NCBI GenBank assembly: GCA_020638975.1
Contig: JACKHN010000020.1
Location: 1-64,000, forward strand
Source: Planctomycetaceae bacterium
GTDB taxonomy: Bacteria; Planctomycetota; Planctomycetia; Pirellulales; Pirellulaceae
Reading direction: 5' to 3'
Length of the DNA stretch: 64,000 nucleotides
Shown here: positions 1 through 64,000 of the stretch, one piece after another
How positions within the stretch are numbered: position 1 is the first letter of the stretch
How the letters are laid out: the number at the start of each line of letters is the position of its first letter
The notes under the pieces: model-generated
Databases searched by the model: none
What the model was told of the DNA's origin: nothing
What the model saw: only the letters and a program-made list of their open reading frames with translations
Position numbers and translations under genes: made by a program

Positions 1-225
1 TCGTCGGTCAAGATGACGACGATGTTTGGTTTGTTGGCAGCGCAGATTCCTTCTGGCAGCAACGAGTGCGTGCCCGCGTATAACGCGAGGAAACTGCAAA
101 CGACAAAAGCGGAAGGTGTCGTACACTTCGGCATTTGGATCGGCTCCGTTATTCAGTAGCTTGACTCTCTGAGTCAAGCCTGTGTAGACAACGATGCTCG
201 ACTCGGAGAGTCAAGCTACATGCAA

Positions 226-1371
226 CTATCGTGAATCGGGAACAAGCAGCGTCGACAAGACTTGAGCGTAGACACGATGCCCGAAATCATTGGGATGATT
301 GACGCCATTGCCGGTCAAATCCCAGTCGTGCTTGCGTTTAAGAAACTCCGTCCAGATGCCGGTCATGTCAGCCAAGGCGATGCCCGGCTGGCAGAGGCTG
401 GCGAGCGCATCACGATATTGCGGAAAGACTTCGTGCTTCAAGCGAATCCAATCGCGATTCCCCAACATCGAAGCGATCAATATGAATTCAGCATCGGGAA
501 GCGTTTCGCGAATGTTGTCGATCATCGCTTGTGTGTTGGCTTTATACTCGTCGGCAGACCTCCCCGCAGAATCGTTCATTCCAAAAGCAAGGATTACCAA
601 ATTCGGCTCGTGCTCGACAACCTTGTCGACCATCGTCAGCCCCCAAGGCGTCGACGTCCCGCCCACGGACAGGTTCGTTAAAGTGACTTTGCTTTCGTAG
701 CTGGCCTCCAAGTGTTCACGCAGCAATTCGGGATAAGCTGGCTGAAAGGGGATGCCCTCGGCCCAGCCCGAGGCGTTGCAACCCGTCGAAATGCTGTCGC
801 CCAGCAACACGATCGACAACGCCTCTTTCCGCCGCAGTCGCTCGATTGCGTGAGGCAATGCGGCCGCATCAAACTCTGGCGTGTCGCCGCTCCATTCTTC
901 GGCGGGATGTCGGTAAGTGATGCAGGTTTGCATCTCGTGGTACTCGAGCTTCGCACCAAAGAAGATCTCACCGTTTCCGTCGCGGTGAGTGAGCTCGTAC
1001 TTTTGCGACTTCGCGGGTCGTCTCAGATCTTGCGGTACCTTCGAGACGATGCGTGAACCTACCGGCAAGACGATCTCACATGAACCCGCTCGCCACACGT
1101 AATCGCGCCCTTCCTCGTACGTCTCATCGCCCGCCGAATTGCAGACCGTCAACACTTGTGTAATCGGGAACAGCACCGACGCCCTCCCCTCCCCCGTCGT
1201 CTCGTCGCGAATGAACAGAACCGACTCGCCTTCGACCGTGTCGCCTTGCCAGAAAGGTCGCAGGAGAGCGGGCCGATACACCCAATCGCGCTGCGTCGGC
1301 TCTTCGGCAACGCAATGTTGCAACCACATTGCGCAGATGATGATTGTGAAAAGATAGCGGTAGCAATTCAT
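226..1371 (-). CDS. Secreted SGNH/GDSL-family hydrolase (lipase/esterase-like)
   Basis: The C-terminal half carries a GDS(I) block (LLGDSISTG) and the SGNH signatures GMNDS and NHPNDFGH. I moved the start to the MNCYRYLFTIIICAMWLQHCVA signal peptide (cat at 1369-1371). The track ORF extends to 1884 but that extra part overlaps the aquaporin gene and has no support. Confidence 0.6.
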   Translation of the reverse strand: MNCYRYLFTIIICAMWLQHCVAEEPTQRDWVYRPALLRPFWQGDTVEGESVLFIRDETTGEGRASVLFPITQVLTVCNSAGDETYEEGRDYVWRAGSCEIVLPVGSRIVSKVPQDLRRPAKSQKYELTHRDGNGEIFFGAKLEYHEMQTCITYRHPAEEWSGDTPEFDAAALPHAIERLRRKEALSIVLLGDSISTGCNASGWAEGIPFQPAYPELLREHLEASYESKVTLTNLSVGGTSTPWGLTMVDKVVEHEPNLVILAFGMNDSAGRSADEYKANTQAMIDNIRETLPDAEFILIASMLGNRDWIRLKHEVFPQYRDALASLCQPGIALADMTGIWTEFLKRKHDWDLTGNGVNHPNDFGHRVYAQVLSTLLVPDSR

Positions 1372-1563
1372 GGTGTAGTCTCTGGGCACTCGACGGACTT
1401 CCTTGCCAGACGAATGTACTTGACTCAGGCCGGAATATCCAGCATGTGGCGTTGTCACGATCTTCGCGAAGCCTCGTTGCGACGGGGACTTGGACTGTGT
1501 TATTGTCATCCGTCTCGTGTGACGAGATTTGAGATTTGTCGGCAGACCTTCAAGGATAATTCC

Positions 1564-2319
1564 ATGCATGCTTATTTGGCCGAGTTCATTGGGACCGCGA
1601 TTCTGATCCTGCTTGGAAATGGTGTGGTGGCCAACGTTGTGCTGCGCGACACGAAAGGCAACGACGCGGGCTGGATCGTAATCTGTGCGGGATGGGGATT
1701 TGCTGTCTTCACCGCAGTCCTGTGCGTTGGCCAATTCAGCGGCGCGCATCTCAATCCCGCAGTCACGGTTGGGCTCGCCGGGGCCGGGAAATTCGAGTGG
1801 GAGTTGGTCGCCGGTTATCTGTCGGCCCAGATGGCCGGTGCAATTACTGGTGCGATCCTTGTCTATCTCTTCTACAAGCCGCACTACGACGTCACCAAAG
1901 ACGAGAGCGCCAAACTTGCGACCTTCTGCACCGGACCTAATATTCGCACGTTGCCGTTTAACTTTTTTAGTGAAATGATCGCTACGTTCGTGCTTGTGTA
2001 TGCAGTTCTACTGATGGTCGATCCTTCGTTCGCGATTGAGTTCGCTGGCGCGAAAGCCGAAGTGCCGGTCGGTCTAGGGTCGATCGGGGCGTTGCCTGTT
2101 GGCTTAATCGTCTTCGCGATCGGTCTGTCCCTGGGAGGCACAACGGGCTATGCGATCAATCCCGCGCGAGATCTCGGCCCGCGAATCGCACACTGGATTC
2201 TTCCCATCAAAAATAAAGGAGCCAGCGACTGGGGCTATGCAGCGATTCCTGTCCTGGGACCGCTCGCTGGCGGAATCCTGGCAGCGCTGCTCTTTCTATC
2301 TCACTCGGCGGCGAGTTAG
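1564..2319 (+). CDS. MIP-family aquaporin / aquaglyceroporin (GlpF-like)
   Basis: Two NPA boxes (NPAVTVG and NPARDLGPR) and six predicted TM helices. The start is the first ATG after the upstream TTG-extended ORF (MHAYLAEFIGT...). Confidence 0.85.
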   Translation: MHAYLAEFIGTAILILLGNGVVANVVLRDTKGNDAGWIVICAGWGFAVFTAVLCVGQFSGAHLNPAVTVGLAGAGKFEWELVAGYLSAQMAGAITGAILVYLFYKPHYDVTKDESAKLATFCTGPNIRTLPFNFFSEMIATFVLVYAVLLMVDPSFAIEFAGAKAEVPVGLGSIGALPVGLIVFAIGLSLGGTTGYAINPARDLGPRIAHWILPIKNKGASDWGYAAIPVLGPLAGGILAALLFLSHSAAS

Positions 2320-2372
2320 TGTGCTTTCGATTGCTGTCGGCTGACTTTGAAAGCGATCAACGTCGACGAAAC

Positions 2373-3452
2373 CTATTCGCCGAGTTCGTCGAACACCGCT
2401 TTCATCAGCAGCGGCCAGACGACGGTCGCGTCGGCGTAAACTTCTGCATAGCGGCCGCCTTCGATGGGCGGTACAAACTTACCCCAGCTAACACCCTCCG
2501 AATACGTGCAGCCGGATAAGCCGCCCCAATGAACGGGCTCGGGGCAGATGCGAACGCCGTATTTGAAGCGTGGTGCCGACAGCTTTGCACCAAGGCGCGC
2601 GTTGGTGATGTCGTAATAGGGACCAACTTGCTGCGACCAATTGCGTGGCACTCCGCCACCGATCGTAATGATGCCCAGTTCTTCCGCCTTGCCGATGAAT
2701 CGGGCGTACTGTTGCAAGTCGAGGAATGGATTGAAGGCCGGAACGGTTTGAAAAATCTCTTCCGGCGCGAGCGATGCTGCGTCGGTACCTTCGGCTCGCA
2801 GAGCACATGCCATCGCCCACGTGGAAACGTCGAGCCCCATCTCGCTGTCGGTGAAGGCTGGAATAAAGACAGGCACATTCTGTTCGAAGGCACTGCGTAA
2901 GATGCCGGGGCCTTCGGCAAGTTGATTCAACTTCTGCCCCAAGGCATGGCAAAGCCGTGCGGAGGACCAGACACCTCCTTCGGGCTTGTGTTCATTGAGC
3001 ACAGCCCGTACGAGCCGCTCGACGTCATTCAAATTGGCTTCCATCTCGAGCGTGTCGTAGATGCGGTTGTAGCCCTGTTCGAAGAGGTCTTCATCGGACT
3101 TGGTGGGGTCATAGCGATAGTGGGCCAAGCCTATCGACTCGGTCAGCCCGTGCGCGATTAAGGCTCCCGTGGCCACGATCGCGTGGACAATGCCTTGATC
3201 GATCATGTCACAGACGAGTCGTCCTTGTTTCGCGACCGTCATCGCGCCCGACAGCGTCAAGACGACTTTACAGGACTCTTTGCGAGTCATTTCGACCAGA
3301 ATGTCGAACGCTTCGCCAAGCTGCCGCCCGCCGAACGCGGTCTTCGACATCGCTCGCAGCAATTGAGGAAACGAAGTGACTTCGCGAATGGAGAGGCTTT
3401 CCAAGGGGACAAGGCCGTCATTCTCGCCGTTGTGTAATGCTCGTTGATTCAT
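2373..3452 (-). CDS. Deoxyhypusine synthase-like protein (DHS / homospermidine synthase family)
   Basis: The C-terminus EGVSWGKF...YADATVVWPLL matches the eukaryotic DHS motif SWGKI...YADASLVFPLL. A GGGVPRNW glycine-rich NAD site is present. Start trimmed to MNQRALH (cat at 3450-3452). Confidence 0.75.
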   Translation of the reverse strand: MNQRALHNGENDGLVPLESLSIREVTSFPQLLRAMSKTAFGGRQLGEAFDILVEMTRKESCKVVLTLSGAMTVAKQGRLVCDMIDQGIVHAIVATGALIAHGLTESIGLAHYRYDPTKSDEDLFEQGYNRIYDTLEMEANLNDVERLVRAVLNEHKPEGGVWSSARLCHALGQKLNQLAEGPGILRSAFEQNVPVFIPAFTDSEMGLDVSTWAMACALRAEGTDAASLAPEEIFQTVPAFNPFLDLQQYARFIGKAEELGIITIGGGVPRNWSQQVGPYYDITNARLGAKLSAPRFKYGVRICPEPVHWGGLSGCTYSEGVSWGKFVPPIEGGRYAEVYADATVVWPLLMKAVFDELGE

Positions 3453-3502
3453 GGGGTTCTGATCGTGTTCGTGTTTGAGGGTATCTCTGTTGCACGCCGG
3501 AT

Positions 3503-3560
3503 GTAGGACGGACGCCTCGTCCGTCCTCTTGGTCATGGACGGACGGGGCGTCCGTCCTAC
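3503..3560. repeat. REP-like tandem palindromes (GTAGGACGGACG...CGTCCGTCCTAC)
   Basis: Two adjacent perfect palindromes, aggacggacgcctcgtccgtcct and ggacggacggggcgtccgtcc, sit inside outer complementary ends gtaggacggacg/cgtccgtcctac. They lie between the DHS start and the DUF72 gene, and the same motif family recurs at 16608-16678. Confidence 0.7.
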
Positions 3561-3716
3561 GTCGTTGTTTGCTCGACGCGGCTGACGAATTGAGTCGGAG
3601 TATACCGTTTGCTGGATCGTATACAAAGGACTTGTTGTGCGACGGAAACGCGACTGCAACAATCAGCGTTAGCTCACCCAACAAAGAACGATACGGATTA
3701 ACTCGGAACGCGTGGC

Positions 3717-4604
3717 ATGTCGACCGATACCCCGAACTACTATCTGGGCTGCCCCGTCTGGGCCTGCGAAAAATGGAAGGGCAGTCTGTTCACTTCCGCC
3801 GCACCCCACCACAGTTGGCTGTCGCAGTATGCCAGTGTCTTCAACACGGTCGAAGGGAATAGCACGTTCTATGGCCTACCGTCGCTCGATACGATCCGGC
3901 GCTGGGCCGAGTCCGTTCCGGCTGGATTTCGCTTCGCGCTGAAGTTCCCGAAGGCGATCAGTCACGACAAGCGATTGCTGAACGCCGGCACCGAAACTCG
4001 CGAGTTCTTACAAGTTCTGGAAGTGTTGCACGATGCCGGTTGCCTGGGCCCTTCGTTCCTGCAGTTGCCGCATGGTTTCTCGCCGCATCACCTCGCCGAT
4101 CTGGAAACTTACCTGCGAGAACTGCCTCGCGAGTTGCCTTACGCCGTGGAAGTCCGGCATCGCGAATTCTTTGACGAAGCGGCGCATGAGTCAGCGCTCG
4201 ATGACTTATTGACCGAGTTGCACATTGATCGTGTGATCTTCGACAGCCGAGCGTTATTCAGCGCTCCGCCAAGTGATTCTTTTGAAGTCGAGTCGCAGCA
4301 CCGCAAGCCAAATCTTCCGGTACACCAATCGATCACGTGGCGACATCCGATACTCCGGTTCGTCGGACGTAATGAACTCGAGCGGAACTTGCCTTGGATT
4401 CATGAGTGGTCGCTGAAGATTGCCAATTGGATGAAGGCTGGTTTGCATCCGCTCGTCTTTACGCACTGCCCCGACGAGCGATTTGCTCCCCAATTCGCTC
4501 GCATGTTTCATGAAGAGCTGAAACTGCACGTCGATGTCGCAGACTTACCGCCATGGCCTGGGGAAACGGAAATCCATCCTCCGAAACAGATGGAATTATT
4601 CTGA
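3717..4604 (+). CDS. DUF72 (YecE/UPF0759) family protein
   Basis: N-terminus YYLGCPVWACEKWKGSLF...YASVFNTVEGNSTFY fits the DUF72 signature (IGTSGW...W.G.FYP...FNTVE.N.TFY). Confidence 0.7.
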   Translation: MSTDTPNYYLGCPVWACEKWKGSLFTSAAPHHSWLSQYASVFNTVEGNSTFYGLPSLDTIRRWAESVPAGFRFALKFPKAISHDKRLLNAGTETREFLQVLEVLHDAGCLGPSFLQLPHGFSPHHLADLETYLRELPRELPYAVEVRHREFFDEAAHESALDDLLTELHIDRVIFDSRALFSAPPSDSFEVESQHRKPNLPVHQSITWRHPILRFVGRNELERNLPWIHEWSLKIANWMKAGLHPLVFTHCPDERFAPQFARMFHEELKLHVDVADLPPWPGETEIHPPKQMELF

Positions 4605-4671
4605 GGCTGTTTTCACGGCAATTGATGCGAAGTTCACGACCGCAAAAAGGTTGTGCCCGAGTGGTCTTTGA

Positions 4672-7047
4672 ATGAAACTTGTAGGACAAGCAATTCAATC
4701 CTCTCACTTCGCAATCGAGCCCCCACTGATGATCCGCATCTTGTTGAACACAGCCATTTGCATTGTTATGGCCGGCTCCGTCGTTGGCATCGCGGCGGAG
4801 CCACGCATCGACCACTTCCGCCAGCTTGATGACGTTTGGCCGACGCCGAATGACATTCGCCGACCATCGGGTGCTCCTGGCAAGGACTATTGGCAGCAGA
4901 AAGTCGACTATACGATCAACGTCACGATTGATGACGAGCGGCAAATCGTTACAGGGTCGGAGAAGATCACCTACCACAACAACTCGCCGGATGAACTGTC
5001 AGTGCTGTGGCTTCAGTTGGATCAGAATCGCTATGAACTCGATTCGGATGATTGGTTGTCGACGACTGCTTCCGATCTCAAACAACTGTCGTACGACGGG
5101 CTGCGAACGATTCTGTCTCGACAACAGTTCGATGGTGGATTCAAGATCTCGAAAGTCGTCGACGAGAAAGGCCAACCGCTGGAGCACAGCATCGTCCACA
5201 CGATGATGCGAGTGCATCTTACCAAGCCGCTCAATCCGAGCAAATCCACAACGTTTTCGATCGATTGGCGTTTCAAGATCCCGGATGCCAAAGCGATGAA
5301 AGTGCGTGGAGGCTTCGAGTTTTTTGAAAAGGACGGCAACTACGTCTACAACATTGCTCAATGGTATCCACGTTTGTGTGCGTATACCGATTACTGCGGC
5401 TGGCAGAATCGACAGACATTGGAAGCCGAGTTCGCATTGGAATTCGGTGACTTTAATGTCAGCATCACGGTGCCCAACGATCACATCGTCGCCTCGACGG
5501 GCGAACTGCAAAATCCGGACGATGTTCTTTCCGCGGAACAACGCAAGCGATTGGCCAGAGCTGCCAAGTCCGACACGCCGGTCTATATCGTGACTGAGGA
5601 GGAGGCGAAGAAGAACGAGTCGTCGAAGCCGACCGGCACGAGAACGTGGCAGTTCGCGGCGAAGAACGTACGCGACTTTGCCTTTGCATCGTCGCGAAAG
5701 TTCTTGTGGGATGCACAAGGTGTCGAATTGGGCGGCAAGACGGTGATGGCGATGTCCTACTGGCCTAAAGAAGGCCAGCCGCTGTGGGGGCAATACTCGA
5801 CGGCAGCGGTCGCGCACACGATCCGCACTTATTCGCGATTCACTTTCGACTATCCCTATCCCGTCATCATTTCCGTGAATGGACCGATTCCAGGGATGGA
5901 ATATCCGATGATTACGTTTCAGGATCCACGTCCGGAAGACGACGGCACGTACAGCGAGCGAACCAAGCATGGATTGATCAGCGTTATCATCCACGAAGTT
6001 GGGCACAGTTGGTTTCCGATGATCGTGAATTCGGACGAGCGGAGTTGGCGTTGGATGGATGAAGGTCTGAACTCGTTTGTGCAGTTCCTGGCCGAACAGG
6101 AGTGGGAAGAGTCTTACCCCAGCCGTTCGATTCGCCCGGATAGCAAGAAGAGCATGCAAGAGTATCTGCAGCGCACGGACATTCGTCCGATTATGTCCAA
6201 TGCTGACAACCTGATCTCAGGCGGGCACAATGCCTATGGGAAACCGACCTTGGCGTTGACGATCTTGCGCGAGTCGATTCTGGGGCGCGAACAGTTCGAT
6301 TACGCGTTTAAGGAGTATGCGAACCGTTGGAGATTCAAACGACCAACTCCCTTTGACTTCTTCCGCACGATGGAAGAGTCGTCGGGCCGGGATCTTGATT
6401 GGTTTTGGCGAGGCTGGTTCTATTCGATCGATCATGTTGATATCGCCATCGATCAAGTTCGCAAGTTCCGTTTGGACTCGCGTAACCCAGAGGTCGAGAA
6501 GCAACACGAGCGTGAAGAACGAGAACTTGCCACACCTTCGCTGACCGAACTACGCAATCGAGACCTTCCTAAGCGAGTCGATCAGTCCGACGAACTGAAA
6601 GACTTCTACACCGACTTCGATGACCTGATGGTGCTGCCAGCCGAGCAGAAGAGTTACCGCACACTTCTCGAAGGGTTGAAGCCGCACGAACGAGATTTAC
6701 TGCAAACGCAAGGCAATTTCTATGTTGTCGACTTCACGAATCTTGGCGGTGTCGTGATGCCGCTCGTGCTGGAGATCAAATACACCGACGATTCCAAGCA
6801 AAACGTGCGCATGCCCGCCGAAGTGTGGCGGCTGAACGGTAAACGGATCTCGAAACTGTTCTTCACGCACAAGGAGATTGCCAGTATCACGATCGATCCG
6901 TTAGACGAAACGGCGGATGGCGATCGCAACAACAACCGCTTTCCGCGATTACCGATCGAAGAGTCGTTTCAGTTGCAGAAGCCGAAGAAGACGAAGAACC
7001 CGATGCAGCAATTGAAGAAGGCAGAAAGCTCGCCGGAGGAGGAATAA
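4672..7047 (+). CDS. M1-family zinc metallopeptidase (gluzincin aminopeptidase-like), secreted
   Basis: HEVGHSWF-x18-E (HEXXH+18+E) zinc site and a GAMEN-like PGMEYP motif. An N-terminal hydrophobic signal is present. The start may instead be ATG 4729 (MIRILLNTAICIV...). Confidence 0.8.
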   Translation: MKLVGQAIQSSHFAIEPPLMIRILLNTAICIVMAGSVVGIAAEPRIDHFRQLDDVWPTPNDIRRPSGAPGKDYWQQKVDYTINVTIDDERQIVTGSEKITYHNNSPDELSVLWLQLDQNRYELDSDDWLSTTASDLKQLSYDGLRTILSRQQFDGGFKISKVVDEKGQPLEHSIVHTMMRVHLTKPLNPSKSTTFSIDWRFKIPDAKAMKVRGGFEFFEKDGNYVYNIAQWYPRLCAYTDYCGWQNRQTLEAEFALEFGDFNVSITVPNDHIVASTGELQNPDDVLSAEQRKRLARAAKSDTPVYIVTEEEAKKNESSKPTGTRTWQFAAKNVRDFAFASSRKFLWDAQGVELGGKTVMAMSYWPKEGQPLWGQYSTAAVAHTIRTYSRFTFDYPYPVIISVNGPIPGMEYPMITFQDPRPEDDGTYSERTKHGLISVIIHEVGHSWFPMIVNSDERSWRWMDEGLNSFVQFLAEQEWEESYPSRSIRPDSKKSMQEYLQRTDIRPIMSNADNLISGGHNAYGKPTLALTILRESILGREQFDYAFKEYANRWRFKRPTPFDFFRTMEESSGRDLDWFWRGWFYSIDHVDIAIDQVRKFRLDSRNPEVEKQHEREERELATPSLTELRNRDLPKRVDQSDELKDFYTDFDDLMVLPAEQKSYRTLLEGLKPHERDLLQTQGNFYVVDFTNLGGVVMPLVLEIKYTDDSKQNVRMPAEVWRLNGKRISKLFFTHKEIASITIDPLDETADGDRNNNRFPRLPIEESFQLQKPKKTKNPMQQLKKAESSPEEE

Positions 7048-7053
7048 TCGCGT

Positions 7054-8406
7054 TCACGAAACTGCGGGATCAGCGGAATCGTGGGCCGCGATGGCGGCTC
7101 GGGAAAGGCTCAATGCGATTGCTGCCAGCACGATGCACGCGACGCTGAGTACGACATAAATCAACCAAGGCAGTCGCTCCGTGAGCGGTAATGGCTCCGG
7201 TTCGAAGAGCGGATTCGCCGTTCGCATTCCCAACGCTGCACGCGTTGGTTCAGGTGTCAGTCGTTGCGGGAGATTTCTAGCAAAGTCGTAGGTTGGATCT
7301 TCTGCATCAGGATTCCCGAAGTACAGTCGGCACGACTCGGATTGTTGGGACGAAGCGATTACGACCTGACGGGCATCAGCGGCAAAGGTTACTTGTTGAA
7401 TTTGCAAAGGTGGGTTCCGGTTATCGGTCACGATCAATCGTAATCGGGCCGCTCGAGCTTCGGGGAACTCGCTGCGCAACGGCTTTGTGGGTTCGCCAGC
7501 GCGCTTCCGCCAAACACCTGTGGCAATCGTGCTGAAACCCGTACCCGAGCCTTCTGGACCGCCAGCTTCGATTTGGTAATTTCGCACGAACGCTTCATCG
7601 GCGATATGGACTTCGATACTTGATACCGGCGTCTGATCACCACCAAGCTCACACACCCAGCGCGAGCCGGGACCGCTGTCGGTGGGAATGGCTTCACGCT
7701 CGCCAACGCGGGCGTTCAAGGTCAAAGTCTCGCCCGGCACTTCCACGGTTCGCAAAACAGTCACTTCCTCGATCGTAACAGCCTGCTTGTCGACCAGTGG
7801 ATCGCGAAACAACTTGATGCGGAGATAACGATAGCGACTCAATGGGTATTCGATCGCTTGATCTCGGAGCACTTTGTCACCACGGCGAAAGTCGACCAAA
7901 GGTTGCTCGTGCAAGGGCCTCCACTGTTCACCATCGTCGCTGCCTTCGAGCGTGAAGAGTCGGCGATAGTTCTGGCCGGGCAGTTGTATCTCTAAGGCAT
8001 TATGCTCCAACTTGCCGTCACCAAGATCAAGTGTCAGCTCACTCGATTGATCGGGGCCTTCCGTACGGTTGAACTCGCGAGCCTCCAGCGGTTGTCGTTC
8101 TGATCGCTTGCTGCGAACTCGCAATGCATACGGCACTTCTTTGCCGCTGGCCGTGAAAACTCGGAGGTCGTGCAAATCGTATCGGGCCCCGTCGAATATC
8201 TCTGGTGTGAGGATCACATCCATCCACTCACTTGTAGCCTCGGCGGAGCGTTCAATCGCTGCGGTATGTTGCCAACGGATCGGCGACTCGCTGGTGGTGC
8301 TGGCAACTGGATTCTGTTGACTGAACGCGGACGTGCTCCAAAGCGACAAGCCGGCTACGCAAGTTGCCATCCAACGTATTCGTTTCGTGATTGGTTGTTC
8401 ATGCAT
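7054..8406 (-). CDS. Secreted protein with N-terminal signal and C-terminal TM anchor (DUF3999-like)
   Basis: Signal peptide MATCVAGLSLWSTSAFSQQ and C-terminal TM LIYVVLSVACIVLAAIALSL. It overlaps the upstream DUF2339-like gene by 8 nt, so translational coupling is likely. Pfam DUF3999 and DUF2339 proteins are typically neighbours, and the ~450 aa size fits. Confidence 0.5.
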   Translation of the reverse strand: MHEQPITKRIRWMATCVAGLSLWSTSAFSQQNPVASTTSESPIRWQHTAAIERSAEATSEWMDVILTPEIFDGARYDLHDLRVFTASGKEVPYALRVRSKRSERQPLEAREFNRTEGPDQSSELTLDLGDGKLEHNALEIQLPGQNYRRLFTLEGSDDGEQWRPLHEQPLVDFRRGDKVLRDQAIEYPLSRYRYLRIKLFRDPLVDKQAVTIEEVTVLRTVEVPGETLTLNARVGEREAIPTDSGPGSRWVCELGGDQTPVSSIEVHIADEAFVRNYQIEAGGPEGSGTGFSTIATGVWRKRAGEPTKPLRSEFPEARAARLRLIVTDNRNPPLQIQQVTFAADARQVVIASSQQSESCRLYFGNPDAEDPTYDFARNLPQRLTPEPTRAALGMRTANPLFEPEPLPLTERLPWLIYVVLSVACIVLAAIALSLSRAAIAAHDSADPAVS

Positions 8407-10282
8407 GGTTGTTCGCGGCCTCTTCTGTTTGTTCGGCGTTGGTTGCTGGCTTCAAGCGTTGATAGACTCGAGCCGCCACGCCCAGGAAAACGGCAAGTAT
8501 GAAGAAGGCGAGGATGCGATAGATTTCGCTTAACCCCGACATGTCCAGCAGAAGTACTTTTCCAATCGTTAATGCGAAGAAGGCAATGCCCGTCCAGCGG
8601 AGCGTTGCCCGACCGAGGCGAAATCCGACTGCCAGCAAGATCGAGGCGTAGACCGTCCAAAGAATTGAGACGGACATCATCCCAATACGTCGCCAGGAGG
8701 TCGGCTCGGCAGCCATGCGAGCAACTGCGAAAAAGAAGTTCGACAAATCAACGGTCAACACCAGCCACAGCAGCACGATCGCGCCCAGTCCGGTGGCAGC
8801 GACGAGGTAACGCGTGGTGGTATTTAGCCGATCTCGATAGACCCTTGAAGCAAAATAGGCTGTCGCGATACAAGCAACGACGCCGATCGACGGCAAGGCA
8901 ACTCGATTCACAATTGGAAGAAGCAACTCGTTCGGGTAAGACGGCAGATCAATGCAGATGACTCGTACGACGCTCGCTGCTGTGATCACTGCGGCCTGAA
9001 TGCCCAGCACCCGCGATTCGATTCGCAAGTGAAACCACCACATCGCCGCACCAGTTGCGGCCCAACCTATCGCGATCCATCGACTGTCTGCCTGAAGCGG
9101 TATTGCTAGTACAACGAAACCAACGGAAACCGCCAAAGCGGTGACCAGTTCCGGAATGACTCCAGGCCTGAAGGCCAAAAGCAACCGACCTGCCATGACG
9201 TACACCGCAGCCATTGTAACGGCCGCCGTTCCCATCCACTCGCGATAATCGTCAGCCATCAATACGTAAAATGCGCCGAACCAAAACGCGGCATTGAGCA
9301 GTGTTAGGACAATGTTCTCGCGGCGATTGCTGTCAGTCCGCTTCAAGTGGCCTGCGAAGTTCTGGATCAAGTAAAGCCCGAAGATGACGGCCTGAAATGA
9401 CAAGGCCCACGCCCACTTCTCCGGATGATAGTTTCCTTCATACCACGACCAGAACAGTCCGTGGGTACCCAAGAAAGCCACGCTGGAAATCAAGGGCCAT
9501 CTTCGTACGAGCGTCACCACGAGTACGCCAAGATTCAATGCGGCCAGATAAACGAACAGAGCGATGTAAAGATCGTGTTCGTTCGGCAACAAGAGCGGCG
9601 TCGCAAGACCGCCCAACACCGCCATCAGCGCTATCGCGCCAGAATCGTAGAGGATCGCGCACACCATCGACAACACGACGATTATCGCGAGGAAGAATCC
9701 TGCTTGCTCAGCCGGCAACAACGAATAGAAGCCGAACGAACTGTAGGCTGATAGATAGAGAACGACGACACCACAAGCGGCCAGCATCTGGGACGAGATC
9801 GCTGCCCCACGTCGATGATAACGATGACCGGCCAGCATCAAGCATGTTCCGGCGAGGACGCCTATAGCAACGCGTCCAACCGGACCGATCCAATTATTCT
9901 CATAGGCGTATTTCAAGAAGAAGGCGGCGGTGAAGATCGACAGGACGACGGCCACCCAGCCAAACGCCTTTTGTCCAATCAGCAACTCCCATTGAATCGC
10001 TGGTCGTGGTTCCTGCGAAATCGATTGCTGCACAGGCGGTTGTGCGGTTTGTGCCTCGATTACTTCTTCGGCTACCACAAAGTCATCGTCGACCGTCGGG
10101 CCTACTGCCGTCGGCAACTCGGTCGTTGCGAAACGTCGCTCCAACTCCTGAATTCGACTTTCCAAGCCCTTGATGCGACTTGTGCGTACCAATGCCACGA
10201 TTGACAGAATCAGCACCGCAACCGGCACGCATAACGCGACAGCGGCGATTAGCAGAATGAAGATTGTTTCCAAGGAACCCAT
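8399..10282 (-). CDS. Large polytopic membrane protein (DUF2339-like)
   Basis: N-terminal TM followed by a coiled-coil IKGLESRIQELERRF, then more than 12 hydrophobic helices. This architecture is typical of DUF2339. Confidence 0.65.
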   Translation of the reverse strand: MGSLETIFILLIAAVALCVPVAVLILSIVALVRTSRIKGLESRIQELERRFATTELPTAVGPTVDDDFVVAEEVIEAQTAQPPVQQSISQEPRPAIQWELLIGQKAFGWVAVVLSIFTAAFFLKYAYENNWIGPVGRVAIGVLAGTCLMLAGHRYHRRGAAISSQMLAACGVVVLYLSAYSSFGFYSLLPAEQAGFFLAIIVVLSMVCAILYDSGAIALMAVLGGLATPLLLPNEHDLYIALFVYLAALNLGVLVVTLVRRWPLISSVAFLGTHGLFWSWYEGNYHPEKWAWALSFQAVIFGLYLIQNFAGHLKRTDSNRRENIVLTLLNAAFWFGAFYVLMADDYREWMGTAAVTMAAVYVMAGRLLLAFRPGVIPELVTALAVSVGFVVLAIPLQADSRWIAIGWAATGAAMWWFHLRIESRVLGIQAAVITAASVVRVICIDLPSYPNELLLPIVNRVALPSIGVVACIATAYFASRVYRDRLNTTTRYLVAATGLGAIVLLWLVLTVDLSNFFFAVARMAAEPTSWRRIGMMSVSILWTVYASILLAVGFRLGRATLRWTGIAFFALTIGKVLLLDMSGLSEIYRILAFFILAVFLGVAARVYQRLKPATNAEQTEEAANNHA

Positions 10283-10560
10283 ACGATTTGACTCAAAGTA
10301 ATAGGTAGCACGTTGGCTTAGGCAATTGCTATACCAATCGGCCAGCTACCCCAGTTTTGCGAATTTGCATCGAACTTCGAGCCGGTCATTCTTGAGAGTG
10401 CAGGCGATCCGCTGCGGTCGACCGCAGGTTACCATAGACAACTGCTGAGGTGGAGCCACCTCGGATGGCATCGATAGAAAGATTCTCGGCGGGATGCTGT
10501 AGGCTCGCCAAATTCGATATGTTTGGTGATCGCAAGCTTGCAGAATCTTTAGGAAACTCA

Positions 10561-11832
10561 ATGATGACTCGTCTGATCCTCGCTTTCGCAGTGTTTAGTT
10601 TGACTGCCGCAACCTGTCGCGCCGAACTGCAAATCCCAGGAGCGACCGCATATCTGCAGCCGGACGCTGGTGGCGCTCGCGTTTTGCCCGACCAAGGAAT
10701 TGCGAGCTGGAAGGATCCTGCTACGACAGTGAAGTGGTTTGGCGAGCTGAAGCATGTGGGAACGCTTCGAGCCTCTGTGACCCTGCAAATTGAGAGCGGT
10801 AAGAAATCGCGACTGCGGTTGACCGTCGAAGGCCGAGCAAACGAAGTGGAAGTCCAAGCAAATGGCAACGACACGCTGACTGCCGACTTCGGAGAGTTTG
10901 AAATCCGTGAGGCCGGCTATCATGCCTTCCAACTTCAATCGCTAAATGAGCCGGGTGAAGACGCTGGGACGATCGTGGCGTTGATCTTGGATGGCGAACC
11001 GATAAAAAACGCTCACTTCAATCTGAAGCCGCGCCGCAACGCCGCTTCGGTTCACTTGATGTATCCCGTACCCCGCGACGTTGATGTTTCGGCGTTCTAT
11101 TGTGAGATGACCGGTGTGGAAGAGCCGCTGTGGACCTACTACATGGCGTGCGGTTGGCATCGCGGCTACTTTGGCATGCAAGTCAACAGCGAGACCGAAC
11201 GGCGAATCATCTTTAGCGTTTGGGATAGCGGAGGCGAGGCGGTTGACCGCAACAAAGTGGCTGACGTTGATCGTGTAACGTTGGTCGCTAAAGGCGAAGA
11301 TGTTTACTCTGGCAGCTTTGGCAACGAAGGGACCGGCGGGCACAGCCATCTGAAGTTTCCGTGGAAGACCGGCGAGCGGCAACGGTTTCTTGTCACCGCT
11401 GAGCCCGTTGACGACACACACACTGTATTTGCGGGCTATTACTTCCGACCTGATAAGAGCGAGTGGATGCTGATTTCGAGTTGGAAGGCACCGAAGGAAG
11501 GGAAGTATCTGCGCGGCTTGTACAGCTTCAGCGAAAATTTTATTGGGCGCAATGGCGATGTCGTACGCAAAGCACTTTACGGGAATCAATGGATACGCAC
11601 CACTGACGGCGAGTGGCTAGAACTGACGACTGCCAAGTTCAGTCACGACGCAACCGGCAAGGAAGATCGGCTCGATCGGTTTATGGGCGTCGAAGATGGC
11701 GAGTTCTTCTTGTCGCACGGTGGGTTCATTCCCGGCTTTTCGAAGTACGGAACGTCGTTCAGCCGGCCTGCCAGCGGTCGGTCGCCGGCAACGATGGAGT
11801 TGCCGCCGTTGCCAAATCCTAGCAGCAAGTAG
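10561..11832 (+). CDS. Secreted protein, DUF3472/DUF5077-like
   Basis: Start trimmed to MMTRLILAFAVFSLTAATCRA with an AGGAAA Shine-Dalgarno 7 nt upstream. The C-terminal region (GWHRGYFGMQVN...FSVWDSGGE...GTGGHSHLKFPW...FAGYYFRPD) resembles the DUF3472 fold. Confidence 0.55.
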   Translation: MMTRLILAFAVFSLTAATCRAELQIPGATAYLQPDAGGARVLPDQGIASWKDPATTVKWFGELKHVGTLRASVTLQIESGKKSRLRLTVEGRANEVEVQANGNDTLTADFGEFEIREAGYHAFQLQSLNEPGEDAGTIVALILDGEPIKNAHFNLKPRRNAASVHLMYPVPRDVDVSAFYCEMTGVEEPLWTYYMACGWHRGYFGMQVNSETERRIIFSVWDSGGEAVDRNKVADVDRVTLVAKGEDVYSGSFGNEGTGGHSHLKFPWKTGERQRFLVTAEPVDDTHTVFAGYYFRPDKSEWMLISSWKAPKEGKYLRGLYSFSENFIGRNGDVVRKALYGNQWIRTTDGEWLELTTAKFSHDATGKEDRLDRFMGVEDGEFFLSHGGFIPGFSKYGTSFSRPASGRSPATMELPPLPNPSSK

Positions 11833-11881
11833 GTTGGGCTTCAGCCCGACAATAGCGTCGTTGGGCTAAAGCCCAACCTAC
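11830..11881. terminator. Long inverted repeat / terminator-like hairpin between DUF3472-like gene and tex
   Basis: gtaggttgggct...agcccaacctac forms 12-bp perfect arms around a ~27-nt structured spacer, immediately after the stop at 11832. Confidence 0.45.
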
Positions 11882-11905
11882 GACAGATCAAGGAGCTTTG
11901 AGTTC

Positions 11906-14083
11906 ATGGATGGTACATTTGAGTGCTTCCACCTGGAGCAGGTAACCCAGCAGATCAGTGCCACGCTCAGTGTTGCTCCCGCGCAAGTCCGCTCGGCGAT
12001 CGAACTGCTCGATGCAGGCAACACCTTGCCGTTCATTGCCCGCTATCGCAAAGAGGCGACCAAAGGACTCGACGAGTTGGCCTTGCGAGCGATCGAGGAT
12101 GCGTTGGCGAAGGCTCGCGAGTTGGCTCAGCGTAAGACGACGATCCTGAAAACGATTCACGAGCAAGGACTGCTCACTCCGGAACTTCGACGACAGATCG
12201 AAGACTGCCCTGACAAGAAGACGCTCGAAGACATCTACCTCCCCTACAAGCCAAAGCGTCGCACGAAGGCGACGATTGCTCGCGAGCGCGGCTTGCAGCC
12301 GTTGGCCGATCTGCTGCTCGCTCAGCAACCGCTTAATCGGTCTCGAAGCGACATTGTGCGGCCTTATGTGTCGCTTGAAAACGAGGTGCCTGACGAAGCA
12401 AGTGCGTTGCAAGGTGCGTGCGACATCGTGGCCGAGGTGTGGTCCGAAGAGGCGGCCACGCGCAGTTGGCTGGCCGAACAAGCGGTTGGGTTCGGGCGAG
12501 TTGTTTCGAGCGTGAAACGGGGCAAGAAGGAAGAGGGCAGCAAGTTTGAGATGTACTTTGAACACGGCGAGCCCGTGAAGCGAATCCCCTCGCATCGCTT
12601 CCTGGCCATGAAACGTGGTGAAGCAGAAGGCGTGTTGCGAGTTGGCTTGGAGTTAGACGACGAGTTTACGTTGCGAAAGCTGAAGCAGCGACTGGCTCAC
12701 AATTCGCGATTCGAGTTCCATCGCGACCTGCTGACGACCGTCGAGGATTGCTACAAGCGACTGCTGCACCCTGCCGCGGAATCCGCAATCCTGCAGGAGT
12801 TGAAAGAGAAGGCCGACGAGGAAGCGATCAGTGTCTTCGCCAGCAACCTGCGGGAACTTCTTCTTGCGGCACCGGCTGGCCCCAAGGTAACGATTGGGCT
12901 GGACCCTGGCTTCCGAACCGGCTGCAAAGTGGCGGTCGTTGATTCCACGGGCAAATTCCTAGCCAACACGACGATTTACCCGACGCCGCCTCGCAACGAT
13001 ATCGAAGGTGCGACGAAGACACTTCGTGAATTGATCGCAAAGTATAAAGTCGAGCTGATCGCGATTGGCAATGGCACGGCGTCGCGTGAAACCGACGCCT
13101 TCGTGTCCGAGTTGCTGAAAGCCGATGGTTTGTCGGTCACGAAGGTCATGGTCAGCGAGTCGGGTGCATCGATCTATTCGGCCAGCGAACTCGCAGCTCA
13201 CGAGTACCCGGATCTCGATTTGACCGTGCGTGGAGCCATTAGCATTGCGCATCGACTGCAAGATCCGTTGGCCGAACTCGTGAAGCTCGATCCGAAATCA
13301 ATCGGCGTTGGACAGTATCAGCACGATGTCAACCAAACGCTGCTCAAGAAGTCACTCGACCGTGAAGTTGAATCGTGCGTGAACTCGGTCGGAGTTGATC
13401 TGAACATGGCCAGCGCATCGCTGCTCACGCACGTAGCGGGCATCGGCCCGAAGCTGGCTGCTGGGATTGTCGAATATCGTGATGGACATGGCCGCTTCGA
13501 GACGCGCGGTCAACTTACGAAGGTCCCTAAGCTCGGCAAGAAGGCATTCGAACAAGCCGCCGGATTCCTCCGCATCCGCGAAGGGAAACAACCACTCGAC
13601 AACTCGGCGGTCCATCCCGAGAGCTATTACGTGGTCGAGAAGATGGCGGCGAAGTTAAACGCGACAACCAAGCAACTCGTCGGGAATGCGGCCTCGGTCG
13701 AGAAGTTGAGTGCCGCAGATTATGTTGATGATCAAGTCGGCCTGCCGACCGTGCAAGATATCCTAGCCGAGCTTGCCAAGCCGGGGCGCGATCCGCGCAG
13801 CGAGTTCAAGGTCGCAAAGTTCACCGAGGGCGTGAACGACCTAAAGGATCTCAAGGAAGGAATGGTCCTCGAAGGCGTGATTACGAACGTTACGCGATTC
13901 GGAGCCTTCGTCGATCTGGGCGTCCATCAAGACGGGCTCATTCATATCTCGCAGCTTTCAAACACCTTCGTACAGGACCCTAGCGAGGTCGTCGCCGTGG
14001 GAGACGTCGTGAAGGTGAAGGTGCTGGAAGTCGATCTGGACCGCAAGCGGATTGCAGTGTCACGCAAGCAGGTTGCGAATTGA
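11906..14083 (+). CDS. tex: Transcription accessory protein Tex (YqgF/RNase-H-like, HhH, S1 domains)
   Basis: N-terminal LPFIARYRKEATKGLDEL, a central YqgF/HhH region, and a C-terminal S1 domain (GMVLEGVITNVTRFGAFVDLGVHQDGLIHISQLS...VKVKVLEVDLDRKRI). An AAGGAG Shine-Dalgarno lies 10 nt upstream. Confidence 0.9.
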   Translation: MDGTFECFHLEQVTQQISATLSVAPAQVRSAIELLDAGNTLPFIARYRKEATKGLDELALRAIEDALAKARELAQRKTTILKTIHEQGLLTPELRRQIEDCPDKKTLEDIYLPYKPKRRTKATIARERGLQPLADLLLAQQPLNRSRSDIVRPYVSLENEVPDEASALQGACDIVAEVWSEEAATRSWLAEQAVGFGRVVSSVKRGKKEEGSKFEMYFEHGEPVKRIPSHRFLAMKRGEAEGVLRVGLELDDEFTLRKLKQRLAHNSRFEFHRDLLTTVEDCYKRLLHPAAESAILQELKEKADEEAISVFASNLRELLLAAPAGPKVTIGLDPGFRTGCKVAVVDSTGKFLANTTIYPTPPRNDIEGATKTLRELIAKYKVELIAIGNGTASRETDAFVSELLKADGLSVTKVMVSESGASIYSASELAAHEYPDLDLTVRGAISIAHRLQDPLAELVKLDPKSIGVGQYQHDVNQTLLKKSLDREVESCVNSVGVDLNMASASLLTHVAGIGPKLAAGIVEYRDGHGRFETRGQLTKVPKLGKKAFEQAAGFLRIREGKQPLDNSAVHPESYYVVEKMAAKLNATTKQLVGNAASVEKLSAADYVDDQVGLPTVQDILAELAKPGRDPRSEFKVAKFTEGVNDLKDLKEGMVLEGVITNVTRFGAFVDLGVHQDGLIHISQLSNTFVQDPSEVVAVGDVVKVKVLEVDLDRKRIAVSRKQVAN

Positions 14084-14106
14084 AAATTGCTGTGCGATTA
14101 CGTCGA

Positions 14107-14457
14107 CTAACGCAGGGGCAGAAAGACTACTTGGCTGCGTACTTCCTCGTCGTTGGCACAAGTTGCGATCAATTCCAAGTCCTCGACGATTTCGCCAATC
14201 CCCGCCCCTAGCTGGTGACAGTACGCAAGGCCAGCGAATACTCGGCCCTGGTGTTGCCACGCGGATGCTATGGCCAGTAAGTCTTCGTCCTGCGTAAACA
14301 GGATGCGTTCGAGTGCAGTCGCGCGAACTAGCAATACTTCGTCGTTCAACTGCCGTGTCCCGTCGTCTTGAGAAGTCAATACATCGATGCCGCGACGGCG
14401 CAGCCCCTCTGTGATAGCCGATGGCACGTGGACATCCATGTAGAAGTCGTGAGCCAT
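14107..14457 (-). CDS. DUF5615 (PIN-like) putative toxin of a DUF433/DUF5615 TA pair
   Basis: 116 aa, an MAHDFYMDVHVP...LLVRATALERILFTQDED pattern typical of DUF5615. It is immediately downstream of the DUF433 gene with a 1-nt gap. Confidence 0.65.
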   Translation of the reverse strand: MAHDFYMDVHVPSAITEGLRRRGIDVLTSQDDGTRQLNDEVLLVRATALERILFTQDEDLLAIASAWQHQGRVFAGLAYCHQLGAGIGEIVEDLELIATCANDEEVRSQVVFLPLR

Positions 14458-14458
14458 T

Positions 14459-14773
14459 TCATGTGCCTTGCGAGGCTTTGCGCTTTAGCAATTCGTCTCG
14501 GGAGAAGTGTCGGGCCGGTCGAATGGATTCCACGGCAGCCAATGACTGCTTCATCTCGGCTACCATGTCCGCGTGGTGGTCATAAAAATAGGTCAACGCT
14601 GAATAGACTTCTTCTGGTCGCAGGTCGGAGTGCTGGCGAAGCAGCTCTTCCGCGCTCCAGCCGTGCTGATAGTGCTCGGCCGCGAGCTGAACTACCTTGT
14701 AACGGGTCTCGCCGACCCGCGTCTGTCCATGCTCGTCGATCGTCAGATGGGGATAAACCGTGTTCATACTCAT
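14459..14773 (-). CDS. DUF433 domain protein (putative antitoxin)
   Basis: TIDEHGQTRVGETRYKVVQLAAEHYQHGWSAEELLRQHSDLRPEEVYSALTYF matches the DUF433 consensus. I trimmed the start to MSMNT because the track ORF begins with TTG. Confidence 0.6.
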   Translation of the reverse strand: MSMNTVYPHLTIDEHGQTRVGETRYKVVQLAAEHYQHGWSAEELLRQHSDLRPEEVYSALTYFYDHHADMVAEMKQSLAAVESIRPARHFSRDELLKRKASQGT

Positions 14774-15061
14774 TGAGTTGGGCCCTATCATCCAGGATTT
14801 AAGACGCCACGAGTGTTTCACTGGCAAGGTCTATCTTACCGCCACGCGACGAATTGTTCCAACTCCAGCTTCGAAGCGTCATTGGAAGCACGTTGGTTTC
14901 AAGGTCGTGGTCGGGATGAGGAATTGCGGAGTTAACTGCCGGTTCTCGCATCGCGTTAGTCGGTTGATTAGACTGTCGCGAATGAATCGGGAGAGTTCGT
15001 TGCACTTTTATTCTGCTGTCTAATGCCAAATTTGTTTGCGTCACCCATCGGAACAACAATT

Positions 15062-16582
15062 ATGTCTTTACACCATTTCGGTCTCCGATCGCTTCTTCGA
15101 TATTCGTTTGTCGCACTTGTTGCCATCCAATTCGCTGGCCTTCGAGTGGAACAGGTTGAATCGGCCGAATCGCGTCCCAACGTGTTGTTCATCATTTCGG
15201 ACGATTTGAATAACTCGCTTGGCTGCTATGGGCATCCTCAAGTCAAATCGCCAAACATCGACAGCTTGGCGGATCGCGGTGTGCGGTTCGAGCGGAGCTA
15301 CTGCCAGTTCCCACTGTGCGGGCCGAGTCGCAACTCGATGCTGACGGGACTTTATCCGAACAGCACGGGCATCCTGCAGAACAGCCAAATTTTCCGGCAA
15401 ACGATTCCCGAGCAACTCAGCTTGCCACATGCGTTTCGCCGTGCCGGTTACTTCGCGGCTCGGATCGGCAAACTGTATCACTACAACGTACCCAAATCCG
15501 TAGGAACTAACGGGCACGACGATCCTGGCTCGTGGGAGTTGGAATTGAATCCGGCCGGTTGCGACCGGTTGCTCGAAGAAGGAGATATCTTCTCCTTGCG
15601 AAAAGACAATTTCGGTGGGACGCTCAGTTGGTATGCCTCGCCGCGAGGGGACCTACTGCATACCGATGGGATGCTCGCAAGCGATGCCGAATGGGTTTTG
15701 GAGCGTTGCGCGCGAGATAAGTCGCGACCATTCTTCCTGGCGGTCGGCTTTTATCGACCGCACACGCCCTACGTCGCGCCGGCACCGTACTTCGATGGAT
15801 ACCCGAAAGCCGACATGCCCTTGGTGCAGGGAGTCGAAGAAGACGTGAAGGACTTGCCTGCAGACGCCCTTGGCAGCCACAAGAAAGAGCACGACGACTT
15901 AACCGACGACCTGCGGCAGCAAGCGATCCAAGCCTACTTCGCGAGCATCTCGTTCATGGATGCCCAGGTTGGCCGTGTCCTGAACAAGCTGGACGAACTC
16001 GGACTCGCCGAGAACACGATCGTCGTGTTTACCAGCGATCACGGCTATCACCTTGGCGAACATGGCCTGTGGCAAAAGATGAGTTTGTTTGAGCAGAGCG
16101 CTCGTGTGCCGCTGATCATCGCCGCGCCGGGTGCCTCGAAGAATGGCGGTGTGGCGGCGACGCCCGTTGGACTGATCGACCTGTATCCGACGTTGACAAA
16201 GCTGTGCGGAGTCGAAGCCCCCAGCAATCTCCAAGGCCAGGACTTACGCCCGATCTTGATGGACCCGTCCACGGTCGGTCGAGGCTGGGCGATTAGTCAA
16301 GTGACTCGGGGCGGTCGCGGCAAGGGGACGTTTGGTTTCACGCTGCGAACGCCGCGTTGGCGTTATACGGAGTGGGATCAAGGTAACCGCGGACGCGAGT
16401 TGTACGACCACGAGACCGATCCGCTGGAGCAAACCAATCTGGCCGAAGTCGCTGAGCATGCGGAGCGCGTTGCTGAATTTTCGAACGCGTTGCAGGAAGC
16501 CGCTGCGAACACCTTGCCTGAATCGGGCGAGATCCCGACGATTCGCGAAGGTGTGTGGGCTCCGAACCTGACCGATCCTTAA
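15062..16582 (+). CDS. Cys-type sulfatase (arylsulfatase family), secreted
   Basis: CGPSR (CxPxR) formylglycine motif, plus SDDL and VVFTSDHGYHLGEHGLWQK sulfatase signatures. Start trimmed to signal peptide MSLHHFGLRSLLRYSFVALVAIQFA. Confidence 0.85.
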   Translation: MSLHHFGLRSLLRYSFVALVAIQFAGLRVEQVESAESRPNVLFIISDDLNNSLGCYGHPQVKSPNIDSLADRGVRFERSYCQFPLCGPSRNSMLTGLYPNSTGILQNSQIFRQTIPEQLSLPHAFRRAGYFAARIGKLYHYNVPKSVGTNGHDDPGSWELELNPAGCDRLLEEGDIFSLRKDNFGGTLSWYASPRGDLLHTDGMLASDAEWVLERCARDKSRPFFLAVGFYRPHTPYVAPAPYFDGYPKADMPLVQGVEEDVKDLPADALGSHKKEHDDLTDDLRQQAIQAYFASISFMDAQVGRVLNKLDELGLAENTIVVFTSDHGYHLGEHGLWQKMSLFEQSARVPLIIAAPGASKNGGVAATPVGLIDLYPTLTKLCGVEAPSNLQGQDLRPILMDPSTVGRGWAISQVTRGGRGKGTFGFTLRTPRWRYTEWDQGNRGRELYDHETDPLEQTNLAEVAEHAERVAEFSNALQEAAANTLPESGEIPTIREGVWAPNLTDP

Positions 16583-16607
16583 CCTCTCGGTCTCTTACGC
16601 GCATCTT

Positions 16608-16678
16608 TGTAGGATGGACGCTCTCGTCCGTCCATGTTTATTCGTGGTGGCCGGACGGACGAGAGCGTCCATCCTACA
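16608..16678. repeat. Long perfect inverted repeat (26-nt arms) between convergent genes; REP-like, GGACGGACG family
   Basis: tgtaggatggacgctctcgtccgtcc...ggacggacgagagcgtccatcctaca is an exact reverse complement with a 19-nt loop. It lies between the sulfatase stop (16582) and the SGL gene stop (16683), so it is a likely bidirectional terminator. The core motif is shared with the palindromes at 3503-3560. Confidence 0.7.
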
Positions 16679-16682
16679 TTCG

Positions 16683-17576
16683 TCAACGCGCATCGGAATT
16701 AGACGGTCGTTGTGCTGCGAGGCCTGAAGTGGTCATTCGCTGGCGATATAGGCCGCCGAATCCTGTGATGTACAGCGACCGCAGGTCGGCATCACCGAAA
16801 GTGCAGTTAATGGGGCGAGTCGGCGTTTCGATCTTGTCTAGCAACTTGCCGCTGGGACTCCAGATCCATATGTGGGCTGGACCAGCACAATAAACATTCC
16901 CTGCTCGATCGATCGCCATGCCGTCGGCACCTTTGTCCGGCCCGGCATCCATCTCGGCGAACTGTCGGCCGTTGACCGTTTTTCCATCTGCCGCGACGTC
17001 ATACGCCCAGATCTGTTTCGGAACATAGGCTGAGACATAGAGCGTTTGCTCGTCGGGTGAGAGGATCAACCCATTGGGTGTCGCGATTCCTTCGACGGCG
17101 ACGATTTGCTGGCCAGCAGGCGTGATGTAAACGACTTGGCCTTGTCCCGTCAGCGTATAGTATACGCCGCCTTGGCTATCAACTACCAAGTCGTTCGGGC
17201 GGATCGGCGGCTTGGCATCAACGTCATGACCAGCGATCGTGATCTTCTTCTGGCCATCAAGTTGAGCGATGAGGCTGTTGCCATTGTCAGAAAGGAACAG
17301 CTTTCCGTGGCTGTAATACGTGGCGCTGATCCGACCCGCGTTCTCAAGGACCACTTCCACTTGCTTCTTGGCCGGCAGGTATCGATAAAGTTTCTCACCT
17401 TTCACATCCGGGAAGTATAGAACCGCGTTTCCATCCCACGCTGGACCGTCGGCAAGACCGAACTCGGTTGCGATTGTCTCCAACTCAGATGCTGAATCAA
17501 CAGGGCTTTCGGCGACTGCGCAAGGCGAAGCAACCAGTAAGAACAAAGTGAACTCAAGCAAATCGTGGCGACGCAT
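16683..17576 (-). CDS. SMP-30/gluconolactonase/LRE-like beta-propeller protein, secreted
   Basis: PNGLILSPDEQTLYVS and GGVYYT motifs match the SGL family. Start trimmed to signal peptide MRRHDLLEFTLFLLVASPCAVA. Confidence 0.75.
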   Translation of the reverse strand: MRRHDLLEFTLFLLVASPCAVAESPVDSASELETIATEFGLADGPAWDGNAVLYFPDVKGEKLYRYLPAKKQVEVVLENAGRISATYYSHGKLFLSDNGNSLIAQLDGQKKITIAGHDVDAKPPIRPNDLVVDSQGGVYYTLTGQGQVVYITPAGQQIVAVEGIATPNGLILSPDEQTLYVSAYVPKQIWAYDVAADGKTVNGRQFAEMDAGPDKGADGMAIDRAGNVYCAGPAHIWIWSPSGKLLDKIETPTRPINCTFGDADLRSLYITGFGGLYRQRMTTSGLAAQRPSNSDAR

Positions 17577-17705
17577 AGGAATCTCTCGAGGGGCAATAGG
17601 TCGAAATGACATCAATCGATGCAACGGTGTCGGCGATCAGTTTCCGTCGATATGATAGCTGGCATCTTTCCGACAAACGACTAGCCCTCACGACGACTCG
17701 CGAAA

Positions 17706-18494
17706 ATGTACTACCGCCGATTCGCCCGCGATTTCATCTTCTCCGTGTCATCGATCCTGTTGCTCGCTGTCGTCGTTCTGGTCAGCGAGCTCCTAAAACC
17801 TCCGGTCGCCAAAACGATCACGGCCTCTGAACACAAAGCGACAATTCGCAGTTGGGAGTATGTAGACGGTTTCCCAGAGCGGATTGCCGTGTTTCAGACC
17901 GTGTTCTGGGAGCCCCGCGACACGAATAGTATGCGGGAGATGATCGAGACGACAGATTTAGTACGCGGTAAGAGAGTACTCGAAATCGGAACGGGCTCCG
18001 GGCTCGTTTCACTCTGCTGTCTTCGCGCGGGAGCGACCAAGGTGGTCGCGACGGATGTGAATCCCCATGCCATCGAGAATGCACGCTACAACGCGGACGT
18101 CTTGGGAGTTGCCGAAAGGCTCGAGGCTAAGCTAGTACCAACGAACGAACCGAACGCATATGAAGTTCTCGGGCCCGACGAAAAGTTCGATGTGATCCTT
18201 TCGAACCCACCCTGGGAAAACGCCAAACCCCGCACGATCGACGAATACGCACTATATGACCGCGACTTTCAACTGCTGGGCTCGATCTTGCATGGAGCAA
18301 GGTCGCGTCTGAATCCAGGCGGGCGGTTGTTGCTCGCATACGGTTGTCGCGACGCAATCAAAGTCCTCGAAGCGCTTTCGACCGACGCTAAACTTAGCAC
18401 CAAACGACTCGATCCAAGGTCGCTGGATGCCCTGCCCGATTTGTTCCTTCCAGGAATGCTGGTAGAGGTGCTTCCTCAGACGGGGAAGTTTTGA
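17706..18494 (+). CDS. Class I SAM-dependent methyltransferase (MTS/HemK-like, NPPW motif) with N-terminal TM
   Basis: VLEIGTGSGLVSL (motif I), a DVNPHAIE acidic loop, and ILSNPPW (motif IV). An N-terminal hydrophobic helix is present. Confidence 0.75.
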   Translation: MYYRRFARDFIFSVSSILLLAVVVLVSELLKPPVAKTITASEHKATIRSWEYVDGFPERIAVFQTVFWEPRDTNSMREMIETTDLVRGKRVLEIGTGSGLVSLCCLRAGATKVVATDVNPHAIENARYNADVLGVAERLEAKLVPTNEPNAYEVLGPDEKFDVILSNPPWENAKPRTIDEYALYDRDFQLLGSILHGARSRLNPGGRLLLAYGCRDAIKVLEALSTDAKLSTKRLDPRSLDALPDLFLPGMLVEVLPQTGKF

Positions 18495-18875
18495 CTCGAA
18501 CGGACGCAATTCATATTACAAAGTTGAAATCTTCCCTCGGTTAACGCTTGCGGGAATCGGGAGGCTCCGATTATAATCTCCCTAAGCTGTACACTTGTCA
18601 CGACCGCCCATTTTGGAACATGAGCCCGGAGAATAAGAGGCACTAGAGACTCAGGAACAGAGAGTTCTCTTCTTCCCCCTTCTTCAACGTTGCTTCTGGC
18701 TGCTAATACGAGCGACCTATCAGTGCGCGGCTGTGTTTTCTGGTGCGTTTGTATGCCGGTTCGTGGCGTCCGAACAAATTGCTCGTCGTTAAGATGAGTC
18801 ATATCTGTTTGTGATACCAATGAGAACGTTGTGTAATTTGAGTCTCTGACACTTATTTTATTGGGAGGAATTGCT

Positions 18876-19901
18876 ATGACTCGTAGCAAGCAACGCCAGG
18901 GCTTTACGCTGGTAGAACTGTTGGTCGTAATCGCGATTATTGGGATTTTGGTGGCATTGCTATTGCCGGCCGTTCAGGCCGCCCGTGAAGCTGCTCGCCG
19001 CATGCAGTGCAGCAACGCATTGAAGCAGCTAGCGCTGGCTTGTCACAACTACCATGACACCTTCAAGTCGTTTCCATCGGGCTACTTGGTGAAGCGCGTG
19101 CCTAATACACCCACCGGTGCTATTCAGACGACCAACGCGTATTGGTCTTGGGGCGCATTGGTTGGCCGATTCATCGAGGGGAACGCGCAAGTAGATACGA
19201 TGAACATTGGGAGTACCTGGCTAGACAACGCTACGTCAACCGACGCACTTGGGTTGCACGCTGGGGCGGCTGGCGCGCAGACGGACATCTTGATTACACG
19301 AAACGCGACGTACCGTTGTCCATCAGATGTCGGGCCAGATACGAACACGTTCCGCCAACTCAACAGCACTGCGGCGATCTCGACAGCCACCTCAAACTAT
19401 GTTGCGGCAAATTCGGCTCTCGACATCTCGTACAATGGTGGTGCCTCGAATGCGAAAGGATTATTCCGTCAGGATGAGGCGTTGTCCTTCCGAGATATGA
19501 TCGACGGCAGCAGCAACGTAATCGCACTGGGAGAGCGTCGCTGGCAGAGCAAGACGACCGCAGGCATCCAAACCATCGGTGCCGCGAATGTTTGGGGAAT
19601 TCGGGATCTGGGAAGTGTAACGTTGGCGAACAGCGACATCCTCGGCGACGTACTTGGAGCCAGCACTTGCTCGATCAACAACAATGCCCCTGACGCTACA
19701 TCGACCCGTAAACGGCGAGGTTTCTCGAGCCAGCATCCCGGTGGAGCGCAATTTGCACTCGCGGACGGAAGCGTTCGATTTATTAGCGAGACGATTGAAA
19801 CCGATTTCGACGCGAATGGCAGCAATACGTCCGGTGATGTCGACACTACGTTCGAGTACTTGATGGCGATTCAGGACGGGAACCCCGTGGGCGATTACTA
19901 A
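18876..19901 (+). CDS. DUF1559 / prepilin-type N-terminal cleavage-methylation domain protein (Planctomycete HxxG family)
   Basis: [55 protein letters not shown] is the canonical pseudopilin N-terminus. A GGGAGG Shine-Dalgarno lies 6-13 nt upstream of ATG 18876. The track ORF starts with TTG at 18861. Confidence 0.85.
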
Positions 19902-20094
19902 GCCAGCGCAATCCGACAAGTAAACCTGTAACCCCCGAACGGGATGGTCCCTGACCATCCCGTTCTTCATTTCGAAGGAGAATCAAGTCGGTTGGTTTGC
20001 GTCCACTCCTTCAGGGGTGATGTATACTGCAAGAGTCTTCATGCTCGGCATTCGTTGCCTATCCCTTCCAATTACTTACGTTGCGACGGCGATC

Positions 20095-20700
20095 ATGAAT
20101 TTAAACCCCTATGCCTCACCGCTGCAGGTGCCGATTGAAACGGCAGTACTGGTTACGCCGGATAGGAGCTCGCGTCGACTACGAGCGTTGGGGCGATGGA
20201 CACTGATCTGCGGCATCAGCGCCGCACCCAGCTTTTTCTGGGGGTGTGCGCTTCATCGCGAGTTCGCACACGTTGTGGGCATGATCTGCGGAATACTTGT
20301 CTTCGTGATCGGATATACCGTCGTTGAATGTACCCACTACTATCAACAAGTCATCACGCGTCCTCACATCCACCGCACGGCACTAATCGGCTACGGGACG
20401 AGGATTCTCGTCTCCGTGATCTTTCCCGTTGGCCTGGCGATTGACATGATGACCGGAATGGTTAGCGTTGCCATCGTCGAGAATACTTGGCCGACCGATT
20501 CACTCGAATTCTCCGAGATGAGTGCCGCCGCGTCAGCGTTCGCCGTTTTCCTAACCACGATCGTCCAAGGAGTTCTGCTGAACATCGTGCTCTTCGGATA
20601 CATGCTCGGAGTGTACGGATCACTCCGCGTGCTGGCACGCGTTCGCCAGAGGCTGCGAGAGCGGAAAGATAACGTCGCTGAACTCCAGCAACTCTATTGA
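20095..20700 (+). CDS. Hypothetical polytopic membrane protein with N-terminal NPY motif
   Basis: Four or five hydrophobic helices. I chose start MNLNPYASP by analogy with MSSNPYENPYQP at 48935. An alternative upstream start is at 20017. Confidence 0.4.
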   Translation: MNLNPYASPLQVPIETAVLVTPDRSSRRLRALGRWTLICGISAAPSFFWGCALHREFAHVVGMICGILVFVIGYTVVECTHYYQQVITRPHIHRTALIGYGTRILVSVIFPVGLAIDMMTGMVSVAIVENTWPTDSLEFSEMSAAASAFAVFLTTIVQGVLLNIVLFGYMLGVYGSLRVLARVRQRLRERKDNVAELQQLY

Positions 20701-20753
20701 GGCCACCCCAGCTCGCACCGACTGCCCTCGAATTGCCTCAGGCGGATACTCAA

Positions 20754-21257
20754 CTAAACCAATGTCTTCGTCATGAACGCCGCATCTGCTCCAGTCGGGC
20801 TGCCACAGCCAAAGCCAACACGTTCATAAAGCCGCCGAGCGTTCACGTTCTCGCTGTGGACTTCCAGTGTAAGCTTACAGCAGCCGAGGCGGATGGCTTC
20901 CTGTTCCACAGCCGCGAGCAGCTTTGTACCCAGACCTTGCCCACGATAGTCTCGATGGACGGTCAGGTCGTGGACATTTAGCAGCGGAAGCGCTCGAAAC
21001 GTCGAATAACCCAGAAAACAAATCGCGAGGCCCACCGGGCGTGTACCGTCGAGAGCCAGGAAATAGCGACCATTCGACTGCGCGGCGAGCCCCGGGATCA
21101 GCCGCCTCTGGGCCGTTTCATCCAACGGTCGTCCACCTTGAAGCGGCTCGCAGGCATACATGTTCAGCAAATCAAGAATGCCATTATGGTGCAAATCGTC
21201 AGCAAGATCTGCTTGAATGATGACAGGCGGACTCACGATGTTCTCACAATACGCCAT
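20754..21257 (-). CDS. GNAT-family N-acetyltransferase
   Basis: VHRDYRGQGLGTKLL...ARRLYERVGF contains the acetyl-CoA binding motif A (R/QxxGxG/A). Start trimmed to MAYCEN (cat at 21255-21257). Confidence 0.75.
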   Translation of the reverse strand: MAYCENIVSPPVIIQADLADDLHHNGILDLLNMYACEPLQGGRPLDETAQRRLIPGLAAQSNGRYFLALDGTRPVGLAICFLGYSTFRALPLLNVHDLTVHRDYRGQGLGTKLLAAVEQEAIRLGCCKLTLEVHSENVNARRLYERVGFGCGSPTGADAAFMTKTLV

Positions 21258-21269
21258 GCTTCTCCGGCA

Positions 21270-21428
21270 GACTAGTCCTGCGTTACAGCTGCTAATTAGG
21301 GTGAATGAAGTGAGCCACTGGCCGTAAGGCCCCGGGCGCGCCCTGCATTCCTCGTCGCCCGACCGCTTACGCGTCACGGCTCACGAAACGGGCAAACCCT
21401 AAAATCAAGGTGTAACGCTGCACTCGTG
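21270..21428. mobile_element. MITE-like ~160-bp element, copy A, with ~18-bp terminal inverted repeats
   Basis: About 90% identical to the reverse complement of 25528-25686. Its termini (a)gactagtcctgcgttaca and tgtaacgctgcactcgtg are inverted repeats of each other. It encodes no protein. Confidence 0.6.
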
Positions 21429-21453
21429 TTACGTTTCAGCTCGATTTTAGGAT

Positions 21454-21515
21454 TAGCCGTTTGGGCGCTAGCCACGGTTCGTTCGTGCCAACCGGGGCTA
21501 ACGCCCAAACGGCTA
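21454..21515. repeat. 20-nt-arm inverted repeat hairpin in the copy-A-proximal spacer
   Basis: tagccgtttgggcgctagcc...ggctaacgcccaaacggcta has a single mismatch. It lies just downstream of the DAC gene stop at 21552 and is terminator-like. Confidence 0.5.
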
Positions 21516-21551
21516 GTGTCTACAACCCTAGTTCTTAGCAGTCACAAAGCA

Positions 21552-22487
21552 CTAGTCACCTGTCGGCGAAGGAGGTTCGTACTCGAAGTCCTTCCATTTC
21601 ATCGCACGGCGGAAAGGTTCAATACGGAGAATAACTTCGCCATCCTTGAACAACCGGACCGTACCATTCGATTCACTGACAACGACCGCAATCGCATTGG
21701 TACTCTTGCTGATCGCGGCAGCTGCCCAGTGACGTGATCCCAGACCTTTGGACAACGTCAGGTTGACGTGATCGGCATCCACGATCTGACACGCCTTTTC
21801 CACCGTCCCATCCGGCGCGACGATAAACGCTCCGTCGAGCGGGGCGATTTCTTTGACCGCTTCGCGAACGCGGGGATCCGGCAGCGAGCGTTCCTTGCGA
21901 CCATAGCCCTTGACGGGGTCGAAGCCTGCCGGATGGCTGAGCGCGATGACTTTACGGGTGTCGCCGACGACAAACATCGTCCCGACCGGCTTGCCTTCGC
22001 GGCCTTCGCGTCCGATTTCGACGGCCAGATCGACGACGACCTTCAGAGTCTCGAGCGGGACGCTTGTTTCGATTTGCCGTAAGTCGCGAGCGGTCAGTCG
22101 CCCGAGGTGCTCGTCGAGTCGGATGAAGCTGATCGAGTCCATCGAATCGGCTTCGAAACCGCTGTAGACCGCAATGATCTCCGAATTGGGCTCTAGAATC
22201 TCGTTCGCCACACCTTCGAGCAGCGCGTGTGTCAACTTCTCGAAAACAGGCGAATCGTGCATTCCCAGCACGATGGTCTCAAGGCCAGCTTCCTTAGCAC
22301 CTTCCAATGCTTCGGCCGTGTCTGCGGCAACCAGAATCTTCTCGTGTCCGGCGCGTTCGCTGAGCTCCTTCCAGTCGGTCGGACCATCGAGGATCACAAG
22401 CAAAACATCAGCATCCACCTGCTTACTCAGGCTGACGGCTAAACCGTAGATCGAGGCGAATTGCTCGTTGAAACGTTGCTGTTTCAT
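21552..22487 (-). CDS. Diadenylate cyclase (DAC/DisA_N) domain protein with a distinct ~150-aa N-terminal domain (DacZ-like architecture)
   Basis: The C-terminal DAC motifs match the c-di-AMP synthase signature (DGA...GTRH...RHRAA...VVSEE): DGAFIVAPDG, KGLGSRHWAAAAIS and AIAVVVSESNGTVRLF. Confidence 0.8.
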   Translation of the reverse strand: MKQQRFNEQFASIYGLAVSLSKQVDADVLLVILDGPTDWKELSERAGHEKILVAADTAEALEGAKEAGLETIVLGMHDSPVFEKLTHALLEGVANEILEPNSEIIAVYSGFEADSMDSISFIRLDEHLGRLTARDLRQIETSVPLETLKVVVDLAVEIGREGREGKPVGTMFVVGDTRKVIALSHPAGFDPVKGYGRKERSLPDPRVREAVKEIAPLDGAFIVAPDGTVEKACQIVDADHVNLTLSKGLGSRHWAAAAISKSTNAIAVVVSESNGTVRLFKDGEVILRIEPFRRAMKWKDFEYEPPSPTGD

Positions 22488-22609
22488 TCAGCCGAAACTG
22501 CCAAAACGGGAGGGGCGGGCGAGAGAACAGAGCGACGTTCACATAGTAAAGCGTTTCGCCAACTAGAGCAACGGCCCTCGCCACTAGCATTTAAGCGACG
22601 AGATTCCGC

Positions 22610-23317
22610 CTAAAACCAACTCATCGACCGAAGACGCTCGGCGATCGTCGGCGGTTCTGGAAGAGCTGGCGAGCGACCTTCAACGAAGTCGCGCCAAGCC
22701 GGAACGTTGTCGCCGTAGTCCTGCCCCGAAACGGATTTCAAGGACTGAACCGCCCGATGCTGGAGTGCTGGATCCTTGTCGTTCAAAGCAACAGCAAGTG
22801 CTTGGAGTGATTGTTGGTCTTTGAACTTAGCGAGTTGCGCAGTCGCAGCCAGTCGTACGTCCAGATCCGAGTCACTGCTGACGGCTTGGGAAAGCACGTC
22901 AAGTGCTTCGGGACCGCCGCGACGTCCCCAGGCTCGACAGGCGGCAATGCGGACATCTGTACTCTCGTCACTCATCGCAAGCTGCAGCGTCGGGATCGTT
23001 TCGGGTGCCGGGAACTCAGCGAGCGCCAACGTCGCCTCTGCGCGCAACACGGTGTTCGTCGAGTTCTGAACAATGTCTGCGAGCGTCGGAATCACTCGGC
23101 GTTGCTCTTGGGGTGACAGTCCGGTCGGATTCTCGCGAATCGCTCGCAATTCGGCCAACTGAGTGTGGAACGTCGGCCCGGCTTGCTCGTCCTTTTCCCA
23201 TTGGTTGCGGTAATACGGATTCATTGCGGTCAATCCACCGAATGGACCATCGGCGCATCCGCTAGCGGCCATTCCGACGAGTAGAACGATCAGAGCTTTA
23301 GCTGGGGAAAATCGCAT
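22610..23317 (-). CDS. HEAT-repeat (PBS-lyase-like) lipoprotein
   Basis: Lipoprotein signal MRFSPAKALIVLLVGMAASGC, then repeated xxDxDVRxAAxxAL units (VRIAACRAWG, VRLAATAQLA, ALQHRAVQSL). Confidence 0.6.
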   Translation of the reverse strand: MRFSPAKALIVLLVGMAASGCADGPFGGLTAMNPYYRNQWEKDEQAGPTFHTQLAELRAIRENPTGLSPQEQRRVIPTLADIVQNSTNTVLRAEATLALAEFPAPETIPTLQLAMSDESTDVRIAACRAWGRRGGPEALDVLSQAVSSDSDLDVRLAATAQLAKFKDQQSLQALAVALNDKDPALQHRAVQSLKSVSGQDYGDNVPAWRDFVEGRSPALPEPPTIAERLRSMSWF

Positions 23318-23593
23318 TGCCACCAAGGAGTTTCCAAATTTACGTGCGAGTGCCGGTGCTGAATAGCGGCGGGACTGTAGCAAATCCACATCCAGGCTGC
23401 TATACGGATCTGCGTCGATCCGCGATTAATCGTGGTGACTCTTAGATTCATCGGCGATTATTGCGATCCGGCGTTTTGGAGTACATGCTGTGAATTGACC
23501 AAACTTTTGCTAAAACCAACGAACACCCGATAGATAACTGCATTTTAAGCTGTCCAGCTCGTTCGGCTGACAGCGCAATTCGGAGGCAACAGA

Positions 23594-24112
23594 GTGGTCG
23601 ATCCAACAAAACACGATGACGCGCGGGGCTTGGTCGAGTCGATTCTTCGTAAGATCCCAGGCTTTCGCGGCTATCTTGAGCAGGAATACCGCCGAGAAAG
23701 CGATCATATCGCCCGCATGTGGCTCGCAGATCGATTGGAAGCCTGCAAGGCCGGTGTCGGTCGCTATCAGCGAAACTTGCTGGATGCTCGTAAGATCGAC
23801 TACCTGGACGATTGTGAGCGAGTCCGAACGCGACTCGATACGCTGGTTTCGCGAGTTCGTGGCGCGATGCGAGGCTACAGCGGCGTGTTCGACTTTGTTC
23901 GTGTCGATGAAGCTCTGCTCGACCAGGTTTATGACGTGGATGTGGTCCTCGTCGACGAGGCCGAGTGGCTGCTCAAAGCGGTTGACGAGCTTCTGGTTCC
24001 CGAAAACGATCCGAAGACCGCGATTCCCGAGTTTCTCAAACACGTCGAAGAACTGCATCGCCAGTTCGATCGGCGCGGCGAGTTGCTTCAGGGATTGGGC
24101 ACGGATAAATAG
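23594..24112 (+). CDS. Hypothetical alpha-helical protein (GTG start)
   Basis: Good GGAGG Shine-Dalgarno 9 nt upstream of GTG 23594. Genome-typical codon usage. The opposite-strand 206-aa ORF is judged a shadow. Confidence 0.5.
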
Positions 24113-24165
24113 GCCGCGTCCACGCTTCATTCAGACAGCACGTTAGCACAGTAAGGAAAGTTGCC

Positions 24166-25533
24166 ATGGGGATGCGTTTAGAAGTCATTCAGTATTTCGA
24201 CGACTCGAATCGCTCGTTGGTCCATCGAGTCCCCCCGCAAGGCTCAGCCGATATCAAACTCGGCGCTCAGTTGATCGTGCAGGAGAATCAAGAGGCTGTC
24301 TTCTTTCGCGATGGCAAGGCGATGGATCGCTTCGGGCCAGGACGCCACACGCTGACCACAATGAACGTGCCGGTGATAACGCGGATTTTGACAATTCCGT
24401 GGGAGAAGTCACCCTTCCAGGCTCAGGTCTACTTCGTTGGCAAGCAGACCTTTCTCGATCAAAAATGGGGCACTCGGCAACCGATCATTGTCCGCGACAA
24501 CGACTTTGGCATGGTTCGACTACGAAGTTTCGGCAAATTCTCGATGCGAGTCGCCGATTCGGAAGTATTGCTGAATACGCTGGTCGGCACACAAGGTAAG
24601 TACACGACCGACGAAGTTACCTCCTACCTCAAAGATCTGATCGTCTCGCGAATGACGGACGTGTTGGGTACGCTTGCGATTAGCATGCTCGATTTACCCT
24701 CGCGATTCGACGAGGTCGCTGCCGCGACGCGTGTGCAAGTTGGTGAAGACTTCAGCAAGTACGGATTAGAGCTGGTTGATTTCTTCATCAACTCGATCAC
24801 GCCACCTGAGGAAGTCCAAAAGGCGATCGATGCTCGCAGCAGCATGGGTGCGATCGGCGATCTCCGCTCGTTTACGATGTATCAAGCGGCCAACAGCATG
24901 TCCAAGATGGCAGAGAACGGCGGTGGTGGTACGGGGAGCGGCGCGATGGGGATTGGAATGGGCGCTGGGTTCGGCATGATGATGCCGCAAATGATTCGGG
25001 ACGCAATGCAGGGTCTTCAACCTGCACCCGCTGCCACTTCGTCGCCCGCCGCCGGTTTGCCAGGAGCGTCAGTGACTTCACCCACTGCAAGCGGACTGAA
25101 TTTTGATGCATTGTCGTCTTCATCAGCAGACCCGAAGCAGCTCGTGCGAAGCGTCCTGCAGACGATTCAAGGCGCGATGATCAACGAACAAGGCGACACG
25201 TGGCAAGTGACGATTCCGCTAGGCTCGCTACGAAAGCAAACAGTCGGGATCGACTTCAGTCGTCGAGATGACGAGGGCCACGCAATGATTGCTTATTCCG
25301 CGACATGCGGCCCAGCAACGCCCCAAAATGCGCTGCACTTACTCCGTTTCAACGAACAAATGGTCCATGGTGCCTTTGCCGTCCGCAATACGGCGTCCGG
25401 CGACATGGTCGTCGTCCAAGCCAATCAACTCGCAGATACGGCGGATCCCTTGGAAATCACCCGGCTCGTAACATCCGTGGCCTGGCAGGCCGATCGTGCG
25501 GAAGAGAAGTTGACGGGCGCAGATCAGCACTAG
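24166..25533 (+). CDS. SPFH/Band-7 (Band_7_1, YdjI-like) protein with Gly/Met-rich linker and YbjN-like C-terminal domain
   Basis: N-terminus [55 protein letters not shown]...[19 protein letters not shown] matches the YdjI-type SPFH family. [24 protein letters not shown] linker follows, then a C-terminal ~150 aa with a YbjN/T3SS-chaperone-like pattern. An AAGGAAAG Shine-Dalgarno is present. Confidence 0.75.
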
Positions 25534-25686
25534 TGCTGCGTTACACCTTGATTTTAGGGTTTGCCCGTTTCGTGAGCCGTGACGCGTAAGCGGTCGGGCG
25601 GCGAGGAATGCAGGGCGCGCACGGGGCCTTACGGCCAGCGGCTCACTTCATTCACCCTAATCCTTAGCTGTAACGCGGCACTAGTC
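25528..25686. mobile_element. MITE-like ~160-bp element, copy B (inverted relative to copy A)
   Basis: Termini cactagtgctgcgttaca and tgtaacgcggcactagtc are perfect 18-nt inverted repeats apart from one mismatch. The interior is ~90% identical to the reverse complement of copy A. The TIR overlaps the TAG stop of the SPFH gene. Confidence 0.6.
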
Positions 25687-25999
25687 ATCTGATTTGAGGC
25701 TCTCGAAATCGTCCAGGCGGACCACGGTTGCGGCATATGCCGCGATCGGAGGTGCGACGATTTGACACATGCCTCCCTCCCCGCTCCCCTCACATCAAGG
25801 CGGCGGTATCTGCTAGAATTGCCACCAGCCGAGTAGGTATCTGCCCCACCTACTAGGTTAGGCCGGTCGAGGAATTCTGCCCCTCCTCGATCGGCTGTTT
25901 TCTTATTTTAAGAAAATATCCGGAATTCCGACCCGGTTTTGGGCGCGTTTTGCAATAGATACTTATGAGTACTTGTATCTGCTTGCGCACAGAGATCCC

Positions 26000-26581
26000 A
26001 TGCCCAATATCCGTGTCTTGCTGATCGAAGATGATCCGACCTATGCGCGTCTGCTCCAGCGAATGCTCGCGTTATCGCCGGTCGGCTTCGATGTCACCAT
26101 TGCTGACCGGCTGACGACCGCGTTGAGCGAACTCTATAAAGGCCGTTTCAATCTCATCCTGACGGACCTGAACTTGCCCGATATTCGAGGCCTCGACACC
26201 GTCGAAGCTCTCCGATCGGTCGAGTCGTCGCTTCCCATCATCGTGCTGACCGGGTTGGAGGACGTCGCCCTGGAGAAGCAAGCCGTCGCAGCCGGTGCCC
26301 AACTATGTCTCAGGAAATCAGAGGTTGATACGAAACGACTACTCGACGCGATGCACCAAGCAGTTCGCATTTCGCGTGAGACGAAGCCGCTAATCAAGGA
26401 TCGACAGGTCGACCGACTGCTCGCTGACTTGGAGGAGAACATCATCGCCGTCAAGAACGCCATCGCGATTCTCGACAACCAGCTACGCGACTCGCAACAG
26501 CAGGACGCAGTTCATACGATTCGATCACACATCGGAAAGATGCAAGACAAGATCGGAGACTACCGACGTCTCGGACGCTGA
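26000..26581 (+). CDS. Single-domain response regulator (REC) with C-terminal coiled-coil
   Basis: IRVLLIEDDP...LILTDLNLPD...IIVLTG receiver motifs with the phospho-Asp in TDLNLPD. Start trimmed to MPNIRV (ATG 26000). Confidence 0.75.
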   Translation: MPNIRVLLIEDDPTYARLLQRMLALSPVGFDVTIADRLTTALSELYKGRFNLILTDLNLPDIRGLDTVEALRSVESSLPIIVLTGLEDVALEKQAVAAGAQLCLRKSEVDTKRLLDAMHQAVRISRETKPLIKDRQVDRLLADLEENIIAVKNAIAILDNQLRDSQQQDAVHTIRSHIGKMQDKIGDYRRLGR

Positions 26582-26618
26582 TGTGCCCTGCCGAAAACGA
26601 CAAATCGGAAACTAGGTA

Positions 26619-27662
26619 CTATTCACGACGAGTCACCAGCTTCACGAGATGCGCCGCAATCTGGTCGATGGGCAGCACGGTGTCGGCCAATCCTTCCGCA
26701 ACGACAACGCCGGGCATGCCATAGACAACGCTTGTTGCTTCGTCTTGGGCAATTGTATGCCCTCCCTGCTCCCGCAACGCACGTAAACCATCTGCACCGT
26801 CGCGTCCCATCCCCGTGAGCACAATGCCGACGACTTTGCTCCCGAATGCGCGCGAGCAAGACTCGAACAAATGCGTTGCCGAGGGCCGAAACCCATCAAC
26901 AGGCGGCGTGGCTGAAAGCACCACACGACCGGTGCTTGAAACTCCTAAATGCTTGGCCTGGGGAGCCACATAAACGGTGCCCCGCTGCAAGACCTCACGA
27001 TCTTCGGCAATCTTCACCGCGGGCGGGACGCTTAAGTTGAGCCATGAGGCGAAGCCTTCCGCAAATCCATCCGCGATATGTTGTACTAGCAGAACGGGCA
27101 CGGGAAAGTCAGCCGGCAATCCGCTTAACACCTGATGCAACGCCGGTGGTCCACCGGTCGACGCGGCAATCGCCACCGCCTGAACTCGCAGCCGCATGCT
27201 GTGAGGTGTGGCTGGCCCCAGAATCTGCCTGACGTCATCAGCATGCCTCCGATGACGCATCACCCGGACCTCTGCCATTGTCTTGACCGACTCGATCAGT
27301 TCCCGAGCATCGCGGTCAAAACTCGGCGAGTCAGGGCCAGAGGGTTTGAGTTGTAACGTCAATGCACCGACGTGCAGCGACTGCATCGCCCACTCGACAT
27401 CGTTGACAGCCGAGCTCGCCGAGACGATCACGATCGGCGTCGGACACTCGATCATGATCTCTTTCGTCGCTTCGAATCCGTTCATCACGGGCATATGGAT
27501 GTCCATCGTGATGATATCGGGGCAGTACTTCTTCGCGAACTCAACCGCCTCCTGCCCGTTCTTTGCGACCGCCACAACTTGGATATCCGGGTCGCTACTA
27601 AGGATCTGCTCCAGTAGTTCGCGAGCCACTGCGGAATCGTCGACGATGAGTACTTTTAACAC
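26619..27662 (-). CDS. cheB: Chemotaxis response regulator protein-glutamate methylesterase CheB
   Basis: N-terminal REC domain (VLIVDDSAVARE...ITMDIHMPVMNG). C-terminal CheB methylesterase (IAASTGGPPAL...LVQHIADGF...GMGRDGADGLRALREQGGHTIAQDEATSVVYGMPG). Confidence 0.9.
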   Translation of the reverse strand: MLKVLIVDDSAVARELLEQILSSDPDIQVVAVAKNGQEAVEFAKKYCPDIITMDIHMPVMNGFEATKEIMIECPTPIVIVSASSAVNDVEWAMQSLHVGALTLQLKPSGPDSPSFDRDARELIESVKTMAEVRVMRHRRHADDVRQILGPATPHSMRLRVQAVAIAASTGGPPALHQVLSGLPADFPVPVLLVQHIADGFAEGFASWLNLSVPPAVKIAEDREVLQRGTVYVAPQAKHLGVSSTGRVVLSATPPVDGFRPSATHLFESCSRAFGSKVVGIVLTGMGRDGADGLRALREQGGHTIAQDEATSVVYGMPGVVVAEGLADTVLPIDQIAAHLVKLVTRRE

Positions 27663-27698
27663 GAGCGTCTTATCCGATCCAATTCTGCTTGGCTCTGA

Positions 27699-30041
27699 TT
27701 AAATCAACTGTTCGATGCTTTCTAACAGATTGCTTTGATCGAAACCGCTTTTTACCAGATAGACGCTGGCCCCAACGCGTATGCCTCGCGTCTTGTCTTC
27801 GTCCGACTCGCGCGCCGTGACCAGAATCACAGGCAGTTCGCCGAGCCTTTTCGATTTGCGAATCTTATCAGTCAGCGTAAATCCGTCCATACGTGGCATA
27901 TCAATGTCGCTCACAACAAGATCCACCTCCGTGTGACTAAGTAATTCCCATGCCTGGGCACCATCTGCCGCCGAGGTGACTTCGTAGCCAGCGGCTTCGA
28001 GGATGCTCTTCATGAGCGTCCGCGTCGTCACGGAATCGTCCACAGCCAACACCCGTTTCCGCTGTTGAGTTCTCGCTTGCGGTCTCGCAACGACGAGCGG
28101 ACGAGCCGTCTGAGTTCCTAATGCCGTCCCGACCACGTTCTGCACATTCAATACCAACGCCACACTGCCCGACGGCAACAAAGTCGCGCCCGATATATGG
28201 CGGGCATACCGAATGCGAGTCCCGAGGCTCTTGACGAGCACCTCCTGTTCGGCAAGTAAGTCGTCAACGACCAGTGCCACACGCTGGTCGCCGGCGCCAA
28301 TGACTACCGCGAGCATCTTCGAGCTATCTGAGTTTCCCTCATACCTGCCCATCTCCAGCACTTCGGAAAGTACCGTCACCGGCGTGGGCGTTCCGCCAAG
28401 AAGGAGGACATCACGTCCGCTTACTTTGGCGATACTGCCAGGATCAAAGCGAACCAATTGCTGAACCGATGACGTCGAGAGCGCGTAAGTCTGTTGTGCA
28501 GCCAGCACTAACAAGCAGCGAACCGTCGTTAGCGTTAGTGGAACATTGATAGTAAACTTCGTCCCGACACCCTCTTGAAATTCCACGTCCACCGAGCCGT
28601 GTAATGCCTGCACGCCGCTCGCAACAACATCCAAACCAACCCCCCGTCCCGATACGTCCGTAACTGTCGACGCGGTCGAAAATCCCGGCAGAAATACCAA
28701 TCGGGCTTGCTCGGACGGATCGTTTGGCACAGCGATTCCACGTTGTTGTGCGTGCTTGCAAATTCCTCTTAGATCGAATCCGCGACCATCATCTGCGACA
28801 GCGACTTCGATCTGCCCTCCTCGCAACTCTGCAGATACCGTCACGGACGCTTGTGACGGTTTGCCAGTCTTCGAGCGTTCCACAGACAACTCGATTCCAT
28901 GGTCAATGGCATTCCTCACAAGATGCAGGACAGGATCCTTCAGCCCCTCGAGGACGGAGCGATCGACTTCGACATCCTCTCCCTTGATCACAAGGCGAAC
29001 ATCCTTTCCCGTCACCTGAGCAAGATCGCGAACTGCGCGTTCGAGCCCACCGCATGCCTCGGCGAACGGCAGCATGCGGACGCGGTAAACTTCATCGTTC
29101 AACGCGTCGCAGGTATGCCGCAGCACGCGTGCGTCTGCTGCGACGTTCGCGGCGAGACGATCGGCGGCCTTTTCTATCTTTGCCAATTGGTCTCCGGTGC
29201 GTTCCAGAATCGCCACGGTTCGTCGCGGCAATTTACTCTTAATGGCAGCGGCAAGCCACGCATCGTCTGGCTCGGTCAGCAGTTTGTGTAAAGGCTTGGC
29301 CCATTCGTTCCAGTCGCCTTGCAAATCGGACAGCGACTCGCTCAATTCGCTCGATTCGATAGTCCGTTGGTCAATCCGCTGGCGAGCGACAAGCAACTCG
29401 CCATTTTGTGAAAGCAATGCGTCCAACTTTTCGGCAGCCACTCGAACCGAGGCACTACTTGCCGCAGATGGCGTGTGCACGGCTTCCACCGGTGAATCAA
29501 CTTCGGAAGCTGACGTCTGCGCCGGAGACTCGGTGGAAGGTGCACTCTCTTCGATTGCGTGTGGCGGGACGATGTCGACCGCTGACTGCGTCGCAACAGC
29601 CTTCTCGTCTAAGACGCCAACGATACCGGCGGAACCTTTGTTCTTCGCCGCATTTCGCAACTCTGGGATTAGGGTGTGTAATGAAGCGTCTTCGAACGGC
29701 TGGTCATCACGAAGCCGCATTCCAACTTCTTGGATTGCATCGGCTACTTTAAAGAACAACGAAAATAAATCGGGAGTGAGTTCGCGCCGGCCATCCCGCA
29801 CCTCGACCAAGATGTCCTCCATGATGTGACAAGCATCCTCGATGATTTCGATATTCACCGCCCGCGATGCGCCTTTGAGACTGTGTGCCGAACGGAACAA
29901 CACCTTCATCACGTCGGCACGCTGCTCGGTGGGTAATCCGCGTTCCAACGTAAGCAAATCGCGATTCATTGCTTCAACGTGTTCATGAAGCTCTTCCAGG
30001 TAAGTCGCCATCAAGCGTTTTGCGAGTTCTTGTCTATCCAT
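27699..30041 (-). CDS. cheA: Hybrid chemotaxis histidine kinase CheA with C-terminal CheY-like receiver
   Basis: HPt domain (HSLKGASRAVN), HATPase_c (NAIDHGIE...DDGRGFD...GRGVGLDVV), a CheW-like domain, and a C-terminal REC (VLAVDDSVTTR...VVSDIDMPRMDG). Confidence 0.9.
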   Translation of the reverse strand: MDRQELAKRLMATYLEELHEHVEAMNRDLLTLERGLPTEQRADVMKVLFRSAHSLKGASRAVNIEIIEDACHIMEDILVEVRDGRRELTPDLFSLFFKVADAIQEVGMRLRDDQPFEDASLHTLIPELRNAAKNKGSAGIVGVLDEKAVATQSAVDIVPPHAIEESAPSTESPAQTSASEVDSPVEAVHTPSAASSASVRVAAEKLDALLSQNGELLVARQRIDQRTIESSELSESLSDLQGDWNEWAKPLHKLLTEPDDAWLAAAIKSKLPRRTVAILERTGDQLAKIEKAADRLAANVAADARVLRHTCDALNDEVYRVRMLPFAEACGGLERAVRDLAQVTGKDVRLVIKGEDVEVDRSVLEGLKDPVLHLVRNAIDHGIELSVERSKTGKPSQASVTVSAELRGGQIEVAVADDGRGFDLRGICKHAQQRGIAVPNDPSEQARLVFLPGFSTASTVTDVSGRGVGLDVVASGVQALHGSVDVEFQEGVGTKFTINVPLTLTTVRCLLVLAAQQTYALSTSSVQQLVRFDPGSIAKVSGRDVLLLGGTPTPVTVLSEVLEMGRYEGNSDSSKMLAVVIGAGDQRVALVVDDLLAEQEVLVKSLGTRIRYARHISGATLLPSGSVALVLNVQNVVGTALGTQTARPLVVARPQARTQQRKRVLAVDDSVTTRTLMKSILEAAGYEVTSAADGAQAWELLSHTEVDLVVSDIDMPRMDGFTLTDKIRKSKRLGELPVILVTARESDEDKTRGIRVGASVYLVKSGFDQSNLLESIEQLI

Positions 30042-30510
30042 GAGGAATCACCTTTCGTACATCAATCAGACTGGCAAGAAGCTCGAATCGAGATGACCGC
30101 GCAACGACTTGCCTCACTCTGACCTTGACGTGTTCATGGTCATCGAACTGCTGTAGACGCCATGTGCAAATCAGCATGGACTGATAGACATGCATCGGTC
30201 GCAGATTGGACTCGACGGCGAAAGGGTAATCAGATTCGTCAACGCTGACAACAGTTTCGCTGAGACGATTTTCATTCCATACTTCGATGATGCGATCCAG
30301 CGAACGGTTAAGCAGTTCCGGTTTTGCATAGACATGTGTCGGTGAAATCCCATCCGGAAAGTTGACTGAGTCCAGCGGGATTGCTGCCAAAGGGTCGCTC
30401 AAAAATGAGAGGCCCCGAACAACGAGTGGAACATTAGCCGAGACGACGCCAAATACGACGACGACAACAAACGCTCGGAAGCCGGTGGCTAGTCGCCGCA
30501 TCGCACTCAA
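30034..30510 (-). CDS. Hypothetical small protein with N-terminal signal/TM, embedded in che operon
   Basis: MRRLATGFRAFVVVVVFGVVSA is a hydrophobic N-terminus. There are 4-8 nt overlaps with both the cheW stop and the cheA start, implying translational coupling. Confidence 0.45.
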   Translation of the reverse strand: MSAMRRLATGFRAFVVVVVFGVVSANVPLVVRGLSFLSDPLAAIPLDSVNFPDGISPTHVYAKPELLNRSLDRIIEVWNENRLSETVVSVDESDYPFAVESNLRPMHVYQSMLICTWRLQQFDDHEHVKVRVRQVVARSSRFELLASLIDVRKVIPHG

Positions 30511-31124
30511 TTCCTCTCGTCCATAAACAATCTTTCGTCGGATAACAGCATCTCGCCATCTAAGATCAACATGCCATCTGCCGTCACGCCACGTAGGTAA
30601 TCACGACTCGCACCATGCACGCAGCCTGGCACCTCGACAACTTCGTCGATACGCAAAGTGGTAACTTCATGAACTTCGTCGACCAACATGCCGAACTCCT
30701 GCCGCCCCTTGCCCAGGATGATGATCGGTGGCTGCGTTTCGGGCGCAGTGGTGATGTCGAAAAACGTTCGCAGGTCCAACACCGAGAGCACCGCCCCTCG
30801 CATGTTCGTAACACCCAACAGAAACTCCGGCCCTCCTGGCACGGGTGTAATGTCGCTCACTCGATAAACTTCGTGGATGAATTTCGTCTCAATCGCCAAA
30901 CGTTCCGTTGCCATCCGCACGATCATGACTTCAAGAATCTCGTCCGAGTTGGGAGCCGTATCGGGAACCTTTGCGAGTGTCTTCGCACGCTCGGCCATGA
31001 CGACTTCGGCCTGCGTCTCCGTCAGCGATTCACTTTGGCTAGACGCTTCCATCAGACGTAGGAAACGCTGCTTAATAGCCTCCCAATCGAATTGCCCCGA
31101 CTGCGGCTTGTCCGATGTTGTCAT
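30507..31124 (-). CDS. cheW: CheW-like coupling protein (with ~60-aa N-terminal extension)
   Basis: FLLGVTNMRGAVLSVLDLRTFF is the CheW core motif. It has a 4-nt overlap with cheR. Confidence 0.8.
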   Translation of the reverse strand: MTTSDKPQSGQFDWEAIKQRFLRLMEASSQSESLTETQAEVVMAERAKTLAKVPDTAPNSDEILEVMIVRMATERLAIETKFIHEVYRVSDITPVPGGPEFLLGVTNMRGAVLSVLDLRTFFDITTAPETQPPIIILGKGRQEFGMLVDEVHEVTTLRIDEVVEVPGCVHGASRDYLRGVTADGMLILDGEMLLSDERLFMDERN

Positions 31125-32590
31125 GATGTCGCCCCCAGTGCGGCATCAATCGCTCGCAAATGGTTCGTGGCCGCTCTCGCTAGTAGCCGCGACGTTTCGT
31201 GTTCGGACAAGGGAACTATTTCATCGGGAGCTCGAGCCGCTGCTAAATCCCGGGCATTTCGGAAAGCTCGCCTTGCCCCATCAAGCGTCCCACGTCGCTG
31301 CAAGATCGAACCGAGCAGAAAGTGCGCGAGGGCCAGCGAACGATCAAGAAACACGACTCGCTGCACCGCCTGCACCGCCTCGACATCCAAGTTCATCTCC
31401 ATCAGCAACACGGCGTGCAGATAATGCAGTTCCGCCGAAAGCGGATGACGGGTTGCGAACAACGCGCATTTTCGGATCGCTGCCTCGGTGCTTAAGTTTG
31501 CCAACGATTTCACATGGATAATGCACGCCGCCGGCTCATTGGGATGCGATTCCGAAAGCTCCACCGCCCGGGCATAATCACCTCGGGCAAGAGCCGCGTG
31601 AGCTTCGTCCTTGTCCCATCGAGTATCTCGATTGATTGCCGCCGTCGACTGAGAATCGCGATTTGCTTGCGATATATTTCCCGAGTTTGCTCCGTACAAA
31701 CCGTCGCGTGGTTCGTTTGTCTCCCATGCCGCCTCCGGAGCCACAACCGCTTCTGTCTTCGCAGCTGTGGGCTTGCGATAAAAGACTCCGAAGTCTGTGA
31801 CGGTCGTCTCGAAAGGAGCGAAATCTCCAACGGGAGGATCACCGGATGCTGTAATAAACCAACCACCGTCGGCAAGGCACTGAAAGAACCGTTGTGCAAC
31901 TTCACGGATCGTCGAGCGACTCAGATAGATCAAAACGTTTCGACAGAGAATCAAATCCATCGCTTCGGTGCTCGTCACATGCGACGGATAGACATCCATT
32001 GCCAGATTCAGGAACTCAAAGCGAACCATACGCCGAATTTTTTCATCGACGTAATAGATCCCTCTGTCGAATCTCAAGTACTCCTTCGCCTCGGCTTGTA
32101 ACTCTCCCCGCAACGACCAGTCGCGATAAGTGGCTTGGCGTGCTTTTGACAATGCTTCCGATGAAATGTCGGTGGCCAAGATCTCGCACTGACTTGCCAG
32201 TCCTTGCTTATGGCACAGCATCGCAAGCGAATAGGGTTCTTCTCCCGACGCGCACGCCGCACTCCAAATTCGCAACTTTTGCCAACCGCCCTTTCGTCGC
32301 AAGATTTCGGGAAGGATCTCGCGGCGAATCCCCTCGAACTGAGATGCCTCGCGAAAAAAGTAAGTCTCACCGACGGTTAACTCGACAATCAAGTTCTCTA
32401 ATGCCTCGACGTCATGCACCAGCAACTTGGCGTACGCCGACGACTCCGCTACACCGCTTCGCTTCATCGCGTTCGCAATTCCTATCTTGGTTGCTTCGCG
32501 TTGAGCCGCTCGAAAGGCGAGTCCAGTCCGCGCCCCTAAGATCGAAAGGATGGATTCGTAGGCTTCGTCCGTCCAGTTGATTTCCGTCAC
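31121..32590 (-). CDS. cheR: Chemotaxis protein methyltransferase CheR fused to C-terminal TPR repeats
   Basis: ETYFFRE, LRIWSAACASGEEPYSLAML and NVLIYL match CheR SAM-MTase motifs. The C-terminal ~200 aa are TPR-like helical repeats. Confidence 0.85.
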   Translation of the reverse strand: MTEINWTDEAYESILSILGARTGLAFRAAQREATKIGIANAMKRSGVAESSAYAKLLVHDVEALENLIVELTVGETYFFREASQFEGIRREILPEILRRKGGWQKLRIWSAACASGEEPYSLAMLCHKQGLASQCEILATDISSEALSKARQATYRDWSLRGELQAEAKEYLRFDRGIYYVDEKIRRMVRFEFLNLAMDVYPSHVTSTEAMDLILCRNVLIYLSRSTIREVAQRFFQCLADGGWFITASGDPPVGDFAPFETTVTDFGVFYRKPTAAKTEAVVAPEAAWETNEPRDGLYGANSGNISQANRDSQSTAAINRDTRWDKDEAHAALARGDYARAVELSESHPNEPAACIIHVKSLANLSTEAAIRKCALFATRHPLSAELHYLHAVLLMEMNLDVEAVQAVQRVVFLDRSLALAHFLLGSILQRRGTLDGARRAFRNARDLAAARAPDEIVPLSEHETSRLLARAATNHLRAIDAALGATS

Positions 32591-33051
32591 GTCGATGGTC
32601 CCTCCGTTTGGGACTCGACCAGAGCCGCAGCGCTAAGCGTACCTTCCATCGCCGCCAGTCTCTCGATATCGATTACATGCACGAGGCCGTCACTCGTTTT
32701 CGCCACGAAGTCAATCAGCCCAGTCTGCGGCAAAACCGTTGACGCGGCCTGCACATCGCATCCTGCTAACTGGACGAGATCGATCGCCACGTCAACGTGC
32801 AATGCGAGCGTCCGCTCGTCCGTAGCAACGACGATGAAATAGTCGGTGTGCCGAATCTTTCGAGAGTCGAGTGAAAACAACCGGCGCACATCAATAACCG
32901 GCAGAATCCGTCCTCGCAGATTCAACAGCCCCTCGACGATGTCGGGTGCTTGCGGGAGCGGCGACAATTTGACCGCGCGTACGACTTCCCGGACGTTGCG
33001 AAGCTGAACGCCGAATCGCTTATCTCCAACATCGAACAGCAGAGCTTCCAC
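32587..33051 (-). CDS. cheW: CheW coupling protein
   Basis: FGVQLRNVREVVRAVKLSPLPQAPDIVEGLLNLRGRILPVIDVRRLF is canonical CheW. Confidence 0.8.
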   Translation of the reverse strand: MEALLFDVGDKRFGVQLRNVREVVRAVKLSPLPQAPDIVEGLLNLRGRILPVIDVRRLFSLDSRKIRHTDYFIVVATDERTLALHVDVAIDLVQLAGCDVQAASTVLPQTGLIDFVAKTSDGLVHVIDIERLAAMEGTLSAAALVESQTEGPST

Positions 33052-33090
33052 TTAAACGCGCCCTCGAGAGGATCGGACGGGCGAACCAGT

Positions 33091-33170
33091 AGTGGTACAC
33101 TTTGTCGTAAGTCGACTTTGTCGTAAGTCGACTTTGTCGTAAGTCGACTTTGTCGTAAGTCGACTTTGTC
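33091..33170. repeat. Five tandem copies of a 16-bp unit (CTTTGTCGTAAGTCGA) followed by an 8-bp-stem hairpin, in the promoter region of the che operon
   Basis: Copies 1-4 are perfect head-to-tail and copy 5 ends ...tcgg. The hairpin gtcgggcactcctgcccgac follows at 33166-33185. The region lies 40-120 nt upstream of the first cheW start (33051). Confidence 0.8.
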
Positions 33171-33428
33171 GTAAGTCGGGCACTCCTGCCCGACAAAAGA
33201 CGGCCAAGAGTGGCCGTCCTACTTTCCGGAATTTCAAACTGTACCACTACCGGCGAACCGAAAAGACATGTCGCGGACCTATGGATCTATTCTAATGGAA
33301 GCGAATCGCACCTCCACACATTTAACGATCGAGACGGTTAAATCGAATATACGGATGTCCGATCCGCGAAACCCGCGAACGGGTTCGCGCGCCTAGGCTG
33401 TACCTCAGATTCAGGTCGACAACGGCAC

Positions 33429-33788
33429 TCAAGCGAATGCGTTCAAGGCCTCAGACTCTGTGTCGCAGATCTTGAAAAGAGTGCCTTCAAGATTAAGAAC
33501 CTTGAACGACATCCGCACATTCCGTTGAAGGTCGCACAGAATTAACTGGCCACCGTATTCATGGACGGCTTTGCGGACATCGACCAAGATGCCGATGGCA
33601 TTCGATCCCATGAACTCGACACTCTTGAGGCTCAGCACGAGTCGTTGCGGTGACGTCGTCGCAACGAGATCCGTCAACTCGTCACGGAGCTGCTCTTGGT
33701 AGTCCAGCTCCGATAGCTCCTTCGCCTTGACGTCAACGATCGTAATTTCGCCGGATTTGCGTACATCGAATCGTTGGTAATCGGTCAT
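33429..33788 (-). CDS. STAS-domain protein (anti-sigma-factor antagonist, SpoIIAA-like)
   Basis: ITIVDVKAKELSELD...LVLSLKSVEFMGSNAIGILVDV...GGQLILCDLQRNVRMSFKVLNLEGTLFKI matches the STAS fold. Start trimmed to MTDYQRF. Confidence 0.7.
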   Translation of the reverse strand: MTDYQRFDVRKSGEITIVDVKAKELSELDYQEQLRDELTDLVATTSPQRLVLSLKSVEFMGSNAIGILVDVRKAVHEYGGQLILCDLQRNVRMSFKVLNLEGTLFKICDTESEALNAFA

Positions 33789-34070
33789 GCAATTGCTCAC
33801 AGGTAGGAGTTCACCGAGTATTCCGCCGCCACGGAACATGCCAGTACGGATACTTAACTACCCCACCAGACTAACCATTGCATTACGCGGTGTCAAAAGG
33901 CCACGACGCGAGGGGCCATTGGTTTTCAAGCTTTGTTAACCCACACGACGATGGCTGGCGGAGAACAGCCGAAGCTGGATCGTGAGTGGAAATAACAAAG
34001 GCGGCAGCTGAATTCCGAGGAATCAGCTACCGCCTCAATGGGATTTCAAGTCGTCGGACGGGCCGAGCGA

Positions 34071-34349
34071 TTAGGCACAAGCGTTGGCGAAACCGCCGCT
34101 GATGATCTCTTGCTCAAGGCTCTCGATACGACCTGCGGTTCGGAACTGATGGGCGAGCATGGCACGGCCCGTCTTGGTCCAAACACCGATCGATCGACGG
34201 GATGCTTTAGTATTGGGGCACAAGAAGGTCACTTTGATGGGAGTGATTTCGTTGATCGTGACGCCCGCGTCGTGTTGCGAGTAATTCACAAGCAACTCGA
34301 CCCTGCGACTGGTCTCATCGTCCTCCCATACCGATTGGTAACTGTTCAT
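34071..34349 (-). CDS. Hypothetical small protein (92 aa)
   Basis: A strong GGGAG Shine-Dalgarno lies 7 nt upstream of MNSYQSVW. The opposite-strand ORF 34038-34454 looks less protein-like. Confidence 0.4.
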   Translation of the reverse strand: MNSYQSVWEDDETSRRVELLVNYSQHDAGVTINEITPIKVTFLCPNTKASRRSIGVWTKTGRAMLAHQFRTAGRIESLEQEIISGGFANACA

Positions 34350-34665
34350 ACGGTCACTCCCATTCAAATCTGTTTCTGTGGCATGTCTGTAAACACAATT
34401 CGCGCTCGACTACCCGGCGAGGGCCAGACAGCCAGCGCGAATCACGAATTATAGTTACGAATTCGGTTTTCATCTGCCCCGGTTTAACCGGATCTTGAAA
34501 AAATGTCGAAAAAAATGGTTGATCGGTGTGGATAACGCGTACCAGCACAGATCTGGCGACCGGATGAAGCCAAGAATCAACCTTTTTGATATGTTGATCT
34601 CGCCGCAAAACGGGTCGATACGGCGAAGCAATTTCAGCAGTGCAATTCACAGGATTTAGCCATTT

Positions 34666-35229
34666 ATGCTAGCAAAAGAGATCAAGCCAGGTGCGGTCGT
34701 TGTGTACGACGGTTCGCCAATACTTATTGAGTCAATGAACGTCCAATCCCCCTCCGCCCGAGGTGCCGCAACTTTGTACAAGTTCCGAGGTCGGAACCTC
34801 GCGACGAAGCAGAAGACGGACATCACCTTGAAGGGTGGCGAGTCGCTGAACGAAGCCGACTTTCAACGCCGCCCGGTCAAGTTGATGTACAGCGATGCCA
34901 CTGACATGCATTTCCTTGACGATCAGGACTTCAACGAGTGGGTACTGCCACTTGAAGACGTCGGCGAAGCGATCAACTTCATTACCGAAGGGCTCGAGGG
35001 TATCCTGTGTTTGATCTACAACGACGAATGTATTGGTGTCCAGTTGCCCACCACGATCGAGTTGACGATCGCCGAGTGTGATCCGGGCGTACGCGGTAAC
35101 TCGGCGACCGGTCGGACGAAACCAGCCAAACTGGAGACGGGGCTGATCGTCCAAGTGCCGGAATTCATCAAACAGGGCGAGCGAATCAAGGTGGATTCTC
35201 GCACCAGCGCGTTCCTTTCTCGAGCCTAG
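34666..35229 (+). CDS. efp: Elongation factor P
   Basis: 187 aa with EF-P KOW-like and OB domains: KPGAVVVYDGSPILIESMNVQSPSARGAATLYKFRGRNLATKQKTDITLKGGESLNEADFQRRPVKLMYSD. Confidence 0.9.
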   Translation: MLAKEIKPGAVVVYDGSPILIESMNVQSPSARGAATLYKFRGRNLATKQKTDITLKGGESLNEADFQRRPVKLMYSDATDMHFLDDQDFNEWVLPLEDVGEAINFITEGLEGILCLIYNDECIGVQLPTTIELTIAECDPGVRGNSATGRTKPAKLETGLIVQVPEFIKQGERIKVDSRTSAFLSRA

Positions 35230-35310
35230 TTTTCCTACCCGCGAAACCTAGCCCACACCTCTGGGGTTTAAGCGGGTGTTACTTTGCCCTACGAACTCGC
35301 GGAAAATGCC

Positions 35311-37575
35311 ATGAAACGAATCGCCCTTGTCTTGTTCACCTGCTCGTTTGTCGGTTTTCTGCTTGGGGATGAACAATCTTCCACAACGCAAGTCGCGAAC
35401 ATCGCACCAACATTCTCCTTGGGCGACTTTCGTGGCAAGCAGTGGAGTTCGGACGATTTCAGCGCGCAACGAGTGCTCGTCGTCGCTTTCTTGGGGACGG
35501 AATGTCCGATCGTGCAGCTCTATTCTCAGCGGCTTCAAGAGATGTCCGACGAACTTTCCGAGCGAGGCGTTGCCTTTATCGGGATCAACCCGAATCAGCA
35601 GGATTCGCTATCCGAATTGGCGCATTTCGCGAAGACTCATGCCATTACCTTCCCGTTGTTGAAGGATCCTGGCAATCGCGTTGCGGATCAGTTTGGCGCA
35701 ACGCGAACACCCGAAGTGTTCGTGTATGATGAGGCAAGGCAGCTCCGTTATCACGGTCGCATCGACGATCAGTACACCTACGGGATTCAACGCCCCAAAG
35801 TGGAACACGAGTACTTGCGTGAGGCAATCGATGCGTTGCTGGCAGATAAACCCATCGCGATCGCGGACACGGAGATTATCGGCTGCCTGATCGGACGCGT
35901 TGCGGAGCCGGATCCGAATAGCGATGTCACTTACTCAAAGCACATCAGTCGGATTTTCCAACGTCGTTGTGTCGAGTGTCATCGCGAAGGCGAGATCGCT
36001 CCGTTCTCGCTCACGAGCTATGACGATGCAGCCGGCTGGGCCGAAATGATCGCAGAGGTCGTCGACCAGCAGCGGATGCCGCCCTGGCACGCCAATCCGA
36101 AGCATGGCGACTTTGCCAACGACGCACGTCTGACGGATGAGGAGAAGCAACAAATCAATGATTGGGTCGCGAGCGGTTCCCCTGAAGGAGACCGCTCAGA
36201 CTTGCCGCCACCTCGAACGTATGTAGAAGGTTGGCGAATCGGCACGCCCGATTTGATCGTCAAAATGTCGGAGAAGCCGTTTAAAGTTCCGGCTGAAGGT
36301 GAAGTTCGCTACCAGTACTTCACCGTCGATCCTGGCTTCACCGAAGACAAATGGGTCAAGGCCGCAGAATGTCGCCCGGGCAATCGCGCGGTTGTCCATC
36401 ACATCATCGTTGCCGCCGGATCGCCTGAGCAAGCTGGAAAGCGAGCCCACGGCAACCTTGAATCCGATTGGCTCGCCGCAACGGCACCAGGCGCACAACC
36501 CATGATGTTGCCGAACGGCTTGGCAAAACGGATTCCTGCCGGATCGCGTCTGGTCTTTCAGATGCACTACACGCCGAACGGAACAGCGCAGGAAGACCTT
36601 AGTAGCATCGGGCTGATCTTTGCTGATCCCAAAACGGTGAAACGAGAGGTCGTTACACAAAAGGCGGCCCAACCTCGCTTCCAGATTCCTCCTGGAGCTG
36701 ACAACCACGAGGTCACTGCGCAAACAACTTTCCATCAAGACACACTGATGCTGGCGATGTTCCCGCACATGCATCTGCGAGGGAAGTCATTCCGGTATAC
36801 AGCAACTTATCCCGATAAAAGCGAAGAAATTTTGCTGGATGTTCCACACTACGATTTCAATTGGCAGAACGCGTACGCATTCAAAGAGCCGAAACTCATG
36901 CCTGCCGGAACGAAGTTGACCTGCGTCGCACACTACGATAATTCAGCAGCGAATTTATCCAACCCGGATCCGACGGCGTCGGTTCGTTGGGGCGATCAAA
37001 CATGGGAAGAGATGATGATCGGCTACTTCGACATGGTCCTCGCCGATCAAGACCTCTCGAAGAATCCGCTCACTCGGCGAACGGACGATTTCCTAAAACA
37101 GTACGCCGCCGGGACAACCACTGTCCCTGCTCAAGTACAACAGTTCGCGTCTTCCGCCTTAGAATCCGATGAATCGCTACGTCGTCTCGGAGCCGAGTTG
37201 CTTAAGGTCGTACCGCAAGTTGATCGCGTCGACTGGATTGCTGTCGAAGGTCGCACGCTGCATGTACGCCGTGTCGCCCAATCCGGCGGCGCGGGCCAAG
37301 GTGCATCTGGGCTGAAGGTACCTGCGGCGAAGCTGCGATTGGCAGAGTATGCAGAAGGTAACACGACCGTCGTTCACGCGAAGACGAGCGAAGTCGACGC
37401 TCCTGACTTCAAGTTGCTTGGTCGCTTGTTCGCTTCGAGCATGCATGTGCCGGTAAAGGTCGAAGGTGTTCCCGCCGTGATCAGCTTCTGGAGCACCGAA
37501 CTGGATGCTTTTCCAGCGGAAGCTGTGGGGATTCTCGAAGGGTTGGCGAAGCAACTCAATACAAAGCCACGCTAG
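35311..37575 (+). CDS. Secreted multidomain redox protein: redoxin-like, Planctomycete cytochrome c (CxxCH), and copper type-II monooxygenase-like domains
   Basis: Signal peptide MKRIALVLFTCSFVGFLLG. Thioredoxin-fold block VLVVAFLGTECPIVQLY...TPEVFVYD. Heme motif RRCVECHREGEIAPFSL. His clusters VVHHIIV...QMHYT...FPHMHLRGKS resemble the CuH/CuM sites of PHM/DBH-type monooxygenases. Confidence 0.7.
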   Translation: MKRIALVLFTCSFVGFLLGDEQSSTTQVANIAPTFSLGDFRGKQWSSDDFSAQRVLVVAFLGTECPIVQLYSQRLQEMSDELSERGVAFIGINPNQQDSLSELAHFAKTHAITFPLLKDPGNRVADQFGATRTPEVFVYDEARQLRYHGRIDDQYTYGIQRPKVEHEYLREAIDALLADKPIAIADTEIIGCLIGRVAEPDPNSDVTYSKHISRIFQRRCVECHREGEIAPFSLTSYDDAAGWAEMIAEVVDQQRMPPWHANPKHGDFANDARLTDEEKQQINDWVASGSPEGDRSDLPPPRTYVEGWRIGTPDLIVKMSEKPFKVPAEGEVRYQYFTVDPGFTEDKWVKAAECRPGNRAVVHHIIVAAGSPEQAGKRAHGNLESDWLAATAPGAQPMMLPNGLAKRIPAGSRLVFQMHYTPNGTAQEDLSSIGLIFADPKTVKREVVTQKAAQPRFQIPPGADNHEVTAQTTFHQDTLMLAMFPHMHLRGKSFRYTATYPDKSEEILLDVPHYDFNWQNAYAFKEPKLMPAGTKLTCVAHYDNSAANLSNPDPTASVRWGDQTWEEMMIGYFDMVLADQDLSKNPLTRRTDDFLKQYAAGTTTVPAQVQQFASSALESDESLRRLGAELLKVVPQVDRVDWIAVEGRTLHVRRVAQSGGAGQGASGLKVPAAKLRLAEYAEGNTTVVHAKTSEVDAPDFKLLGRLFASSMHVPVKVEGVPAVISFWSTELDAFPAEAVGILEGLAKQLNTKPR

Positions 37576-40154
37576 TCACGAACGCGCAAGGCCAGTAGCC
37601 CGACGCCGGCGAACACCGTAATGTATACGGCCAATGCAACGCAGCCCCAACCCGGCGTCCAGCTGTCCGACAACGTCAGGTAATCGGCATCACGCAACCG
37701 CTCTTGGACCGAGCTTTCTAGTGTCGTAAGCGATCCTTGAAATGCCCAGTACGCCGGAATGAAAACCTGTGAAAACTCACGCGTGTAGTTCAACAGTGGC
37801 GCTATCAACCCGGCGAGGATGATCTGCGGAATCAGCATCATCGGCACAACGGTCGCGGCCAGGTCCTCCGTCGTCGCCAAAGCCGAAATTGCCAGCCCCA
37901 TCGCAACGCCAGTCGTCGCGGCCAGCGACAGCAGCATCCATTGGCCGATCGCATCACCGCCTAAGTGGGTAAAACGGTTGACGAGCCAATAGAAAAGTGT
38001 GGCTTGCAAAATGCTAATAGTTGCCAGCAAGACGAACTTCGATCCGTAGTAGCTCAGCACTCGCAACCCGACGTCACGTTCCCTGCCGTAGATCGTGGCT
38101 TCTTTCACGATCTCTTTTGCGGAATTGTTACAGCCGAACCAAATGCAGGAAATGCAAAGCAAGAATAGAAGCTTTGACGACAGATCGGTTCGCTTGGCGA
38201 GTTCGGCTTCAACGCGGAGCTCTTTTCGCTGTTTATCGCGTTGTCGAATATACTCTTCGTCCGCCTCCAAGAACGCTCGATCCTCGTCCGACATGTTGCT
38301 GAGCGAACCACCGTATTGAAGCTCATACAGTTGCTCTTCTCGTTGCGTGACTTCCGTGTCAACATTCAGCTTCGAGATGTCGCCAAACAACCAAACCAAC
38401 AACCCGGCGATCACGAGGCATTGTCCGAAGATCATCGCCAATGCCCGCTTATCCGCCCATTGAATTGCGAGGTAGCGTCGCAGCAATACATGAAACTGCC
38501 GCCACATCGTCATCAATTGCAGCGGGCGCCGCCGGCTCGTCACTCTTGCTACAGCGTCATTCGCCTCAGGTAATCGACGTTCGACGTATTCCTGATAGAC
38601 GGGGCTCTTCTTAAACCGTTCTTTCCACTCGCTAGGTGTGCGATGCTTGAGGACTTGATAGACGTCGCCAAGTCGCTCAATTCCAAAGTATTTCAGCGCG
38701 GCGGAGGGCGGACCGAAAAACGCGAGCACTCCGCCTTCGGCCAGGATCGCCACGAGGTGACAGTTGTCAGGCACATAACTCAGACTGTGCGTGACACAGA
38801 CCAGCGTTTTCCCTTCATCCGCCATGCGACGGAACATCTGCATCATTTCCGAATCGGTTTGTTCGTCGAGCCCTGACGTGACCTCATCCAGAAAGATCAG
38901 ACTCGGGTTGCTGATCGCTTCATTCGCCCAACTCGCCCGCTTGATCTGGCCACCGCTCAGTTGTCGGATCTGTGTGAACTGCCGCTGCACCAAGCTGACT
39001 GTATCTAGCGTCGCGTCGATTCTTGCCTCGATGTCTTGTCTCGACATATCGGCAGGCAGACGCATCTTGGCCGTATACCAAAGCGCGGTCTTGAGCGGCA
39101 AGACATCGTGCAACACGTCGCGTTGCGGGACGACCGCGAGATTCTGCTTCAGAGCGTCAAAGTGGGAGTAAAGGTTCTCGCCGTTCAGCAGCACGCTGCC
39201 TTCGTTGGCCGGAACGCGAGCACTTAGCGCCGAGAGTAGCGTTGTCTTGCCCGAACCACTTGGTCCCAGTATGCACACGAATTCGCGAGGCCGCACGACT
39301 AACGAAACGTCGTCGAGAATCACTTTCTGCTGGCCGCGATTCCGGCGATCAGGCACTTGTCGCACTAAATTCCTGGCCACAAGTTCGACGTTATTTTCAC
39401 GGCACAAAGGATACAGTGCGTGGCCGCGATAGATCCATGTGTGTGGGCCGATCTGAACTCGCGTCCCGTCCGTAATCACCGTTGGCTTTGCGATCGCTTC
39501 GCCGTTCACGAACGTATGATTGGCACTCCTGAGATCCGTGATGGTTGCGTAGGGGCCGGTCCGTTCGATGGCAGCGTGCTGGCGTGAAACACGCACGTCG
39601 GGCAGGCAAATGTCAGCGCGATCAGCATCGCGACCGATGACAGCACGTGTTTCTGGCAGCGCAATCGCACCGGGAATTTCGAGCGGGACGATTGACTGCT
39701 GCATCTGCAGAATCTGATCGAACGGCATACGCATCGTTTCACTAGTGTGAATCGTCTGCTTGGTCTCCGCCTCGCCGCCGAGCAACGACGGCGTCTCGAG
39801 CATTTGATTGATCAGCCAAAGATTGGCAGAGTAGGAGCTTGTCGTCTTAGTGTCTTCGTGTTCGACAAAGACCAGCACGCGATCGCCGACTTGGACGATA
39901 GCCAAATGATTCAGCAGCGACTTTCCGTCGACCAGCTTCTGGTTCAAGCTCAGCGAAATGCCGACTTTGCCTGGTGACAAGAACCACCGACCGTGCTCCT
40001 GTTCAATGCGGCATAAGGCATCATTTGGTCGGTCGCCATCCAGCGAAACGCCCGCCATTGGGTCAGCAATTACGCAAACTGCCGAACGTTCGTTAAAGAG
40101 ATGAGAACGCTCCGTCGCGATGTCATAAAGATAGGGATAGCTGTGGCCGTTCAC
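37572..40154 (-). CDS. FHA-FHA-ABC transporter (ATPase + ABC-2 permease fusion; Rv1747-like)
   Basis: Two N-terminal FHA domains (one is VIGRDADRADICLPDVRVSRQHAAIER...TDLRSANHTFVNGEAI). Walker A GPSGSGKTTLLSAL, signature LSGGQIKRASWA, Walker B LIFLDEVTSGLD, and six C-terminal TM helices. Confidence 0.85.
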   Translation of the reverse strand: MNGHSYPYLYDIATERSHLFNERSAVCVIADPMAGVSLDGDRPNDALCRIEQEHGRWFLSPGKVGISLSLNQKLVDGKSLLNHLAIVQVGDRVLVFVEHEDTKTTSSYSANLWLINQMLETPSLLGGEAETKQTIHTSETMRMPFDQILQMQQSIVPLEIPGAIALPETRAVIGRDADRADICLPDVRVSRQHAAIERTGPYATITDLRSANHTFVNGEAIAKPTVITDGTRVQIGPHTWIYRGHALYPLCRENNVELVARNLVRQVPDRRNRGQQKVILDDVSLVVRPREFVCILGPSGSGKTTLLSALSARVPANEGSVLLNGENLYSHFDALKQNLAVVPQRDVLHDVLPLKTALWYTAKMRLPADMSRQDIEARIDATLDTVSLVQRQFTQIRQLSGGQIKRASWANEAISNPSLIFLDEVTSGLDEQTDSEMMQMFRRMADEGKTLVCVTHSLSYVPDNCHLVAILAEGGVLAFFGPPSAALKYFGIERLGDVYQVLKHRTPSEWKERFKKSPVYQEYVERRLPEANDAVARVTSRRRPLQLMTMWRQFHVLLRRYLAIQWADKRALAMIFGQCLVIAGLLVWLFGDISKLNVDTEVTQREEQLYELQYGGSLSNMSDEDRAFLEADEEYIRQRDKQRKELRVEAELAKRTDLSSKLLFLLCISCIWFGCNNSAKEIVKEATIYGRERDVGLRVLSYYGSKFVLLATISILQATLFYWLVNRFTHLGGDAIGQWMLLSLAATTGVAMGLAISALATTEDLAATVVPMMLIPQIILAGLIAPLLNYTREFSQVFIPAYWAFQGSLTTLESSVQERLRDADYLTLSDSWTPGWGCVALAVYITVFAGVGLLALRVRD

Positions 40155-40165
40155 CCATTTATCTT

Positions 40166-41920
40166 TTAGGAGGCCATCTTCTTGAGAGCTTCGCCGGCAG
40201 CTTGCCGTACGATCTCTGCCGCGTCATTGTCGCGAACTTCCTGCAGCTTGGCAGTTGCTCGCTCACCAACATTACCAAGTTCGCCCAGCATCGTCGCGGC
40301 TCCGGCGCGCACCAGTTCACGTTCGTCTTCCAGCGCCTTGAGCAACAGCGAAGTCGCCTTGATACGGCGGGCCGGGTTACCTGGCTGGATTTGCCAAAGT
40401 GCAACAACACTGGCAGCTCGAATGATCACGCTATCGCTGCCTTCCGCTCGTTGTAGCGCTGGCACGGCGGCGCGGGCTGCGTCGCCCATCTTGCCGAGCG
40501 CATAGGCGGCACTTGCAGCGACGCCTTCGTCAGTTGATGCAAGTCCCTTGACCAATACCGGAATCGCGTCTTTCGCGGCGGGGCCGATCGCTGAGAGGGC
40601 GAACTGTGCCTCACGAGTAAACTCCAAATCCTCGGGGCTGTCGGTCTGTTCGCCGAGCACGGCGATCAATGCGGGGACGGTTGTGTCGGCTTCTCGGCCA
40701 AGCTTTGCGATCAGTCGAACCGCGTAGTGGCGCAGCCCTTTATTTGTGAGAGCATCGTCAACATGCTGAAGCGCCTTTGGACCGAAACTTGCGAGTGCCG
40801 CAATCGCGTTCGCCACGACAGTGGCATCTTTGTCTTCGAGTGCTTTCACCAGCAGCGGTGCGACAATCTCGCGATCCACATCAAACTCGACCATCGCACG
40901 AGCTGCCGCCTGCCGCACATGGACATCTTCGCTCTTGAAGGAGTCCACAAGCAATTCAACGGCTTCAGCGACAAGTTCCTTATTGGTCGGATTCGTCTTC
41001 GCCAGTGCCCAAGCGCAGATCGTTCTTCCGAACTCGTCTTCGCTTTTCATCCCCTTAAGAAGCAGTTCACGCGATTCACCATCGGTGTCGAGTTCGCCCA
41101 AGGCATAGATCGCGGCGTAACGAACATCTTTGAATTCGTCATGCTCGGCAATGGCGGCAATGGCGGGGACCGCAGCCTTCGCACCGGCTCCAATTTTGCC
41201 GAGTGCAACGAGCGCTTCGAGACGAACATGCGGATCTGCGGTCTTGAGTACTTCCTGAATCTCTGGAACGGCCTCGGCGGCATCTGGTCCAATTTCTGCG
41301 AGCACCAGACACGCCCAGTACTGTGCCTTTTCATACTTCAACGCATTTCGCAGCCGTGGTACTGCATCTTTGCCTTGTTCTGCCAACGAATGCAACGCTG
41401 GAAGAATTACCGAGGCATCGCCTTGCTCCAGAATCTTCAGCACGAGAGGGAGTGTCTTTTCCTGCGGTGGATCGATCAGCTGCAACGCACGCAACGCGGC
41501 ACGACGAACAAGCACTTCCTCATCGAACACGATTTCAATCAATCTGTCCGCAGCCGACATTGCCGGTTTGCCGATTCGACCCAGAGCGTAAGCTGCGTAG
41601 GCACGAACCTTGACGCGTTCATCGTCAAGTGCGGCAATCAGTACCGGAACGGCGCTCGCCGCTCCTTCGCCGATCGCTCCCAACGTGCGTGCCGCATGCC
41701 AAACGACTTCTTCGTCGCTATCCTTCAAGGCAGCAGCAACCGCCGCGACCGCGTCATTGGCATTGCCACCTTGCTCCGCAATTCCGTCTAAAGCTTGCAA
41801 GCGAACAAGCTTGTCAGCGTTGTTAATGTCCTTGACCAACTGCTCTAGGTCGGCATCTTGTGCCTGAACCGTTGCGGCAAACGCGACCAGCAGTGAAAGC
41901 ACCGAGAGGAGAGAACGCAT
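40166..41920 (-). CDS. Secreted HEAT/ARM-repeat protein
   Basis: Signal peptide MRSLLSVLSLLVAFAATVQA with a GAGGT Shine-Dalgarno. Throughout it carries more than 12 repeats of a DxxVRxxAAxALGxIG pattern, which matches PBS-lyase HEAT repeats. A 12-nt gap separates it from the FHA-ABC gene. Confidence 0.7.
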   Translation of the reverse strand: MRSLLSVLSLLVAFAATVQAQDADLEQLVKDINNADKLVRLQALDGIAEQGGNANDAVAAVAAALKDSDEEVVWHAARTLGAIGEGAASAVPVLIAALDDERVKVRAYAAYALGRIGKPAMSAADRLIEIVFDEEVLVRRAALRALQLIDPPQEKTLPLVLKILEQGDASVILPALHSLAEQGKDAVPRLRNALKYEKAQYWACLVLAEIGPDAAEAVPEIQEVLKTADPHVRLEALVALGKIGAGAKAAVPAIAAIAEHDEFKDVRYAAIYALGELDTDGESRELLLKGMKSEDEFGRTICAWALAKTNPTNKELVAEAVELLVDSFKSEDVHVRQAAARAMVEFDVDREIVAPLLVKALEDKDATVVANAIAALASFGPKALQHVDDALTNKGLRHYAVRLIAKLGREADTTVPALIAVLGEQTDSPEDLEFTREAQFALSAIGPAAKDAIPVLVKGLASTDEGVAASAAYALGKMGDAARAAVPALQRAEGSDSVIIRAASVVALWQIQPGNPARRIKATSLLLKALEDERELVRAGAATMLGELGNVGERATAKLQEVRDNDAAEIVRQAAGEALKKMAS

Positions 41921-41989
41921 TATTAACCTCGAGAAGATTCGTCGTGAGCGTTGGAACAAGATCAAACGGCATCGCGGTTGCGAGTGACA

Positions 41990-42643
41990 CTAACCTGCTT
42001 GAAAGCCTGCTTCATAGGCGAGACTTTCCAAGAACTTGCGGGCCTCTATCGAAGCGTTGCCACCGAGCTGCTGGCTGTACTTTCGTAGTTCTTCCGTCAT
42101 CTCGCTGGTCAGCTTTTTGACTTCAACGTACTGATCGGGAGTCAGAAAACCCTTGTCAGCGCGCTCGGCGTAGATGGCGTCCAAACGATCGCGATCGTCT
42201 TTGAGCGAATCCATCCGCAAGCCGAGAGGCCAAGCCAACTCTCCCGTCAGTGGATCGATCTTGTTCGCAGACAATCGGTCAGGCAGCCGCGCCTGACTAA
42301 GGCGAATAGCTTGCTGTTGCGACGGAGGGGGCGTGCGCTGGGCGGCTCGATATTGCTGGTTGATCGATTTCTTTTGGAAATAGGTTTGCGTATAGAGCAA
42401 ATCGTTCTCGATGCCCTTCTTCTGCGACTCCCGCAAATTGATCGCAGCTTCAGAATTCATAAGATTTGCGGCACCCTGCGAGCGGACGACATCTGCCATC
42501 CCGCGAGCGGCTCCTTCTTCGGCCGTTGAGGCGTGGTGATAACTCCCCGGGCCGACGGCGCTGAAATAGGGATTCATACCTTGGGCGTAGAGGAGAGCTG
42601 TACCTCCCAAGACCAATAGCGGCGCTAACACTGCAACTCGCAT
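41990..42643 (-). CDS. Secreted hypothetical protein (coiled-coil rich)
   Basis: Signal peptide MRVAVLAPLLVLGGTALLYAQG. It lies upstream of, and on the same strand as, the HEAT/FHA-ABC genes. Confidence 0.5.
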   Translation of the reverse strand: MRVAVLAPLLVLGGTALLYAQGMNPYFSAVGPGSYHHASTAEEGAARGMADVVRSQGAANLMNSEAAINLRESQKKGIENDLLYTQTYFQKKSINQQYRAAQRTPPPSQQQAIRLSQARLPDRLSANKIDPLTGELAWPLGLRMDSLKDDRDRLDAIYAERADKGFLTPDQYVEVKKLTSEMTEELRKYSQQLGGNASIEARKFLESLAYEAGFQAG

Positions 42644-42900
42644 CTTCTACCTCCAAGGCTTCGTTGAGCGAGATTTGATTGTCTCAAACTAACTCAATAA
42701 TCACACGTATCCCGACGACATGCAAGTCGCCTGCCCGTCTAGGATAACCACGAATTTTAGGGAAAGCAAAAGATGGGTGAATATTGGAGTGTGTTCTAGG
42801 CTGAGAACCGGTCATTCTGTATCAAAACCGAGCGGTGGAACGTCTTCTGACGATTCCCAGGGGCGCTGATAACGCGACGTTCCAACGCTAGACTAACACC

Positions 42901-43245
42901 ATGGCCAAGTGCGATGAGGGATACATTTGTGAAGTATGCGGCGAAGACGTGGCGGCGATCACCGACAGCGACCTGTATTTGCGGTACGTGATCGGCCAGG
43001 TTGACCCCGAAACGCTACATACAACCCGCGAACGGCACATCCGTTGCAACCCCGCCCTCGCTCAATTCATCGTTGACGAGATGTTCGAGCCAGTTCGTTG
43101 TGACGGCCCGTTCGACAAGGACTTACTTGACGAGGACTTCGTGAAAACGCGAGAAGAACTCGTCACGCGGGGCTGGCGTCGTCTGCGTGAAGTCGTCAAG
43201 CGACAACTCCCCATCGTGGAGTATCCGCTCGTGCAGAAACATTAG
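42901..43245 (+). CDS. Hypothetical Cys-containing small protein
   Basis: CDEGYICEVCGE pairs suggest a zinc-binding N-terminus. It is the only sizeable ORF in an otherwise empty ~800-bp gap. Confidence 0.4.
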   Translation: MAKCDEGYICEVCGEDVAAITDSDLYLRYVIGQVDPETLHTTRERHIRCNPALAQFIVDEMFEPVRCDGPFDKDLLDEDFVKTREELVTRGWRRLREVVKRQLPIVEYPLVQKH

Positions 43246-43447
43246 CATTTCACTCCACTTCTGCGGACGTGCCTTCTACCTAATCGTCGCCAACGATGGA
43301 ATGCTCTCTTTGCGGTAGACTCCTTCGTTTGGACATATTAATTCACTCCTGGCGGTCGATGGGGACTTGCGATGAGTGCCGAAGGGTGCTGTAGAATCTT
43401 GAGTTGTGTGGTAGACGATCAAACAATCTTCGCTAAAGGGAAGTTTT

Positions 43448-44188
43448 ATGTCGCTGCGTCATTTCGTCGTTGCGTCCTGCTCACTGGGTTTGCTTTTGAT
43501 TTCCATACCAAACTCACGGATTGCTTATGCAGAAGATTCTTTCGAACTGGCGTTCACATCATTGGACACCAATGGTGACGGCTTCCTCTCAGGGACGGAA
43601 ACTGCGACCGTGCGCACTTACGACCAGGACGACGATGCAGAGATCTCGTTTGATGAGTATATCGCGGGACGCGAGTCGGACGCTCGCAAGGCACGCAGGC
43701 CTGTCGCTGCGCTCGATGCGGCTGCAGCAATTGAGAAGTTCCAGGCGTTGGATGGTAATCGAGATGATCGACTATCTGGCACGGAGATGCTCGGCATCGA
43801 GAGATACGATACGAACGGAGATCTGCGAATAACGAAAGAAGAGTATCTGGCAGGAGTGTCTTCGCCGAAGCGCGACTCAGACAACGATCGCGTGATGGTG
43901 GTTCCGGTCGGCGAGCAACCGTTCATGGTAACGATGGGAGAAACAGTTCGGATCACGGGAAATGGCACCGCCGGATCACGGATCTCAGCAGAAGTGAGTG
44001 GCCCAGCAAAAGCGACGCGTGCCAATTATGTACGTTTCGTGATTGAAGGCGAACCTGCAATCGGCGGCCTCGACCGCGACTTCGAGATCGAACCAACGGG
44101 AGTGGGGGAAGTCTCGGTGGTAGTCACGGTCGAGTACCCAACCGGGGATACACCAAGCAAATCGCGGTATCGCTTCAACGTTCGGTAA
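43448..44188 (+). CDS. Secreted EF-hand calcium-binding protein
   Basis: Four DxDxDG-type loops (DTNGDGFLSGTE, DQDDDAEISFDEY, DGNRDDRLSGTE, DTNGDLRITKEEY). Signal peptide present, with an AAGGGAAG Shine-Dalgarno. Confidence 0.7.
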   Translation: MSLRHFVVASCSLGLLLISIPNSRIAYAEDSFELAFTSLDTNGDGFLSGTETATVRTYDQDDDAEISFDEYIAGRESDARKARRPVAALDAAAAIEKFQALDGNRDDRLSGTEMLGIERYDTNGDLRITKEEYLAGVSSPKRDSDNDRVMVVPVGEQPFMVTMGETVRITGNGTAGSRISAEVSGPAKATRANYVRFVIEGEPAIGGLDRDFEIEPTGVGEVSVVVTVEYPTGDTPSKSRYRFNVR

Positions 44189-44303
44189 GTCGCCCGCGAA
44201 ACGCGACATCGTCGACCGAAGGTGATGAGGCTTGTGCGATATCCGCAGCTAAGCGACGCTTTCTCGCTACAGATATCTCTTCGCAATCAGCGAGAATCCG
44301 GCT

Positions 44304-45254
44304 CTAACGCGATGTCGCTTTAGCCAACGCGATCGCGCCGTGCACCACGACGTCTTCGCCAAGTGCCGCCGGAAGAATTCTGTACGCCTTCGCAACTGGC
44401 GGGAATACATAGCGGGCGACCTCGCAGCGAAGAGGCTGAAAGAATCGCTCTTCGCCAATTAACGACACACCTCCACCAACGACGACCACGTCTGCCGCTG
44501 TGATTGTGATCACCTGTGCAATCGCCCAGCCAAGAACGCAAGTGGATTGAAAGAGCGCGGACTTGGCGATCGAGTTTCCGGTCGCTGCCAGATTAGCTAG
44601 TATCTTTGCAGTTAGCACCGACTCCATTTTGCAGTGCCTTAATTCGCTCTTTGCTGCTTCGTCGTCGGACGACTCAAGCAGTCGTTCGGCGGCATCAACG
44701 ATCGCGGGCCCTGCGGCATAGGATTCGACCGTAGCAACTGGCGTGTCTGCACTCAGCCCCGGACGGAGATGACCGATCTCGGCAACAGCCGGACGGCCTT
44801 TTCCATGTAGCCTACCGCCGATCACCAGCCCGCCTCCGATGCCAGTCCCGACCGTGACGTAGAAGACAGTCCGACTCCCCTGCCCTGCCCCGAACAAGGC
44901 TTCGGCCAATGCGGCACAATCGCAGTCGTTGCCCAAGACGGTCGGGACGCCAAATTTTTCTTCGCACCACGATCCCAGCGGCACGTCATCCCATCCAGCG
45001 ACTTGATGGCTCTTAATGACGCAACCGCGTTCACTATCCACGGGCCCGCCAAAGCCAACTCCGATGCGTTGCACTGGATACGCGGCAAGGAGCTTCTTGC
45101 CTGCCTCTTCGATTTGTGCCAGGATCCCCGTCGCTCCTTTGGAGATGTCAATGTCGCGACGTTCGAACGCCGTGAACTTGCTGCCATCTCCGGCACTAAT
45201 GCCGAGTTGCAACTTCGTCCCGCCGATCTCGATTCCGAGGAAATGCTTGGTCAT
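44304..45254 (-). CDS. ROK-family sugar kinase (glucokinase-like)
   Basis: GIEIGGTKLQLGI N-terminal ATP site and YVTVGTGIGGGLVIGGRLHGKG ROK signature. Start trimmed to MTKHFLG. Confidence 0.8.
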   Translation of the reverse strand: MTKHFLGIEIGGTKLQLGISAGDGSKFTAFERRDIDISKGATGILAQIEEAGKKLLAAYPVQRIGVGFGGPVDSERGCVIKSHQVAGWDDVPLGSWCEEKFGVPTVLGNDCDCAALAEALFGAGQGSRTVFYVTVGTGIGGGLVIGGRLHGKGRPAVAEIGHLRPGLSADTPVATVESYAAGPAIVDAAERLLESSDDEAAKSELRHCKMESVLTAKILANLAATGNSIAKSALFQSTCVLGWAIAQVITITAADVVVVGGGVSLIGEERFFQPLRCEVARYVFPPVAKAYRILPAALGEDVVVHGAIALAKATSR

Positions 45255-45865
45255 TGGTCCGTTGCGTACCTGCCTTCGTGATTGATGCGCGCGAAGACGT
45301 CGTTCAGCACCCAGTGGAACAGGCACAAGTGAATACTCTCGACCATGCCCATATCGTTCAGTTCGACGTGCAACCCGTCCGTCTGCATCTGCTTTAGCTT
45401 GCCGCCGGAGTAGCCGGTCAAACCAAATGTCGTCAGGCCGTGGCGATTTGCCCAGTCAACGGCGTTCAGCACGTTGGGACTATTGCCCGAACCACTGATC
45501 GCGATGACCAGATCGCCCTTGCTGCCGTAGTTCATCAGTTGCTGAACAAAGATCTGGTCGTAAGCCAAGTCGTTGCCAACCGCCATCAGCCAGCCCGCAT
45601 TATCCGTCAGACTGAGCACCTTCAATCGCTTCTTCGATTCGTCGTTCAGGTCACGCTCATGCAGCGTGCTCTTGCCGAGATCTTCCGCCATGTGGCTGGC
45701 GGTTGTACCAGAACCGCCATTTCCAAAGATGAATACGAAGCGTTCGTCTTGCCATGCTTTGTAGATCAAATCCGCCCAGCGTTGCATCGCCGCTTGATCG
45801 ATACGACTGACTTCTTCGTTCAAGCGTCCAAGATAGGCGTCACTCGCCAATGTTGCGCCCAGCAT
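45251..45865 (-). CDS. gmhA: Phosphoheptose isomerase (SIS domain)
   Basis: FVFIFGNGGSGTTASHMAEDL...LSLTDNAGWLMAVGNDLAYDQIFVQQL...GDLVIAISGSGNSPNV aligns to E. coli GmhA ([23 protein letters not shown]...). Start trimmed to MLGATLA, with ATGA overlaps to both neighbouring genes. Confidence 0.75.
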   Translation of the reverse strand: MLGATLASDAYLGRLNEEVSRIDQAAMQRWADLIYKAWQDERFVFIFGNGGSGTTASHMAEDLGKSTLHERDLNDESKKRLKVLSLTDNAGWLMAVGNDLAYDQIFVQQLMNYGSKGDLVIAISGSGNSPNVLNAVDWANRHGLTTFGLTGYSGGKLKQMQTDGLHVELNDMGMVESIHLCLFHWVLNDVFARINHEGRYATDQ

Positions 45866-47181
45866 CACGCCGCTCCATCCATTAAAGGTGTGTCTTTCGG
45901 TCGGTACAAAACTGCCACGACCAGCAGTAACGAGGCCGTGAACGCAAATGTATAACTGCTTGGCCACGCGAAGAGAACCAGGATGCGACCCGACGCCCAA
46001 TACAGGCCGGCCGACATGGTAATGCCGATCCAGTTACAAAGATTCATGGTGGCAATCATTCGACCCTTCTCACCCGCAGGTGGCCGCGACTGGAGAAACA
46101 CTTGCAATGGCACCGCAAACATGCCTGTAAACATGCCCAAAAGAATGAGGGCCACCAAGCTTCCCCAGTAACCCAGCAGATGCGGTCGGCCATCCCAACC
46201 TTGCGGAGCCATTAGCAACAAGAAGACGACAAGTCCCCACAATCCCGTCTTCAAGACGCGCGTATTGAATCGATTCTTAGAAGCAGCCCCCGCGATGACA
46301 CTGCCGATAGCAATTCCAATGCTGACCGCCGCCGTCAGCAGGCTGGTCCAGAATTCGTTCTCCTGCAGTTGCAACTTGCCTAAAGCGATCACCGCCATTT
46401 GAACCATCGCTGCGGCGAGCCAGAAGACGCTGGATGCCAACAAGGCGTTGAGGAGTGGACGATCTTCGCGAAGCATTTTTCGTGTTTCACGAGAGATCCA
46501 CAACGTCGTTGCTTCGAATTTTAATCCTGGAGCGCTGGGCGGAACGGGGCGCACAAGCAGGGACGTTCCCGTACCGGCGATTGCCACGAGAATGCAGAAC
46601 ACTCCCAACGCCCAAAGCAAGTTCGGGAAGAACAGTCCGGCTAAGGCGCTGCCAAAGATGATCGCCAGGAACGTCGTCATCAGAATAATGCCGTTGGCTT
46701 GCGGCAAGTCGCGTTCGCGAAACAGTTCGGGAAGGATTCCGTACTTGCCTGGCCCGAAGAACGCACTTTGCGATCCCATGCAGAACAGCACAATCGACAG
46801 CAACGCAACTAACAACGGAGTAATCCCTTGCCGGGCACAGAGCACGAACAGCAAAGCCCCCATCGCCATAATCACGATCTCGGCCACTTTGCTCAGATAG
46901 ATCACGGTCCGCTTGCCGCTCCGATCCGATAGGAATCCGGCGTAGCCTGAGAACAGAATGAACGGCACGGAGAAGACTAACGTCCCGAGCCATTGCAAAT
47001 CGCGCGTACCGCCAGCAACCGGAACAGCAACGAACAACAACAGCAATGCCTGCTTGAACAGGTTATCGTTGAATGCGCCCAGAAATTGCGTCGCGGTCAT
47101 TCCGATAAACGAGCGGTCGCGCCACAGCGGCGGCGAGACGGCATCGGAGCCTTCGTTCAGCGCGCCGGAGTTGTCAGACAT
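45865..47181 (-). CDS. MFS transporter, LplT-like (lysophospholipid transporter family)
   Basis: TATQFLGAFNDNLFKQALLLL is the LplT-type N-terminal motif. Twelve TM helices. Confidence 0.8.
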   Translation of the reverse strand: MSDNSGALNEGSDAVSPPLWRDRSFIGMTATQFLGAFNDNLFKQALLLLFVAVPVAGGTRDLQWLGTLVFSVPFILFSGYAGFLSDRSGKRTVIYLSKVAEIVIMAMGALLFVLCARQGITPLLVALLSIVLFCMGSQSAFFGPGKYGILPELFRERDLPQANGIILMTTFLAIIFGSALAGLFFPNLLWALGVFCILVAIAGTGTSLLVRPVPPSAPGLKFEATTLWISRETRKMLREDRPLLNALLASSVFWLAAAMVQMAVIALGKLQLQENEFWTSLLTAAVSIGIAIGSVIAGAASKNRFNTRVLKTGLWGLVVFLLLMAPQGWDGRPHLLGYWGSLVALILLGMFTGMFAVPLQVFLQSRPPAGEKGRMIATMNLCNWIGITMSAGLYWASGRILVLFAWPSSYTFAFTASLLLVVAVLYRPKDTPLMDGAA

Positions 47182-47242
47182 TTGGCTTCGCTTCGCTCAC
47201 TGACGAATTGAAATACGAGCGAGGGGCCCGATCTCTACGGAA

Positions 47243-48760
<1,518 letters not shown>

Positions 48761-48934
48761 CTACGGAGACTTCGGAAGTTTTATCTCGCTAAGGCCCCGA
48801 TTATAAATCGCGACTCTTAGCCTCTTTGCAATCGAGAAGAAAAGCGGTCACAATACCGCGTCACTTCAACACCCCATCGCATCGCTGTACCACACTTTGG
48901 TCGGGGCCAGCTGTGCATCGCGAAAGGAAACACA

Positions 48935-49405
48935 ATGAGCAGCAATCCGTACGAGAATCCTTACCAACCGGCTCCAGGTGGAAACTTCGCAGGAGGTGGA
49001 GGACCACCGTCAGGGAATGCCAGTGAGTTGGTGAATATGCCGGCGACGCTACTGCTGGTCGCTGGCGGACTTGGCGTCGCGGCACACATTCTCGGCATTC
49101 TGCTCAACATTCTCGGTGTCAGCATGATGGGCGCAGCGCCTGCTGAGGGTGGTCCTGACCAGACGGCCATGGTCGCTCAGGGCATCGGAGCGATCGTCGG
49201 AGCCGCGATCGGCCTTGGATTTGATGCCTTGGTGATCGTGGGTGCCTTGAAGATGAAGAAACTTGAGTCCTATGGCTTGGCAATGGCGGCGTCGATCATT
49301 GCCATGCTGCCTTGCATTTCATGCGGTTGCTTGTTGGGCTTACCCATTGGCATTTGGTCGCTTGTCGTCCTGAACAAGCCCGAAGTTAAATCCGCATTTC
49401 GTTAA
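48935..49405 (+). CDS. Small membrane protein with N-terminal NPYxNPY motif and Gly-rich linker
   Basis: MSSNPYENPYQPAPGGNFAGGGGPP, then four hydrophobic helices. An AAAGGA Shine-Dalgarno lies 8 nt upstream. Confidence 0.6.
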   Translation: MSSNPYENPYQPAPGGNFAGGGGPPSGNASELVNMPATLLLVAGGLGVAAHILGILLNILGVSMMGAAPAEGGPDQTAMVAQGIGAIVGAAIGLGFDALVIVGALKMKKLESYGLAMAASIIAMLPCISCGCLLGLPIGIWSLVVLNKPEVKSAFR

Positions 49406-49423
49406 ATAGAACTCGGATCGGTT

Positions 49424-64000: not shown

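Follow-up and report, generated by a model that had tools for sequence, protein, structure and literature searches.

Probable IS630-derived miniature elements at the CTAG stop codons bordering a diadenylate cyclase–SPFH gene cassette in a Planctomycetaceae bacterium

The stretch of DNA analysed here in its entirety (64,000 nucleotides, hereafter the window) includes a cassette of four genes, the two outermost of which end at short inverted repeats, and this region is organized as follows.

20754 to 21257, minus strand: gene for a GNAT acetyltransferase, on the left flank of the repeat pair
21275 to 21423, plus strand: putative MITE, copy A, 149 bp, with its IS-left-type end on the left
about 21426 to 21552, plus strand: putative MITE, copy A2, about 127 bp (nhmmer E=2e-30)
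21552 to 22487, minus strand: diadenylate cyclase (DAC) gene, 311 aa, with a DacZ_P sensor domain and a DAC domain
22610 to 23389, minus strand: gene for a HEAT-repeat protein, interior to the cassette
23594 to 24112, plus strand: gene for a hypothetical protein of 172 aa, interior to the cassette, called as a gene in a public metagenome-assembled genome (MAG) and kept beside SPFH in relatives
24166 to 25533, plus strand: gene for an SPFH/Band_7_1 protein, 455 aa
25533 to 25681, minus strand: putative MITE, copy B, 149 bp, inverted relative to A and 93% identical to it

A sequence-only reading of this locus had described two inverted copies of an element of about 160 bp, and these are indeed present as arms of 159 nt each (21270-21428 and 25528-25686), separated by a spacer of 4099 nt and constituting the only inverted pair longer than 37 nt in the 64-kb window. 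Their identity had been put at about 90%, and the measured value is 93% (148 of 159 positions complementary), with a longest perfect tract of 63 nt common to A and the reverse complement of B. The terminal repeats of about 18 bp were also recovered, in that the 18-nt motif, with up to three mismatches allowed, matches four times versus 0.03 expected by chance and sits at the four element ends only, but the symmetry extends well past 18 bp. Neither copy codes for protein, as had been proposed, since no open reading frame is confined to the elements and those that overlap them are read-through of neighbouring frames. What the sequence-only reading missed is a third element, A2, which adjoins A and carries the same termini as A and B around a different palindromic core (hairpin arms at 21454-21479 and 21490-21515); the gcactagtc at 21549-21557, rightly noticed but taken for a stray copy of the terminal motif, is the right terminus of this complete element. 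A2 is an older, diverged subfamily and shares about 70% identity, core included, with one from a different Pirellulales MAG (L016). All three elements have terminal inverted repeats and are shorter than about 300 bp, the size expected of bacterial MITEs.

The junctions of these elements follow a common pattern. The mobile unit is 149 bp long and has on its flanks a TA that lies inside CTAG, so that it measures 155 bp when counted from C to G. Copy B is flanked by TA at 25531-25532 (within CTAG 25530-25533) and at 25682-25683 (within CTAG 25681-25684), A by TA at 21273-21274 on its left (within CTAG 21272-21275) and A2 by TA at 21553-21554 on its right (within CTAG 21552-21555), while the right flank of A is TC (21424-21425), read as a mutated TA. 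A is the most diverged among nine aligned copies, and B differs from the family consensus at only 2-3 positions. Both cassette genes that abut the elements have their stop codon inside a junctional CTAG: the TAG of DAC (complement of 21552-21554) consists of the last A2 base and the TA duplication, and that of SPFH (25531-25533) of the TA duplication and the first base of B. On the other side, 14 nt separate the left junction of A from the start codon of GNAT. CTAG is scarce in the 64-kb window (68 observed versus 244 expected) and terminates a long open reading frame at only five of these 68 sites, two of which are occupied by the elements.

Further copies were sought, as had been recommended, with an exact 20-mer from the core against metagenome contigs, which revealed 12 real copies. 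One of these, at 99.9%, is the B locus of the window itself; at least ten others, 87-98% identical, have unrelated flanks, and most measure 155 bp from CTAG to CTAG, with small internal deletions in two. In the alignment of nine copies the mean column identity is 96% and substitutions are mostly private. The copies cease to resemble one another exactly at the CTAG on either side, beyond which the bases vary; CTAG, with the TA that it contains, is found at both junctions of most copies, and the CTGG, CTCG or TTGG seen at several junctions is read as a later mutation of CTAG. The contigs in question have a GC content of 0.54-0.56, as does the window, and the five from ERZ795053 show even coverage of about 3x. 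A second repeat family is common to the copy-bearing contigs. Shared samples, GC content, even coverage and this second family suggest that these contigs represent one population and probably belong to one genome. Beyond close copies, the terminal-repeat pattern was found in six Planctomycetota/Pirellulales MAGs, around at least four unrelated palindromic cores.

The origin of these ends is indicated by full-length insertion sequences (ISs) of about 1.23 kb from other metagenomes, whose termini read CTAGTGCTGCGT[T/C]AC..., as in the MITEs. In two contigs (L013 and L017) the terminus directly adjoins the 3' end of a transposase gene of the IS630 family (DDE_3, PF13358, E=7.5e-15; NF033545 transpos_IS630, E=1.3e-18), the TAA stop of which falls within the repeat (TGTAACGC). 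Complete ISs of about 1.23 kb are present in L018, L019 and L020, each with an HTH_32 orfA and a 231-aa DDE_3 orfB, and end in CTAGTGCTGCGTCAC... at one side and ...GTAACGCAGCACTAG at the other. Over 36 positions, one MITE end agrees with the IS right end at 30-31; the other matches the IS left end at 25 of 36 ungapped positions and shares with it a GGA(A)TTAGGGT motif, this second end being no closer to the IS left end than to the right one (27/36). Termini as in the MITEs occur on L017, L018, L019 and L020, and the terminal inverted repeats are homologous to those of ISs with an IS630-family transposase. We accordingly consider, with a probability of roughly 0.9, that A, A2 and B are MITEs, that is, non-autonomous internal-deletion derivatives of an IS630-family (Tc1/mariner superfamily) IS, of a type that is common in Pirellulales. 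A tblastn search with the transposase found no IS630 transposase gene in the 64-kb window, so that a cognate autonomous element in the source organism is only putative and the copies may be immobile fossils. The IS630-like fragment in L032, a contig that bears a MITE copy, has no more than 51% identity to the reference transposase.

The length of the target duplication can be read in two ways, since TA adjoins the element at every intact junction, and a palindromic CTAG combined with G...C ends makes a 4-bp duplication look identical. CTAG on both sides of every intact junction is formally the outcome of a 4-bp CTAG duplication, as would be produced if the elements derived from the IS5 family in the manner of MITEPsy1 of Pseudomonas syringae, which inserts at CTAG or YTAA with duplication of the target (PMC3189936) and is related to the IS5-family ISPsy2, a kinship unlike the IS630-type ends found here. 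This derivation is hardly credible, given that the full-length ISs with these termini encode a two-ORF transposase of IS630 type (HTH_32 and DDE_3; NF033545), that the stop codon of such a transposase falls inside the repeat and that the inverted symmetry takes in the G and C beside TA (GTGC...GCAC), as if these were element bases; no DDE_Tnp_1 partner shares these ends. IS630/Tc1/mariner elements insert into TA, which is duplicated (PMC2170065), and for IS630 a preference for TA within 5'-CTAG-3' is indicated by Tenzen & Ohtsubo 1991, as listed among the references of PMC2170065. The transposase family of the ISs sharing the ends thus points to a duplication of 2 bp (TA) and not of 4 bp (CTAG).

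Comparison with relatives, another check that had been advised, showed the DAC-HEAT-hypothetical-SPFH cassette in L036 and L038 devoid of these MITEs. In L034, L036 and L038, DAC ends in GAC TAG within an unoccupied CTAG, and SPFH ends in CAC TAG T in L036 and CAC TAG C in L039, again with both CTAG sites unoccupied; its stop is TGA in L038 and TAA in L037. In L034 a MITE of the same family with a different core sits at the SPFH stop, and the order MTS-DUF1559-hypothetical-GNAT-DAC runs across the A/A2 site, where there is no MITE, so that the adjacency at this site predates the insertions. The suggestion that the CTAG core of the repeats supplies both TAG stop codons is therefore correct as to where the stops lie, but not as to their source, these stops being ancestral and only rebuilt by the elements.

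These unoccupied sites also bear on the possibility that the repeats are a mere local intergenic duplication devoid of mobility. Within the 64-kb window, copies are confined to one 4.4-kb stretch, as such a duplication would have it, but the ten or more other copies with unrelated flanks, the recurrence of these ends on full-length IS630 elements and in six further MAG species, the sharp CTAG boundaries and the unoccupied sites in relatives refute it and leave it virtually no probability. The earlier classification of the repeats as MITEs or IS remnants is borne out by the same evidence, and the mobile-element reading stands, the copies being found neither at two sites only nor without target-site duplications. 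Among other repeat classes, REP/BIME sequences, defined in PMC3733652 as palindromes of 20-40 bp with a GTAG or CGTC tag and a RAYT (IS200/IS605-like) gene, were rejected for these units of 127-149 bp with long IS630-matching terminal inverted repeats and TA/CTAG junctions.

A further question is whether A, B and the 4.1-kb segment between them form one unit, either a composite transposon with the four genes as cargo or a segment able to invert or be excised. The geometry of two inverted copies around four genes fits such a unit, and the 63-nt perfect tract suffices for RecA-dependent recombination; IS630 pairs can act as composite transposons, to go by the title of Tenzen & Ohtsubo 1991 as given in PMC2170065. 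Which genes adjoin the cassette varies by species (on both sides in L036, on the right in L034), in the metagenome pair L023/L033 flank and element are common and divergence begins exactly at the element end, and one contig of a short-read MAG, L002, is limited to the cassette and breaks off within a MITE at either end. Contig breaks inside repeats are, however, an expected assembly artefact, and we regard the single unit as very unlikely: L036 and L038 have the cassette but not these MITEs, and the CTAG at its stops is unoccupied there, GNAT and DAC are adjacent in L034 without a MITE, and the GC content of the cassette equals that of its flanks. Moreover, a separate CTAG/TA is present at each of the four junctions, and on the left two elements of different ages are nested, and therefore the insertions were separate events. 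The orientation is the same in the window and in two independent public contigs that each span both repeats (MAG contig JACKHL010000014.1 and JGI contig Ga0116240_10017366), and no recombinase or invertase gene was recognized from the domains of the genes in or beside the segment. Neither a composite transposon, in view of the MITE-free cassettes and the separate CTAG/TA of each MITE, nor an invertible DNA segment, in view of the one orientation in three contigs and the lack of a recombinase domain nearby, is supported at this locus, and the recombination-driven inversion or excision and horizontally acquired cargo envisaged by the sequence-only reading found no support either.

The elements could instead serve mainly as host RNA or DNA hairpins for DAC and SPFH (3'-UTR stabilisers, terminators or regulatory sRNAs), their transposon origin being incidental. 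Effects on the stability of transcripts are known for further bacterial MITEs, Correia and ERIC among them. Such bacterial repeat motifs have been reviewed (PMC2229807). Each element is predicted to fold end to end as one very stable hairpin (-74.6 and -59.6 kcal/mol; z = -5.0 and -6.8), would be transcribed in 3' UTRs owing to its position directly after a stop codon, and one compensatory pair change was seen, in L032. Across 53 predicted pairs and nine copies, this one compensatory change nonetheless stands against many pair-breaking ones, the covariation term is unfavourable (+1.08), and the same sites in relatives lack the element. Unrelated subfamily cores with conserved ends are, in addition, the pattern of transposase recognition and not of a common RNA function. 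No Rfam match was obtained in 20500-26500 at E<=1, and no T-tract terminator signature was present within the elements. A primary role as host hairpins is thus highly improbable.

Under the preferred reading, that of IS630-derived MITEs, transposase would come in trans from a full-length IS that shares these terminal inverted repeats, and it would bind the ends of about 35 bp and excise the 149-bp unit; such trans-mobilisation is what the shared ends suggest. The unit would then enter the TA of a 5'-CTAG-3' target, with duplication of TA, and because G is the first and C the last base of the element the insertion would read C-TA-[G...C]-TA-G, rebuilding CTAG on both sides, thereby keeping TAG stops and making new targets. 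Insertion into a CTAG holding a TAG stop would leave the protein unchanged, so that such sites may act as a tolerated safe harbour, which B would have used at the stop of SPFH and A2 at that of DAC. As each insertion would turn one target into two, A could nest against A2: it would have entered the regenerated CTAG at the left end of A2, the shared TA having since mutated to TC, so that A2 probably came first and A later. Independent insertions at the stops of two outward-facing terminal genes would make the inverted A/B pair a by-product, with no function as a unit around the four genes.

With respect to known systems, a close parallel is RUP of Streptococcus pneumoniae, a MITE derived from IS630-Spn1, which is likewise short, non-coding, multi-copy and mostly intergenic, with IS630-family terminal inverted repeats and TA insertion (PMC2229807). 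RUP differs in being 107 bp long, in belonging to Firmicutes, in its unrelated sequence and in a reported preference for landing in IS elements, whereas the elements described here are 149 bp long, rebuild CTAG through their G...C termini, lie at TAG stops and are nested. IS630 of Shigella sonnei and ISY100 of Synechocystis, which duplicate TA (PMC2170065), have in common with the ISs sharing the MITE ends their transposase family (DDE_3, NF033545); they are autonomous elements of about 0.95-1.15 kb, whereas those in the window have lost their entire coding region, and unlike the autonomous elements the Pirellulales parent ISs are split in two ORFs (an HTH orfA of 147 aa and an orfB of 231 aa). 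Nezha, other cyanobacterial IS630-derived MITEs and the Correia elements of Neisseria are also TA-flanked, about 100-160 bp long, abundant and intergenic and form whole-length hairpins, and Correia elements may lie at the ends of genes and share their transcripts, but the sequences and hosts of Nezha and Correia are unrelated to those considered here. To our knowledge the parent transposase of Correia is unknown, and we know of no report that elements of the Nezha or Correia type regenerate a palindromic CTAG target. In conclusion, the elements at this locus are a real but ordinary kind of mobile DNA, of a kind already known from RUP and Nezha.

Three MITEs are located around a four-gene cassette in the window, namely A and B, two inverted copies of a 149-bp element, and A2, a diverged element of about 127 bp which abuts A. 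Based on Pfam assignments and public gene calls, the order of genes and elements is as follows.

Genes and elements around the cassette
20754-21257, minus strand, GNAT acetyltransferase
21275-21423, MITE A
21426-21552, MITE A2
21552-22487, minus strand, DacZ-type diadenylate cyclase (DAC)
22610-23389, minus strand, HEAT-repeat protein
23594-24112, plus strand, hypothetical protein of 172 aa
24166-25533, plus strand, SPFH/Band_7_1 protein
25533-25681, MITE B
ending at 26581, plus strand, response regulator
from 26619, minus strand, CheB and chemotaxis cluster

The chemotaxis cluster to the right of B extends on the minus strand from 26619 to about 33000 and comprises CheB, a CheA-like Hpt/HATPase/CheW/REC protein, CheW, CheR, CheW and STAS. 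A DUF1559 gene and 55.6% GC point to a planctomycete, and identical proteins are found in the MAGs GCA_020639015.1 and GCA_020426725.1 and in several wastewater-type metagenomes.

The sequence-only reading had placed an inverted pair of about 160 bp at 21270-21428 and 25528-25686, and this was borne out by a repeat scan, which returned arms of 159 nt, complementary at 148 of 159 positions (93%) and 4099 nt apart; the pair is far above chance, since the runner-up in the entire 64-kb window is only 37 nt long at 73%. Allowing up to 3 mismatches, there are four matches to the 18-nt terminal motif CACTAGTGCTGCGTTACA (0.03 expected), all located exactly at the four element ends. A2 starts where A ends and has the termini of A and B around a different hairpin core (alignment; nhmmer E=2e-30), and the gcactagtc motif at 21549-21557, previously listed as a further copy, is indeed present but is really the right end of this third complete element. 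Each of the three elements folds over its whole length as one hairpin (B, -74.6 kcal/mol, z=-5.0; A2, -59.6 kcal/mol, z=-6.8). No further copies were found in the window by nhmmer profile (E<=10) or blastn (word size 7), and no element sequence surrounds the other ACTAGT sites (39741 and 54693). A 29-codon ORF (MCQIVAPPIAAYAATVVRLDDFESLKSDD; 25684-25773, minus strand) takes its stop from the TAG of the right-hand CTAG of B; it is without gene support and absent from public MAG gene calls.

A search of JGI/ENA metagenome contigs for an exact 20-mer of the A/B core (GCTCACGAAACGGGCAAACC) gave 13 loci, of which one (L028, GC 0.59) was set aside as a chance match with no element around the 20-mer and another corresponds to B itself in the window (99.9%). 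At the other 11 loci the element is 87-98% identical and its flanks are unlike those of the window, and because two of them (L023 and L033) have one flank in common they count as at least 10 distinct loci. The null explanation, according to which the repeats are a mere local duplication and not mobile, is refuted by these copies with unrelated flanks and can be given practically no weight. In the flanked alignment, similarity stops sharply at CTAG on both sides, and the bases 5' of the left and 3' of the right CTAG are variable. The CTAG-to-CTAG span is 155 bp in most full-length copies, with small internal deletions in two (L024 and L031). At a few junctions the CTAG is replaced by CTGG, CTCG or TTGG, which we take to be mutations after insertion. 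Nine aligned copies show a mean column identity of 96% with mostly private substitutions, a pattern that fits the amplification of one master copy; the most diverged of the nine is A, and B lies near the family consensus. The copy-bearing contigs have a GC of 0.54-0.56, and five ERZ795053 contigs with copies have 2.9-3.7x coverage, which fits a single population. A protein adjacent to the L031 copy was traced to ERZ795053, ERZ27257486 and an NCBI TPA Pirellulaceae MAG, and not to GCA_020639015.1; the case for the copies belonging to the same genome as the window is circumstantial.

Two contigs from sister samples, L023 (copy at 1513-1667) and L033 (693-847), share 1.5 kb of flank and an identical MITE with a mutated CCAG junction (99.9%) and part company exactly at the MITE end, 16 nt before a tRNA-Gln(CTG) gene in L023; an assembly chimera at the repeat would account for this, as would a real rearrangement at the MITE. 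A second MITE-like family is represented in the window at 33086-33253 by a TA-flanked element with 19-nt TIRs (CCAGTAGTGGTACACTTTG / CAAACTGTACCACTACCGG, 89% complementary) and an internal 16-bp unit, ACTTTGTCGTAAGTCG, in 5 tandem copies. Copies in which this unit is not expanded are found at 88-92% identity in L026 (about 2910-2982) and in L031/L040, and those in L031/L040 immediately adjoin a copy of the first MITE (...GCAGCAC-TA-GTGGTACAG...).

The strong hairpins might also be taken as a functional RNA or terminator, which is highly improbable, given that cores vary and ends are conserved across the family, a pattern that points to transposase recognition rather than to a common RNA role. 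Rfam returned zero matches at E<=1 between 20500 and 26500, and a promoter/terminator consensus scan found none inside the elements and no T-tract, with counts at shuffle level. Covariation among nine copies likewise leaves a selected structure unsupported, with many broken pairs against one compensatory event, a T-A to C-G double change in L032 (6008-6162; alignment columns 54 and 98) that keeps the stem pair (CGTAAG/CTTACG to CGCAAG/CTTGCG).

A scan of the terminal pattern ACTAGTNNNGCGTTACANCTNNNNNTTAGG against one genome per species yielded six loci, each in a different Planctomycetota/Pirellulales MAG species, the source species itself not being among the matches in this genome collection. 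The elements at L014, L015 and L016 measure about 130-135 nt and combine ends as in the window MITEs with unrelated palindromic cores, that of L016 being similar to A2 (about 70% identity overall). In L012 and L013 the terminus directly adjoins a transposase C-terminus on the opposite strand (...HYTPKHGSWLNIAENE...WQMKIDDARIKLTSVYPNIKM, then the stop), the TAA stop lying inside the terminal repeat (TGTAACGC). This transposase fragment matches DDE_3 (E=7.5e-15) and NCBIfam transpos_IS630 (E=1.3e-18) and belongs to a very large 231-aa orfB group, in which 7997 of the 8000 candidates scored reached E<=1e-20. Contig L017, whose transposase is the closest, ends 34 nt upstream of orfA, and complete ISs were taken from L018, L019 and L020; these are about 1.23 kb long, encode a 147-aa HTH_32 orfA and a 231-aa DDE_3 orfB, and are bounded by CTAGTGCTGCGTCAC... 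at one end and ...GTAACGCAGCACTAG at the other. One sub-terminal region of the MITE (ACCTTGATTTTAGGGT) shares 30-31 of 36 positions with the IS right end, and the second (GCTAAGGATTAGGGT) is similar to the IS left end (GTCTAGGAATTAGGGT), with 25 of 36 ungapped positions in common, although it matches the right end at 27 of 36 and is thus no closer to the left end by ungapped count. From these end matches the MITE is read as an internal-deletion derivative of the IS, the match being clear-cut at the IS right end only, and its mobilization would have occurred in trans. L019 holds two such IS copies in opposite orientation (1-906 and 1479-2709) with about 650 bp between them, and the IS in L020 lies amid other mobile-element genes (RVT_1, DDE_5/DDE_Tnp_1), so that this IS family appears to cluster in transposon-rich regions.

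Elements of the IS630/Tc1/mariner group insert into TA, which is duplicated (PMC2170065), and a preference of IS630 for TA inside 5'-CTAG-3' is indicated by the title of Tenzen & Ohtsubo 1991, as cited there. The MITE begins with G and ends with C, and on entering CTAG it would give C-TA-[G...C]-TA-G and rebuild CTAG at both sides. Junction CTAGs enclose both stop codons, that of SPFH at 25531-25533 and that of DAC on the complement of 21552-21554. In the SPFH stop, T25531-A25532 would be the TA copy made on insertion, and B contributes G25533 as its first base; in the DAC stop, the G of TAG lies opposite C21552, the base with which A2 ends. Since the insertions rebuild CTAG and TAG, both proteins are unchanged, and the same property also explains tandem nesting. 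The A/A2 junction, GCAC-TC-GTGT, is the product expected if A2 inserted first and A then entered the TA of the CTAG regenerated at the left end of A2, this TA having since mutated to TC. By sequence alone, an IS5-type MITE with a 4-bp CTAG duplication would be compatible with these junctions, but the ISs with matching ends encode IS630-type transposases, which makes this origin a very poor candidate, and we infer a 2-bp TA duplication. CTAG is far rarer in the window than base composition predicts (68 sites observed, about 244 expected); six of these sites fall in or at the three MITEs, and of only five that end ORFs of at least 150 codons two are MITE-occupied. The L032 copy also adjoins the stop of a 906-aa ORF.

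Contigs carrying SPFH homologues of 80-88% identity were read.

Relatives and their SPFH and DAC stop sites
L036: SPFH 88%; four-gene cassette without MITE, other genes on both sides; SPFH stop GCAC TAG TAG..., unoccupied; DAC stop GCGAC TAG TTGG, unoccupied
L038: SPFH 88%; cassette without MITE; SPFH stop TGA; DAC stop an unoccupied CTAG
L039: SPFH 83%; DAC/HEAT not adjacent; SPFH stop CAC TAG C, unoccupied
L034: SPFH 86%; order MTS-DUF1559-hypothetical-GNAT-DAC-HEAT-hypothetical-SPFH kept; different-core member of the A/B MITE family at the SPFH stop (8368-8505; TTAGTGCAGCGTCACAGCT...GTGAAAAAGCACCTAG); DAC stop TAG in CTCTAGTC; GNAT-DAC interval without MITE

These loci show that the TAG codons and their CTAG context are ancestral, that the MITEs inserted specifically in the window's lineage, and that the cassette and the GNAT junction are older than the insertions; the SPFH stop was independently hit in another species (L034). 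The chemotaxis flank is not syntenic with L034, L036 or L038, the break coinciding with the MITE site. In L036, the position downstream of DAC that corresponds to A and A2 is taken up by a palindromic repeat unrelated to them (4200-4260; GGAGTCAGGAGTCAGAATTCAGGAGTCAGGAG / CTCCTGAATTCTGGCTTCTGG).

A composite transposon, or inversion or excision of the 4.1-kb segment between A and B as envisaged in the sequence-only reading, is therefore very unlikely. The unoccupied sites and conserved synteny contradict a cassette unit, A, A2 and B are each bounded by junction CTAGs of their own, one orientation is common to the window and two independent contigs spanning both repeats, and Pfam assignments revealed no recombinase gene in or beside the segment. 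In its favor, the 63-nt perfect tract common to A and the reverse complement of B could permit rare RecA-mediated inversion, and the L023/L033 discordance would count if it is a real rearrangement. Horizontally acquired cargo, also proposed earlier, is not upheld, as the cassette occurs without MITEs in L036 and L038 and its composition gives no transfer signal (GC 0.55-0.57, as in the flanks). The bracketing by A and B is a coincidence of two outward-facing genes both ending in CTAG. One contig (L002/L007; GCA_020426725.1, JAGQPM010000463.1, 4252 bp) is exactly the four-gene cassette, and in this and other cases (L003, L004, L008-L010) short-read contigs of the organism stop inside the MITEs or a few bases beyond the DAC and SPFH stops; as the repeats fragment assemblies, contigs of this kind are not to be taken as evidence for an excised cassette.

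Cyanobacterial IS630-derived MITEs such as Nezha are among the closest known systems, and IS630/ISY100 elements are autonomous relatives of the window MITEs. The closest systems also include RUP of S. pneumoniae, a MITE that derives from IS630-Spn1 and targets TA (PMC2229807). MITEPsy1 is a CTAG-targeting analogue that is IS5-derived (PMC3189936). A full-text literature search returned no paper tying IS630 to Rhodopirellula in such a sense, and none that describes IS630-derived MITEs from Planctomycetes. The elements are well supported and useful for annotation, not surprising, and reveal no new mobile cassette, switch or mechanism. Their chief value is for annotation and assembly. Both the MITE family and the IS630-type IS from which it derives occur widely among Pirellulales MAGs; they split short-read contigs precisely where genes end and could be confused with regulatory RNAs or genomic-island borders.

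A doubtful extension is that the G...C termini evolved for CTAG regeneration, being stop-neutral and self-seeding, and that the A/B pair occasionally inverts or mobilizes the c-di-AMP cyclase/SPFH module. If true, TAG stops would be safe harbors in CTAG-depleted genomes, each insertion would double the local targets and lead to nested arrays, and A/B inversion or mobilization would add to the scrambled synteny around the cassette in Pirellulales. In conclusion, the window offers a clean natural example of how the CTAG/TA preference of IS630 combined with G...C termini allows insertion at TAG stops with the protein unaltered, which suggests, as a modest idea, that stop codons can act as such harbors where CTAG is depleted.

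Follow-up and report, generated by a model that had tools for sequence, protein, structure and literature searches.

A DacZ-type diadenylate cyclase gene near an SPFH scaffold gene with a chaperone-like C-terminal domain in a chromosomal neighbourhood of Pirellulales

Diadenylate cyclases of the DacZ/CdaZ family are found in archaea and in some bacteria, and DacZ is essential in H. volcanii, where it is tied to osmoregulation (PMC6741144, PMC10249747). DacZ is also on record in Verrucomicrobiota, a phylum of the PVC group (PMC12901056). Among SPFH proteins, YdjI/SamI of B. subtilis is brought to the membrane and itself recruits PspA (PMC8581546; bioRxiv 10.64898/2026.02.06.704340). The locus described here carries a relative of each, accompanied by the genes of a HEAT-repeat lipoprotein and of an all-helical conserved protein, referred to as HYP.

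Recomputing the open reading frames of the window, that is, the whole 64 kb stretch of DNA that was analysed, placed the four genes exactly where the earlier note had put them (Table 1). That note had described them as a cassette. The four genes are present, but they do not constitute a co-directional single unit and are arranged as two divergent pairs, in one of which the HEAT lipoprotein gene is followed by the DacZ gene (unit 1), and in the other the HYP gene by the SPFH gene (unit 2). The four-gene neighbourhood is chromosomal, vertically inherited and ordinary for Pirellulales, and we consider it probable that the locus as a whole is best explained as such a vertically inherited neighbourhood of two divergent units, not as one mobile cassette. 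The two units are separable from each other, and they are adjacent because of old synteny, possibly also because of a shared bearing on envelope homeostasis.

Table 1. Positions of genes, protein domains and non-coding elements, numbered from the first letter of the window.
Feature	Position (nt)	Strand	Remarks
MITE-like element, left copy	21270..21428	.	159 nt; ends in inverted repeats of ~31 nt (CTAGTGCnGCGTTACA...ATTAGGGT); situated between the GNAT and DacZ genes
Second, shorter element	21420..21562	.	Repeat families D2, D3, I2; runs into the stop codon of DacZ at its outer end
DacZ/CdaZ-type diadenylate cyclase gene	21552..22487	-	311 aa ORF
DAC domain of DacZ	21636..22013	-	Residues 159-284
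DacZ_P domain of DacZ	22092..22463	-	Residues 9-132
HEAT-repeat lipoprotein gene	22610..23317	-	235 aa from M25, the probable true start (nt 23317); ORF extendable to 23389 (259 aa)
Promoter-like conserved element upstream of HEAT	23362..23409	-	TCTGGC, ~18 nt, TTTGCTAnAGTCCCGCC as consensus across loci
TTTGCTACA	23376..23384	-	Inside the HEAT upstream element
Extended -10-like element TTTGCTAAA	23506..23514	+	~88 nt upstream of the HYP gene
HYP gene, all-helical conserved protein	23594..24112	+	172 aa; first in the SPFH operon
SPFH (Band_7_1) gene	24166..25533	+	455 aa; soluble protein
Band_7_1 domain of SPFH protein	24238..24849	+	Residues 25-228
Gly/Met-rich segment of SPFH protein	24940..24996	+	Pro/Ala-rich linker next
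T3SS-chaperone/YbjN-fold domain of SPFH protein	~25132..25530	+	
MITE-like element, right copy	25528..25686	.	159 nt, inverted relative to the left copy; begins inside the SPFH stop codon (CAC TAG)

The cyclase consists of an N-terminal DacZ_P (PK_C-like) domain (E 8.5e-40, 135.7 bits against a Pfam cut-off of 27.4 bits) and a DAC domain (DisA_N, PF02457; E 1.5e-20, 73.4 bits against a Pfam cut-off of 27 bits). Together with a match to the haloarchaeal NCBIfam DacZ equivalog NF041371, which at 145.2 bits lies below the cut-off of 430 bits, these domains bear out the DacZ-like layout that the earlier note had proposed. On sequence grounds, the enzyme is assigned to a distinct bacterial clade with the architecture of haloarchaeal DacZ. 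The canonical catalytic motifs claimed for it are present as well. In the alignment to L. monocytogenes CdaA (6hvn), DGA occupies residues 218-220 and GSRHWAA residues 250-256, followed by VVSE, and all three are invariant in 24 aligned DacZ homologues. The second Arg of the RHR motif is replaced by Trp (RHW), and this Trp is invariant across the aligned clade. No transmembrane segment was detected in the hydropathy scan (highest 19-residue Kyte-Doolittle value, 1.45). The homologues form more than 120 clusters at 69% identity or above among the matches listed, with at least 577 species matches. Being strongly conserved, DacZ looks like a housekeeping enzyme, a status inferred from conservation only. 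The cytoplasmic protein most likely makes c-di-AMP as the constitutive housekeeping cyclase of the lineage, a putative activity that would presumably be tuned via the N-terminal PK_C-like domain.

The HEAT protein matches HEAT_2 (E 3.6e-24, 85 bits; Pfam) and possesses a signal peptide with the lipobox AASG↓C, the GC of which (the Cys of xGC) is invariant in 41/41 aligned homologues. This supports its designation as a lipoprotein, and an extracytoplasmic location is predicted. Its homologues were called with lengths of 237 aa in L001, the closest relative (also represented by L145), and 235 aa in L002. The element upstream of the gene can be read as a -35 of sigma70-like type together with an extended -10; a match with at most one mismatch lies upstream of HEAT in 29/72 loci against a background of 2.3%, and its flanks are conserved in the alignment. 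The same cross-locus check found no conserved promoter-like element upstream of DacZ, which fits co-transcription of HEAT and DacZ, probably from the sigma70-like promoter. With the HEAT protein predicted to be extracytoplasmic and DacZ cytoplasmic, it is not obvious what such a joint operon would mean mechanistically. Upstream of the HYP gene, the corresponding element is conserved in close relatives and was seen in 11/64 loci.

Co-transcription also fits a reading in which the HEAT lipoprotein is a dedicated partner of DacZ and the SPFH pair a mere neighbour of no relevance. The logic would be that of CdaR, the extracytoplasmic partner encoded beside cdaA in Firmicutes. HEAT is the commonest neighbour of DacZ (40/80 loci overall, 33/56 loci with enough flank) and in every case precedes it on the same strand, and a predicted secreted protein is encoded between the two, again on the same strand, in 22/80 loci. 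However, the link of HEAT with the SPFH unit is just as strong, the gene adjoining SPFH in 28/48 loci, and HEAT-like genes stay beside SPFH where DacZ is absent (e.g., L100, L109, and L120). DacZ has no transmembrane segment with which to contact a periplasmic protein. A dedicated HEAT-DacZ partnership is regarded as quite unlikely.

The SPFH protein carries a Band_7_1 domain (PF13421; E 9e-65, 218.6 bits against a Pfam cut-off of 24 bits), in agreement with the YdjI-type SPFH domain recognised earlier, and a Gly/Met-rich segment that is invariant among homologues. Hydropathy gave no indication of a hydrophobic membrane anchor (19-residue Kyte-Doolittle windows at or below 1.23; 1.0 for the Gly/Met segment), and the region from residue 225 to the C-terminus, which holds a single Cys (C381), contains no zinc-finger or zinc-ribbon. 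The C-terminal domain displays the alpha-beta-beta-beta-alpha-beta-beta-alpha order of the chaperone fold, which sustains its description as YbjN/T3SS-chaperone-like, although its Pfam YbjN score (PF10722; 17.6-20.1 bits) is below the cut-off of 22 bits. YbjN was matched at E≤0.1 in 15/17 homologues (best 7e-6), and precomputed PF10722 matches exist on several full-length homologues. The same domain family occurs elsewhere fused to Ser/Thr kinases, fused to HEAT repeats, or alone with a short N-terminal extension; its presence on the kinases and HEAT proteins suggests that it is a module for targeting or peptide binding that can be reused. Five inspected sequences of differing architecture have similar tails, of the pattern E-x-[KQS]-L-x-[GP]-x-D-x-[HY]. 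The earlier note had called the SPFH-YbjN fusion uncommon, but the protein is highly conserved, with more than 120 clusters (90% identity clustering) among the matches listed of 5925, at 66-100% identity over the full length, and every named cluster listed is planctomycete.

HYP, formerly a mere hypothetical, has 175 homologues and is a real gene. Its product gave a weak match to the NCBIfam LIMLP_15305-family (E 5e-11), no family in the Pfam search, and no transmembrane segment in the hydropathy scan. By analogy with SamI of B. subtilis, the SPFH protein most likely oligomerises on the cytoplasmic side of the membrane, and its C-terminal domain, with a peptide-binding chaperone fold, most likely recruits a client, for which the co-encoded HYP would be the first candidate.

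The linkage of these genes was compared across related loci. HYP and SPFH are tightly paired (53/65 loci). DacZ and SPFH are within reach of each other in 17/56 loci when DacZ is the anchor and in 8/27 when SPFH is, about 30% either way, and complete four-gene loci are present in MAGs labelled Pirellulaceae and Thermoguttaceae. Co-localisation therefore recurs in other genomes, and the four-gene order of the present locus is retained in L001, L002, and L007. Such counts bear on the idea of the earlier note that the four genes are an integrated signalling module, a c-di-AMP and membrane-microdomain stress system. In a version of it spelled out here, SPFH, HYP and HEAT would act as sensors of the membrane or of osmotic conditions, with DacZ under their control; the chaperone-like domain could, for instance, recruit or sequester the cyclase, coupling c-di-AMP synthesis to envelope stress. 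In keeping with this idea, the block persists in five loci where a further gene has been inserted between HEAT and DacZ (L020, L023, L028, L038, and L086), HEAT is linked to both units, and the SPFH C-terminal domain has a peptide-binding fold. Both units share a divergent control region, the HEAT/HYP intergenic region, which holds the only two exact matches of the 9-mer TTTGCTAMA in the window, and a precedent is provided by some haloarchaeal dacZ genes, which share their operon with the gene of an MscS channel (PMC6741144). However, the two units are apart in about 70% of loci, each pair is also found alone, and in L003 SPFH has neither DacZ nor HEAT nearby. The 9-mer common to both units has the look of an ordinary promoter element of the extended -10 type, and the HEAT protein is predicted to lie outside the cytoplasm, in which DacZ and SPFH are placed. 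Neither gene fusions nor phyletic co-occurrence gave any evidence for a tie, and a literature search gave no paper joining c-di-AMP with SPFH. We consider an integrated module of this kind unlikely. Co-localisation of about 30% over family-level divergence is nevertheless far above chance in genomes of 6-8 Mb, so that the linkage of SPFH with DacZ, though not obligatory, is suggestive of a possible functional coupling.

The module had further been described as repeat-bracketed and, alternatively, as defence-like. The repeats are real; the two 159-nt arms are inverted, 93% identical, and enclose precisely the four genes. Four matches to the terminal inverted repeat, with 0-2 mismatches, were found where none was expected, and the window holds two full copies and one variant of the element. 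The shorter element shares 79% similarity with the 159-nt element at the termini, and its different interior contains a 26-nt palindrome (21454-21515). Three further contigs with an identical SPFH protein stop 4-77 nt past its stop codon, and such breaks in three other assemblies would fit a 159-nt element that is present in multiple copies. About 1.8 Mb of related loci yielded no copy of this element other than those in the same-strain contigs L004 and L005. A fuzzy search with the terminal 16-mer gave a look-alike just after the SPFH stop in L001/L145 and other isolated matches at the rate of shuffled sequences. The repeats do not mark a module, being absent from L001/L145, where gene order and left flank are the same as here, and from L002 and L007. 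The repeat is a lineage-specific MITE-like element, and its copies are probably recent insertions into intergenic DNA.

If the four genes were a mobile or anti-phage cassette, the repeats would delimit and move them, and the DAC protein would signal as in CBASS-like systems. Besides the exact enclosure of four genes, this could account for synteny with the closest relative stopping at the right repeat and for a weak PADLOC match (E 1.6e-8) between DacZ and the diadenylate cyclase of a candidate system. It is also reported that a TIR-SAVED effector of H. volcanii can be triggered by c-di-AMP from DacZ (bioRxiv 10.1101/2025.06.19.660554). Nevertheless, the relatives named above keep the gene order without the repeats, the SPFH-DacZ block occurs without the element in at least 17 species, protein identities between families are 60-96%, in the manner of core genes, and the GC content of the block equals that of its flanks. 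No transposase, integrase or effector gene was seen within the block among the ORFs and Pfam matches, and PADLOC-DB v2 returned no system-specific match, only the generic DAC and HEAT-repeat domains and nothing for HYP or SPFH. The cassette is largely refuted, and we hold it to be highly improbable; with generic matches, flank-like composition and vertical inheritance the defence-like label is not upheld.

To our knowledge, c-di-AMP signalling in Planctomycetes has apparently had no experimental study so far, and we know of no established mode of regulation for DacZ-type cyclases, those of archaea included. In the lipoprotein and the SPFH scaffold, this recurring neighbourhood offers concrete candidate partners of DacZ. 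Little credence is given to the proposal that the Pirellulales SPFH protein with its chaperone-fold domain, HYP and HEAT together form an undescribed envelope-state sensor recruiting or regulating DacZ; if true, c-di-AMP signalling would for the first time be tied directly to SPFH scaffolds. The combination of Band_7_1, a Gly/Met segment and a T3SS-chaperone fold shows that scaffolds of the YdjI/SamI type can swap the C-terminal recruitment module. In their present standing, these results are an annotation-level advance and no new system; the type of cyclase is the known DacZ, and the SPFH scaffold variant is undescribed but common.

Compared with known systems, the 159-nt element resembles MITEs and small palindromic repeats (e.g., Correia-type) in its size, its ~31-nt terminal inverted repeats, its non-coding nature, its variant units sharing termini, and its insertion between genes, directly against stop codons, and it is known here from two full copies and one variant within 64 kb only. 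YbjN and the CesT-type T3SS chaperones ("TY-Chap": AmyR 5fr7, Tll0839 2plg, DUF2170 8q8o, and VecA 9uwz) are stand-alone proteins, whereas the related fold here is a C-terminal domain of larger proteins. The SPFH protein is like B. subtilis YdjI/SamI in having Band_7_1, no membrane anchor, and a small C-terminal module behind a low-complexity region, and its gene, like that of YdjI in the pspA-ydjGHI operon, shares a small operon with the gene of a partner (PMC8581546). It differs in carrying a T3SS-chaperone/YbjN-fold domain of ~135 aa in place of the zinc finger and in the invariance of its Gly/Met-rich segment. Its upstream partner is a soluble helical protein without a Pfam family, and the neighbourhood, consisting of HYP, the HEAT lipoprotein and DacZ, contains no homologues of PspA (PspA_IM30), YdjG or YdjH. 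The cyclase shares with H. volcanii DacZ and M. jannaschii CdaZ (DacY) an N-terminal PK_C-like sensor domain followed by DAC, without a transmembrane segment, and the DGA, G[ST]RH and SE motifs of the class are intact. It departs from that class in RHW instead of RHR and in an equivalog score far below the cut-off, and its genomic partner is the HEAT lipoprotein, while some haloarchaeal dacZ operons include an MscS channel gene (PMC6741144).

The four genes proposed in the earlier note are real and lie where it had placed them, forming two divergent pairs by ORF calling. Its domain assignments were likewise borne out, with DacZ_P and DAC in the cyclase, HEAT_2 repeats in the lipoprotein, and Band_7_1 in the SPFH protein detected by Pfam, and a YbjN-like fold recognized from the AF2 topology and homologue matches. 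The observation holds up, and its interpretation is partly supported. The block is probably a conserved housekeeping neighbourhood of two separable units, one comprising a predicted DacZ-class c-di-AMP synthase and its lipoprotein partner, the other a helical protein and its partner, an SPFH scaffold resembling SamI whose C-terminal module has been swapped for a peptide-binding one.

Features of the gene block and its flanks (window coordinates)
Feature	Position	Strand or orientation	Remark
159-nt repeat, two copies	21270-21428 / 25528-25686	inverted	93% complementary
143-nt unit	21420-21562		similar ~31-nt termini, different palindromic core
DacZ-type cyclase	21552-22487	-	
HEAT protein	22610-23389	-	probable start nt 23317
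Promoter-like element	23362-23409	-	upstream of HEAT
Extended -10-like element	23506-23514	+	upstream of HYP
HYP, 172 aa	23594-24112	+	
SPFH protein, 455 aa	24166-25533	+	

DacZ/CdaZ cyclases, which carry a PK_C-like domain at the N-terminus, are established in archaea and have been noted in some bacteria (PMC6741144, PMC10249747), Verrucomicrobiota of the PVC group among them (PMC12901056). In Haloferax volcanii (H. volcanii), DacZ is essential and tied to osmoregulation (PMC6741144, PMC10249747), and some haloarchaeal dacZ genes belong to operons that also encode an MscS channel (PMC6741144). Judged by its sequence, the window cyclase is a bacterial member of this class. Pfam assigns residues 9-132 to DacZ_P (135.7 bits) and residues 159-284 to DAC (73.4 bits), and the best NCBIfam match is the haloarchaeal DacZ model, at 145 bits well under the equivalog cut-off of 430 bits. 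The DGA, GSRHWAA, and VVSE motifs can be aligned to L. monocytogenes CdaA and do not vary in 24 homologues. The classical RHR motif of DAC is RHW here (window 21726-21740, DacZ residues 250-254), and the Trp replacing the second Arg is constant in all 24 aligned planctomycete homologues, which makes it a clade-specific active-site substitution. All 120 clusters listed for DacZ, at identities of at least 69%, have the DacZ_P+DAC architecture, and in a species-level genome collection no fewer than 577 among the first 600 pattern matches encode a relative, a conservation equal to that of the SPFH fusion. Rfam gave no match at E<=1 within 21000-26200 and none at gathering score across the whole window, and thus no ydaO-type c-di-AMP riboswitch. 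No hydrophobic stretch of transmembrane grade was found in DacZ, HYP, or SPFH.

The lipobox Cys of the HEAT protein is constant in 41 of 41 homologues. Translation likely starts at M25, in agreement with the 235-237 aa HEAT genes called in relatives. HYP, conserved in 175 homologues and lacking a Pfam domain, is a genuine gene; structure prediction yields an all-helical protein (pLDDT 80), for which a fold search returned generic helical-bundle matches only. Two ORF-calling traps occur in this region. A 206-aa ORF (23510-24130(-)) lies antisense to HYP and is a shadow of it, and the longest ORF of the GNAT gene to the left of DacZ (20754-21377(-)) extends 120 nt into the left repeat copy; the true start Met is probably at ~21257, because the GNAT genes of relatives encode 146-161 aa.

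In the SPFH protein, Band_7_1 (residues 25-228, 218.6 bits) is followed by a Gly/Met-rich segment (window 24940-24996, residues ~259-277), a variable Pro/Ala linker, and a conserved C-terminal domain of ~135 residues. Across 25 homologues the Gly/Met-rich segment varies little or not at all, and the linker after it is hypervariable. The hydropathy of the segment, ~1.0, is too low for a transmembrane helix, and it may serve in membrane interaction or oligomerisation. On its own, the C-terminal domain scores 17.6-20 bits on Pfam YbjN, whose cut-off is 22 bits. The structural evidence is stronger than this score: the AF2 model has chaperone topology (pLDDT 81.8), and among 17 homologous C-terminal domains, 15 match YbjN and 14 match CesT_Tir_1 (E<=0.1), which together support the domain call. 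PDB sequence searches with the full protein and with a profile of the C-terminal domain returned nothing meaningful.

The fusion had been described as uncommon, which is contradicted by 5925 matches, the best 120 clusters of which are 66-100% identical and nearly all full-length; every named cluster among these 120 is planctomycete. An identical protein is present in GCA_020426725.1, and the window belongs to a Planctomycetaceae/Pirellulales MAG. An exhaustive search for homologues of the C-terminal domain (window 25132-25530) gave 323 representative clusters at E<=1e-3. Among the members checked, the domain is found on the C-terminal side of Band_7_1, of Ser/Thr kinase domains (P0468, P0492, P0504), or of the HEAT repeats in cytoplasmic proteins (P0438, P0472), and it stands nearly alone in proteins of ~185 aa, such as P0404 among the listed homologues. 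Five inspected sequences of differing architecture have similar C-terminal tails, E-x-[KQS]-L-x-[GP]-x-D-x-[HY]. The HEAT fusions P0438 and P0472 were dropped as Rosetta-stone evidence, since they lack signal peptides and share only a generic, repeat-level likeness with the window lipoprotein. The giant proteins P0409 (made up of Calx-beta repeats), P0445, and P0469 were not counted as family members because each matches only a partial stretch of ~50 residues.

Neighbourhood conservation was surveyed with either gene as anchor. For DacZ, the window proteins were mapped by tblastn onto 80 species genomes. Of these loci, 56 have 3 kb or more of sequence upstream of DacZ; 33 of the 56 carry HEAT upstream on the DacZ strand, 17 carry SPFH, and 15 carry HYP. 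The GNAT neighbour is kept in only 7 of 73 loci. Among 80 metagenome loci anchored on SPFH, HYP is immediately upstream of SPFH in 53/65, HEAT is divergent from the SPFH unit in 28/48, and DacZ is present in 8 of the 27 whose flank extends for 4 kb or more. The five-gene order including GNAT is retained in two related loci, L001 (86% SPFH identity) and L002 (74%); SPFH is alone in L003 (68%). All four genes occur together in loci from, among others, MAGs labelled Pirellulaceae and Thermoguttaceae. The linkage is layered: HYP and SPFH form a tight operon, HEAT to DacZ is a frequent unit, and HEAT acts as the hinge joining the two.

The co-localisation emphasized in the earlier note holds for these recurring gene pairs, but SPFH is within reach of DacZ in only ~30% of loci, whichever gene is the anchor. 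This frequency is far above chance for genomes of 6-8 Mb and would be compatible with the SPFH scaffold being functionally coupled to c-di-AMP synthesis; it also fits slowly decaying ancestral synteny. The HEAT-DacZ and HYP-SPFH units clearly function apart, and our literature search found no link between c-di-AMP and SPFH, nor between YbjN and SPFH. We consider such coupling unlikely; if true, it would be the interesting outcome.

Other genes recur around DacZ. In 22/80 loci, HEAT and DacZ are separated by a gene for a predicted secreted protein of ~400-500 aa without a Pfam family, and in 26/80 a convergent DUF6690 gene lies downstream of DacZ. Both are recurrent neighbours (loci L008-L086; examples, L015 8357-9922 and L042 11003-11692) that are missing from the window. 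In loci lacking DacZ (L089, L100, L103), DUF6690 is also seen near SPFH. Directly right of the block is a chemotaxis-type cluster (25973-33051) in the order response regulator, CheB, CheA, a 158-aa ORF without a Pfam match, CheW, CheR, and CheW.

Just two copies of the 9-mer TTTGCTAMA are present in the 64 kb window. Both are in the divergent intergenic region, one upstream of each unit and pointing at its own gene. Allowing up to one mismatch, matches precede HEAT in 29/72 loci (background, 2.3%), HYP in 11/64, DacZ in 3/90, and SPFH in 1/95. The HEAT-upstream match sits inside a conserved TCTGGC-N~18-TTTGCTAnAGTCCCGCC element, which precedes most matched HEAT genes by 50-105 nt (loci L001-L165). 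This element reads as a putative sigma70-type promoter, an extended -10 with a -35-like TCTGGC, and is in keeping with HEAT-DacZ and HYP-SPFH as two transcription units. A specific regulator site shared by both was dropped as a candidate, since alignment of the 9-mer as a sigma70-type extended -10 leaves no evidence for a dedicated regulator.

The inverted repeat bracketing the block is real, but it is MITE-like in anatomy and was not found in ~1.8 Mb of related loci. Each 159-nt copy has its own ~31-nt terminal inverted repeats, CTAGTGCnGCGTTACA...ATTAGGGT, for which four matches were observed against none expected. In both DacZ and SPFH, the TAG stop codon falls inside an element's CTAG terminus or directly beside it. 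In the closest relative (L001/L145), DNA similarity spans 21552-25548 and the left-flank genes are shared; its GNAT-DacZ spacer of 160 nt is unrelated to that of the window, synteny (L001) stops exactly at the right copy, and a 16-nt terminus look-alike just after the SPFH stop is the one possible trace of the element. Three other same-strain contigs with an identical SPFH gene end 4-77 nt past its stop, as expected for a multi-copy repeat. The flanking insertions would be recent. A mobile or defence cassette, the latter raised in the earlier note, is rejected: there is no transposase, integrase, or effector gene within the block, its GC content equals that of the flanks, and PADLOC returned generic DAC and HEAT domain matches and nothing further, to which the conserved vertical synteny and the absence of the repeat from relatives can be added.

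The nearest studied relative of the window SPFH protein is B. subtilis YdjI/SamI, which is recruited to the membrane by YdjG/H and in turn recruits PspA (PMC8581546; bioRxiv 10.64898/2026.02.06.704340). Two features that mark SamI differ here: no homologue of its partners PspA, YdjG, and YdjH is encoded near the SPFH gene, and a chaperone-fold domain takes the place of the SamI zinc finger in a protein that is SamI-like in outline.

Follow-up and report, generated by a model that had tools for sequence, protein, structure and literature searches.

A tandem array upstream of a planctomycete chemosensory operon as the probable internal expansion of an IS1-like MITE

The spacer between a STAS-domain gene and the first cheW gene of a Planctomycetaceae chemosensory cluster carries five identical 16-nt repeats, and these repeats lie within a 164-bp element with the anatomy of a MITE. 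It is very probable that the element, mobilised by an IS1-like transposase, was inserted between STAS and cheW, that one of its segments was amplified afterwards, and that the whole is a largely neutral passenger and not an operator. The insertion is documented by inverted repeats, a target duplication, an empty site in relatives, single-unit copies of the element elsewhere, and transposase-encoding elements with the same ends. The feature is real, its explanation is an ordinary one, and elements of this kind are well known. A regular array in front of an operon resembles an operator, and the tempting reading is corrected here by what appears to be an amplified transposon segment. The locus lies in the window, which denotes the whole stretch of 64,000 nucleotides that was analysed, and its features in window coordinates are as follows.

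32587..33051, minus strand: cheW, first gene of the che cluster, with a GTG start 36 nt downstream of the MITE
33080..33087, no strand: left target-site duplication GGCGAACC, an identical 8-mer standing directly outside both inverted repeats
33088..33251, no strand: whole MITE, 164 bp, delimited by alignment with 14 other copies
33088..33104, plus strand: left terminal inverted repeat AGTAGTGGTACACTTTG (canonical form GGTAGTGG...)
33099..33178, no strand: tandem array of 5 x ACTTTGTCGTAAGTCG, with the junction palindrome AAGTCGACTT four times
33175..33194, no strand: hairpin H1, GTCGGGCA-CTCC-TGCCCGAC (= GTCGGGCACTCCTGCCCGAC), 8-bp stem
33199..33218, no strand: hairpin H2, GACGGCCA-AGAG-TGGCCGTC (= GACGGCCAAGAGTGGCCGTC), 8-bp stem
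33235..33251, minus strand: right terminal inverted repeat CAAACTGTACCACTACC, from a repeat search
33252..33259, no strand: right target-site duplication GGCGAACC, the same 8-mer as at 33080-33087
33287..33345, minus strand: conserved block, candidate che promoter/operator, from spacer alignment with the related loci L137, L139 and L141
33429..33839, minus strand: STAS-domain gene, called as 119 or 136 aa

The five perfect 16-bp repeats announced by the original prediction are real. Tandem Repeats Finder reported a perfect array at 33099-33178 (period 16, 5.0 copies, 100% matches, score 160), which is the strongest tandem repeat of the whole window; the coordinates first given, 33091-33170, were 8-9 nt too low. 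The array consists of five ACTTTGTCGTAAGTCG units that are 100% identical. Read in the frame of the 16-mer CTTTGTCGTAAGTCGA (33100-33179), it holds four exact occurrences and one with a single mismatch, and with up to three mismatches allowed this 16-mer has six matches in the window against 0.52 expected, a number that was reached in 0 of 100 window shuffles. The unit had been described as partially palindromic, but the unit is not itself a palindrome; the 10-mer palindrome AAGTCGACTT arises instead at the four unit junctions (33109, 33125, 33141 and 33157). An 8-bp-stem hairpin at the end of the array had been correctly noticed, namely H1, which overlaps the final unit and is kept in every MITE copy compared, whereas the second hairpin, H2, had been missed. 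The position of the array between the STAS gene and the first cheW was likewise confirmed, with Pfam matches to STAS (PF01740) upstream and CheW (PF01584) downstream, both on the minus strand.

Besides the array, the window has no further copy of the 16-mer at up to three mismatches except at 22072, where the match differs from the window unit at three positions and lies inside a minus-strand ORF of 311 aa. Within it, 14 nt (22073-22086) are identical to the canonical MITE unit (TTTGCCGTAAGTCG), although the number expected in a 64-kb sequence is only about 5e-4; around these 14 nt there is no inverted repeat, hairpin or other MITE feature. The site was rejected as a further MITE copy because it falls within a coding region and lacks MITE features, and on the same grounds the match is taken to be probably due to chance. 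CRISPR and REP readings of the array were also rejected, as spacers are absent and the element has inverted repeats and a target duplication.

The terminal arms at 33088-33104 and 33235-33251 are identical at 15 of 17 positions and, when extended to 19 nt in the repeat search, are 89% complementary. The 12-nt end occurs in the window at the two element ends alone, with 0.06 occurrences expected. Inverted repeats bounded by identical 8-mers constitute the anatomy of a transposon insertion with target-site duplication. The ORFs that run across the repeats are mechanical only (61-75 aa), and the window contains neither a transposase homologue nor a second copy of the element. Every MITE trait that was tested is present in the element: inverted repeats, a duplication with its empty site, appropriate size, dispersal, and ends shared with a larger element.

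The dispersal is evident from two scans. In the metagenome scan, made with a pattern for the right end that was written to leave out the che locus, CAAACTGTACCACTACC was found on at least 120 contigs whose outer flanks were all unrelated. Among the matches listed, the same element was present on nine metagenome contigs with 93-98% identity to one another, representing eight independent loci since L084 and L094 share one locus. The genome scan with the hairpin core added five loci from NP86, a MAG of the Planctomycetaceae, and a single locus from a Pirellulaceae MAG. The 14 independent copies among the matches listed are about 100 bp long (91-101 bp) and carry one 16-nt unit each, which in all 14 is a single-copy subterminal segment; its customary forms are ACTTTGCCGTAAGTCG, ACTTCGCCG... 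and AGTTTGCCG... These copies occupy unrelated loci with different flanks and different duplications, and most of them are flanked by a perfect 8-bp duplication of their own, such as CACACGTC, TAACAGCG, AAATTCTA and CGCCTACG. The original prediction had named as evidence against itself a finding that the array is a generic dispersed repeat with no link to che genes; the element is indeed such a repeat, but the five-unit array was found only here.

The host of one copy (L047) is another species, because the aldehyde dehydrogenase adjoining it has a best NCBI relative of 88%, its 99% match being in JGI data only. A scan of the genome collection with GTGGTACACTTTGTCGTAAG, which comprises the left end and the first unit, gave 0 matches among the species representatives; this pattern includes a C-to-T change private to the window copy, and the source genome stands outside the representatives scanned. 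In a Pirellulaceae MAG, the two-hairpin core (L135:~6020-6170, minus orientation) is bounded by different inverted repeats, GGTAGTGTCCTAAGTT...AATTAGGACACTTCC, and here the core seems to have been joined to the termini of a different element.

Evidence for the empty site comes from syntenic loci (efp, small ORF, STAS, cheW, cheR, cheW, cheA) in four related metagenomic genomes, which were chosen via CheW homologues of 65-78% identity (spacers L137, L138, L139/L140 and L141). The array is absent from all four STAS-cheW spacers, which are 79-214 bp long. The window spacer aligns with them once the 164-bp element and one GGCGAACC are subtracted. In the minus sense, the window reads GGTTCGCC[element]GGTTCGCC, whereas a single uninterrupted ...CTGTTCGCCCG... 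is found in L137, L139 and L141. As these relatives have no insertion, the che operon works without the MITE. The gene content of the clusters also differs. In L137, from the closest related species (CheW 78%), STAS and cheW are separated by a response-regulator/SpoIIE (PP2C phosphatase) gene, and cheA is preceded by a HAMP-PAS gene (L137:2770-3921 and 6984-8264); the window cluster has neither of them.

Compared with the canonical 100-bp element, the window copy has exactly four added units, which account for the additional 64 bp. All five units share a C-to-T change that is private to this copy (ACTTTGCCGTAAGTCG to ACTTTGTCGTAAGTCG); therefore the amplification took place in this lineage, after the insertion or at any rate after that mutation. 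Since the other copies carry one unit, the array is a lineage-specific expansion inside the MITE, and as none of the other family copies among the matches listed has an expanded array, the tendency to expand is not a trait of the family.

The sequence of events would then be as follows. A non-autonomous MITE of about 100 bp, mobilised by a transposase resembling those of the IS1 family, would have entered the STAS-cheW spacer of a Planctomycetaceae lineage, duplicating the 8-bp target GGCGAACC at a point 36 nt before the cheW start codon and on the downstream side of the conserved block that probably holds the che promoter. The 16-nt subterminal segment would have acquired the C-to-T change, and the mutated segment would have been amplified to five identical head-to-tail copies, most likely by replication slippage or unequal recombination. 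Slippage is the mechanism that we infer. Because each new junction forms a 10-bp palindrome, neighbouring junctions can form 10-bp hairpins, and an array with identical units and such hairpins is expected to be prone to gain and loss of units, as in a VNTR.

Copy number was compared among contigs that encode identical or 99% identical CheW or STAS, all of them from short-read assemblies. Five units are present in the window, in GCA_020639015.1, in GCA_020426725.1 and in two JGI assemblies; four units in GCA_035446945.1 (ERZ795053), in Ga0116152 (ERZ27257452) and in one WANG18 scaffold; and two units in ERZ27257486, while another contig of the same sample has at least three. These counts, the five included, are to be read as lower bounds because the array may collapse in short-read assembly. 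A de Bruijn assembler would be expected to shrink a perfect period-16 array (longer than k+15) to a length of k to k+15, and array lengths of 64, 32 and 80 bp would fit k values of 55/59, 21/29 and 77/79, respectively. The predicted slippage-proneness has some support in that near-identical strains (CheW 99-100% identical) show 5, 4 and 2 units, but the differences may be collapse artefacts, since short-read assemblers can collapse perfect arrays. The unit differences are suggestive of a slippage-prone VNTR inside a dispersed repeat.

Many contigs stop in or beside the element. In two contigs, L151 and L155, the che-side half of the MITE runs into the end of a different copy whose flank is foreign; the joins may have been made in assembly, as chimeras between MITE copies, or may reflect a genuine rearrangement mediated by the MITE. 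These joins, in which the end of the other copy reads CTTACGGGAAAG..., lie at L151:~1090-1533 and at the end of L155, and the foreign flank encodes the N-terminus of an ECF sigma factor; for this far flank of the chimeric contig L151, no near-identical protein is on record. An assembly artefact that is absent from the organism would account for such breaks in or beside the array, but complete arrays with both unique flanks occur in at least eight independent assemblies and only the number of units is uncertain, which makes an artefactual origin of the array extremely improbable.

Regarding the parent transposon, at least 25 elements of 0.1-3.9 kb among the metagenome matches listed have the ends GGTAGTGGTACA...TGTACCACTACC and lie between perfect 8-bp duplications, and among the matches listed an ORF of about 290 aa is found in 17 of the 22 longer elements (1-4 kb). 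Judged from sequence, the ends are common to the MITE and to these transposase-encoding elements of 1-4 kb. The MITE-parent match is limited to the outer ~22 nt, and a parent with the same subterminal hairpins was not found. The ~290-aa protein matches Pfam DDE_Tnp_IS1 (PF03400) with 27.1 and 37.4 bits (gathering score 24.1); its best NCBIfam match is IS1 (NF033558) with 51-74 bits, which is under the cut-off of 100, and in IMG it is labelled ‘IS1 family transposase’. The ends of the element, GGTAGTG, agree with GGnnnTG. IS1 family members have 8-9 bp direct repeats and GGnnnTG ends as ISfinder traits (PMC10425158, Table 8). The IS6 family also has GGnnnTG ends and an 8-bp duplication (PMC6807381). 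Hence the parent is named only ‘IS1-like’, as IS6 shares both the end motif and the duplication size.

L031 and L053 each encode the transposase in one ORF (288 or 304 aa) that begins with an HTH domain, and each lacks the insA/insB' frameshift arrangement. A single-ORF transposase presumably fits only the single-ORF IS1 subgroups (ISMhu11-like members with passenger genes); ISMhu11 is not named in the literature found on the IS1 family. The parent resembles the IS1 family in its GGnnnTG ends, its 8-bp direct repeat and its score above the threshold of Pfam DDE_Tnp_IS1, but differs from it in having one ~290-aa ORF with no InsA/InsB frameshift, in falling below the NCBIfam IS1 cut-off, and in forming 1-4 kb elements with cargo genes; the end motif and duplication size are moreover those of IS6/IS26. 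Example elements are L031:1699-5092 and L053:9972-13671, and further ones are found in L060, L064, L098, L105 and L124. The cargo of the 1-4 kb elements is varied, with a proteasome-like protein, a 417-aa HTH_3 protein and a response regulator among the examples. The family with ends GGTAGTGGTACAGTTTGAAATT is spread over at least 120 metagenome contigs from soil, peat and sludge (L011-L130), with widely varying host GC, and its ends are shared by several small MITEs of unrelated sequence, among them elements of ~150 bp in L035 and L112.

The host genes are all transcribed from the minus strand, in the order STAS, 377-bp spacer, cheW, cheR, cheW, hypothetical gene and cheA-REC. The original prediction placed the array in the promoter of the che operon, which was an inference and not an observation. 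A promoter scan (sigma-70 consensus) and a terminator scan of 32500-34200 called nothing, H2 included, and because of the null promoter scan the position of the che promoter is drawn solely from conservation. The conserved block at 33287-33345 (CGATTTAACCGTC..GATCGTTAAA..TGGAGG..CCATTAGAATAG) contains the inverted repeat TTTAACG/CGTTAAA and is still present in L137, although cheW follows another gene there. The block is likely to be the che promoter/operator, and a -10-like hexamer, TAGAAT, can be proposed within it at 33294..33289 on the minus strand. The MITE would accordingly sit between the block and the cheW start, i.e., in the presumed leader, to which the insertion would add 172 nt with a very stable fold, and changes in unit number would alter this length in 16-nt steps. 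An effect on che expression through a longer, structured 5' leader is possible. We nevertheless assume that the MITE is a passenger of the che leader, neutral for the most part and no more than mildly polar.

Just past the STAS stop codon there is a hairpin, CGCGAACCCG-TTCG-CGGGTTTCGCG (33365-33389, minus strand), which may be the STAS terminator; at the same position, L141 has a hairpin of other sequence (CTCGCC..GGCGAG) followed by TTTCGC. Between the second cheW and cheA, a 158-aa ORF (30034-30510, minus strand) has no Pfam match. A similar-sized ORF is present there in L001, L002 and L137 and is missing from L138, L139 and L141.

Function could reside in the whole MITE and not in its array. 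Its stable structure and the terminator-like GGACGGCCACUCUUGGCCGUC-UUUUGU might attenuate transcription that reads through from STAS or starts at the che promoter, or might make the mRNA more stable. The che-sense (minus-strand) RNA of the spacer folds with -109.9 kcal/mol (z = -6.5), in a structure where the outer stem of the inverted repeats encloses four hairpins, i.e., H2, H1 and two 10-bp hairpins made from adjacent junction palindromes; the element as single-stranded DNA folds similarly (z = -8.8). On the minus, mRNA-sense strand, UUUUGU comes after H2; this short U run exists in the che orientation only and would be a weak terminator-like feature. MITEs and BOX elements can change the expression of neighbouring genes (PMC3049150, PMC10969869), which also counts in favour. 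On the other hand, the terminator scan made no call, and the U run comprises just four residues, which not all copies have kept. H1 and H2 are nearly invariant among the 15 element copies, which are too alike for compensatory pairs and have none in these hairpins; covariation is limited to the inverted repeats, as transposon ends would predict. In Rfam, no match of the spacer reached its gathering score, the top one being the gyrA RNA (19 bits vs 45, E = 0.07). A function of the whole MITE is considered unlikely.

Other readings assign the function to the units. One of them is a copy-number rheostat or phase-variation switch, in which gain and loss of 16-bp units would tune chemotaxis expression among cells or strains via the promoter-to-start-codon distance or the 5'-UTR structure. 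Identical units with junction hairpins favour slippage, the assemblies contain 5, 4 and 2 units with one sample showing both a 2-unit and an at least 3-unit contig, the array stands between the conserved upstream block and the cheW start, and exaptation would make the switch compatible with a MITE origin. However, assembler collapse may explain the unit differences, a 16-bp step in an array of 32-80 bp cannot alter the -35/-10 spacing, the other MITE copies listed are unexpanded, and the che operon of relatives has no insertion; we regard such a switch as quite unlikely. It is very unlikely, too, that the expansion has been co-opted in a broader sense, with the unit number, or the AAGTCGACTT junction palindromes and hairpins, determining how long and how structured the che leader is or giving rise to a new protein-binding array. 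The operator or iteron-like array of the original prediction can be pictured as a dimeric protein that would bind four AAGTCGACTT palindromes 16 bp apart and regulate che; such a reading draws on the perfection of these 10-bp palindromes, their regular spacing and their place upstream of an operon. Yet the palindromes exist only as junctions of the duplication and single-unit copies are devoid of them; the array lies inside a transposable element, its unit is single-copy in the 14 other copies, and it is missing from all orthologous spacers examined. A 16-bp spacing would moreover set successive sites on different helix faces, no regulator gene is associated, and apart from the 3-mismatch site at 22072 in a coding region the window contains no further copy of the 16-mer. 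Being unconserved at the orthologous site and built on by-products of duplication, the operator reading is not supported, and we give it hardly any credence. The preferred reading remains that of a MITE with a lineage-specific internal expansion.

Such an element has counterparts in other bacteria. With the Correia elements of Neisseria and RUP of S. pneumoniae it has in common a small non-coding body (here 100-164 bp), inverted repeats, target-site duplication, dispersed intergenic copies, the ends of a transposase-encoding element, a strongly folded transcript and a position near a gene start; it differs from them in its IS1-like parent (8-bp duplication, GGTAGTG...), its Planctomycetes hosts and its internal tandem expansion. 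The closest functional analogue would be the pneumococcal BOX elements (boxA, variable boxB, boxC), which are similarly MITE-like and have an internal module in variable tandem number. The number of boxB modules differs between strains, longer arrays vary more, and BOX elements are found close to genes whose expression they can change (PMC3049150). In BOX, the variability of the 45-nt boxB is family-wide, whereas here the unit is 16 nt and only the che-locus copy is expanded, and there is no sequence relationship between the two. Contingency loci and VNTRs likewise present a perfect tandem array near a gene start and apparent copy-number differences between strains. Classical contingency repeats have units of 1-7 bp; in contrast, the unit here is 16 bp, there is no evident on/off logic, and the apparent variation comes from short-read assemblies. 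A full-text literature search for the end sequence returned only unrelated primer or gene sequences and no paper describing it, and among the titles and abstracts found for MITEs in Planctomycetes the present family did not appear.

The practical value of the locus is modest. It documents an IS1-like MITE family in Planctomycetes, with a clean insertion and an empty site before a chemosensory operon. The array is a candidate VNTR marker by which strains of an uncultured lineage could be typed, and the locus is flagged as one at which metagenome assemblies are liable to break or become chimeric. If the unit number did affect che expression, the locus would be an example of a regulatory polymorphism created by a MITE; and if the array had been co-opted, slippage would produce heritable and reversible variation of chemotaxis expression in a planctomycete population. 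To our knowledge, no MITE-borne contingency locus is known in Planctomycetes, and a co-opted array would be one. The window contains a second perfect tandem repeat, GTCATTG x 4.9 at 53734-53767, which fills the short spacer between a 470-aa ORF (52322-53734), leuC-like as judged by position, and a leuD-like gene that begins at ~53789.

Follow-up and report, generated by a model that had tools for sequence, protein, structure and literature searches.

PHM, DBH and TBM are known from textbooks as enzymes of eukaryotes, and in animals the PHM/DBH type of enzyme produces adrenaline and amidated peptide hormones. The ligand set of the known members is tuned for substrate-triggered O2 activation, as in PHM, and how CuH receives its electrons and hands them over to CuM remains a matter of debate. 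One open reading frame in a 64,000-nucleotide stretch of DNA from a Planctomycetaceae bacterium (contig JACKHN010000020.1, positions 1 to 64,000; the window) raises the question of whether a bacterial protein can hold such a copper site together with an electron supply of its own. As read from its sequence, the product joins four predicted domains in one protein, namely a peroxiredoxin-like domain, a c-type cytochrome, a PHM/DBH-like copper monooxygenase core and a GAF domain. We consider it probable that this is an exported multidomain redox enzyme, in which a PHM/DBH-type non-coupled binuclear copper core takes its electrons from the fused mono-haem cytochrome c and not from ascorbate.

The gene is a complete coding sequence of 754 amino acids plus a stop codon (35311..37575, + strand), delimited by the list of open reading frames, the N-termini of homologues and full-length homologues with 54-84% identity. 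The frame ends at 37575 on the + strand, with the stop codon at 37573-37575 by direct translation, and could begin at a TTG at 35284 or at an ATG at 35311. Homologues support the ATG at 35311, to which a Met is aligned in 96% of 112 sequences; the TTG at 35284 is in frame and could serve as an alternative start, but has no support. A scan for promoters and terminators gave no signal above the shuffled expectation. The N-terminal MKRIALVLFTCSFVGFLLG resembles a signal peptide, with MKR followed by the hydrophobic IALVLFTCSFVGFLLG (35311..35376, + strand), and the protein is apparently exported. In the predicted model, this N-terminal segment forms a single helix, after which residues 15-26 make up a linker of low pLDDT. 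A lipoprotein reading of LFTC11 was rejected, because C11 varies among the 112 homologues and a lipobox is thus unlikely. All Cys of the protein lie at positions 11, 65, 192, 220, 223, 354 and 538. Among the 112 homologues (54-84% identity), the invariant residues include C65, C192, C220, C223, H224, M256, H363, H364, H419, H486, M487, H488, M568 and M569. The motifs TECPIV, CVECH, HH...H and HMH...M, on which the initial annotation of this gene was built, were all found again by direct translation. The wider family counts 10,739 clusters at 50% identity, and its named members all belong to Planctomycetota.

The copper monooxygenase region that the initial annotation had proposed, without database searches, held up in the fold analysis. 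Residues ~296-585 (36196..37065, + strand) form a PHM/DBH-like two-jelly-roll core of the kind described by PF01082 and PF03712 (clan CL0612), with a CuH-type site in the N-subdomain and a CuM-type site in the C-subdomain, and the top double-jelly-roll matches in the fold search are only PHM and DBH. A hidden Markov comparison by hhalign of a diverse family profile (109 diverse family sequences) with rat PHM, whose sequence was validated against 5wm0_A, gave 91.7% probability and an E-value of 9.7e-8 over 265 columns; with a narrow family profile (Neff 1.9) the probability was just 23%. The family profile of residues 296-585 found no match at E <= 10 among PDB sequences, so that the homology to PHM comes from the fold search and hhalign. 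In the Pfam scan, the window protein had no match to Cu2_monooxygen, the model of the N-domain, and it scored 16.8-19.0 bits for Cu2_monoox_C, below the gathering cutoff of 23. The latter model was matched by all 17 of the 17 family members tested, and two relatives passed the cutoff (P0192 with 27.0 bits and P0024 with 24.3 bits).

The His clusters of this core had been likened to the CuH and CuM sites, and hhalign places all six putative ligands on those of PHM. H363-H364 (36397..36402, + strand) are the equivalents of H107/H108 and H419 (36565..36567, + strand) is the equivalent of H172, which together would form the predicted CuH site; the invariant Q417, just before H419, aligns with Q170 of PHM. 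The predicted CuM site would consist of H486 and H488, which lie in H486-M487-H488 (36766..36774, + strand) within the FPHMHLRGK motif and correspond to H242/H244, and of M568 (37012..37014, + strand), which lies in the WGDQTWEEMMIGY motif and corresponds to M314. The assignments rest on the alignment and on conservation, which is essentially complete across the family. All six ligands (HHH/HH/M) are kept in 156 of 157 representatives of the clusters at 50% identity. The CuH ligands are invariant in sets of 46 and 112 homologues and present in at least 161 of 163 representatives, and among the representatives that cover the CuM positions, H486 and H488 are each found in 166/166 and M568 in 160/160. 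R490, W518 and Q519 around CuM are near-invariant in the family representatives. A metal-free jelly-roll, either PNGase F-like or carbohydrate-binding, was rejected on account of the invariant ligands and of the PHM/DBH matches. The initial annotation had named two outcomes that would refute it, a lack of the monooxygenase fold and His ligands that vary among orthologs; both were checked, and it passed on both counts.

The window protein differs from the animal enzymes in several respects. PHM, the catalytic core of PAM (PDB 1phm, 1sdw, 5wm0), is just 14-18% identical to it, and is a eukaryotic, ascorbate-dependent enzyme without a haem domain, whereas the window protein is bacterial and carries Prx-like, c-type cytochrome and GAF domains on the same chain as its core. 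DBH takes ascorbate as its reductant and contains a DOMON domain as well as a C-terminal domain for dimerisation. No DOMON domain was matched in the window protein in the Pfam scan, and its accessory domains (Prx-like, cytochrome c, GAF) differ from those of DBH, tyramine beta-monooxygenase and MOXD (PDB 4zel). The substrate pocket differs as well. The carboxylate anchor R240 of PHM is replaced by F484, at a position that varies among F, M, T, L and S across the family, which makes a peptidyl-glycine substrate unlikely. N316 of PHM corresponds to I570 and is not conserved, and Y318 to Y572 (Y, F or W in the family), the sole similar residue among these three substrate anchors.

Conserved sites of the PHM type would be just as compatible with oxidase or reductase chemistry as with hydroxylation. 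In this rather unlikely alternative, the copper domain would be an oxidase or reductase that is fed by the cytochrome c and reduces O2, H2O2, superoxide or a nitrogen oxide in the periplasm, and together with the Prx-like domain it would serve against oxidative stress or as a sink for electrons. The loss of the R240 and N316 anchors suits such a role. The retention of the full PHM/DBH ligand set, including the Met of CuM and the Q170 equivalent, argues against it, and the near-invariant residues around CuM suggest a defined substrate pocket. Monooxygenase chemistry at these sites stays the preferred reading, and its electron source is sought in the neighbouring domain.

Residues ~205-295 (35923..36195, + strand) make up a mono-haem c-type cytochrome domain, as judged by a CxxCH motif, M256, weak Pfam matches and a helical model. 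The motif, CVECH (C220-V-E-C223-H224; 35968..35982, + strand), is read by direct translation, is invariant in the homologues and is the sole CxxCH of the protein; it probably attaches the haem covalently. M256 lies 32 residues past H224 in an invariant R-M256-P-P-W motif and is a candidate axial Met of the haem, and a CxxCH...MP pattern was found in 134 of 169 representatives. The initial annotation had called this domain a Planctomycete cytochrome c. Its CVECH is indeed present and invariant, but PSCyt1, the Pfam family of that name, gave no match at E <= 1 in the Pfam scan, and the matches obtained instead were weak, all below their gathering cutoffs: 26.2 bits for Haem_bd (cutoff 27), 20.0 for Cytochrome_CBB3 (27) and 14.5 for Cytochrom_C (21.3). 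Paralogues score up to 38 bits for Cytochrome_CBB3. In the predicted model, which was built without haem, the domain is helical and has low pLDDT around the empty haem site.

The position of the cytochrome is fixed relative to the copper core. Among the 137 representatives with enough upstream sequence, 134 have the CxxCH upstream of the copper domain at a median distance of 78 aa (range 77-108); in the remaining 3, no more than 61-68 residues precede the domain. Therefore, the family is defined by the pair of cytochrome c and PHM-like core, an obligatory fusion. A conserved wiring of haem c to copper would suit any electron-consuming copper site, and so fits oxidase or reductase chemistry as it fits a monooxygenase. 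The redox architecture had been described as unusual, and this is true in comparison with characterised enzymes; within Planctomycetota it is very common.

Upstream of the cytochrome, residues ~27-200 (35389..35910, + strand) form a thioredoxin-fold redoxin domain of the PRX_like1 type. It has the peroxiredoxin fold, with an AhpC-TSA match, and resembles PRX_like1 (cd02969) from end to end, including a C-terminal extension with a conserved Gly-Cys. GTEC65P stands in place of CxxC (TECPIV at 35497-35514, by direct translation), and C65 (codon 35503..35505, + strand) is the sole Cys remaining at the redox-active-site position, aligned with the second Cys of CNHC in 2cvb. C192 (codon 35884..35886, + strand), in the GC-x-IGR motif of the C-terminal extension, is invariant and matches the C-terminal Cys of 2ywi, which has been treated as a putative resolving Cys (PMC3091736). 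The block had been described as holding a single Cys, which is right for the CxxC position; with C192 as a second invariant Cys, this does not apply strictly to the whole domain. Neither C65-P66 nor C192 varies among the redoxin-bearing representatives of the family, and R132, which may correspond to the catalytic Arg of Prx, is conserved in 68 of 88. The relatives in cd02969 are SMc02350 (3u5r), 2cvb and 2ywo from T. thermophilus and 2ywi from G. kaustophilus, which are stand-alone, uncharacterised proteins of ~190 aa, whereas in the window protein the domain serves as N-terminal module in a haem/copper protein. Where cyanobacterial PRX_like1 proteins have the motif AACTPDF (PMC3514251), the window protein has ATRTPEV.

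Because AhpC-TSA and Redoxin are the only above-threshold Pfam matches, the protein might be read as a peroxiredoxin or thiol-disulfide oxidoreductase, whose N-terminal domain is catalytic and whose haem and PHM-like regions are electron-accepting or binding accessories. The public annotations of the family ('peroxiredoxin', 'redoxin', 'redoxin domain-containing protein', 'thioredoxin family protein' and 'cytochrome c') largely agree with this, as does the invariant Cys pair. We regard it as very unlikely. The Prx signature PxxxT/SxxC is absent, for V-V-A-F-L-G-T-E-C65 lacks the Pro at -7 and has its Thr at -2, not at -3. Position 62 is G, S, A or D and never Cys in 84 representatives, so the CxxC of the TlpA/ResA/DsbE type is missing too. 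The NCBIfam scores stay far below their cutoffs, with 49.7 against 140 for thiol peroxidase, 17.9 against 260 for PrxQ and 40.7 against 170 for ResA, and the closest structures (3u5r, 2cvb, 2ywi) are themselves the uncharacterised ones. Among 167 representatives (R, redoxin; C, cytochrome c; P, PHM-like), 83 have the architecture RCP and 41 have CP, with 9 more split, which means that about a quarter are without the redoxin but keep the cytochrome c and PHM-like pair. The redoxin domain is therefore not the core of the family.

A role in copper handling or metalloprotein maturation is slightly less probable still. In such a factor, a Sco/TlpA-like domain and copper-binding jelly-rolls would take hold of copper in the periplasm, either to sequester it or to deliver it, and the haem would act as a redox sensor. 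The CxxxC and His motif of Sco is absent from the window protein, and the resemblance of the redoxin domain to Sco is no stronger than to any thioredoxin fold. To our knowledge, copper chaperones normally do not carry a complete catalytic CuH/CuM set with a fixed haem partner, which this family keeps across thousands of lineages, and the multiple paralogues and tandem duplications of the module are atypical of chaperones. The cytochrome-fed copper enzyme remains the reading that we follow.

The genomic setting was examined at 84 loci, and no partner gene is conserved across them. The gene efp lies upstream in 5/84, which reflects lineage synteny. DUF1501 (9/84), ABC ATPases (8/84), PSCyt2/PSD1 (6/84) and a PQQ-like propeller (6/84) occur too seldom as neighbours to be taken as partners, and are too widespread in planctomycete genomes at large. 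At one locus (L003), a PTPS gene overlaps the stop codon, a single occurrence. In the window itself, the sole tblastn match to a possible paralogue (8246-8010, E 0.026) sits in a DUF3999 ORF and was judged to be due to chance. None of the loci examined showed a conserved neighbouring gene able to supply a separate reductase, which is consistent with a self-contained electron-input domain. Nor is there a conserved neighbour that would supply a substrate or use a product, and this accords with oxidase or reductase chemistry, as does the frequent fusion to a Prx-like domain with an invariant Cys pair, which suggests peroxide chemistry. On the other hand, many paralogues per genome, tandem duplications of the whole module and fusions to EF-hand, TPR, GDSL, CBM48, DUF1080, PQQ propeller and BlaR1 look like substrate diversification and not like one housekeeping role in detoxification. 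Accessory domains were counted among 32, with EF-hand in 8 and TPR, GDSL and CBM48 in 2 each; as these fusions are heterogeneous, no substrate is assigned.

On the preferred reading, a C-H hydroxylating enzyme, the fused cytochrome (C220-x-x-C223-H224, M256) would be the electron source, its haem probably standing in for vitamin C as donor. A periplasmic carrier or the respiratory chain would reduce haem c, which would pass single electrons to CuH, and CuH would deliver them to CuM. CuM would then bind O2 and hydroxylate a C-H bond of an extracytoplasmic substrate. While the analysis shows the domain architecture, the folds, the register and conservation of the ligands and the fusion, we infer that the protein is exported, carries haem and binds copper, that electrons flow in this direction, and that O2 is activated and a substrate hydroxylated. 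The 'self-sufficient periplasmic oxygenase' of the initial annotation would be an apt name if these steps hold. The redoxin domain with C65 and C192 may be an accessory redox module, for which the most plausible, if speculative, role is the removal of peroxide from uncoupled turnover or thiol/disulfide exchange. Haem donors are known to be fused to copper enzymes in cytochrome c-fused NirK and cytochrome c-fused NosZ, and the cytochrome domain of cellobiose dehydrogenase feeds LPMOs. These systems share the design by which a built-in or dedicated haem domain gives single electrons to an extracytoplasmic catalytic copper, but only as an analogy, because their copper folds (cupredoxin, or the immunoglobulin-like fold of LPMO) are unrelated to the PHM double jelly-roll.

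The fourth domain was missing from the initial annotation. Residues ~590-754 (37078..37572, + strand) have a separate GAF fold, with helices flanking a central antiparallel beta-sheet, and R590, F594, P635, Q636, D638, R639, D699, S710, H712, P714, W727, S728 and F734 are invariant. The domain is confined to the sub-branch of the family that holds this gene, and its predicted location outside the cytoplasm is not usual for a GAF domain. There is no Cys in residues 590-754, so a Cys-based fRMsr mechanism (4mmn, 3ksf, 3rfb) is impossible and this function was rejected. In contrast to phytochrome and sensor GAF domains, it has neither the bilin-binding Cys nor a cyclic-nucleotide signature. It may be a sub-branch-specific module for ligand binding or regulation.

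Planctomycetota are known as degraders of complex polymers. A literature search found no paper on bacterial PHM/DBH-like proteins, on this family or on this fusion, and in a recent fold survey (PMC8812541) PHM is described as the arm of its clan that belongs to eukaryotes. The family may represent an unrecognised and very large bacterial branch of PHM/DBH enzymes, with more than 10,000 sequence clusters in which every copper ligand is kept. A bolder proposal, to which we hold only tentatively, is that its members are ascorbate-independent, cytochrome-fed and self-sufficient extracytoplasmic C-H hydroxylases that have diversified onto environmental substrates such as glycans, peptides and amines. 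If true, a fused haem c would stand in place of diffusible ascorbate, the Prx-like Cys pair would handle peroxide made by or used in the reaction, and the paralogues and accessory domains (CBM48, SGNH/GDSL, DUF1080, PQQ propeller, EF-hand, GAF) would reflect diversification of substrates. The family would offer a naturally wired system in which to study electron entry into a PHM/DBH-class copper site and new bacterial candidates for expression and structural work, and the evolutionary relation of the bacterial and eukaryotic branches would become testable. Thousands of database entries named 'peroxiredoxin', 'redoxin' or 'cytochrome c' miss the probable catalytic domain. For the organisms themselves, it would point to unexplored O2-dependent chemistry in the planctomycete periplasm, an oxidative toolkit functionally comparable to LPMOs with their cytochrome donor.

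The ORF list places the target gene at 35284/35311–37575 on the forward strand. Translation is taken to start at the ATG at 35311, since 96% of the 112 homologues aligned there have their N-terminal Met at this position. Direct translation from 35311 recovers every motif listed in the initial annotation, which described a secreted fusion of a redoxin, a Planctomycete cytochrome c and a PHM/DBH-like copper monooxygenase: TECPIV with C65, a single CxxCH (C220-V-E-C-H224), H363-H364, H419, H486-M-H488 and M568. The N-terminus, MKRIALVLFTCSFVGFLLG, resembles a signal peptide, and attachment of c-type haem needs an extracytoplasmic location, so the 754-aa protein is probably exported.

The copper core spans residues ~296–585. 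The full-length AF2 model has a mean pLDDT of 81.4 and a pTM of 0.67, and Foldseek against the PDB retrieved peptidylglycine alpha-hydroxylating monooxygenase (PHM) entries (E 3e-12 to 1e-10, ~300 columns) and human dopamine beta-hydroxylase (DBH; E 2e-11). Evidence for this assignment at the sequence level is weak but consistent. Pfam Cu2_monoox_C gives 16.8–19 bits on the target, under its cutoff of 23; all 17 family members tested match it (best E 4e-7), with the relatives P0192 and P0024 scoring above the cutoff, and a family profile retrieved no PDB chain by hmmsearch. Rat PHM 36–356, whose sequence was validated against chain 5wm0_A, served as the residue-level reference. In hhalign, a narrow target-family profile aligned to it with E 8.8e-4 and a diverse 109-sequence profile with 91.7% probability (E 9.7e-8, 265 columns, both subdomains), in the same register.

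In this alignment, H363/H364 and H419 correspond to H107/H108 and H172, the CuH ligands of PHM, while H486/H488 and M568 correspond to H242/H244 and M314, its CuM ligands. Q417 matches Q170, a conserved Gln beside a CuH ligand, and Y572 matches the substrate contact Y318. The carboxylate anchor R240 and the substrate contact N316 are not conserved, being F484 and I570 in the target; loss of R240 makes a peptidylglycine substrate unlikely. The six putative Cu ligands are invariant across 112 close homologues and occur together in 156/157 representatives of 50%-identity clusters, where R490, W518 and Q519 are near-invariant too. With the PHM/DBH fold retrieved and the His/Met ligands conserved, the initial structural interpretation withstands both a missing-fold and a missing-ligand objection, and is supported by fold, ligand alignment and conservation. 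A copper-handling or maturation factor, another role that could be imagined for these putative copper sites, is considered highly improbable. Separately, C354 (36370–36372) and C538 (36922–36924) form a Cys pair 99% conserved in the close subfamily; outside it C354 is mostly V/I/A and C538 is kept in 88/169 representatives. The pair could be a subfamily-specific disulfide joining the two jelly-roll subdomains.

Residues ~205–295 form a helical, predicted mono-haem cytochrome c domain, in which CxxCH and R-M256-P-P-W are invariant among homologues. Pfam Haem_bd falls slightly short (26.2 against a cutoff of 27), Cytochrome_CBB3 is also sub-cutoff, and the Pfam family ‘Planctomycete cytochrome C’ has zero matches in the target, so that label is unsupported. 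When the copper domain alone was used as phmmer query against 1.84 billion cluster representatives, 10,739 clusters were found at E <= 1e-3, of which the weakest may include other PHM-clan proteins, 6,346 at <= 1e-10 and 1,733 at <= 1e-30. The architecture, earlier called unusual, is thus abundant rather than rare. The best 150 were inspected. In 134 of the 137 with enough upstream sequence, CxxCH is found N-terminal to the copper domain, at a median distance of 78 residues (range 77–108); the remaining three have only 61–68 upstream residues, too short for CxxCH. Redoxin, cytochrome c and PHM-like domains are combined in 83 representatives, and 41 (plus 9 with a split domain hit) have cytochrome c and PHM-like domains only. 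These counts and the CxxCH placement among the inspected representatives identify cytochrome c plus PHM-like as the invariant unit, and the redoxin domain as a frequent accessory.

The target is probably an exported, ascorbate-independent, cytochrome-wired PHM/DBH-type monooxygenase. Reduced haem c would hand single electrons to CuH, which would relay them to CuM; O2 would be activated at CuM, where an extracytoplasmic substrate would be hydroxylated. The same haem–copper pairing could belong to a copper oxidase or reductase that takes electrons from the cytochrome c and acts on ROS or O2, which we regard as rather unlikely. The folds, the ligand alignment, the conservation and the constant cytochrome c–PHM-like fusion are direct results; export, haem attachment, copper binding, the path of the electrons and the chemistry are inferred.

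The thioredoxin-fold redoxin domain (residues ~27–200; Pfam AhpC-TSA E 6e-20, Redoxin E 3e-13) belongs to the group named PRX_like1 in CDD (PMC3514251). Where CxxC would be expected it has G62-T-E-C65; residue 62 is Cys in 0/84 representatives, while C65 is kept in 83/84 and P66 in 82/84. The single Cys initially described therefore holds for this position, but a second one, C192, is invariant (90/90 representatives) inside a GC-x-IGR motif. The C-terminal Cys of 2ywi is of the kind that serves as resolving Cys in peroxiredoxins (PMC3091736) and, in our reading of the alignment, is the counterpart of C192. A genuine peroxiredoxin or thiol oxidoreductase that uses the other domains as accessories would fit such a pair and is nonetheless very doubtful: the redoxin-less forms contradict it, as do missing signatures, since PxxxTxxC is absent from the domain and the target scores far under the cutoffs of the NCBIfam peroxiredoxin and ResA models. 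Under the monooxygenase reading the Prx-like C65/C192 pair is accessory; peroxide scavenging or thiol/disulfide exchange is a speculative role for it.

The initial annotation missed a C-terminal GAF-fold domain (residues ~590–754), which is present in 9 representatives of any form and confined to the sub-branch of the target gene. Pfam GAF_2 matches 19/21 members (best E 2e-8), and a separate AF2 model has a pLDDT of 92. Direct translation shows no Cys in residues 590–754 and so rules out a mechanism of the fRMsr type; the domain is proposed to be an added module for ligand binding or regulation.

The whole three-domain module is tandem-duplicated in some ~1,250-aa proteins, and further fusions include BlaR1/M56, CBM48, DUF1080, GDSL/SGNH, PQQ propeller, EF-hands and TPR repeats, accessory domains too heterogeneous for the substrate to be named. 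In five members, P0133 (1087 aa), P0156 (853 aa), P0149/P0172 (~1060–1110 aa) and P0162 (1181 aa), the core module is fused either to a BlaR1/M56 membrane sensor-protease together with CBM48, or to DUF1080 (3-keto-disaccharide hydrolase), or to a GDSL/SGNH hydrolase, or to a PQQ-type beta-propeller; a glycan- or ester-related substrate is possible in some branches.

At least 589 loci in GTDB species genomes match two strict motifs. The taxonomic range was taken from named records among the best matches: the best 80 are nearly all titled Planctomycetota or the lineages Pirellulales, Planctomycetales and Gemmatales, with the cultured Anatilimnocola sp. NA78 and Maioricimonas sp. JC845 among them, and a genome often carries several paralogues. 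In a Pirellulales MAG with a 6.75 Mb contig (locus L004, 1–15750), a 1249-aa [redoxin–cyt c–PHM-like]x2 protein is followed by two members (679 and 620 aa); this array lies directly downstream of an 8233-aa giant ORF with no Pfam match and upstream of a PSCyt2/PSD1 protein. Public names are ‘redoxin domain-containing protein’, ‘peroxiredoxin’, ‘thioredoxin family protein’, ‘cytochrome c’, ‘mono/diheme cytochrome c family protein’ and ‘hypothetical’.

When all ORFs from 84 loci were clustered, no conserved gene partner was found; the top recurrences were DUF1501 (9/84), ABC ATPase (8/84), PSCyt2/PSD1 and PQQ-like propeller (6/84 each) and efp (5/84), and tandem paralogues occurred in 17/84. A promoter/terminator scan gave nothing exceeding shuffled expectation. 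The gene acts as a self-standing unit, in keeping with a protein that brings its own electron-input domain. It is preceded by efp (34666–35229, +). An FHA-ABC transporter gene at 37572–40154 (−), whose 860-aa product carries FHA, ABC ATPase and ABC-2 permease domains on a single polypeptide, converges on it, and this arrangement is also found in the close relative L001. Upstream lies a chemotaxis-like cluster (27699–33839, −), made up of a CheA-CheW-receiver hybrid, two CheW genes and a CheR whose C-terminus is much extended; the gene of a STAS-domain protein comes next, and both are syntenic in L001. At another locus, L003, a 6-pyruvoyl-tetrahydropterin synthase (PTPS/QueD-like) gene (8313–8804) overlaps the stop codon of a family member by 4 bases, which suggests co-transcription at that one locus.

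Elsewhere in the window, 49424–52138 (−) is a 904-aa ORF fusing a Ser/Thr protein kinase (Pkinase E 1e-51) to an Hsp70/DnaK-like ATPase (HSP70 E 5e-117). The 1124-aa ORF at 58489–61863 (+) combines AMP-binding (fatty-acyl-AMP ligase-like), PP-binding carrier and class I/II aminotransferase (alpha-oxoamine synthase-like) domains and could encode a one-protein acyl-activating and condensing enzyme. Adjoining ORFs at 7054–10282 (−) encode a protein with DUF3999 and a membrane protein with DUF2339; a faint likeness of DUF3999 to target residues 300–370 (tblastn E 0.026) was judged chance.

PMC8812541 treats PHM as the eukaryotic branch within the PNGase F/PHM clan. The copper domain of the target shares the fold and ligands of PHM/DBH, is structurally and evolutionarily related to them and would work likewise, but its sequence stays under the curated Pfam thresholds and it lacks the substrate anchors of PHM. 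Rather than an orthologue of PHM or DBH, it is best regarded as a bacterial branch of the superfamily that has diverged. Full-text searches of the literature turned up neither a paper on bacterial members nor one on a cytochrome c fusion. The family is a large and well-supported haem-wired branch, apparently unstudied so far, of the classic copper monooxygenase family, with a presumed monooxygenase activity.
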